From the NCBI RefSeq assembly GCF_001194135.2, contig NC_068996.1:54774969-54815523 (forward strand): a stretch of DNA of 40,555 bases, written 5' to 3'. This document shows positions 1-40,555 of this stretch, one piece after another. The notes below the pieces were generated by a model. It ran no database searches. It saw only the letters and a list, made by a program, of their open reading frames with translations, and was not told where the DNA came from. Each line of letters opens with the position of its first letter. The stretch's first letter is position 1. The position numbers and the translations under genes were made by a program. This stretch comes from Octopus bimaculoides (Eukaryota).

Positions 1-43
1 ATATATATACTTTATTTAAAAGCACCAGAAATATAACAAAAAA

Positions 44-89
44 AAAACCGTTACTCTGAGTTTCATGTTCCCGTTCATCGGACAGTTTT
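44..89 (-). ncRNA. Minimal type I hammerhead ribozyme fold, core variant CCGAUGA
   Basis: Minus strand reads AAAACTGT-CCGATGA-ACG GGAA CAT-GAAAC-TCAGA-GTA-ACGGTTTT. Stem I has 8 bp (one G.U), stem II is short with one mismatch, stem III is near-palindromic ACTC(A)GAGT, and the site is GUA. Confidence 0.7.
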
Positions 90-129
90 GTTAGAAATGG
101 AGAAAGGATATATATATATGTATGTATGT

Positions 130-316
130 ATAGGTTTGTGTGTCTGTGTTTGTGCCCCCACCATCGCCTGACAACCGATGCGGTTCGACAAAGCGACCGA
201 TAGAATAAGTATTATGCTTACAAAGAATAAGTCCTGGAGTCGATTTGTTCGACACAAAAAGGCGGTGCTCCAGCATAGCCGCAGTCAAATGACATACAAA
301 TAAAAGAGTAAAAAAG
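130..316 (+). mobile_element. 3' part of tRNA/CORE-type SINE
   Basis: Matches the body/tail (gaccgatagaataagt...ggtgctccagcat...gcagtcaaatgac...aaaagag) repeated at 12715-13000, 14780-15312 and 32300-32575. Confidence 0.75.
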
Positions 317-487
317 TACCTACGTATGTTTGAGTGTATACACGTGTGGCATATGTAATATGTGTGTGTCTATATGCCTGTGTGCGTGTGTCTGTCTGTT
401 ATGTATGTATGCATGGGAGGGTCGAACATGCGCACGGCACCACGTTTTCAGTGTGTATTTTTACGGTCAGAGCTGTAGCTGACGAAA

Positions 488-914
488 ATGTCTCGAGATG
501 CTAAAGTTGAGCTGAAAAAACAAGTGACTTTACTGCAAGGGGTAGGTATAATCGTGGGTATTATAATAGGATCGGGAATATTTGTATCTCCCGTAGGCAT
601 TTTACAAAATGTGAGATCAGTTGGTCTTAGTCTATTAATGTGGGCAATATGCGGCTTGTACAACATGCTTTGTGCCCTGTGTTACGCAGAGTTAGGGGCT
701 TCGATACCTGAATCCGGGGGCGAATATGTCTATATTAAAAGAGCCTTCGGAGATTTTGCAGGATTCGTATGTCTTTGGATAAATTTTCTGCTAGTATGTC
801 CCGTTGGTATTGCTGCTGCTTCTCTAATATTTACAACGTATTTGCTGAAACCAATTTTCTCCGAATGTGACATACCTGAGAGCGGACTCCGCTTAATATC
901 AGCATTAATTGTCA
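488..914 (+). CDS. SLC7 light-chain (L-type/heteromeric) amino acid transporter, coding exon 1 (TM1-TM3 and start of TM4); exact paralog not assignable
   Basis: Translation has VELKKQVTLLQGVGIIVGIIIGSGIFVSP (TM1 GSG motif), CYAELG..IPESGGEYVYI..AFG and KPIFSEC (heavy-chain-linking Cys, codon 866-868). Donor GTAAGT at 915, phase 1. The ORF-track extension to 1093 is intron read-through. Confidence 0.95.
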
Positions 915-2459
915 GTAAGTATTGCATTATTCAATCAAAGCTATCAATTCAATTCTTCATTTGTTGTCCTCTTGTTTATATTTTGAATTGCCAACTTCGT
1001 ATCGTTCTCAATGTATTTTCCAATTTATGTTGCTCATGTGCACTTTTTGTTTTATGTAAATTATATATTTTAATGTTCGGTATTTATTCTTAATGTTTTT
1101 TTTTATGTTATTCTGTAGTTGTATTTAATCCTAAAATGTAATTATATGAACCTTATTTGCCCACATAATACTAATTAATATATTATGTATGAAATGTAAT
1201 CTCATAATGTAACCTCTTGGTGTTGTTGCATCATGCAATATAAGAAAATTTGAATTACAGTTAATACTTCAATAACGGTAAGTTCAGCACTTATACAAAG
1301 ATAAGAAAACTCGTTGCCGATAATAAATTGGGGTATTGAACAAATATTGAATCATACAAAACATGTCATATAAATACAAGCGTGACAGTCAAATTTTGTC
1401 TTTTGTTGTTGATTTTATTCGAAAATAAAATCTTGCCTATTTTAGGCATTTCGCATAAATTGCAGGTCGGTATTTTTTGAAAGAAAAATAGAGAAAAGAA
1501 GAAAAAAAAGGAAAATTATAAAAGTTGGGTAAATAACTTTGTAGCAGCTGTTGGGAAAATTATATTTCGCTTTGGGTTGTTTTTGCGCGCGTGTGTGTGT
1601 GTGTGTGTGTAGTAGTAGTAGTAGTTGTAAACGAATTAACCAACCTCGGTGCTTCGGTATTTTCATTCTATTTTGCATGTTTTTTCGTCTTTTTAAAAAG
1701 GCAAAAAACGTTGTTCATGTCGCAAGGAACAGTATTCAAAATTTCCCGTCCCATTGTCAAGCAGAAGGAGAGAGATACTTTCAACATTGTAGGTTAAAAT
1801 ATAAATAAAAAGGAAACAATGTTATAGTAATTCCGAAAGTGATACAGTTCACAGACTACTACTTTTACTAGTTTACCTATTTGATGTCCAGTTTGTCTCT
1901 TGTTTTCATTTATTCCGTCAATAGTTTGTTATATTCGTTGGGTTTTGTTTTGAAGTGTGAGATATAATTAAATCAAAAGTTTAAAATATGTGTTTGGATA
2001 TTTTTAGTTATCGAAAAAGAAACAACAGAAAATATGAACATCGAGTGCGGTGTGTTTATTTCTTACTACAATAATCCTTTTTAACTGGAAACACCCTTCG
2101 TGGTAACAGCTTTGTTTTAATCTCTTGCTTAACTTATTTAGAATTATAAAGACCTTATATCTTTATTATATTGAGTCCTTATATCTATCTTTGTTCACTG
2201 CAACATATACTTTATCTCCGCTCAAAGCAGCTTAAACACGTGTGCCTGTATTTTACAAAAGTCGTTGTTTATTTTGTATTTGCCTCATAATAGTTAATGA
2301 AACAGTTTTCTAAATTTTCAACATAGCAAAGAAACATCTAAAAAAAAAAAAATTGTCAGCCCGCCACGTGGTCCCAACAGACGAAATGGAAAAGGCATTG
2401 TCCCTGAGCATAACGAATGAGATTTATATGATATATCCATACATATGTATATATAAAAG

Positions 2460-2558
2460 GCGGCGGAGGTAATGAATACGTACACCACCCGTTTTCGGCG
2501 TAACAAAAGCCCTAATCCTAACCCCTAAACACCGGGTGTACGTATTCTTTACTTTCGC
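2460..2558. mobile_element. ~99-bp MITE-like element with internal degenerate (CCCTAA)n
   Basis: Inverted repeat core gaatacgtacacc/ggtgtacgtattc. Flanking 8-bp direct repeat TATAAAAG at 2452-2459 and 2559-2566. Confidence 0.55.
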
Positions 2559-2785
2559 TATAAAAGCTATTGTTGCACAATGAATCTGTGATAAACTAAG
2601 AATAAGAAAGTAACTGCAGATCCTTCCTTAATACACTATTCATTCCTTCAAGATGATATGAAGGTTCCCTCGCATATTTCTTTGCATTATCGTATTGTTT
2701 CTAATTTCGGCGCCAAGTCAGCAAAGGTATTTTTCCAGTGGCTAATAATCCCGCCAATTCAATATGCTTTTTCTAATGTTTATTC

Positions 2786-2954
2786 GGTAATTTTTCAGAT
2801 TAACACCCGCACGATCTTCACTAGGGTTTTAGGGTTTAGGTTACGGTTTTGGGGTTAGGGTTTGGGTTAGGGAATTTCGTCCCTAACCGTAACCCTAATC
2901 CTAAACCCTAGCACCCTAGTGAAGATCGTGCGAGTGTTAATCTGAAAAATTACC
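2786..2954. mobile_element. 169-bp foldback MITE with telomere-like internal repeats
   Basis: 42-bp TIR (GGTAATTTTTCAGATTAACACYCGCACGATCTTCACTAGGGT, 1 mismatch) continues into TTAGGG/CCCTAA-like arms. 8-bp TSD GTTTATTC at 2778-2785 and 2955-2962. Confidence 0.8.
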
Positions 2955-3029
2955 GTTTATTCTATTGGGTTGTCAGATAAATTCATATCTTTTCCCCCCA
3001 TTTATTTTAATACTTATTTTTCGATAGTT

Positions 3030-3300
3030 TTTACAAATCAGCCAGTGATATACCCTCCTTCAGTCTTCACAATTCCTTGTTAATCTCTTGAAATCATCAG
3101 GTTTTGCTTCGTAGAATTCATCGAAACACTTTAACAGCTTGCAGATTATGAGAGAGACACCAAGAAAAAGTGATAACCTAAAGGTGGTATATAATGAAAA
3201 TTCGGTGGATGCTGTAGAACTTCCCAACCGAGCTTCTGGACAGTATTTTTTGACAAATTAGCAATGTAGGGGTTGGGATTTGTCTTTTTCGTGGTACCTA
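3030..3300 (-). pseudogene. Decayed mariner transposase C-terminus
   Basis: Minus translation PYIANLSKNTVQKLGWEVLQHPP...GYHFF, then FDEFYEAKPDDFKR, resembles the mariner LGWEVLPHPPYSPDLAPSDYHLF region. It contains stops and frameshifts. Confidence 0.7.
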
Positions 3301-4504
3301 TGCACTGAGATTTTGGTTTTTACTNNNNNNNNNNNNNNNNNNNNNNNNNNNNNNNNNNNNNNNNNNNNNNNNNNNNNNNNNNNNNNNNNNNNNNNNNNNN
3401 NNNNNNNNNNNNNNNNNNNGCGGAGAGTCTGTGAGTTTGAATTTCCTCTTCATGAAACATGGAAACCATTCCAGTGCAGATCTTTCAGTTATCTATCTAT
3501 CTAGGTCATCCCACAGGACACCCCTAATATTCCTAGGACCACATGGAGCAGTGCCCTGTGACTCCTATGTGCAACTGAAACCCCCTATAACCCCTCTCAG
3601 TTATAATGCCCTCTTTATACATGACACAGATGTCATGAGTGGCTTTGGTGATTTTGGAACCGAGACTGTAAACGTAGAGATGCAGGTGTTGAAAAGATTC
3701 TTCTTGGCACTCCATCATCATCGTCTCAAAAGATATGAAATGAATTCAAATTTTAAAGATGATAGACAAAAGTTGTTAATTCAAAGAACATTTAGAAAAA
3801 ATGAACGGATTTATTTAGCAACCCAATATATTACCTGAAGTGCCTGATTCGGTCTGGATCTCTCTGAGTAAGATGTTCTGCAACAATAGGGTAGCCAACC
3901 TCATTCAGAAATAATGAAGATTGACATTGCTTCATTGCTGTGTCACTACAGTACCTTTTCAAGTGAACACCTGGCCAAATCTGCTGCCTACTCTCGCAGA
4001 CAAGACACTTCCCTTGGTCAGATGGTCTGTGTTTTTCCAACATCTGCCACAGTGAATGGGTGTGATTGACATTTGTCAATTAATGTATTCTCTACAATGT
4101 CGTTATTATGGACCCCGTCCGAGATGCGAGTCAACATTTAAGTCCACAAAATTTTGGTTTGAGCAGTTGTTTGTAAAGAATTGTTGTGCAGACCTCTTTG
4201 CTTTCGCAACAAAGTCCAGGTAGTTCCCCTGCAGCAAAATAGACAGTGACTCAGGATAGGATTTTTCATCTGTTCCACACAGCAATCTACTTCTTTCACC
4301 TGAAGGGAAATGTGAGAGTGAAGTGAGAGAGAGAATTGTAAATTTTGTGAATGAAAGTGGTTTCAAAGAGGATTGACCCTCCAGTTTCATGTGGTTAGAA
4401 CTGAGACACTTTTCTATGCAAACAGAAAAATGGACATTAAAGTGATAATTATGATATATGGTTACATGTATATAAATATGTGTGTATGTGTATATATATA
4501 TATA

Positions 4505-4862
4505 GCATGTCAATGCCAGTGCCACCTGACTGGTCCAGTGCTGGTGGCACGTAAAAAGCACCATTCAAGCATGGTCGATGCCAGTGCCACTGGACTGGTT
4601 CCGTGCCGGTGGCATGTGAAAACCACCATTCCAGCGTGGCCAATACCAGTACAGCCTGACTGGCCCTCATGCCGGTGGCACATCAAAAGCACCCAGGACA
4701 CTCTCAGAGTGGTTGAAAATAGGAAGGGCATCCAGCTTTAGAAAACCTTGCCAGATCAGATGGACCCTGGTGCAGCCTTCTGGCTTGCCAGCCCTCAATC
4801 AAACTATCCAATCCATACCAGCATGGAAAGCTGATGTCAAACAACGATGATGATGATGATGA
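4505..4862 (+). mobile_element. RTE-type 3' tail repeat with internal ~60-bp subrepeats and (GAT)n end
   Basis: gagtggttg...aggaagggcatccagc...agcatggaaag...gatgatgat. Same family as 11582-11920, 12297-12575, 29160-29472 and 31467-31630. Confidence 0.75.
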
Positions 4863-5392
4863 TATATCGTTTGAATTTACAGAAAACAAAAGACACAGAC
4901 AGGTAAGGGAACAACAAGCAGTTGTATTAGTTTGACATCCAGAAAGAATGGAAAAGTCTTTGAAGCTTCAAGCCTATGCTCTTTGGCAGAAAGGGTTGAG
5001 AGTAAAAAATAGACAAAGAATGAAAAAAAGCAAAGGGAGAAAAAATGTGTAAAGATTAATGGTTCAACATGATACACACACACATTTTACATATACTCAG
5101 ATATTATATATACTGATATCATGTATTGTCATTTTCATTGTTTTAATGTCCATAATTCTATGCTTGCATAAGTCAGGTGGAATTTGTTGAAGCAGATTTT
5201 CTATGGCCAGACACTTTTCCTGTCTTCAACCATTTCCAAGTAAGGTAACGCAATGCTGAGTAAGTGCTATGGACAGACTATAGTTAAGCTCCAGGTTCGG
5301 TAATTATGCGAATGAGGAGTCCAACGTAGGTCATACAGAATGAGATAAAAATCCAAGGCTGTGAAGGATTTCAGAACATTTATAAAGAGAAG

Positions 5393-5440
5393 GTCTTACA
5401 GCTGTTTCCAGGATATTTTATATATCCCTTCATTGGAGAC
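5393..5440 (-). ncRNA. Degenerate minimal type I hammerhead ribozyme
   Basis: Minus strand GTCT-CCAATGA-AGGGATAT ATAAA ATATCCTG-GAAAC-AGCT-GTA-AGAC. Stems I-III and the GUA site are present, but the core has two substitutions relative to CTGATGA. Confidence 0.55.
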
Positions 5441-6719
5441 AGTGTGAGAAAATGGTTAAGCAATAGTTATTCTAGATAAGATATGAAATAGAGAGTGAAG
5501 TGGAGGAATGAAAATAGATGTGAGATATGCAGGGATATTGTATCTTCAGTTCCATCATTTAGGCAGAATGGTATACATATAAGTTTCCTGTGTATGTGTA
5601 TGTGTTCGCATGCATGCCTCTATAACATGACATAGATTCTGTGTGTGTGTATCTGTGTAGTGCAGATTCTGTGAAAAGTGTGAATGGATAAACATTTATT
5701 TCTTGAATGCTCAATGTCCTTGTCTTTGTGAATGTATTGTACATTTAGATATTTGTCAGTGCACGTCCATTGTTTATTCTTGGAGAGGTGCACAACAAAT
5801 TACAATTTCATGACTTTCCCCATTTTTCATTCTTATAATTCAAAAGAATCAGGAATTTGCTTATGTTACTTCACACATAAACAAATCACAGATGCATGAA
5901 TACCACATTAGCGTGTTTTACTAACCTAACACACACACCAACATATGTTTATTACTGCAAGGTTATTCAAAAACAAAGCAGATTTTTAATTTATTTTTAA
6001 AACAAACACCAAGATATACAAATATATTTATATATTTCTTGATAGAGGAAGGTTTAAAGTTTATTTTAAGGTAGCATGCACTCAACATAAGCACCGGTGA
6101 TTTTTCTTTTACAAATGCAACCTTTTTCTCTGAAATTTTTATGCCATTTGTAAATTTGCTTGTGACAAGGTGGATTTTTATTGAATTAACAGCAAAATTC
6201 ACATTGCACATACACAATCGATTTGTATTTCTCAAACTGCAGCACACGAAAAGACTTTTCTTGTGGCAAGGGATTACACAAATGAAAATTATACAACTTT
6301 AAATAAAATGAACAAAATGAAACATTCAAACAAAATTAAACAATTATTTTATTTAAGGCTTAATTCAATTGATCATGTTCAGCTATAAACTTTAAACCTT
6401 CCACTATCAAGAAATATGTAGAATGTTTGTGTCTCTTACTGTTTGTTTTAAAAATAAGTTTGAAATCTGCACTTTCTTTTTGAATAACCTTGTATATAGG
6501 TCTGTTATCATCTTCACTCTTGTGGGGAGTGATAGGGGGAAACCTAACATATCTGCCACAATATCTGGTTGGCTGCGTTTATTGACCAACTTAATGTCAA
6601 GATGCATGTTGCACCAGCAACACAAATATGCACATATGGATTCGGAAATGATCCTATATTGTTTGTAATTTTATATAGTTTTTTTTTTTTACTTTTTGTG
6701 ATGGTGTTTTATCCATTTT

Positions 6720-7160
6720 TGATTGCATTTTATCCATTTTTCTTTTTATGTGATGGTTTCCACTCAGTTATTAGTGTAGATTCACATATCTATCGTAAAG
6801 TTGCATTGTATGGCTGTGTCAGTATGATTTGTATGTCAATGTTATTCAGCATGCTGAAGAGTACTAGTATGTTTTCTATTCTTATATATTCTTTCTATTG
6901 AGCTCCCATTCTTTCTGCTAAACTTCAGGCAGTTCCCCCTATATTCACTGTGATTGACTTCTTGCATTTACCCTCCATACATCTTTTATTATACTGTTGA
7001 TCCTAGGGTTCATTTTTACACTCAAATCCTATTTGTACATGTAGTCCTATCATAGAGGTATATTCTGCTTAACTGTGACCTAATGGATTTTCCTAGTTTC
7101 TCTACTACCTTAATTCTAAGTTTAGCATCACTCAGCCCTTTCTTAAACCTATGAAACTAA
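6720..7160 (-). pseudogene. Decayed Penelope-like element, linker/GIY-YIG region
   Basis: Minus translation FKKGLSDAKLRIKVVEKLGKSIRSQL...RCMEGKCKK..NIGGT..SLAERM aligns by eye with FRKALKETKLNIKIIKKPGSSIRSQL...RCIEGACKD..YIGETCRSITERL of the 10065-10877 ORF. Confidence 0.7.
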
Positions 7161-7446
7161 TCACTATTATACTATGTGTTTACTTTATCTGGCTACTTAT
7201 TTCTATTTTATTATAAGCCTCTGAATTTTTCTGTGTGCCCCCCCCCCTCCCTGTACACTCTGATTCAGTTTTTTGGGTTATGCCATAAGAACTGCATGCA
7301 GTGCATTTCTCTATTTCACAGAGTTTGCTTGATGAAGACAACTAAATTTGATATGAGTATATTTATCTTAACATTATGGAATAAGTACTGGGAGGCCATG
7401 GATTTTGCATATGGATGAGGGAGCTGTAATTTCTTATCTATTGGCA

Positions 7447-7712
7447 CAGGAGTGGCTGTGTGGTAAGTAGCTTTCTTACCAACCACATGGTTCTGGGTTT
7501 GGTCCCACTTCGTGGCACCTTAGGCAAGTGTCTTCTACTATAGCCTCGATCCGACCAAAATCTTGTGAGTGGATTTGGTAGATGGAAACTGAAAGAAGCC
7601 CGTCATATATATGTATGTGTGTGTATATGTTTGTGAGTCTGTGTTTGTCCTCCCAACATCGCTTGACAACCGATGCTGGTGTGCTTACGTCCCCGTAACT
7701 TAGTAGTTCAGC
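7447..7712 (+). mobile_element. tRNA-derived CORE-type SINE, 5' head and body
   Basis: A-box-like tggctgtgtggtaag, B-box-like ggtttggtccca, CORE-like ggcaccttaggcaagtgtcttct, internal (TA/TG)n. Confidence 0.75.
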
Positions 7713-7714
7713 AT

Positions 7715-8470
7715 TACTTTCCTGTGATTCCACTGCCCTTCTTGCATCTCTATAGTTTGCAATGAGTACATTATATGGAAAGTTTACCAAATCTATATAT
7801 CCAAGTGGGGTTAGTTTCCTGTAGAGAATAGAGTCATGTCGGTTTTCTGCTAACTAGAACTTTGGTCTTTGCTTGGTTATGGTCCAACGATTCCAGGTTT
7901 TGCTTTCACACCTGGATTTTCTTTTTTCAGTTCTGTTATTAATTTTATTACACATTTTGTTATAAGAACGTTGTCATCAGCATATAGTAATTCTCAAGGG
8001 TCACTGGTCTTAAATTCCTCTGTTTTGGTCTGGTAAATTATGATGAATAGGAAGGGACTGAGAAGTGATCACTGATGAACTCCTTATCTGTATACTAAAT
8101 TCATTGAAGGTAAGAGTTAGTATACAAGACATTCATCTCATCCTAGTTTCCTCAGAGACCCCATCATCACAGATCACGTGACCCTGTTGAAGACTTTCTC
8201 CAGGTTAACAAATACCAACTACGGTGGTTTATTTTTAGCAAACTACATTTGCACTTTCCTTACTAGAAAGAGGGCACATTAGCAGTGCATCTCTCTGGCA
8301 CCAAACCAAACTGCATATATCCAAATTCTCTTCTTAAATAATTGGGCTATAACTTTTTCTGTAACTTTCATAATCTGGTCCAGCAATCTGATACTTTTGT
8401 GATTCTATTTAAGGCATCCCCTTTTGTCCTTGTAACAATTGACTAAAATGCTGCTGCAGTTGTTGGATGT
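7715..8470 (-). pseudogene. Decayed RTE-type LINE reverse transcriptase
   Basis: Minus-strand fragments KGDA..., MQFGLVP, FVNLEKVF, GVHQ, ELLYADD and AKTKVLVSRK, homologous to the 28176-28523 fragment. Many stops and frameshifts. Confidence 0.8.
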
Positions 8471-8535
8471 AAAACCTTTCTTTTAATGTGTATGTATAGA
8501 TACACGCATATAGAGAGAGAGACAGACAGACAGAT

Positions 8536-8886
8536 GCAGGCGTGGCTGTGGGGTTAAGAAGCTTTTTTCCTAACTATGTGGTTTCATGTTCAGTTTCATT
8601 CCATGGCACCTTGGGCAAATGTCTTCTAGTGGGCCAACAAAAATCCTGTGAGTGAATATGGTAGACAGAAACTGGAAGAAGCCTGTCATGTGTATGTGTG
8701 CCTTTACTTTGATGTCACATGATCATTATCATCATAGAAGCAATGTTGTTGTTTCTAGTTTTCTGTATTAAACATGTTTGGCCTATAAACAGGTGAGGGT
8801 TGCAACGGGAAGGTCAGCCAAGCATAGAAAATTTGGTTCAACAAAATTCCATCTGATCCATACAAACGTGAGAACAGTAGAGGTTA
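8536..8886 (+). mobile_element. CORE-type SINE carrying an RTE-like 3' tail
   Basis: Same head as 7447 (cgtggctgtgg...ggcaccttgggcaaatgtcttct), but the 3' end ggttgcaacgggaaggtcagcc...tgatccatacaaacgtg resembles the RTE tail family. Confidence 0.55.
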
Positions 8887-8965
8887 NNNNNNNNNNNNNN
8901 NNNNNNNNNNNNNNNNNNNNNNNNNNNNNNNNNNNNNNNNNNNNNNNNNNNNNNNNNNNNNNNNN

Positions 8966-9051
<86 letters not shown>

Positions 9052-9072
9052 AACAGACAGACAGACAGACAG
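8966..9072. repeat. Compound microsatellite (TA)n(GA)n(CAGA)n, one of many simple repeats in the window
   Basis: Read directly. Similar tracts at ~18715-18905, 20420-20455, 25218-25252, 34750-34840, 34970-35060, 35920-35962 and 40224-40272. Confidence 0.95.
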
Positions 9073-9241
9073 ATGCAGATGCAATTGTGTTGTTAAGGGA
9101 CTTGCCTCCCAACATCCAGCCTTAGAAAATCTGTATCAGTAAGCTTCATCTACATATGCTTGGGTGGAAAAGTAGATATTAAAATGATACCGATGATGAT
9201 ATATCTATGTCTGTATATATAATAATAAAATATATATGTGC

Positions 9242-9273
<32 letters not shown>

Positions 9274-9534
9274 TCCATGTGTGTTTGTGTGTAGTATATC
9301 TTCTGTGTTCAAACTGATGTATGTCTACTACTGTTAAGTTTAGTGCTCCACATAGATTAATTTCATCCCATCTGCATCCAGAATAGGGCTTTAGCTACTA
9401 CTGTACTTAGTAATGTTATTACTAGGTATGCTATACAGAGTATGTGTGAGAGAAAATTAGTTTATCATATATGTATGTTTGGTTTGTAAGATTCTTTATG
9501 TGAGTTTGTGTGTTAAAGCATATTTTGTTGTCTA

Positions 9535-9780
9535 GGGAGAGTCATTCTCTTTTAGTGCCTTATTACTTAATACACACACTGGTTCAATTTCCACTCATTT
9601 ATTTTTTCTAAAATTTTCGTTGCGCCTTGCAACCTCTTCAATAGTCATTGGCTCTGGTCATTATCCCAGCTGCATTCTTTTTGTTTGTTTGTGCACATGT
9701 GTGTGGGTTAGTATGTGTGCACATACACGTATATATGTATGTATGCATGCATACATATATGTATGCATGTATGTGTGTGA
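9535..9780 (-). repeat. Left arm of inverted repeat flanking the Penelope-like ORF (inverted pseudo-LTR candidate)
   Basis: Reverse complement of ~11345-11581 (gtcattctcttttagtgccttatta...aaaattttcgttgc...ttgcaacc); clearly homologous but visibly diverged. Confidence 0.8.
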
Positions 9781-9829
9781 CAAAAAACAGTCCTCCATAC
9801 TCTACCAATATGACAAGAACCACATAGTA

Positions 9830-10965
9830 AACTTTTAACAGGAAACTATACATGCAGGTTAAAGGTGCTGCCATTGGTGTCGGTGTAGCTGGAGATGTGG
9901 CCAGCCTCTTCTTGACCTGGTGGGACAGAAAACTTAAATAATCCTTAGCAGAACAGTCCATAACTCCTTTACTTTACTGTAGATATGTCGACGACATTAG
10001 TATTCTTGTTAGGACTAACTCTAGTAACAATAATGTAGTCACCGAGAGGACCATACTGAACTTTTTGTTAGAGACTGTGAACAATAGAGTGCAGCTCCTC
10101 CACTCCTATTACATGAAACACATAGCTTCGAAATATGTTGTTCACAAGAACCCAGCTTTGTCACACAACATGAAAATTAACATACTGATAGAAGACTTAG
10201 TTAGGATAATGAACAACGTATCCCCACTATGCGGACCCTATGAAACAAAGAAATATGTACAGAACTTCATGCACCGCATGCAATTCTCTGGATATGATCA
10301 GAAAGGTAGCAGTTGGGTATACAGGGGTGCTAGAAAGCAGTTAGATAACATTGTATGTAATGAAACTAGTGGTACCTGCCCCAAGTGTAGAAGTAAAGGC
10401 TGGAATAGAATACAAAGAGTTTGTGACAAAGCAAACAGGGTGAACATGTGGTACAAGACCGACAAATATCAAGGAGTGATGTTTGTACAGGCCATAGCCC
10501 ATGGAGAACTAGCCTGTAGATTTAGGAAAGCTCTGAAGGAGACCAAACTCAACATTAAGATCATTAAAAAACCAGGGAGTTCCATCAGATCACAACTATG
10601 TAGGACGTACCCCTTTGAGAATACCATATGCACCAATGATAACTGCATGGTATGTAGGATTAGCCCTGGCATTAACTGTAGAAATAGAAACGCAGTCTAC
10701 AGCATAAGGTGCATAGAGGGTGCTTGTAAAGACAAGAACATGATATACATAGGTGAGACATGTAGGAGCATTACAGAAAGACTAAATGAACATTTGAGAC
10801 AATATGACTCCAAAACAGTCCTCCATACTTTACCAACCTGCCAAAGACCAAGATGGAGGCAACCTGGGTCAGCTTGACATCTACATTTTATCCAAGACTG
10901 ACAGACCCAGTACTCGGACAAATACAAGAGTGCATCCTCATAAATGAAACATCCCCAGTACTAAA
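9830..10965 (+). pseudogene. Penelope-like element RT + GIY-YIG endonuclease ORF, disrupted
   Basis: In-frame LYMQVKGAAIGVGVAGDVA...YCRYVDD (RT, one TAA stop), linker CTNDNCMVC, and NAVYSIRC...IYIGETCRSITERLNEH (GIY-YIG). Frameshifted tail ...INETSPVLNRK; apparent internal deletion in the RT. Confidence 0.88.
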
Positions 10966-11344
10966 TAGGAAATATATGTAGTAGGCAGTCATATCCCTAT
11001 ACCCACAGTTTATATATATGTATATATATATATATGCAGGTAGAATAATTAGTGGCCTGTTACGTAGATGTATGTATGTATATATGTGTATGTAGGTAAA
11101 TGGATATGGATGTAAACAGATGGATAGGTACATAGGTAATATGAACAGACATGCACACATACATACGCAAATGAAGACTAAAACATATCACAGTATACAC
11201 ACACACTTCACTTCACACAAGGACACACATCCATACATAACAGATGCAGTACATATTCACAAAAGCCATACACAGACACACTCAGGCATGCATACATAAG
11301 GAGACAGATCTATACACACGTATATATATGCATACACTCACATG

Positions 11345-11581
11345 TACACATACATGCATACATACATACATACATACATATGTGTATACGCACATATACT
11401 GACCCACACATGCGCACAAACAAACAAAAAGAGCGCAGCTTGGATAACAGACAGAGTCAACGACCATTGAAAAGGTTGCAAGATGCAACGAAAATTTTAG
11501 AAAAAATAAATAAGTAAATGAGTGAAAACTTAACCAGTGTGTGTGTTAAATAATAAGGCACTAAAAGAGAATGACACTCCC
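11345..11581 (+). repeat. Right arm of inverted repeat (3' UTR/pLTR of the Penelope-like element)
   Basis: Pairs with 9535-9780; cut off at 11581 by an RTE-tail insertion. Confidence 0.8.
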
Positions 11582-11920
11582 CTGACTGACTGGCTCCCAT
11601 GCTGGTGGAATGTAAAAAGTACCATCTGAACGTGGCTGGTGACTGTACCCCCTGACTGACCCCCATGCCAGTGCCACATAAAAAAGCACTATCTGAGCGT
11701 GATCAATGTCAGGCCCACCTGACTGGCTCCTGTACCAGTGGCATGTAAAAGCACCCACTACACTCTTGGAGTGGTTGGCATTAGGAAGGGCATCCAGCTG
11801 TTGAAACCTTACCAGATCAGATTGGAGCCTAGTGCAGCCACTGACTCTCCAGACCTCAGTCAAACCATCCAATCCATACCAGCATGGAAAACAGACGTTA
11901 AATGATGATGATGATGATGA
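11582..11920 (+). mobile_element. RTE-type 3' tail repeat with subrepeats
   Basis: aagcacccactacactcttggagtggttggcattaggaagggcatccagctg...acgttaaatgatgatgatg. Confidence 0.8.
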
Positions 11921-12296
11921 CTTTGAAAGTGTAAAAATGAAAGATAGCAATTAGCTGAAACGCAACACAAGCAATATGAATGAACTTATAAATTTGACTG
12001 TTGATTATTCTATATATGTATTCTCCATTTCCTTTGAAATTCTTAAACTTAATTTTCGCCTATATCGAAAATGATCCAAATCTCCATAGCAACAACTGGA
12101 ATTTCAGAGGTGTAACGTACTAATATCAAAGAAGAACCAACAGTAAACACTAGTACATACACACATGAAAAATCTCCAGTATCGTTAATCGATATCAGTG
12201 CAAAACTGGTGGACACTTGGATAATATATCCCTAAAAAAGAACAACTTATTTCTATACAGACTTATCTGTATATATATCTATATCTATATATATAT

Positions 12297-12575
12297 CATC
12301 ATCATCGTCGTTTAACGTCCGCTTTCCATGCTAGCATGGGTTGGACGATTTGACTGAGGACTGGTGAAACCAGATGGCTACACCAGGCTCCAATCTTATT
12401 TGGCAGAGTTTCTACAGCTGGATGCCCTTCCTAACGCCAGCCACTCAGAGAGTGTAGTGGGTGCTTTTACGTGCCACCAGCACGAAGGCCAGTCAGGCGG
12501 TACTGGCAACGGCCACGCTCAAAATGGTGTATTTTATGTGCCACCCGCACAAGAGCCAGTCCAGGGGCACTGGCT
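12297..12575 (-). mobile_element. RTE-type 3' tail repeat (young-looking copy)
   Basis: catcatcatcgtcgtttaacgtccgctttccatgctagcatggg...; near-identical to 17052-17136 and to the reverse complement of 29290-29472. Confidence 0.85.
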
Positions 12576-12579
12576 TCTT

Positions 12580-12700
12580 TATTGCCCACAAGGGGCTAAA
12601 CATAGAGGGGACAAACAAGGGATTAAGTCGATTACATTGACCCTAGTGCGTAACTGGTACTTATTTAATCGACCCCGAAAGGATAAAAGGCAAAGCAGAA
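12580..12700 (-). mobile_element. Fragment of a second tRNA-type SINE family
   Basis: gattaagtcgattacattgacc...ggtacttatttaatcgaccccgaaagg...ggcaaag; also at ~25490-25670 (-) and 35670-35850 (+). Confidence 0.65.
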
Positions 12701-12714
12701 CCCATTGTGTGGCA

Positions 12715-13000
12715 CCAGACTGACCAAAGCCTTGTGAGTGGATTTGGTAGACGGAAACTCAAAGAAGTCTGTCTTATACGTGTGTATTTGTGTTTGTCCC
12801 CTATCATTGCTTGACAACCAGTGTTGATATGTTTATGTCCTGTAACTTAGCAGTTCAGCAAAAGAGACTGATAGAATAAGTACTTGGCTTAAAAAATAAG
12901 TCCTGGGGTCAGTTTGTTCGACTAAAACCCCTTCAAAGCATAAAAATTCTTGAAGGTGGTGCTCCAGAATGGCCACAGTCCAATGACTGAAACAAGTAAA
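12715..13000 (+). mobile_element. CORE-type SINE body and tail
   Basis: gaccaaagccttgtgagtggatttggtagacggaaact...gactgaaacaagtaaaaga. Confidence 0.8.
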
Positions 13001-13761
13001 AGATATATGCCTTCCATGTTCCCAGCTCGCTTCTCTACATTATATTCTTTAAGTCTATCAAACAGGAATTTGAAACTGAATACTTCTGGGAATTTCTGTA
13101 TGTCTTTGACCTTGGAATTATTACAGAATGTATTCAAAATGAGATTAATATGTAAACTTAACAGCTGCTAATCTATAGCTATGGTAATCTTATTAATGTG
13201 TAGCCAAATTGTATATTATTTTGATGTTATCGTAATAACAAATAAAAAGATTAAAATATTCTTTTGTTAACTTTGTTCACAATAATCAGCAGGTTTAGTA
13301 AGTAGAACCTTGTCTGTGGGCATATTTTTCACATGTTTGGTTCTCTGTGAAACTTTAACATTTGAAACAAGGATATGTGCTATTACAGAAGAAGAGAAAC
13401 TAATTTGACAGATTCCTTAATTATTTCCTGAATCGTTCGTGTTAAAAGTCAAAGTTCAGTTATGCCAGACAAGTGTCATAGTATTTTTAACAAATTTCTC
13501 AAATTGATTTCTCTCATAAAATACCAGTAAATGTTTCTTAGAGAATTATAAAATAAAACCCAAAGTATCTACAATGAAATATTATTTATATATGTTTTTA
13601 AAATTTACATTAATAAAAATGAATCAAATACATCTCTCAACTATTTGATAGTCATTGAAAATACATCATTTATAACAGCTTGTTCAGAGTATGCAAATGT
13701 GTCATATTGATTATTAAAAAACAATTATAAGCAAAATAAGTTTTAGCTGTCTGTAATTTAA

Positions 13762-13984
13762 CCCTTTCACTACCGTATTTATTTTGAGATGCTTTGTGTT
13801 TCTTTCAATTACTTTAAATATAACAAAGAATTTAATTATCATTAAGCTAGTGTTAGGAACATAAATTGTGACTAAGGTTTGGTGGAAGATTTTAAATCAA
13901 AACTTATGAAAACAAGACATTTGTAATCAGAGCCAGGGGTGATTTCAGCCAGGGGTGATTTCAGCCAGGTTGGTAATGAAAGGG
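13762..13984. mobile_element. piggyBac-type MITE (223 bp)
   Basis: TTAA TSDs at 13758-13761 and 13985-13988; TIR CCCTTTCA(C/T)TACC, 13 bp with 1 mismatch. Confidence 0.8.
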
Positions 13985-14169
13985 TTAATCATTGTATAGA
14001 AAGTAAAATATAGCCGGATGGCATGTGAGAAACATGTGCAAGAGAGTTGTAAGTAAAGTTTTGAGCAACGGTATTTATTCTCCATGGTTCTGAGGCTATA
14101 ATGCAGAGTTTAGGGCTAAGGAACTTTTAGGTTTTAATAAGTTGGTTGTCAATACTGAATCAGTGGTAA

Positions 14170-14350
14170 TCATCATCATTTAACATCCATCGTTCCATGC
14201 TGGCATGGGTTGGACTGTTTGACAGGAGCTGGCCAGCTGGGGAGCTGTACCAGGCTCCAATGTCTGTTTTGGCATACTTTTTACAGTTGGATGCCCTTAC
14301 TAACACCAACCACTTTATAGTGTGGACTGGGTGCTTTTTAAGTAGTACCA
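14170..14350 (-). mobile_element. RTE-type 3' tail repeat
   Basis: catcatcatttaacatcc...ccatgctggcatgggttgga...ggatgcccttactaacaccaaccact. Confidence 0.75.
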
Positions 14351-14779
14351 GCACTGTAAGGAGCATATGGTTGCAACTATTTCATGTCAATGGATGTGCT
14401 TGGGCTACCCCCTTGATTTCAAACCAAGTGAGACCAATTACTTTCCACGCATCTTTTCCAGGTCTTCTTATGTCATCCAACTTTCCTCTTTCCTTCAGAT
14501 TGCCAGTCTAACACTCGTCTTGCAACGCTGCTTGGAGGTCCCCTTACAGTGTAACTGATCCAATCCCATTTCCTTTTCAGAATTTTTTGTTTAATGGGGG
14601 TTTGGTTTGTTTTATCCCAAAGACTTCTGTTTGAAATTTTGTTCGGCCACCAGAACTTGAGAATGTAGTGCTGACATTTGTTGATGAAGGTCTGTAGCAA
14701 CCTCAGCTGCTAGCCCTCATGGATTTCCAGCAATCCTTCTCAAGTCATGCAAATGAGCCCTTGCAAAGCCATTCTTTTA

Positions 14780-14980
14780 CTTGTTTCAGTCATTTGACTG
14801 CGGCCATGCTGGAGCACCGCCTTTAGTCGAGCAAATCAGCCCCAGGACTTATTCTTTGTAAGCCTAGTACTTATTGCATCGGTCTCTTTTTGCCGAACCG
14901 CTAAGTTACGGGGACGTAAACAAACCAGCATCAGTTGTCAAGTGATGGTGGGGGGACAAACACACAGACACACACACACG

Positions 14981-15035
<55 letters not shown>

Positions 15036-15119
15036 NNNNNNNNNNTACGGGGACGTAAACAAACCAGCATCAGTTGTCAAGTGATGGTGGGGGGACAAAC
15101 ACACAGACACACACACACG

Positions 15120-15177
<58 letters not shown>

Positions 15178-15312
15178 ACAGGCTTCTTTCAGTTTCCGTC
15201 TACCAAATCCACTCAAGGCTTTGGTCGGTCCTAGGTTATAGTAGAAGACACTTGCCCAAGGTGTCACGCAGTGGGACTGAACCCGGAACCATGTGGTTGG
15301 TAAGCAAGCTAC
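14780..15312 (-). mobile_element. Near full-length CORE-type SINE (with an internal assembly duplication)
   Basis: Reverse complement reads head (agtagcttgcttaccaaccacatggttccgggttcagtccc), CORE, microsatellite and tail. The segment ~14907-15035 is repeated at 15046-15170 across a 10-N gap. Confidence 0.85.
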
Positions 15313-15344
15313 TGCAACTTTTATTTTTTTCAGAGCTTCTTTGC

Positions 15345-16680
15345 AAACTGAAGGTGGGGATAATATGCCCTATTCATAAAGAAGGAAGCAGGGCAGGTGT
15401 TAAAACCCATAGTCTCTCTGACTGCTCCCATCAGCAAAGTTATAGAATGAATAGTCTGCTAGAAATAAATTGCATTCCTTGAAGAGAATGACTTGCTGAC
15501 TGGCACCCAACATGGTTTCTACTCAGATAAAAACTGCCTGACAAGGCCCTTGCAGCATTATGACTGGGTCCTGAAGCAGCTAGCCGACAACTCAAATGTG
15601 GATGTGATATATCTTGACTTTGCAAAAGCCTTTGGTAAAGTCGACCATGGTATGATATGTCACAAGCTGTGTGATCTCAACTAGATGGAAAACTTGGAGT
15701 ATGGCTACATGACTTCTTAAAAGATATAAGTTAGATAGTGGTGGTCAATGGAGCTACTTCTAAGGAAAGACAAATAATGAGTGGTGTTCTACAGGGCACT
15801 GTCTTGGAGCCACTGCTATTCATAGTGACCATTTCAGACATGCAGTCAGCTGCTCAGATAGCCACACTTGCTAACTGTGCAGATGATACAAAAGTCTCTC
15901 AGAGGATACTGAACCCTGGAGATGTTGCACATCTGAAACGAGAGTTGGACGTAGGTGGGGTGAGGAAAATAAATAACATGCAGTTTAATGCAGAAAAAGT
16001 CCAAGCCCTGCACTACCAGCACACAAAACTGAATGAAAAGCAGATAGGATACACTGGTCCAGGAGGAATTGCAACCCCTGAATCAAAATCAGTGTATGAC
16101 CTGCACATCGACATGAGTAATGATGCATCTTTCCAGGTGCACATTACTAAGTTTGCAATAAAATGCAGACGCTAGGCCAGATGGATCCTTCGAACTTTTA
16201 AAATAAGAGAAAAGGAAACTGTGATACTCCTCATGATGGAGGACTTTCATTCTCAGTCACCTGAATTACAACTCCCAATTGTGGTCACCAAACAGTGTAA
16301 AATTAACAATGGAACTCAAGGTAGTCCAATGAAACTACATAAAGAAGATCAATGCAATGCAGCATATCAACTACTGGGAGAGACTAAAAGAGTTAAGACT
16401 CTACTCCCTGGAGTGAAAGCAGGAAACATGCAGTAATATACATCTGGAAAATCCTAGAAAAACTTGTGCCAAACTTTAGCATTGTCAGATACATAAACAG
16501 ATTGTTGGAGTACCACTGAATAGTAGTAAAAACCCCAAATTTGCCATCTGGATACAGAACCAGATACCGCAACAGCTTGGGCTTCAAAGGCCCATAACTC
16601 TTAAATATCTTCCCACAAAGCCTGAGAGACCTGCATGGTATGGATGTAGGCTTTTTCATAACATAACTGGATCTCCTTCT
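15345..16680 (+). pseudogene. Decayed CR1/L2-type LINE reverse transcriptase and 3' region
   Basis: TQHGF...DVIYLDFAKAFGKVDHG, SGVLQGTVLEPLLF, CADDTKV, NNMQFNAEK; broken by stops and frameshifts. Confidence 0.88.
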
Positions 16681-16724
16681 GGCTCGTTCACCTGCTCCCA
16701 CTCATGCTGCCATACTTGCCCCTA

Positions 16725-16945
16725 CCTCTTCTGATTACACCAATCTGATCTGGCAGAGTTTCTACAGCTGGATACCCTTCCTGACGCCAACCACTATGCA
16801 AGTGCTGTGGGTGCTTTTTACGTGCCACTGGCACAAGGGCCAGTCTGGCGGTACTGGCAACAGCCATGCTCAAATGGTGTTTTTTTTACGTGCCACCTGC
16901 CCAGGAGTCAGTCCAATATTTTGTTCACATGTCACTGGCACGGGT
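16725..16945 (-). mobile_element. RTE-type tail repeat fragment
   Basis: ccaatctgatctggcagagtttctacagctggatacccttcctgacgccaacc plus subrepeats. Confidence 0.7.
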
Positions 16946-17136
16946 GCCAGGAAGGCTTCACACAGACACACATCTTCAGCTTTATATATTAAGATATCTT
17001 TTGTATATATATATGTATATACCTGTGTGTGTGTATATATATGTATGTATGTCGTCGTCGTCGTCGTTTAACGTCCGCTTTCCATGCTAGCATGGGTTGG
17101 ACGATTTGACTGAGGACTGGTGAAACCAGATGGCTA

Positions 17137-17379
17137 CACATGAGCCAGTCCAGGGGAACCAGCAACGATCTCGCTCGAAAATCCTACAACGGCCCCGCAC
17201 AAGAGCCAGTCCAGTGGCATTGGCAACGGTCTCGCTCGAAAAATTTCTTGTGTCACCCGCACAAGAGCCAGTGCAGGGGCATTGGCAACGATCTCACTCG
17301 AAAGATTTCATTGTCGCCCGCACATGAGCCAGTACAGGGGAACCAGCAACGATCTCGCTCAAAAATCCTACAACGGCCC
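17137..17379. repeat. ~61-bp minisatellite with apparent 184-bp higher-order period, running into a gap
   Basis: Units start caca(t/a)gagccagt at 17137, ~17198, ~17260 and 17321; unit 4 resembles unit 1 more than units 2-3. Confidence 0.7.
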
Positions 17380-18486
17380 NNNNNNNNNNNNNNNNNNNNN
17401 NNNNNNNNNNNNNNNNNNNNNNNNNNNNNNNNNNNNNNNNNNNNNNNNNNNNNNNNNNNNNNNNNNNNNNNNNNNNNNNNNNNNNNNNNNNNNNNNNNNN
17501 NNNNNNNNNNNNNNNNNNNNNNNNNNNNNNNNNNNNNNNNNNNNNNNNNNNNNNNNNNNNNNNNNNNNNNNNNNNNNNNNNNNNNNNNNNNNNNNNNNNN
17601 NNNNNNNNNNNNNNNNNNNNNNNNNNNNNNNNNNNNNNNNNNNNNNNNNNNNNNNNNNNNNNNNNNNNNNNNNNNNNNNNNNNNNNNNNNNNNNNNNNNN
17701 NNNNNNNNNNNNNNNNNNNNNNNNNNNNNNNNNNNNNNNNNNNNNNNNNNNNNNNNNNNNNNNNNNNNNNNNNNNNNNNNNNNNNNNNNNNNNNNNNNNN
17801 NNNNNNNNNNNNNNNNNNNNNNNNNNNNNNNNNNNNNNNNNNNNNNNNNNNNNNNNNNNNNNNNNNNNNNNNNNNNNNNNNNNNNNNNNNNNNNNNNNNN
17901 NNNNNNNNNNNNNNNNNNNNNNNNNNNNNNNNNNNNNNNNNNNNNNNNNNNNNNNNNNNNNNNNNNNNNNNNNNNNNNNNNNNNNNNNNNNNNNNNNNNN
18001 NNNNNNNNNNNNNNNNNNNNNNNNNNNNNNNNNNNNNNNNNNNNNNNNNNNNNNNNNNNNNNNNNNNNNNNNNNNNNNNNNNNNNNNNNNNNNNNNNNNN
18101 NNNNNNNNNNNNNNNNNNNNNNNNNNNNNNNNNNNNNNNNNNNNNNNNNNNNNNNNNNNNNNNNNNNNNNNNNNNNNNNNNNNNNNNNNNNNNNNNNNNN
18201 NNNNNNNNNNNNNNNNNNNNNNNNNNNNNNNNNNNNNNNNNNNNNNNNNACTGGCACGGGTGCCAGGAAGGCTTCACACAGACACACATCTTCAGCTTTA
18301 TATATTAAGATATCTTTTGTATATATATATGTATATACCTGTGTGTGTGTATATATATGTATGTATGTGGTTTAGATATAGATTCAAGGTTGAATATGGT
18401 ACTTATGCGTAGGCACCCGAATATCGTATCCCAAAAGGATAGGTGATCAAAATCAAAAAATAAGCAACACGGATTTCAAAGGTGAT

Positions 18487-18575
18487 TGCAGTGCGCACGT
18501 TTCATGCTACTTTAATTTATTTAAGTAATGCGAGCATTACCTTAAATGCAATATGAAGAGCAATCTTCAGCTGCA
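18487..18575 (-). ncRNA. Hammerhead-like fold with long stem II insert, cleavage triplet altered (GCA)
   Basis: Minus strand TGCAG-CTGAAGA-TTGCT...50 nt...AGCAT-GAAAC-GTGC-GCA-CTGCA; the insert holds its own hairpin (plus 18519-18547). Confidence 0.5.
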
Positions 18576-18774
18576 CGAAAATGCAGAAAAATTACTGTAG
18601 AAAAGACATATTATAAATGTGGCAACATTTCAAATCCAAGTAGGAGAGAGAATACATAAAAATCCAAATGTGAGGAAGAATAACATAAATCCATCTTGAC
18701 ATAGCCGAGTCTATATGTATGTATGTGTATATATATATTTGCATGTATGTGTGTTTATATATGTTTGTTATGTG

Positions 18775-18805
<31 letters not shown>

Positions 18806-19804
18806 ATGTATATCTTTTGTATATGTGTGTGTATATGTATATATGTGTATATGTATATCTTTTGTGTATATATATGTGTGTGTGTGTGTGTGTGTATGTA
18901 TGTGTTGTGGGGGAAGGGGTTATGTATATGTACCATTTTAAATTGCGCCAAGTAGAATTGCATCAGAATTGTTTTTTAATCTTCTTACATTATTCTTAGT
19001 ATGCATATTTTTTTCTTTTATTTTATATTCAATTCCATACATATTTACGGTTTGGCACAACACCTATATAAAGGTGGATGTAAACTTCTGGAGGTCAAGC
19101 TATTTATATTTCCCATGTTTGTGTTGTTATTGGTTGCCCTTGTAACATGTTACTGATGTTCTGACATTATTGGAAACATTGAAGATTTACATAACCAGCA
19201 ACGTCTTTCATTTCACAAAATTTGTGCTGGCCCAGCCAGTATAATGACAAATGGTATAGTTAGTAATATAAGAAATGTTACATTAGAAATTTCTGGATAT
19301 TTGTTGCATTTTAAAAGTGAGAAGGTGAATGCCTTTCCAAACCAATCACAGATGTAGGTGTTGTAGCCAAAGTTCTTAAGAGATAAATAACAGGTCTGAA
19401 GCAGTGAAAACAAAAAGAAAATTGGAAAAGATCAAATAACTGTGAGTGATGCCAGAATCGCAAGCAAGGATTTAGGCAAGATTTATCAAGCTAGGAAGGG
19501 GAGAAACTGTTAAGTTTATGAGATGCATGAAATGTTTTGAATAATAAAGCAGTATTTCTCCACAAGTTGTTCTCAGTAAACAAAAATCCTGATACTAAAT
19601 GTATTTTAGTAAAGTGGGTTTATTGTAGAAGTGAGTTATTAAGAGTAATGGACTGAAAAATTGCCAAGCTGTATGAAGTTCTTCCCTGCTAATGTTATTT
19701 GTGAGGAATATTAACAGTTCTTCTCTTGAAAGACAAAAGATAGCCTATAGCAAAACATGATCAAATAGTAATTAGCACTCTTGCATTCATTTTTCCTGTA
19801 CCTA

Positions 19805-20011
19805 CAAGGGTATGCTGAAAAGTTCCTGGCTTTAAGAGTCTCGTGAAAGACCTGGTTGGAGGCTCAACTTTCTGTGCTCTTCTGCAGGGATTAGAAATAC
19901 TGAAGGACCACTGCAATAACTGCATGAATCTAAGAGGGGAATATGTTTGATAAAACCATAACTAACTGATCCTCCTGTATTTTCTTTTATGCAAAACCAA
20001 GAACCTCCTTG
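19805..20011 (+). mobile_element. Mariner-derived short non-autonomous element
   Basis: TA|CAAGGGTATGCTGAAAAGTTCCTGGCTTT left end, partly deleted right end AAAACCAAGAAC..CCTTG|TA, and an internal NLRGEYV-like transposase end. Confidence 0.55.
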
Positions 20012-20415
20012 TATGATTCTTCCACTTCTTCTCTCCTTCAACTTTAGATAACTTTTCAGCCAGTTGGTTACTTATTGTATAGGATTTGAAAACCACATTT
20101 GTTTTGTTCTGTTCACAAAATATAGGAAAGGAAATGGTTCTGAACAATAAGTCGTTTTCTCCCTTGTCAACGGTATCATTACTAATCTGTAGTCCTCCCA
20201 TCCACCCAACTCATGCATCCCCCTTTTCCTCAACCCTTTCCCTACCTTTATCGATGTTGCCTACCTCCTTCTCTCACTTTCCCTATCTCCCACACACATA
20301 CACTTGCAAACCCCAATCCACCTCCCCACCTGCAACTGCTCCTGCTACCTGAGGTGTCACCTGATCACCTCATCACCACTGTCTATCTCCTTGGAGATGC
20401 CTCATTCACTATTCT

Positions 20416-20458
<43 letters not shown>

Positions 20459-23400
20459 GTGAGTAACCATGTGGCACATCTACAACATGAATTTGCTCTA
20501 CCCCATTCATTATCTTGTAGCTTCAAGATTTTAAAGATGTGATTGTTTATTTTTTGAATGACATTGTAGGGTAGGTGTGAGAGGCCAGGTATGGGCTGTT
20601 GGGCAGGTAATGGATGGTTTAAATGCTAGAATAAAGTGGTAACTCATAAATGCTGCACTGGTACAACTCTCATAGGACCTGAAGAACTAGAAGTAGAACA
20701 ATAAGTTGGAAGTTTATTAATGTTTTATTTTTGTATACAAAGCAAGACATCTGGACAAATTAAGGATGTTCACAATATTAGGAATACATTGTTCTTAGAG
20801 AACATGAAAATAACTGAAGATTTATGGAAGAGTTATTATTGTACTTTTTGTGTTGTGAATTGGCTTGGTCAGTTCTGCCCTTCATTTTCCTAAAATCAGT
20901 AAATTATCAGTGAATTAATGGGAGTTGATTTTGGCATTTGGAAGGGCATCGAGCCACAGAAACCATACCAAAACAGACAATAGATCTTGGCACAGCCCTC
21001 TGGCTTGTTAGCTTTTGTCAAACTCTCCAAATCATGCCTGTATAGAGAATGGACGTTAAATGATGATGGCCACAATGACAACAATGGCACTTACTACTCA
21101 AAATCAATGTGTTAGAATTGGAAATCATTTGTACATGTTATTTAACGCTGGGCCAGACGATAATGTGTCCTTTTTCTAGATAGTAAGACATGAGTTGAGA
21201 GAGATTTAACTGCTATTTCTAGCAGATCAAGCAACTGCTTATTGGCTCACTATAACAAGTTGTTGAAAAGTAAATATGAGTACAATAAGAGAAGTAGGTT
21301 GATTTTTCTCAGATTTTTAATACAGACAGGTGGAGTTAGTTTGTTGTAGCCGAGTGTCAGTACCCCATAGATTGTCCACAAAAAAGAAGTTGCAAACTTC
21401 TTTTTTGTGGATATTATACTATTTTGGTCAATGTATGCCATAAATGGCAGCAGACTAGGAATATTCTGAATTAACTGTGTTCTCTTCACTGAGAATCTAG
21501 TCGAGTTGACAGCTCATGTTGGTTGACCGCATGCCACATGGTCACAGCACATGAGGCAGTAACTTGTGGAGATGGCAACTGACTGGGACTCTGTTTGATG
21601 GGTCACCCTAGGGGGACCCAGGAAAATGGCAACAAATGGTGAATGCAGCAACATGCTTCAACAGCGCATTCTTTCACACATGATGTAACCTGTTTACTTA
21701 GATATGGTACCATTTCTGAAAAAGAAGTTATAGCAGAACATTTCAGATCCAGTACTTTGTAATAATTGTATTAATCTTACAAGATAATGTCCATTGATCA
21801 GAAGCCTTACTGGTAGGGCAGTCTGCAGGCACTGGACATCAGCAAGTGCATGAAGAAAAATTTCTTTCTTCTAATATATTTTTGACTTGTTTTGCTAAGA
21901 CGAATACTCAATAAATAATCAGTTCACAAGAATAATAACAAAGTTATGGAAACTTGATATGTGCACATAATTTAAGTTTATTGTAGTCATTGTGAATTGC
22001 TTCCAATGTGACAATAGCAGAGACAACTATTTCTTTAAATTTCATTGAGAGCAATGCTGTGCTAAATAAATGCCTATCATATCATTTGAAATATGTTTGT
22101 TACTGGGAGTTTGTACTCTAGCATGAAGCACACAGATTGGTTGATCTACTCTATAGACATCTTTTTGTATTTAGAACTCTCTTCTACAATTCTTTGGCTT
22201 CTTTTTCTTCTCTTTTTTCTCTTTTTTCTTCATTGACATCATTGTTGTTGTCTTCATCTTCTTCATCTTCGTCTTCTTTAAATCTCCACATGGATAGAAT
22301 CTATTTTGAAATGATGGTCAGAGAAACCAATAGCACTCAAAAATAGATTGATATAAAGATATCATTGATGTCATTGATATAAAGATATCATTGAGCCTGT
22401 GGGCATAATAATTACTTTAGTGATTTACTACTACCTGCCATTTTGCTGTTGTTTCTAATCAGAATATCCATTTACTATCAGCACTCAGTCAGTGCACTAC
22501 TTTTGCTGCCCATAGGTATGTATCACATTACTGAAATACCTCCATTTTGAATTATATAAAGAATTGTCAGACTTCTTTACTCCAATTGCAATAAATGTGT
22601 TCTGGAATTAAATACGAGTGTCTTTATTTTGATTAGGAATCAATGAAGAAAAGTTTATGGGTGTTGTGTCTGGTCACCAAGTGGAGGAATGCTATTTACT
22701 TAGATATATTCCTGATTAACCAATTAACAACTGAAGGGTTCGGTTAGAGTCTGAGTTCCGCATGAACTGAAATTAAATTAAATCATTGAAAAGAATTATA
22801 ATAAAGCACGGTAAAGGACCATTTCCTAATCTCTTTAAAGCAGGATAAAGGACCTTTCTTTCACCTCTTTGACTTATTTCTCCTTTGCAGCCTTATGACT
22901 GAATATGCAGGCTTCTAAGATATCCTTCAAAAAAACATTTCTTGTGGATAAACACTTCCAGGTCCTTTAAGTCTACCAAAATTTCTATACACTTTTCAGC
23001 AAGAAATGCTGTTCAAAATGTTGCATAAATGTGTTCACTTAAGAACATATTATATAATTTTTTAATACAAAATCTTTGGTAAAGTGTAATGCAATCAAAA
23101 TATGAAATAAACCATAAAAAGTGTCAAAATGAATGCATACAACAAACAAGACATCTTAAATCTTAATAACATCTTACCTTAATATTTACTTTTTGTATAT
23201 ATATCTGATGATTAGACATCTTATGAAATAATATGAAAAATTCTGAAGATATTTAACATTATCTGGGAAAGTTGAAATTATATACTTTATTACTACAGCA
23301 GAAATTATGGAATTTCAGTTTATTTGGTAACACTGATAAATCAAATTATTTGGCCAATCATATATTTTCACTTTTAAAACACTGCTAGAAAAAGTAGATT

Positions 23401-25212
23401 TTAAAAACTTTGTCTCTAATTTCTGTGTAGATCCTAAAATGTTAGTAATATTTACAGCATTGTGTTAATTGCTTCATTTGTTTGCATACTGTTTCTACGT
23501 CATTTTCACTGCTACTGGCATTTAAAATGTTAATGACTGCATCATATATCAAAAATTTCTCTCTCATTTCCTGAGAAAAACAAAAACCTTCCAATTCCTT
23601 TTGAGAACCAAATTATTGCAGGTCATGCAGCATGTGACAACATTTTTTAAAAAAGTAAATGTGGGCAGGGTATTCAAACTGGCTATTATGACTAAAATTT
23701 TCTTCAACTTAATATAAAAGGGCTTTGAATTTGGCATCAAAAAAATATTACTTGAAATGCAGTCAAATATTCTGAAAACAGAAATAAAACCATTCTTAAA
23801 TGAGTGGTGACGGAGTATATACATGTATATGTGTATAAATGTTTGTATGCATACAAGTGAATCTGTATACTGAACACATACATGCTTGAGCATATATAAT
23901 AAACATTGAGCATGCAACTAAGTGCACAATAGGTGTGTATATTTAAAGTGTGTATACATGTATAATGTAACGAAATTATGATCTTGATGTAGAGTAATGT
24001 TTTCTGTTCATGACCATATATAGAATGCCTTGTTCTGTTGCAGCAATGTATATCAAACGGACTATGAAACAATAAGAGTTACTGGCTGTAAGTTGTTTGC
24101 ACTGATGACCTTGTGTTATTGCCCTACTGCATAGCGATGTGAGCTGCCTGTGTTACTGATGAGCTGTGTTGGCTGTGTCGACTGCTGTTATAGCCATTGT
24201 GCCTGCTGTAAACAGTTAGGTAAGCCTGTTGATATAGCAGCATACTAATCACTGATTTGTTGGGAATTAAATTAAATTCAGTTGCCAAGCAAATCTCCAG
24301 ATGTGAGGGAGTTCACATTTTTGGCACCCAAAAAATATGGCTCATCCTTTGGCAGGAAAGATTCACTAAGCTACAACTTCTATCGTCTTTCATACCACTT
24401 TGCATTTCCTTTGCAAGTCTGCACTTATTTATTTATTGAATCAATTGTGTTTATAGAAAATATGCAATGTTAATATATTTTCTGCTCACCATTAGAATGT
24501 TTGCTACTGACAAGATGAAATCCAAGTAGCACAAACATTGTTGTTGACAAAAAGGCTTCTGTTTCTGTGTTATGAACATTAGCAGTCAGGCTACTCTGTC
24601 AAATGCAAGGCTTATTTATTCACATTGTTTTGAGTTTAACCGTACATTATCTCAGGGCCTTGAGATTTTCATGATCTCTTTGTTTAGAAAGAAAATGTGT
24701 ATATATATTTGCAACTTAAATATCTTTATGTTATCATCATTACTATCGTTGTTTTAGCATCCACTTTGCTATGCTTCCATGGGTCAGATGGAATTCATTG
24801 AGGCACAGTTTCAACGACTGGATGCCCTTCCTATTGCCAACCCTAACCTGTTTCCAACCAGACATGTTTTCAAGGAAGTCAGGAAACAAGGGACTCTGCT
24901 TCTTTGATAATGATGCTCATTTGTAATTATCCTATAACGTCAAGACAAAGAAACATTTCTTGAACTTCTAATTAGGTGTTGCATTACATGTAGTAGAAGA
25001 ATGCTTTCTCCAAGAATATTTGCTGTCAGTAATTTATAGATGCTCTATAACTTTTAGTTTCTATAGTTCTTGATCTACATGGCCTTCACTATAAAGCCTT
25101 CAGCATTTAAACTGGTCATATTTGCTCAAATATTCTGTTTTTTTTTTTTTGTTGAAATCAAGCAGTTCAACATCTTTCACCTACCCTACAAAATCATTGT
25201 AAAGCTAAAACA

Positions 25213-25256
<44 letters not shown>

Positions 25257-26320
25257 AAGTCCTGGGGTCGATTTGCTCAACTAAAGGCAGTGCTCCAGCA
25301 TTGCTGCAGTCAAATGACTGAAATAAGTAAAAGAGTATATATATAAATGTGTGTGTGTATGACAGACTTCTTTTAATTTCTGTTTACTAAATCAACTTGC
25401 CCTCAGTGCCACACCTCAGTGCCACACAGTATGATTGAGCATGACACCAATTCATACAGTTATGCCTAACATAATATATACATTGATTTCAAATTATGGC
25501 ACAATGCCAGCAATTTTGGGGGAGTGGGTAAATCAATTATATTGGCCCTTGTGCTCAACTGGTACTTATTTTATCGACCCTGAACAAAATCAATATCGGC
25601 AGAGTTCAGACACAGAACGTAAAGACATTTTATCCAGCATGCTAACAATTTTGACAGCTTGCTGCCTTTAACCCAATATATATTAAAACAAGGTTATGTT
25701 TAAGTTTGGTAATTTCTTTTTTAAGGATTTTTCTATTTTCCTTACAAGTCTTTTATAACTGAAGAAATCATCAAAACCAATTACCGCAGTTCGTTTTGAA
25801 TATGAGATTGAGAAAGTCTTGAAAACATCAGACTAATATGCTTAGGAATATTATGGTTTTAAAACAAACAGAAGAATCAATACATAAGAATAAAACATTC
25901 TTAAAATAAAATAAAAGAAACAAAACTTTAAAGTAATTATGTTTTGAAGCAGGACTTTTCAAAGAAAAGCTGTTCCTTATTTATGCAAATATCTTTGCAT
26001 TTATCTATTTATATATGTGTGTGTGTGTGTGTGTGTGTGATGGACTCTCCCATCAAAAACAACATATAAGCTTTCAAATTTTACTGAAAGACCTGCACAA
26101 ATGATTTGTTTATAGCATGGCTTAATTATTAAGGTGTTGCACTTGCGTACGCACTTGATTCAGCCACATAGCCCACCCGTTAATTTCTACCAATTTTAAT
26201 GTATATATATTTATGAATCTGTAACCAAACCCAAAGGCTGTAAATCACAGAGAAGAGTGACACACACATAGATCCTTTTTAATAATGACTATAATTATAT
26301 ATATTATTTATATAATAATA

Positions 26321-26411
26321 CTAGCAGAAATACCCGGCGTTGCCCGGGTTAAAGAGAATAATGAAATCTAAAAACGCCGTCTAGACTACGCATCATCTTT
26401 ATATATAGAGA
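26321..26411 (-). mobile_element. 91-bp mini-Helitron
   Basis: On the minus strand: A^TC 5' end, subterminal hairpin CCCGG-GCAACG-CCGGG, and CTAG^T 3' end, i.e. inserted between A and T without TSD. Confidence 0.75.
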
Positions 26412-27231
26412 TGTATATACACACACTCACCCAAACACACGTATATATATGTATATCAATATAAATATATGAAAGTCAATGAAGTTTCGTAAAAGAAGGT
26501 GATCATGTACATACTTTCTTGCTGTTGTGATTATAACACCTCATTGTAAACTATGTTCCTTGTTTTCCCTTGTGGAGCATATACAAATAGGTTTTTTGTT
26601 GCTGCCCACTCTTGAGCAGCNNNNNNNNNNNNNNNNNNNNNNNNNNNNNNNNNNNNNNNNNNNNNNNNNNNNNNNNNNNNNNNNNNNNNNNNNNNNNNNN
26701 NNNNNNNNNNNNNNNNNNNNNNNNNNNNNNNNNNNNNNNNNNNNNNNNNNNNNNNNNNNNNNNNNNNNNNNNNNNNNNNNNNNNNNNNNNNNNNNNNNNN
26801 NNNNNNNNNNNNNNNNNNNNNNNNNNNNNNNNNNNNNNNNNNNNNNNNNNNNNNNNNNNNNNNNNNNNNNNNNNNNNNNNNNNNNNNNNNNNNNNNNNNN
26901 NNNNNNNNNNNNNNNNNNNNNNNNNNNNNNNNNNNNNNNNNNNNNNNNNNNNNNNNNNNNNNNNNNNNNNNNNNNNNNNNNNNNNNNNNNNNNNNNNNNN
27001 NNNNNNNNNNNNNNNNNNNNNNNNNNNNNNNNNNNNNNNNNNNNNNNNNNNNNNNNNNNNNNNNNNNNNNNNNNNNNNNNNNNNNNNNNNNNNNNNNNNN
27101 NNNNNNNNNNNNNNNNNNNNNNNNNNNNNNNNNNNNNNNNNNNNNNNNNNNNNNNNNNNNNNNNNNNNNNNNNNNNNNNNNNNNNNNNNNNNNNNNNNNN
27201 NNNNNNNNNNNNNNNNNNNNNNNNNNNNNNN

Positions 27232-27649
27232 CTCTCTGAAAGTATCTGTCATTACAGTATCGAAATGGTGTACATATACATGTATATGTATACATATACA
27301 TCTCTCTCTCTCTCTTTCTCTCTTTCTCTCTCTGTGAAAGTATCTGTCACTACAGTATCGAAATGTGATTGTTTCAGTTAGTGGAATAGTTTCATTTTTA
27401 AAGTGAAAGTATTTGACATGAGTGTTTTTGTTTCACTTTTGACACGCAATACTTAAATAGTGGAGGAGATATTATGTTGCCGTGTGCTCGAACTCTGCAA
27501 GAATTTAATAATTTTTTTTGACTAAAACACAACTGGAACCCTAAGTAAGGCATGTGTAAAATTTGAATGAAATCGGTTGCGTAGTTCTCGAGTTTTAGGG
27601 ATTCACACAGACAGACAGACACACATTCTCATTTTTATATATATATAGA
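27232..27649 (-). mobile_element. Helitron-type non-autonomous element, 5' part (rest lost in gap)
   Basis: Minus strand starts A^TCTATATATAT, carries a (CAGA)n tract and two ~35-bp internal direct repeats (gaaagtatctgtca.tacagtatcgaaatg). Confidence 0.5.
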
Positions 27650-27657
27650 TATACTAT

Positions 27658-27874
27658 ATTTAAAGTGACTAAACCTAAACAATTGTTTACAAATTTATAA
27701 ATATATATACTAGACTAAAATTATCTTTACATTAAAATTGGCTGAAATTGCTGGGTAGGCTATTTGGCCGAATTGAGTGCATATGGAACCATGGAACAAT
27801 TGATGTCCTGTTCAATTTCCAGTAGTTCGGCCCATCTTCTTTTAGTCAATTGTTTAGATTCAGTCACTTTAAAT
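27658..27874. mobile_element. MITE with 28-bp TIRs
   Basis: atttaaagtgactaaacctaaacaattg / caattgtttagattcagtcactttaaat (2 mismatches). Confidence 0.7.
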
Positions 27875-27942
27875 GGAACATATATTATTATATAAATAAT
27901 ATATAATTATAAAAATTAGAAATGATTTAATTATAAATCTCA

Positions 27943-28100
27943 CAGAGAGACTTAAGCTGCAGTGTTATGATAAAGTTGTTGTATACTGTCAACTTAATGT
28001 GACAGTCCCAATAAGGGAATCATACTGCTGCTATTTAGCCCTAGGAAGTTGGACCGCTTCCTGTTGGCCACGACACATTTCCTGTGTCCTTATATTTGCG
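27943..28100 (+). repeat. Unclassified interspersed repeat; inverted copy at 32640-32805
   Basis: gtcaacttaatgtgacagtccc...gctatttagccc...gacacatttcctgtgtccttat is the reverse complement of the 32640-32805 segment. Confidence 0.7.
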
Positions 28101-28175
28101 AGTTGTTATTAAAATGGACCTATGTGTGTCGTGCTTCTCTATAATTTACAGCCTTCGGGTTTGTTTACAAATTTT

Positions 28176-29472
28176 AGAGTCAACCTAGCTAAAACCAAAA
28201 TCCTAATAAGTAGGAAGGTAGATAAAACACAAACCCCTTCAGGTAGATGGCCCTGCTCAGTATGTAGAAAAGGAGTAGGTAGTAACTCTATAAGATGTAC
28301 CTGGTGCAAGCTATGGACACATAAGAGGTGCAGCAACATCAAAGGCAGGTTAACTAGCAAGTTAGTTTTTGTTTGTGGCAGATGTTCAGGTGCAATAAAG
28401 ACTGTAAACAAACAGGAAACAACTTCTATCTCATTCCAGGGTGAAAGACTAGAGGTAGTCGATAGCTTCCGCTATCTGGGCGACCAAATTAGTAGTGGGG
28501 GTGGGTGCGCTGAAAGTGTAGCTNNNNNNNNNNNNNNNNNNNNNNNNNNNNNNNNNNNNNNNNNNNNNNNNNNNNNNNNNNNNNNNNNNNNNNNNNNNNN
28601 NNNNNNNNNNNNNNNNNNNNNNNNNNNNNNNNNNNNNNNNNNNNNNNNNNNNNNNNNNNNNNNNNNNNNNNNNNNNNNNNNNNNNNNNNNNNNNNNNNNN
28701 NNNNNNNNNNNNNNNNNNNNNNNNNNNNNNNNNNNNNNNNNNNNNNNNNNNNNNNNNNNNNNNNNNNNNNNNNNNNNNNNNNNNNNNNNNNNNNNNNNNN
28801 NNNNNNNNNNNNNNNNNNNNNNNNNNNNNNNNNNNNNNNNNNNNNNNNNNNNNNNNNNNNNNNNNNNNNNNNNNNNNNNNNNNNNNNNNNNNNNNNNNNN
28901 NNNNNNNNNNNNNNNNNNNNNNNNNNNNNNNNNNNNNNNNNNNNNNNNNNNNNNNNNNNNNNNNNNNNNNNNNNNNNNNNNNNNNNNNNNNNNNNNNNNN
29001 NNNNNNNNNNNNNNNNNNNNNNNNNNNNNNNNNNNNNNNNNNNNNNNNNNNNNNNNNNNNNNNNNNNNNNNNNNNNNNNNNNNNNNNNNNNNNNNNNNNN
29101 NNNNNNNNNNNNNNNNNNNNNNNNNNNNNNNNNNNNNNNNNNNNNNNNNNNNNNNNNNNCGTCGTAGGATTTTCGAGTGAGATCGTTGCCAGTGCCCCTG
29201 GACTGGCTCTTGTGCGGGTGGCACATAAAAGACACCATTTCGAGCGTGGCCATTGCCAGTAGCGCCTGACTGGCCTTCGTGCGGGTGACACGTAAAAGCA
29301 CCTACTACACTCTCTGAGTGGTTGGCGTTAGGAAGGGCATCCAGCTGTAGAAACTCTGCCAAATTTAGATTGGAGCCTGGTGTTGCCATCCGAATTCACC
29401 AGTCCTCAGTCAAATCGTCCAACCCATGCTAGCATGGAAAGCAGACGTTAAACGATGATGATGATGATGATG
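28176..29472 (+). mobile_element. 5'-truncated RTE-type LINE (ORF fragment with PHD-type finger, gap, subrepeat 3' UTR, (GAT)n tail)
   Basis: RVNLAKTKILISRK...WPCSVC...LEVVDSFRYLGDQISSGGGC reads in frame up to the gap. Tail-family sequence resumes at 29160. Contiguity across the gap is inferred. Confidence 0.75.
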
Positions 29473-30687
29473 ATATATATATATATATAACATCAGTTTA
29501 ATGTCTGCTTTTCTATACTTGCATAAGTCAGACAGGGTTCATTAAGGTAGATTTTTAACAGCCAGGTACCTTTCCATTTGTTGTCAGCCCTTACTTGTTC
29601 TGAAGCAAGGTAATATTTTGTCATGACCAGACATATTTCCATAGAAGCTTGAAAGCAAGTAGCACGACTTGTGTGACAGTGACATTTGTTTACAACCAGT
29701 TTGTAAAGACAAGATAGGGAGGCACAAAGACACATACACACATGTTCATATGATGGGTTTCTTTCATTTTCTGTCTACCAAATACACTCACAAGGCCTTG
29801 TTTGATCTGGTACTAAAATGAATAACATTTGTCCAAGGGCCATATGAGACAATCTGAAAGCTCATGGTTGAGAAGCGAACCTCCTTGCGCCTAATTTACA
29901 GCTCTGCAGGCATGCATATATATATATATATATATATATATANNNNNNNNNNNNNNNNNNNNNNNNNNNNNNNNNNNNNNNNNNNNNNNNNNNNNNNNNN
30001 NNNNNNNNNNNNNNNNNNNNNNNNNNNNNNNNNNNNNNNNNNNNNNNNNNNNNNNNNNNNNNNNNNNNNNNNNNNNNNNNNNNNNNNNNNNNNNNNNNNN
30101 NNNNNNNNNNNNNNNNNNNNNNNNNNNNNNNNNNNNNNNNNNNNNNNNNNNNNNNNNNNNNNNNNNNNNNNNNNNNNNNNNNNNNNNNNNNNNNNNNNNN
30201 NNNNNNNNNNNNNNNNNNNNNNNNNNNNNNNNNNNNNNNNNNNNNNNNNNNNNNNNNNNNNNNNNNNNNNNNNNNNNNNNNNNNNNNNNNNNNNNNNNNN
30301 NNNNNNNNNNNNNNNNNNNNNNNNNNNNNNNNNNNNNNNNNNTTATAGGTGGAAACAGCACGAAAGTATGTTTGAAGGTTATTTTAAATTTTTTACATTA
30401 AGTGACTTATAAAATATTACTGCTTTCGAAGTTAATGTCCATCTTATCAAATATTAAGAATTAAAAGTCAAAAATTAAAGAAGGAGAAAAAATTGGAAAT
30501 TAAAACATTGTGTTCTCATATTTTGAACATAGTTAAATATATACATATACATATACTTAAATGGTTGTTGGCTATGGCCAGACAAGAGTGACCATTGGTT
30601 CTTAGCAGTATAGGTGACTCATCAACTAGAGTAATTTTTTGTTCATCTTGTCAACAAGCAAACAGTATACTATACGTATGTACATAC

Positions 30688-31140
30688 ATCGTCATCATTT
30701 AGCATCTGCTTTCCATGCTGACATGGGTTAAATAGCTTGATTGGAACTGGTAAGCCTGCAAGCTGTACCAAGTTGCAGTCTGAATTGGCATGGTCTTTAT
30801 GGCTGAATGCCCTTTCTAATGCCAACTACTCCAAGATTGTAGTGGATGCCTTTTACATGTCACCAGCCACAACTACAATTTCTCTTGGCTTGACAGGTCT
30901 TCTGAAGCACAGCATATTGCCAAAGGTCTTGGTCATTTGTCATCACTTGTGTGAGGCCCAACATTCAAAGATTGTACTTCATCACTTTGTCCCACATCTT
31001 CTTCGTTCAACCCCTTCCACAAATTCCCTCCACAGTTAGAGATCAGCACTTCTTCACACAGCTGTCCTCATCCATATGCATCACATGACCATGCCAGCAC
31101 AGTCACCTCCCTTGCATGCACCTGATGCCCCTTATACCCT
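30688..31140 (-). mobile_element. RTE-type LINE 3' end (ORF C-terminus joined to tail)
   Basis: Minus translation LCWHGHVMHMDEDSCVKKC..VEGICGRG...MTNDQDLW is directly followed by the tail-family sequence ending in gatgacgatg. Confidence 0.8.
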
Positions 31141-31466
31141 ACTTTTCTCTCAAGATGCAGGAACAATAACAATTAATTGGCGCCAAAGGTTACACACTTT
31201 TTCCCATATCAAAGCTGGAATTTTCTGTATAGCTCATGGTCAGCAATTACGGTTGCTATGGATGCAAATAAACTCATAACTGCTTAGAAATTCCAACCGA
31301 CAATGTAACCTTCATGTAATTAAGGTATTCTCAGCCTGATGATTAAATAAGTTTAGTGCCCCGTGTTGAGTAATTATTACATCAGAGGACCAGCTAGCTA
31401 AGAAAGATAAGTAGACTGGATTTTACCAATTCCACTCACTCAATTTGGATTTATATATGTATATAT

Positions 31467-31630
31467 AGCACCCACTACACTCTCAGAGTGGTTGGCATTA
31501 GGAAGGGCATCCAGCTGTAGAAACTCTGCCAAATCAGATTGGAGCCTGGTGCAGCCTTCTGGTTCACCAGTCCTCATCAAATACTCCAACCCATGCTAGC
31601 ATGGAAAGCGGACGTTAAACGATAATGATA
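31467..31630 (+). mobile_element. RTE-type tail repeat (short, young-looking)
   Basis: agcacccactacactctcagagtggttggcattaggaagggcatccagctgtag...gcggacgttaaacgataatgat. Confidence 0.85.
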
Positions 31631-32299
31631 TATTTGAAATAAGAAAAAGAATGACTTCACTGGTAGATCTAGTAAGTCCTTTGTTAACTTGGGTGTGGAG
31701 ATTTTTTTTTTAATTCTCTGTTAACTTTTTTGGAGAACTTTCTCACTTTCATTGTCAAACAGATCTGAGGATTTGGAGCTTTGTGATTCTATATATGGGA
31801 TTTGGGTGTGTTTGCGGTGGGGCTGGAGGTTTGTTAATCAGTGTGAAAGTAAAAGTTATGAATGGTCAACACAAGATACTTGATTCGGGGTGGAATTGGG
31901 AGGTGGTGGGGTGTTAAAGGAGTGTTTTATGAAGCCATTCGAATAGTTGAACTTTGGTCAGAAATCTAATGACCAGATATTTTTTCCAAATTCTTTGTTT
32001 TAGTAATTTGCTGTTTTAGGTGTGTCTGGAGACAGGTGGTGTTAATGAGGTGTAAGATACATGTTTGATGAAAAATGTTTGTTGATAGAAGTGTTTTTTT
32101 ATATATATATTTTGGTTGGGGGGAGATCATGCTAGCTCAGAAAGGATATATACATCTCTCTCTCTCTCTCTCTCTGTGGTGCTCCAGCATGACCATGGTC
32201 GCATGGCTGAAATGAGTAAAAGAGTATATGCATACATACACTTATACATACACAAAGAAAACACACATATATATAAATAAATAACTACACATATATCTG

Positions 32300-32575
32300 T
32301 GTCTTCTACTATAGCTTCGAGTGGATTTGGTAGATGGAAACTGAAAGAAACCCATCGTATATATGTGTGTGTTTGTGTGCATATACGTTTGTGTGTCTGT
32401 GTTTGTCTCCCCAACATTGCATGACAACCAATGCTGGTGTGTTCCACCCCCGTAACTTAGCGGTTCAGCAAAAGAGACCGATAGAATAAATACTAGGCTT
32501 ACAAGGAATAAGTCCTGGCGTCGATTTGCTCGACTAAAGGCAGTGCTCCAGCATGGCCACAGTCAAGTAAAAGAG
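32300..32575 (+). mobile_element. CORE-type SINE body and tail
   Basis: gtgtcttctactatagc...gtggatttggtagatggaaactgaaagaa...gagaccgatagaataa...gtaaaagag. Confidence 0.8.
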
Positions 32576-32838
32576 TATATATACACACCCACATATACAC
32601 ACATGCACAGATATATTCAGCTAAGTGGAGGCGCTTGTCTCCGTCTTGTAAACATAAGGACACAGGAAATGTGTCAAGGCTGACAAGAAGCAGTGCTGCT
32701 TCCTTGGGCTAAATAGCAGTAGTATTATTCTCTTCAAGGGACTGTCACATTAAGTTGACAGCATACAACTACTTTATCGCATCACTACTGCATAAATCTC
32801 TCTGAGAGATTTAGAAATGTATTATTTCTATATATATA

Positions 32839-32872
<34 letters not shown>

Positions 32873-33879
32873 NNNNNNNNNNNNNNNNNNNNNNNNNNNN
32901 NNNNNNNNNNNNNNNNNNNNNNNNNNNNNNNNNNNNNNNNNNNNNNNNNNNNNNNNNNNNNNNNNNNNNNNNNNNNNNNNNNNNNNNNNNNNNNNNNNNN
33001 NNNNNNNNNNNNNNNNNNNNNNNNNNNNNNNNNNNNNNNNNNNNNNNNNNNNNNNNNNNNNNNNNNNNNNNNNNNNNNNNNNNNNNNNNNNNNNNNNNNN
33101 NNNNNNNNNNNNNNNNNNNNNNNNNNNNNNNNNNNNNNNNNNNNNNNNNNNNNNNNNNNNNNNNNNNNNNNNNNNNNNNNNNNNNNNNNNNNNNNNNNNN
33201 NNNNNNNNNNNNNNNNNNNNNNNNNNNNNNNNNNNNNNNNNNNNNNNNNNNNNNNNNNNNNNNNNNNNNNNNNNNNNNNNNNNNNNNNNNNNNNNNNNNN
33301 NNNNNNNNNNNNNNNNNNNNNNNNNNNNNNNNNNNNNNNNNNNNNNNNNNNNNNNNNNNNNNNNNNNNNNNNNNNNNNNNNNNNNNNNNNNNNNNNNNNN
33401 NNNNNNNNNNNNNNNNNNNNNNNNNNNNNNNNNNNNNNNNNNNNNNNNNNNNNNNNNNNNNNNNNNNNNNNNNNNNNNNNNNNNNNNNNNNNNNNNNNNN
33501 NNNNNNNNNNNNNNNNNNNNNNNNNNNATGTGTGTGTGGGATTGTGATGTGTGTGGGGTTGTGAGTGTTAGGTACGGGTGCGTGTGTGTGTATGTGCATG
33601 TGTGTTTATGTGTGTGTCCGTGTGCGCGTGTGTGTATATATATATATATATTACGGAGATGTACTTGCATAGCAAGTGACCTGATCTGAGATCGTGTGCT
33701 GAAACGAAAACAATTGCAGTGTAGGAGTTTATAAGCTATTTAAGAAACACACAAAAACCCTTAGATTCAGGATTTCGAGGCATTCAGTTAGGCAAAGATC
33801 ACAACGCCTGTTAATTGAGTTCAACAATACACCAACACAGAGACCCCTTACAATTTATGTAGCTGTAAGGATAGGAATA

Positions 33880-34270
33880 AATGCAACTTCACCAATAGAT
33901 GTAAGATCGAAAATGTAGTTTACCAATGTGTCGTACACACAAACAGCCATATAAGATCATACATTGGGAACACGAAAACCAAATACGTTTCAGATACAAT
34001 GAACACCAATCTAGCTTTAGAAATAGAAAAAAGGCAAATTCAACAGGACTTAGTAGCTATATCTGGGAATTAAAGGACAATAATATAGCATACAAACTAA
34101 AATGGCATATACTCAGAACAGCAAATTCTTATAACTCAACAGGCATTGTGATCTTTGCCTCACTGATCGCCTCGAAATCCTAATGGCTACAACACATCTT
34201 CTAAACAAAAAATACATAAATAACCTAGTTTGTCTACACACTACAAAATTTTTATTTTCTAAGTATAATT
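33880..34270 (+). pseudogene. Penelope-like element GIY-YIG C-terminus (second family)
   Basis: CKIENVVYQCVVHTNSHIRSYIGNT, frameshift, FRYNEHQSSFRNRKKANSTGLSSYIWELKDNNIAYKLKWHIL, frameshift, HCDLCLTDRLEILM..LLNKK. Confidence 0.85.
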
Positions 34271-34607
34271 AAATATTTACTAGGACAGAGTTAGCTCCCT
34301 CTTCACCAGAACTTAAAGTTACTCCCCTTTACTTACACCGCCAGTACCATAAAACCATAACATCCACTTGATTTAACAACATCCACGTGCGGAATGCGCT
34401 TGACTAAGATTGGAATTACGGACTTAAACAGCACCCACCCTACCTCTCCTTCCCAGAAATATTATTAACCCTGATTTCGACTAAAATGTGAGACTCACTA
34501 TACCTTACCTCTATTTTCACACCACTATATGCATTCTTTTACATTAGTATATCCTCAACCTTTTGATACCTTCATCTCTCACACCATGCATCTAAACAGA
34601 CTTCTCA

Positions 34608-34661
34608 GCATTCTGAAGAGATCTGCCAATTAAATTGGCAAATCGAAACGATCGTAAATGT
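34608..34661 (+). ncRNA. Minimal type I hammerhead ribozyme, canonical core, in the 3' UTR/pLTR of the Penelope remnant
   Basis: GCATT-CTGAAGA-GATCTGCCAAT TAA ATTGGCAAATC-GAAAC-GATC-GTA^AATGT. Stem I 5 bp (one G.U), stem II 10 bp plus one mismatch, palindromic stem III ACGATCGT; predicted cleavage after 34656. Confidence 0.88.
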
Positions 34662-34747
34662 AACATTACATAATCTCCACATAATTGATTAAATTCATGG
34701 CTAATCAACCTGCTTCTTCCTGTGTTTGTTTCTCCATTCTCTACATG

Positions 34748-34809
<62 letters not shown>

Positions 34810-34810
34810 C

Positions 34811-34841
<31 letters not shown>

Positions 34842-34988
34842 CATATTTTGTATTTGATGTGTCTGATTTGTTTATGTACATAATTGCCCCCCTCTCTCTC
34901 TCTCTCGTTATATTTTTAAATATACATACATATATCATCATCATCATCGTTTAACGTCCGCTTTCCAAACATATATATATATATATAT

Positions 34989-35044
<56 letters not shown>

Positions 35045-35669
35045 ACACACACATATATATTGTATAGAGGGTAAGGCCAGAACAACGCAAAGTAAATGCA
35101 AGGCAAATCCAAAGAAAACAAATATATGAATTAATGTAGACTTGCCTTGCAGTCAATATTTCTGGGTTATAACCCCATTTTCAAGAAACTGATGGATGTT
35201 ACCAATGAGCGTGTGTGGAGTGGTCATGCACGGAAAGGTGTTGCTATAGCAACCAGCTAGCTTCCTGTAACTCTCTTCTGTTGTTGATCTTAGGTNNNNN
35301 NNNNNCCTGTAACTCTCTTCTGTTGTTGATCTTAGGTTTCTTTTGGTGTATGAGGATGGCCTCAGAGATTCTAAGGTTGCCCCTGTTCTGCCATGTTGAC
35401 CTGATGTGCTCTGTGAATTCCCAGGTCTGCCATTTGCGTAGATGTTTATTCACAGAAGTGTCTGCCTGTGTTCCTTTATACGTATATGCAGTTTTCTCCT
35501 GGTGCTTCCTATGTAGGATGCACCACATTTGCCACAGATGATCTCGTATACAACATAGGTCCTCTGGCACAATTCAGGGTTATTGAAGGGGTTAGCAGAT
35601 TTCAACATCTCATCATAAAATTGTCCTGCTAAGTCTTAAAATAGATTTTTGTTTACAAAAGCTTATTAA

Positions 35670-35850
35670 GCTACTTAGCGTATTATTATTATTCTAGTTC
35701 TGAGTTCAAATTCTATTGAGGTTGACTTTGCCTTTCATCGTTTTGGGGTCGATAAACTAAGTACTTGTGAATCACTAGGGGTCGATGTAATCAACTACAC
35801 CCCTCCCCACAAATTTCAGACTTTGTTCCTTTAGTAGAAAGGATTATTAT
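35670..35850 (+). mobile_element. Second tRNA-type SINE family copy
   Basis: B-box-like tgagttcaaattc, gactttgcctttcatc...ggggtcgata, and an (ATT)n-like tail. Confidence 0.7.
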
Positions 35851-35928
35851 TGTTATTGACTTTTAATCTTCATGTTTGCTACAATCACTTGCCAAGACAC
35901 ACCCAGCATCCTAGGGCAATTATTATTA

Positions 35929-35962
<34 letters not shown>

Positions 35963-36037
35963 TACCTTGGTTTTTGAGATAACATTCTATGATGTTGTTT
36001 TCTTTCCTAATATTTTCCCACATTTTCTTTTTGACAG

Positions 36038-36163
36038 TGCTCCTTATTATGCTGAACTGCATAAATGTGAAATTAGTTACAAGGTTGCAACTTATCATCA
36101 CATTCAGCAAGATCATAGCTCTGTTAATCATAATCTTCATTGGATTTTATTGGATTGGCACTG
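36038..36163 (+). CDS. SLC7 transporter coding exon 2 (TM4-TM5)
   Basis: Polypyrimidine tract and acceptor ttttctttttgacAG (36036-36037). Phase 1 join A|TG gives ...ALIVMLLIMLNCINVKLVTRLQLIITFSKIIALLIIIFIG. Donor GTAATG at 36164; 126 nt, phase 1-1. Confidence 0.93.
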
Positions 36164-36266
36164 GTAATGTTATTTCTTTTTTTCTTTGACTGTTACAATT
36201 TATTACAACTGATTAGACAATATTCCTGAATTTTTTTTTTTTTTTCTGTTAAACATAAGAGTTTGA

Positions 36267-36465
36267 CCCTTTTGATACCAACCTGGCTGAAACCACCTCT
36301 GGCTCTGTAGTACAAATGTCTTGTTTTCATAAGTTCTGAATTAAAATCTCCCACCAAACTTTAGTCACAATTTATGTTCCTAACACTAGCTGAATGATAA
36401 CTAAGTTATTTTACTAAATTCTTTGTTATCTTTAAAATTAATTGAAAGAAACACAAAGCATCAAG
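36267..36465. mobile_element. Truncated inverted copy of the 13762 piggyBac-type MITE, in intron 2
   Basis: ccttttgataccaacctggctgaaa...gtcacaatttatgttcctaacactagc is the reverse complement of ~13790-13984. Confidence 0.75.
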
Positions 36466-36983
36466 AACAAGCTGGTTGGATAATATCCATAGACTTCAGT
36501 TCGTCCTATTGAGAATCCAGTCAGAAAGTGTAATAATGGTTGCTTCTGATAGGACCCTAAAGAGGAGGTGCCTAAGAACTCTCCCCCCAAGAATAGTGGG
36601 GTGGAAATCCTTGTCATAGATCAGAAGTGAAATCTTATTGGCATGGTTTCTGCTTCTAGTTGTATTTCACTTTGCTTACATTTCTAATCATGTTGAGAAG
36701 AACCTGAATTTCGTTTTCTTTTCTCTACACTGTTTGGAACTTATGTCAAATATGCACTTCCATAGAATTTATATCAAATATTATCCAGTTCCACTATTCT
36801 ACCATATTCATAAAGTGGCTACATATGAGGAATACATTTAAGGAATACATTTCTTTCCTGTACACTTTTTATGCTGTGAGAAGAAAATGGACTCTGTCAA
36901 ATTTTATTTAATACATACATATTAATAGTATAAACTTCCTCTTTATATAATTTATGAAAATATCTTTTTTTTATTCTTACCAG

Positions 36984-37083
36984 GTAAAAATGAAAGCTTT
37001 AAAAACACATTTACTGGAACAGACTATCGAATTGGTCCAATTGCATTATCATTTTATTCTGGTTTTTGGGCTTATAGTGGTTG
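36984..37083 (+). CDS. SLC7 transporter coding exon 3 (TM5-6 loop and TM6)
   Basis: Acceptor ttattcttaccAG (36982-36983). In-frame GKNESFKNTFTGTDYRIGPIALSFYSGFWAYSGW matches the SLC7 TM6 motif. Donor GTAAGT at 37084 splits the Trp codon (phase 2). No further exon recognised before the window end. Confidence 0.93.
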
Positions 37084-38364
37084 GTAAGTATTAGATTTCT
37101 AGTTTTCTTTTATCATTACTTTGATACTATCCACTAAACACCCTTTCAGTAATATATAATATTCTTGTCTGCTATGGTACACCATGCATCTATTTGAGAG
37201 GACCTCTCCAGGCTAATAACGCAGTATTCAGTGTTCTAACAAGACATCTATATTTAGTTGGATACAAAGATTGCCTTTTGGTACTAATACTGCTTCAGTT
37301 GCTAATAATTATAATGCTTTTATTTAATAATTAGTCCAAAAAGGAGGGATGGTATCTATTTTTCTTTTAAGCCTTCCCAGATAGAGGTTTAATGATAGAA
37401 GGTCGATACTCCTGAAGTCTGAAAATATGATGGGGAAATATCAGGAATAGAATTTTATTCTAGGGAATAAAATTTAAACATGATTTTTCAGTTCAGAATC
37501 TAGAAAGAGAGATGAAGTAAGTGTGAATTCAGTTGATGCAAATGAAGATAATAAACCATTGGAGAGTTGAGGGGAAGTGAGACCTGTGTACTTAGGATAG
37601 AAGAGACTTTGAGAAAGCAGCAGAATATGTAGACCAGAATGCATGAGTGTGGTTGGTACACAATTACAAATGTGTTAACATTACTCAAATATACAGCCTC
37701 TCTATATCCTCATTGAGGTTTGAACTGCTCATAGCTAAAGTAAAATTTTGTCCTGGGAATGTCACCCAGGCTTTGCAATACAATCTTATCTATATAAGTA
37801 ATGTGTTGTGACTATTAAACTCATAAGAGTTTTTATTACTTAGAACAAATGGACAGTAGGTGGTATTGGTTGTTTATAGTTCAAGAGTTAGGGGAGTGTA
37901 ATGTGTGATTCTTTGATGTGGTTAGTGGTAATGCCTTGCTTCTAATAATATACATATTGCAAGTTGTTCACCAAGCTGACTTATATGATCATAGGCCTTC
38001 CATCCATGATTCTTTGTCCATGAAATGCTTACTACATTTTATTTTCCTTTTGTAAGGCACCAAGGATATGATTTTAAGTGATATTATGCTGCTTTTTTCT
38101 GTTTGGTTAAGTGACAGTACAGAGGCTTGTCCACGAACTTAGTGTTGTTTTCACAGTTCAACCTTAATCAAATGAAGTTTTTGATAAAAGACAATTTGGC
38201 CTTGACCATCCAGGGGTTTTTTTTTTTTGGTTTTTTTTAATCAGGGACTACATTCATTAATATTTCCTTCTCTTTTTAAGATGGCAGAGTGATCTGAGAG
38301 CAATTCAGTTGCTATTTCTATCAGTTCAAGTGACCTAATTGAAGTTCTCTCTTTATTTCATTAA

Positions 38365-38584
38365 CTCTTTAGCATTTAATCTGCCCATATCCAGCCCAAA
38401 TATTCTATCTGTTTTAAGTTCAAGCTGGCTAGATCCAGCTTCTTACCTATGACCCTATAACTTATTCTAAAAATAAGCAAACTCATCATCAAAATCTTGA
38501 ATCTAAGAAATAATGCCAGATTAATTCAAGAGAATGTGAATAAATAAGCATTACATCTGACTGAGTAATCTGAATGCTAAAGGG
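38365..38584. mobile_element. piggyBac-type MITE, different family (220 bp)
   Basis: TTAA at 38361-38364 and 38585-38588; TIR C(T/C)CTTTAGCATT. Confidence 0.75.
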
Positions 38585-40230
38585 TTAACACTAGAGCTGT
38601 TGTTGCTGATAAAGTAAAAGAGCATGGTTTGAGGGATGTTTAGCTGGTATTTCTACTAGATTAAGCAACCAAACAGAATTTTCTTAGCTTGGCAAGAAGT
38701 ATTGAGGTTGTATATGGATTGACTGAGTGAAAGGCATGCATGGCTGTGTCTGTATTGGAGAGTGCAGCAATAGATGCCAGTAAATAGGTTGTTACTGTAG
38801 AGAAGAAAAATAATTGCATTGATACTTGCTCTAATGTAGAGGTCTGACAAGGAAGTTTCTAGTCATGTGATTAAATTCAGTCGGATTGCTCAGACAGGTA
38901 ACTTTTTAGAGAATTTCAGAACAAGTGGTCAAAGACTTGCTTGACAAATTAGCTTTCAATGAAGTTGTTTGCATAGCAGAACCATTGGAAAGTAAATTTA
39001 TATGTGAGAGAGGGGGGTGGGGGGAATGTTTGTAGCTTTTTCAGGTTTTATAAGACTGGAATATATAGATAGTTAGGTAAAAATTAATGCAGTTAGGCCT
39101 CGGTTTAAGCTTTTTTTAAGCCTGGAATTAAGAAGCAATTGTAGGTAGGAGCACTTTCCAGAAATGTGTAGTTCTGTGAAGGAAGAATAAGGGGTAGTGA
39201 CTAACAGTGTTGGGATTGTGAGTTAAGAATTAATAGTAGTTCTGAAAGAGACAGCTGAGATGTCTGCAAGAGGTGGCATGCAGTCAGCAACTTTAGAATA
39301 AAAACATCATTCTAGTAGCAGTTCAGAAAAAAAAGAATTTTCATTTTGGTAATTGACAAAAGATTAAAGAGCATCCGTGAGTGGAAGAATAGATTATATA
39401 AACTGAAAGGATTAAAATTAACAGCTTTTCTTCTACCGTTTTCAAGAGCAAGAACATTTATGTGTAATTTAGAGTAGAAGTTTTCCTGTTGATCTGGCTG
39501 CACAGAAACCATTCTGGTGTTCAGTGAAAAAATAAGAAATTCAAGTAAAAGAAGTGTATTGTTTATGACTGTTGTTTTTGTCTTAGAGTTGTGTTGGCCA
39601 GCAACTGACAAAGTCAAAATGAATTATTTTAGATATAGACTATATTTGTTCCTGGGTGAAATTTTTAACCTGATTAATAATGAAATAATGGCTAATAATA
39701 GGGTATTTAAGCATGTCTTTGCATAGTTACTCAACATAGGAGTAGCAGAAAAATTACACCCTACTGTTTGGGAGAAAAAAATTGATCCGATTGTCTTGGT
39801 AGACTGTGACTAAAAAAAAACAAAAATAAATAGCATAGTCACAATTAGAATATGTGTATATTTCTATTTGTCACAGTAAATAGCCACCGTAAGTGAAAAG
39901 AAAAGAATTTATTGGAATTAATGTCCTACTTAGGATCAGAATGAATGAATGAATGATTATGTACCAACCTCTTTTAGAATAGTTCCCATAGTCAGAAATT
40001 TCAGCTTCTGGTATTCTGCATTTGGGAAGTGGTGGAGATGGGGGAAGTCATCTAGGAAAGGAAAAAATCAAAGTTATCTGGATCCAGAAAGGAATCTGCT
40101 AAATGAATTGTAATCCTTATTATAACAAGGCATAAAACCAGCCTGTTATTGAAGAGAACAATGAATCTAGATCATATGATCAAAATAATCATAGCTTTGC
40201 TTAACACAGATTGGTTATGATTCAGAATGA

Positions 40231-40276
<46 letters not shown>

Positions 40277-40555
40277 AGATGGTTTGTCTTTGATGAAGCT
40301 ACAGAAAAACATCTCAGCAAAGGATTAGATTGGAGGTGTATGGTGTGTGTGTATGTGTGTAAATAAAGATTTGAGAAAAAGCCTGGTGTTACCAGCCAGT
40401 ATCCATGTGTGAAACTCTGAGAGGCCAGGCAGGTGTATAACTACTACTCGGGCTGGGTGCAAAGGAAATCTACCCAGCTGGCTTCAAGCCAAGTTTTCAA
40501 AAGATAAACAGAAAATGAAAATCAGAGAACAGAGTAGAGATAGAGTTCAAGGATG

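What the first reader, a model, noticed from the sequence alone, without database searches (positions are those of the whole stretch)
34608..34661. Apparently intact hammerhead ribozyme in the sense strand of the SLC7 intron, 1.4 kb upstream of exon 2
Seen: every conserved core base (CUGAAGA, GAAA, GUA site), three helices and a palindromic stem III (ACGAUCGU), ~350 nt after a Penelope GIY-YIG remnant on the same strand. Established: Penelope-like elements carry minimal type I hammerheads with palindromic stem III that cleave best as dimers. Inference: this copy is transcribed in every host pre-mRNA. It could cut intron 1 co-transcriptionally and influence splicing of a 35-kb intron, or be silent because it has no partner. 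The core is unmutated although the adjacent ORF is frameshifted.
Basis: partly seen in the sequence, partly recalled or inferred. Interest (0 to 1): 0.7.

Follow-up and report, generated by a model that had tools for sequence, protein, structure and literature searches.

The report
Relic retrotransposon hammerhead ribozyme in intron
The sequence really is a complete hammerhead ribozyme motif, but it is the ordinary 3'-end signature of a broken Penelope-like retrotransposon (Hydra clade) that landed in a (TA)n microsatellite inside an amino-acid-transporter intron, and as a lone copy it is predicted to be essentially inactive.

Summary
Observation confirmed. Window 34608-34661 (+) carries every hammerhead core base (CUGAAGA, GAAA, A15.1-U16.1, GUA), a 5-bp helix I, a 9/10-bp helix II and a palindromic helix III (ACGAUCGU). 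A motif of this quality appeared in 0.2% of shuffled windows. A covariance model built only from relatives finds it (16.8 bits, E about 0.016). It lies 354 nt downstream of a twice-frameshifted endonuclease remnant on the same strand. That remnant belongs to the Hydra clade of Penelope-like elements (CxCx5C linker, CDLC...CLH, (TA)n target), not Penelope proper. In 85 related loci, 67 carry a hammerhead on the coding strand, with abundant compensatory changes. Full-length relatives carry one on each side of the ORF. The host context is also right: sense strand of intron 1 (915-36037) of an SLC7-type gene, 1381 nt upstream of exon 2. The functional idea is not supported. There is no partner copy in 40 kb. 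The monomer fold is disfavoured (helix I probability about 0 in context). Published lone copies of this type do not cleave detectably. An intact core is expected by chance in a lightly decayed copy. Verdict: an ordinary transposon relic and a new member of a known kind. Conservation in other species could not be tested.

The parts
34608..34661 (+). Complete type I hammerhead ribozyme motif. Helix I is 34608-34612/34657-34661. The core CUGAAGA is 34613-34619. Helix II hairpin is 34620-34644. GAAA is 34645-34648. The palindromic helix III ACGAUCGU is 34648-34655. The predicted cleavage site is 34656/34657.
   Evidence: Sequence read. Descriptor scans. Rfam RF00163 full-length alignment at 12.1 bits. 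Family covariance model R1 at 16.8 bits, E 0.016.
33831..34254 (+). Remnant of the C-terminal endonuclease of a Hydra-clade Penelope-like element, read in three frames (33831-33986, 33974-34141, 34141-34254; two frameshifts, no stop). Motifs present: CSCKDRNKC (CxCx5C, from 33858), NVVYQC...YIGNT, RYNEH, CDLCLTD..LEIL, LLNKK, CLH.
   Evidence: Translation. The profile search returned 70 relatives. tblastn of the full-length relatives L009/L027 places it at residues about 551-698 of 702-704. The motifs match the clade description in PMC8557442 section 11.
34255..34749 (+). 3' untranslated tail of the element (the pLTR-equivalent region). It contains the hammerhead and ends at the (TA)n junction.
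   Evidence: Sequence. In relatives the hammerhead starts 54-535 nt (median 196) after the endonuclease match; here the distance is 354 nt.
33765..33812 (-). Inverted fragment of the same endonuclease (it encodes NRRCDLCLTECLEIL), 91% identical to 34138-34181. It lies within the 33656-33825 segment between the 5' microsatellite and the direct copy.
   Evidence: blastn self-hit. Local alignment and translation. Inverted 5'-truncated copies next to PLE insertions are described in PMC8557442.
33570..33655 (.). (TG)n/(TA)n microsatellite flanking the insertion on the 5' side. The assembly gap 32873-33527 lies just upstream.
34750..34845 (.). (TA)n/(TACA)n microsatellite flanking the insertion on the 3' side, the preferred target of Hydra-clade PLEs.
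   Evidence: PMC8557442 section 11.
488..914 (+). First coding exon of the host SLC7/LAT-type amino-acid transporter gene (ATG at 488; GTAAGT donor at 915).
   Evidence: Pfam AA_permease_2 at 1.7e-16. Sequence. Homologues are named Y+L / large neutral amino acid transporters.
36038..36163 (+). Next coding exon (AG acceptor at 36036-36037, GT donor at 36164). The reading frame continues from exon 1 in phase 1. The intron between them is 915-36037.
   Evidence: Sequence. Weak AA_permease_2 match to profile positions 121-170, contiguous with the exon 1 match to positions 3-134.

Best explanation
This is the 3'-terminal hammerhead of a dead, 5'-truncated Hydra-clade Penelope-like retrotransposon. 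The element inserted into a (TA)n microsatellite in intron 1 of an SLC7-type gene.

In the living element the hammerhead sits in the repeats on both sides of the single RT-endonuclease ORF. There, two copies pair through their palindromic helix III to form an active dimer, which is thought to process the element's tandem transcript. That last step is taken from the literature, not shown here.

This copy has lost the 5' part of the element and therefore its partner. It is carried passively in the host pre-mRNA. It folds mainly into the stable helix II hairpin plus competing local pairings, and is expected to cleave at a negligible rate. It has no host function.

Shown here: the motif, the element type, the family-wide association, the host context, the absence of a partner in the window, and the unfavourable monomer fold. 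Inferred: inactivity in vivo and absence of a host role.
For: 1. Motif and statistics.

2. Element type. The remnant has the CxCx5C linker, GIY/YIG, CDLC...E...N...CLH motifs. It is flanked by (TA)n on both sides. This matches the published definition of the Hydra clade, in which canonical hammerheads were 'readily detected' (PMC8557442 section 11). Full-length relatives L009 and L027 have one 702-704-aa ORF with RWK, DKT and YRDDG motifs and the same endonuclease. Each has two identical hammerheads about 2.4 kb apart bracketing the ORF.

3. Family-wide association. A relaxed descriptor finds 54 hits on the coding strand against 5 on the other strand in 85 related loci, with 0.55 expected by shuffling. 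Hits occur downstream of the endonuclease in 39 of the 58 loci that have at least 300 nt of downstream sequence. The covariance model finds a coding-strand hit in 67 of the 85 loci. All 6 helix I pairs and all 4 helix II pairs show changes on both sides. The two inner helix III pairs, which the descriptor did not require, are paired in 42/44 and 38/44 sequences with 5-6 pair types each.

4. No partner. ACGATCGT occurs once in the window. No other intact family hammerhead lies on the + strand.

5. Folding. With 8 or more nt of native flank, helix I pair probability is 0.004 or less and helix III about 0.02. The hammerhead-enforced fold is 4-8 kcal/mol worse than the MFE. Upstream UUCUCAG pairs with the CUGAAGA core. 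Two copies co-fold through an 8-bp intermolecular helix III (-32.0 against 2 x -10.2 kcal/mol).

6. Literature. A single PLE min-hammerhead showed no detectable cleavage and dimers were slow; most genomic copies are lone motifs from truncated PLEs (PMC4209133; PMC6765202). About 44% of related hammerhead repeats in Xenopus lie in introns (bioRxiv 10.64898/2026.07.22.740005). A second decayed Hydra-type hammerhead lies at 47-86 (-) of this same window, so such relics are common here.
Against: 1. All core bases are intact and the helices are nearly perfect, so residual activity cannot be excluded by sequence alone.

2. Secondary-structure energies ignore tertiary contacts, proteins and co-transcriptional kinetics.

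3. Helix III of 2 bp plus a 4-nt loop is no weaker than in some natural hammerheads that do cleave slowly.

4. The assembly gap 32873-33527, about 130 nt upstream of the insertion, could hide sequence.

5. Neither orthologous conservation nor the divergence of this copy from its own genomic family could be measured. Selection on this copy is therefore not excluded, only unsupported.

6. The window hammerhead scores low against the family model (16.8 bits, against 17-60 for the matches listed in the related loci). It has an unusually long helix II, so it is a divergent member of the family.
Confidence: 0.85

Rival explanations
1. The relic still self-cleaves at a low but meaningful rate inside the SLC7 pre-mRNA. 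This could happen as a monomer helped by chaperones, or by pairing in trans with transcripts of other genomic copies. It would then modulate splicing or transcript yield, in the manner of the intronic CPEB3 ribozyme or the amniote intronic hammerheads HH9/HH10.
For: The core and all three helices are intact. The motif is on the sense strand of an intron, 1381 nt before the next exon. Precedent exists: intron cleavage by the CPEB3 ribozyme is tuned to co-transcriptional splicing and lowers CPEB3 expression (PMC10919898). Authors have proposed that host factors may raise PLE hammerhead activity in vivo (PMC4209133).
Against: No cis partner is present. The monomer fold is almost unpopulated in context. 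No loop-loop tertiary contact is apparent, because helix I is only 5 bp and open while helix II is 10 bp. Lone PLE hammerheads are inactive in vitro. Nothing indicates selection, since an intact core is expected in a copy with only two frameshifts. Lone intronic copies of this kind are common.
Confidence: 0.07
2. The motif is a chance match to a short, degenerate consensus and is unrelated to the neighbouring transposon remnant.
For: Rfam scores it far below threshold (12.1 against 34 bits). The bare box pattern CTGANGA...GAAA...TH is no more frequent than chance (4 found, 7.3 expected). Another hammerhead-like hit at 23200 (+) in AT-rich DNA is probably chance.
Against: A motif of the observed quality occurs in 0.2% of shuffles. 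It lies on the coding strand, 354 nt after a Hydra-clade endonuclease and about 90 nt before the (TA)n junction, which is exactly where 67 of 85 relatives carry theirs. An independent family model finds it. Rfam misses the genuine family members too.
Confidence: 0.02
3. The copy belongs to a still-mobile non-autonomous derivative (retrozyme-like). Its hammerhead would then serve element propagation from this locus, not being a dead relic.
For: Non-LTR retrozymes are proposed to be non-autonomous derivatives of PLE terminal repeats (bioRxiv 10.64898/2026.07.22.740005). The coding remnant is only lightly decayed.
Against: There is a single hammerhead, no tandem repeat and no second terminal repeat. 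The unit is a 5'-truncated coding fragment joined to an inverted scrap, which is typical of abortive PLE insertion. No other copy exists in the window.
Confidence: 0.04

Closest known systems
Hammerheads of Penelope-like elements (min-HHRs and small palindromic-helix-III variants; Cervera & de la Pena 2014, PMC4209133; Lunse et al. 2016, cited via PMC6765202)
   Same: Type I topology, short open helix I (5 bp), long helix II (10 bp), G10.1-C11.1, palindromic 15.2-16.2 positions and loop 3, a position in the terminal repeat region on the coding strand, and occurrence as a lone motif from a truncated element.
   Different: There is no unpaired nucleotide between A9 and 10.1, which is a frequent but not universal PLE trait. 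Helix II is longer than in most relatives (3-6 bp in the 44 aligned, against 9+1 here). Activity was not tested.
Hydra clade of C-terminal-endonuclease PLEs (Craig et al. 2021, PMC8557442)
   Same: CxCx5C linker, CxxC and CxH motifs around the conserved E and N, insertion into (TA)n, a canonical hammerhead near the 3' end, and presence in molluscs. Full-length relatives are under 3 kb and carry RWK and DKT motifs.
   Different: Only the last approximately 140 codons and the 3' tail survive here, so the RT motifs cannot be checked in this copy. The invariant E of the family's LTEK motif reads D (LTDR) here.
Dimer-dependent type I hammerheads of newt, schistosome and cricket satellite repeats and animal non-LTR retrozymes (PMC7229834; PMC6765202)
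   Same: A 2-bp helix III with a small palindromic loop, so that two tandem copies form the active double hammerhead.
   Different: Those occur in tandem arrays that supply the partner and have helix I / helix II loop contacts. This one is a solitary copy with no recognisable tertiary contact.
Conserved intronic ribozymes with a host role (amniote HH9/HH10, de la Pena & Garcia-Robles 2010, cited via PMC6765202; mammalian CPEB3 HDV-like ribozyme, PMC10919898)
   Same: Sense strand of an intron of a protein-coding gene, upstream of the next exon.
   Different: Those are conserved at orthologous positions across large clades and cleave as monomers. Here conservation is untested, a stable monomer fold is not predicted, and the motif is visibly part of a transposon remnant.

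Membership tests
Hammerhead ribozyme, type I | Conserved core C3 U4 G5 A6 N7 G8 A9, G12 A13 A14, A15.1-U16.1, H17 not G | tested here: met
   CUGAAGA is 34613-34619, GAAA is 34645-34648, U34655 and A34656 follow. Rfam RF00163 aligns all core columns.
Hammerhead ribozyme, type I | Three helices around the core, with helix I open and helices II and III closed | tested here: met
   Helix I is 5 bp, helix II is 9 pairs plus 1 mismatch, and helix III is 2 bp as a monomer or 8 bp as a dimer.
Hammerhead ribozyme, type I | Score at or above the Rfam RF00163 gathering threshold | tested here: not met
   12.1 bits against 34. The same search also reports nothing in 20 related PLE loci that contain hammerheads, so the threshold is not informative for this subtype.
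Hammerhead ribozyme, type I | Self-cleavage 3' of H17 | not testable with these tools
   This needs in vitro transcription or RNA end mapping.
Hammerhead ribozyme, type I | Thermodynamically accessible active fold / tertiary helix I-II contacts (extended, fast form) | tested here: not met
   Helix I pair probability is 0.004 or less and helix III about 0.02 in native context. The hammerhead-enforced fold is 4-8 kcal/mol above the MFE. No loop 1 or bulge is available to contact loop 2.
PLE-associated dimeric hammerhead | Located in the terminal repeat / 3' region of a PLE on the coding strand | tested here: met
   It lies 354 nt after the endonuclease remnant and about 90 nt before the (TA)n junction. 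The placement is the same in 67 of 85 relatives.
PLE-associated dimeric hammerhead | Short helix III with palindromic 15.2-16.2 positions and loop | tested here: met
   ACGAUCGU is a perfect palindrome. Co-folding gives an 8-bp intermolecular helix.
PLE-associated dimeric hammerhead | Extra nucleotide between A9 and 10.1 | tested here: not met
   G34620 pairs directly with C34644. Part of the relatives listed lack the bulge as well.
PLE-associated dimeric hammerhead | A second copy nearby to form the active dimer | tested here: not met
   There is one exact ACGATCGT in 40.5 kb. No other intact family hammerhead is on the + strand. The gap 32873-33527 is unread.
Hydra clade PLE | C-terminal GIY-YIG endonuclease with a CxCx5C linker | tested here: met
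   CSCKDRNKC starts at 33858, followed by NVVYQC...YIGNT.
Hydra clade PLE | CxxC and CxH motifs flanking the conserved E and N; no CCHH motif | tested here: met
   The remnant has CDLC, LEIL, LLNKK and CLH. In the 18-sequence family alignment the nearly invariant cysteines are those of the linker and of CxxC, and no internal CCHH is evident. Absence of CCHH was judged by eye only.
Hydra clade PLE | RT with RWK and DKT motifs; element under 3 kb | tested here: inconclusive
   The RT is missing from this truncated copy. Full-length relatives L009 and L027 have RWK, DKT and YRDDG motifs and a unit of about 2.4 kb. Pfam and PDB sequence searches recognise no RT in them.
Hydra clade PLE | Insertion into (TA)n | tested here: met
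   (TA)n lies at 33630-33655 and at 34750-34845.
Host-functional intronic ribozyme (HH9/HH10, CPEB3 type) | Conservation at the orthologous intronic position across species | not testable with these tools
   Only exon-1-proximal contigs of a related species could be fetched (L087-L091, 76-79% identity in the intron).

The most novel reading that the evidence does not exclude
This solitary Hydra-clade hammerhead has been co-opted. It would cleave the nascent SLC7 pre-mRNA slowly, helped by RNA chaperones or by transient pairing with transcripts of sister copies. That would set up a kinetic competition with splicing of a 35-kb intron and tune transporter expression. If so, it would be an invertebrate, transposon-derived analogue of the CPEB3 intronic ribozyme.
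Probability: 0.04. Interest if true: 0.6.

Novelty: new member of a known kind. Interest (0 to 1): 0.15.

Why it matters
As it stands it matters little. It is one more lone hammerhead left behind by a truncated Penelope-like element, a class already known to number in the thousands per genome in many animals and to lie often in introns.

Three modest by-products may be useful:
- It is a worked example that a probable cephalopod genome carries hammerhead-bearing Hydra-clade PLE relics. A second relic lies at 47-86 of the same window.
- Rfam's Hammerhead_1 threshold reported none of the hammerheads in the 20 related loci searched, so annotation pipelines will overlook the group.
- The 44-sequence alignment and covariance model, drawn from marine metagenome contigs, show rich covariation in all three helices.

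Only if cleavage in vivo were shown would it bear on the open question of whether intronic ribozymes regulate host genes outside vertebrates.

Tried and rejected
1. Rfam at gathering score on the window gave nothing. At E<=10 on 651 nt it gave only microsatellite artefacts such as mir-297. A weak RF00163 hit appeared only in an 81-nt search. Rfam also found nothing in 20 related loci, so I dropped it as a criterion.

2. The bare box pattern CTGANGA..GAAA..TH is not enriched, so helices had to be scored.

3. My first strict descriptor found almost no hammerheads in relatives. Reading the 3' tails by eye showed why: many have U.U at 10.1/11.1 and odd-length quasi-palindromic helix III. The relaxed descriptor then worked.

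4. Pfam did not recognise the + strand endonuclease remnant or the full-length relatives. A PDB sequence search gave nothing either. Clade assignment therefore rests on homology to the family and on the motifs published for the Hydra clade.

5. The first word-based protein search gave a single hit. A two-sequence profile gave 70.

6. The O. bimaculoides relative L002 is 83% identical over 122 nt of the endonuclease. Its hammerhead region is decayed and its 3' tail is unrelated, so it is no use as a consensus.

7. The conservation test failed for lack of data. The SLC7 exon search returned only exon-1-sized ORFs. A 72-kb contig at 81% amino-acid identity (L086) and five contigs of 1.2-2.0 kb from a closer species (L087-L091) do not reach the hammerhead region.

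8. Exact look-ups of two window ORFs to identify the source record found nothing.

9. I initially read + strand homology upstream to about 33715. I withdrew that reading after 33765-33812 proved to be an inverted endonuclease fragment.

A 7-sequence alignment worked.

11. Lunse et al. 2016 (PMC5785218) is not held in the library, so it is cited only through the review PMC6765202.

Full report
THE MOTIF

Window 34608-34661 (+) reads GCAUU CUGAAGA GAUCUGCCAAUUAAAUUGGCAAAUC GAAA CGAUCG UA AAUGU. Every invariant hammerhead position is present: C3-A9 at 34613-34619, G12-A14 and A15.1 at 34645-34648, U16.1 at 34655 and H17 = A at 34656.

- Helix I has 5 pairs (34608-12 with 34657-61).
- Helix II has 9 pairs and one C.A mismatch, closed by a 5-nt loop, and starts with the canonical G10.1-C11.1.
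- Helix III as a hairpin is only two pairs around a GAUC loop. The 8-mer ACGAUCGU is self-complementary.
- The predicted scissile bond is 34656/34657.

IS IT MORE THAN CHANCE?

The naked box pattern is not enriched (4 found, 7.3 expected). Once helices are required, a motif of the observed quality appears in only 0.2% of 1000 dinucleotide shuffles of the whole window on both strands; a loose descriptor appears in 7.3%. With the relaxed family descriptor, no shuffle in 300 gave helix I >=5, helix II >=6 and a helix III insert >=4.

Rfam does not report the motif at gathering score. In an 81-nt search, Hammerhead_1 aligns end to end at 12.1 bits against a threshold of 34. That failure is uninformative, because the same Rfam search reports nothing in 20 related transposon loci that demonstrably carry hammerheads.

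A covariance model (R1) built from 44 relatives, with the window excluded, recovers 34608-34661 at 16.8 bits, E about 0.016 for the whole window. This is a real but divergent match: the 74 matches listed (E up to 0.1) in the related loci score 17-60 bits. The main difference is the long helix II.

WHAT IT BELONGS TO

On the same strand, 33831-34254 encodes the C-terminal endonuclease of a retroelement. It is read in three frames, with two frameshifts and no stop. It carries the following motifs in order: CSCKDRNKC, NVVYQC...YIGNT, RYNEH, CDLCLTD..LEIL, LLNKK and CLH.

Pfam does not recognise it. A profile search found 70 relatives, and a scan of metagenome contigs found 80 loci. Two of these, L009 and L027, are complete. 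Each has one 702-704-aa ORF with RWK, DKT and YRDDG motifs followed by the same endonuclease, bracketed by two identical hammerheads about 2.4 kb apart.

These features are the published definition of the Hydra clade of Penelope-like elements: RWK, DKG changed to DKT, a CxCx5C linker, CxxC and CxH around the conserved E and N, no CCHH, length under 3 kb, (TA)n targets, and canonical hammerheads readily detected (PMC8557442 section 11). The window copy is flanked by (TA)n on both sides (33630-33655 and 34750-34845).

A short inverted scrap of the same endonuclease (33765-33812, minus strand, encoding NRRCDLCLTECLEIL) precedes the direct copy. That is the composite inverted-plus-truncated layout described for PLE insertions. 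No reverse-transcriptase part and no 5' repeat are present.

THE HAMMERHEAD IS A CONSTANT PART OF THIS ELEMENT FAMILY

In the 85 related loci a relaxed descriptor gives 54 hits on the coding strand and 5 on the other, against 0.55 expected from shuffles. Of 58 loci with at least 300 nt downstream of the endonuclease, 39 have a hammerhead there, 54-535 nt (median 196) after the match. The window's distance is 354 nt. The covariance model raises this to 67 of 85 loci with a coding-strand hit, including many sequences not used to build it.

The 44-sequence alignment shows changes on both sides in all six helix I pairs and all four helix II pairs. The two inner helix III pairs were not demanded by the descriptor, yet they are paired in 42/44 and 38/44 sequences with five to six pair types each. 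Part of the pairing in helices I and II is circular, because the descriptor required it. The diversity of pair types and the helix III result are not circular.

HOST CONTEXT

- ORF 488-1093 matches AA_permease_2 at 1.7e-16. Its relatives are named Y+L or large neutral amino-acid transporters.
- A consensus GTAAGT donor follows at 915.
- An AG acceptor at 36036-37 opens a 126-nt exon (36038-36163). This exon continues the reading frame in phase 1 and continues the permease profile.

The hammerhead therefore lies on the sense strand of a nominal 35.1-kb intron (915-36037; several assembly gaps make the length approximate), 1381 nt before the next exon. The organism is not given. The nearest named transposon relative is on an Octopus bimaculoides chromosome, and the transporter's named relatives are molluscan.

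WILL IT CUT?

Three lines of evidence say hardly at all.

1. No partner. ACGATCGT occurs once in 40.5 kb. The only other family-model hits are two. One is a decayed antisense relic at 47-86 with U4 changed to C. The other is an AT-rich hit at 23200 that lacks helix III and is probably chance.

2. The monomer fold is disfavoured. With native flanks, helix I pairing probability falls to 0.004 or below and helix III stays near 0.02, while the helix II hairpin is always formed. Enforcing the hammerhead costs 4-8 kcal/mol relative to the MFE. The upstream UUCUCAG pairs with the CUGAAGA core before the 3' strand of helix I is even transcribed. Two copies, by contrast, co-fold through an 8-bp intermolecular helix III (-32.0 against 2 x -10.2 kcal/mol). 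This agrees with the dimer mechanism.

3. Experiment in the literature. A single PLE min-hammerhead gave no detectable cleavage, dimers and trimers cleaved poorly, and most genomic copies are lone motifs from truncated elements (PMC4209133; review PMC6765202).

From general knowledge (not computed here), RNA polymerase II needs only some tens of seconds to travel 1.4 kb. Only a fast monomeric ribozyme could therefore compete with definition of the downstream exon, as proposed for CPEB3 (PMC10919898).

IS THE INTACT CORE A SIGN OF SELECTION?

No such inference is warranted. The coding remnant shows two frameshifts and no stop in about 141 codons, which indicates light decay. At 5-10% divergence, the chance that about 11 invariant bases all escape mutation is roughly 30-60% (my estimate, not a measured divergence).

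The decisive comparisons could not be run. These are the divergence of the hammerhead against its flanks and against other genomic copies, and its presence at the orthologous site in other species. The accessible collections gave only exon-1-proximal contigs of related species and one unrelated-subfamily copy from O. bimaculoides.

VERDICT

The structural interpretation is right apart from the clade name. The proposed host function is unsupported and unlikely.

This is a new member of a known kind: a solitary hammerhead relic of a 5'-truncated Hydra-clade Penelope-like element in an intron. Lone intronic copies of such repeats are common; for example, about 44% of Xenopus non-LTR retrozyme copies overlap introns. 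Interest is low. The residual novel reading, slow regulatory cleavage of the transporter pre-mRNA, has a probability of a few per cent.

Noticed in passing
window 47-86 (-): A second Hydra-type hammerhead relic: ACUGU CCGAUGA ACGGGAACAU GAAA CUCAGAG UA ACGGU. It scores higher against the family model (23 bits, E 2e-4) than the finding itself, but has a core U4-to-C change and a decayed helix II. It is a roughly 60-nt 3'-end fragment abutting a (TA/TACA)n tract, antisense to the SLC7 gene and about 400 nt upstream of its ATG.
   Followed up: partly
window 23200-23235 (+): A minimal hammerhead-like motif with no helix III insert (UAUAU CUGAUGA ... GAAA UA AUAUG), at 18.3 bits with model R1. It sits in AT-rich DNA with weak A/U helices. 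The relaxed descriptor gives 0.16 chance hits per shuffled window, so this is probably chance.
   Followed up: partly
window 35260-35608 (-): An unrelated, canonical-type PLE GIY-YIG endonuclease remnant on the opposite strand (VVYEIICGKCGASYIGSTRRKL..EH, Pfam PF01541 at 5e-5). It is frameshifted, and no hammerhead was found downstream of it.
   Followed up: partly
window 35264-35295 and 35306-35337: A 32-nt exact duplicate lies on both sides of the 10-N gap at 35296-35305. This looks like an assembly or scaffolding artefact.
   Followed up: no
window 33765-33812 (-): An inverted fragment of the same Hydra-clade endonuclease, 91% identical to 34138-34181. It makes the insertion an inverted-plus-direct composite.
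   Followed up: yes
loci L006-L085 (20 of them searched): Rfam 15 at gathering score reports no hammerhead in 20 loci that each contain a clear PLE hammerhead. This subtype is invisible to standard Rfam annotation.
   Followed up: yes
L009 36-80 and 2433-2477; L027 241-287 and 2628-2674: These are complete Hydra-clade elements in marine metagenome contigs. Identical hammerheads bracket a 702-704-aa ORF, giving a unit of about 2.4 kb. Pfam recognises neither the RT nor the GIY-YIG domain in these proteins.
   Followed up: partly
window 30684-30849 and 31468-31633: A 166-nt inverted repeat, 75% complementary, with arms 618 nt apart. It may be another mobile-element remnant.
   Followed up: no
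window 34741-34880: The sub-threshold Rfam 'mir-297', 'mir-3149' and RUF21 matches here are low-complexity (TA)n/(TACA)n artefacts.
   Followed up: yes
L087-L091 against window 475-2150: Logan contigs from runs SRR11869384-94 carry the orthologous exon 1 (96% amino-acid identity) and adjacent intron at 76-79% DNA identity. A related species therefore exists in public reads and could serve for the conservation test.
   Followed up: partly
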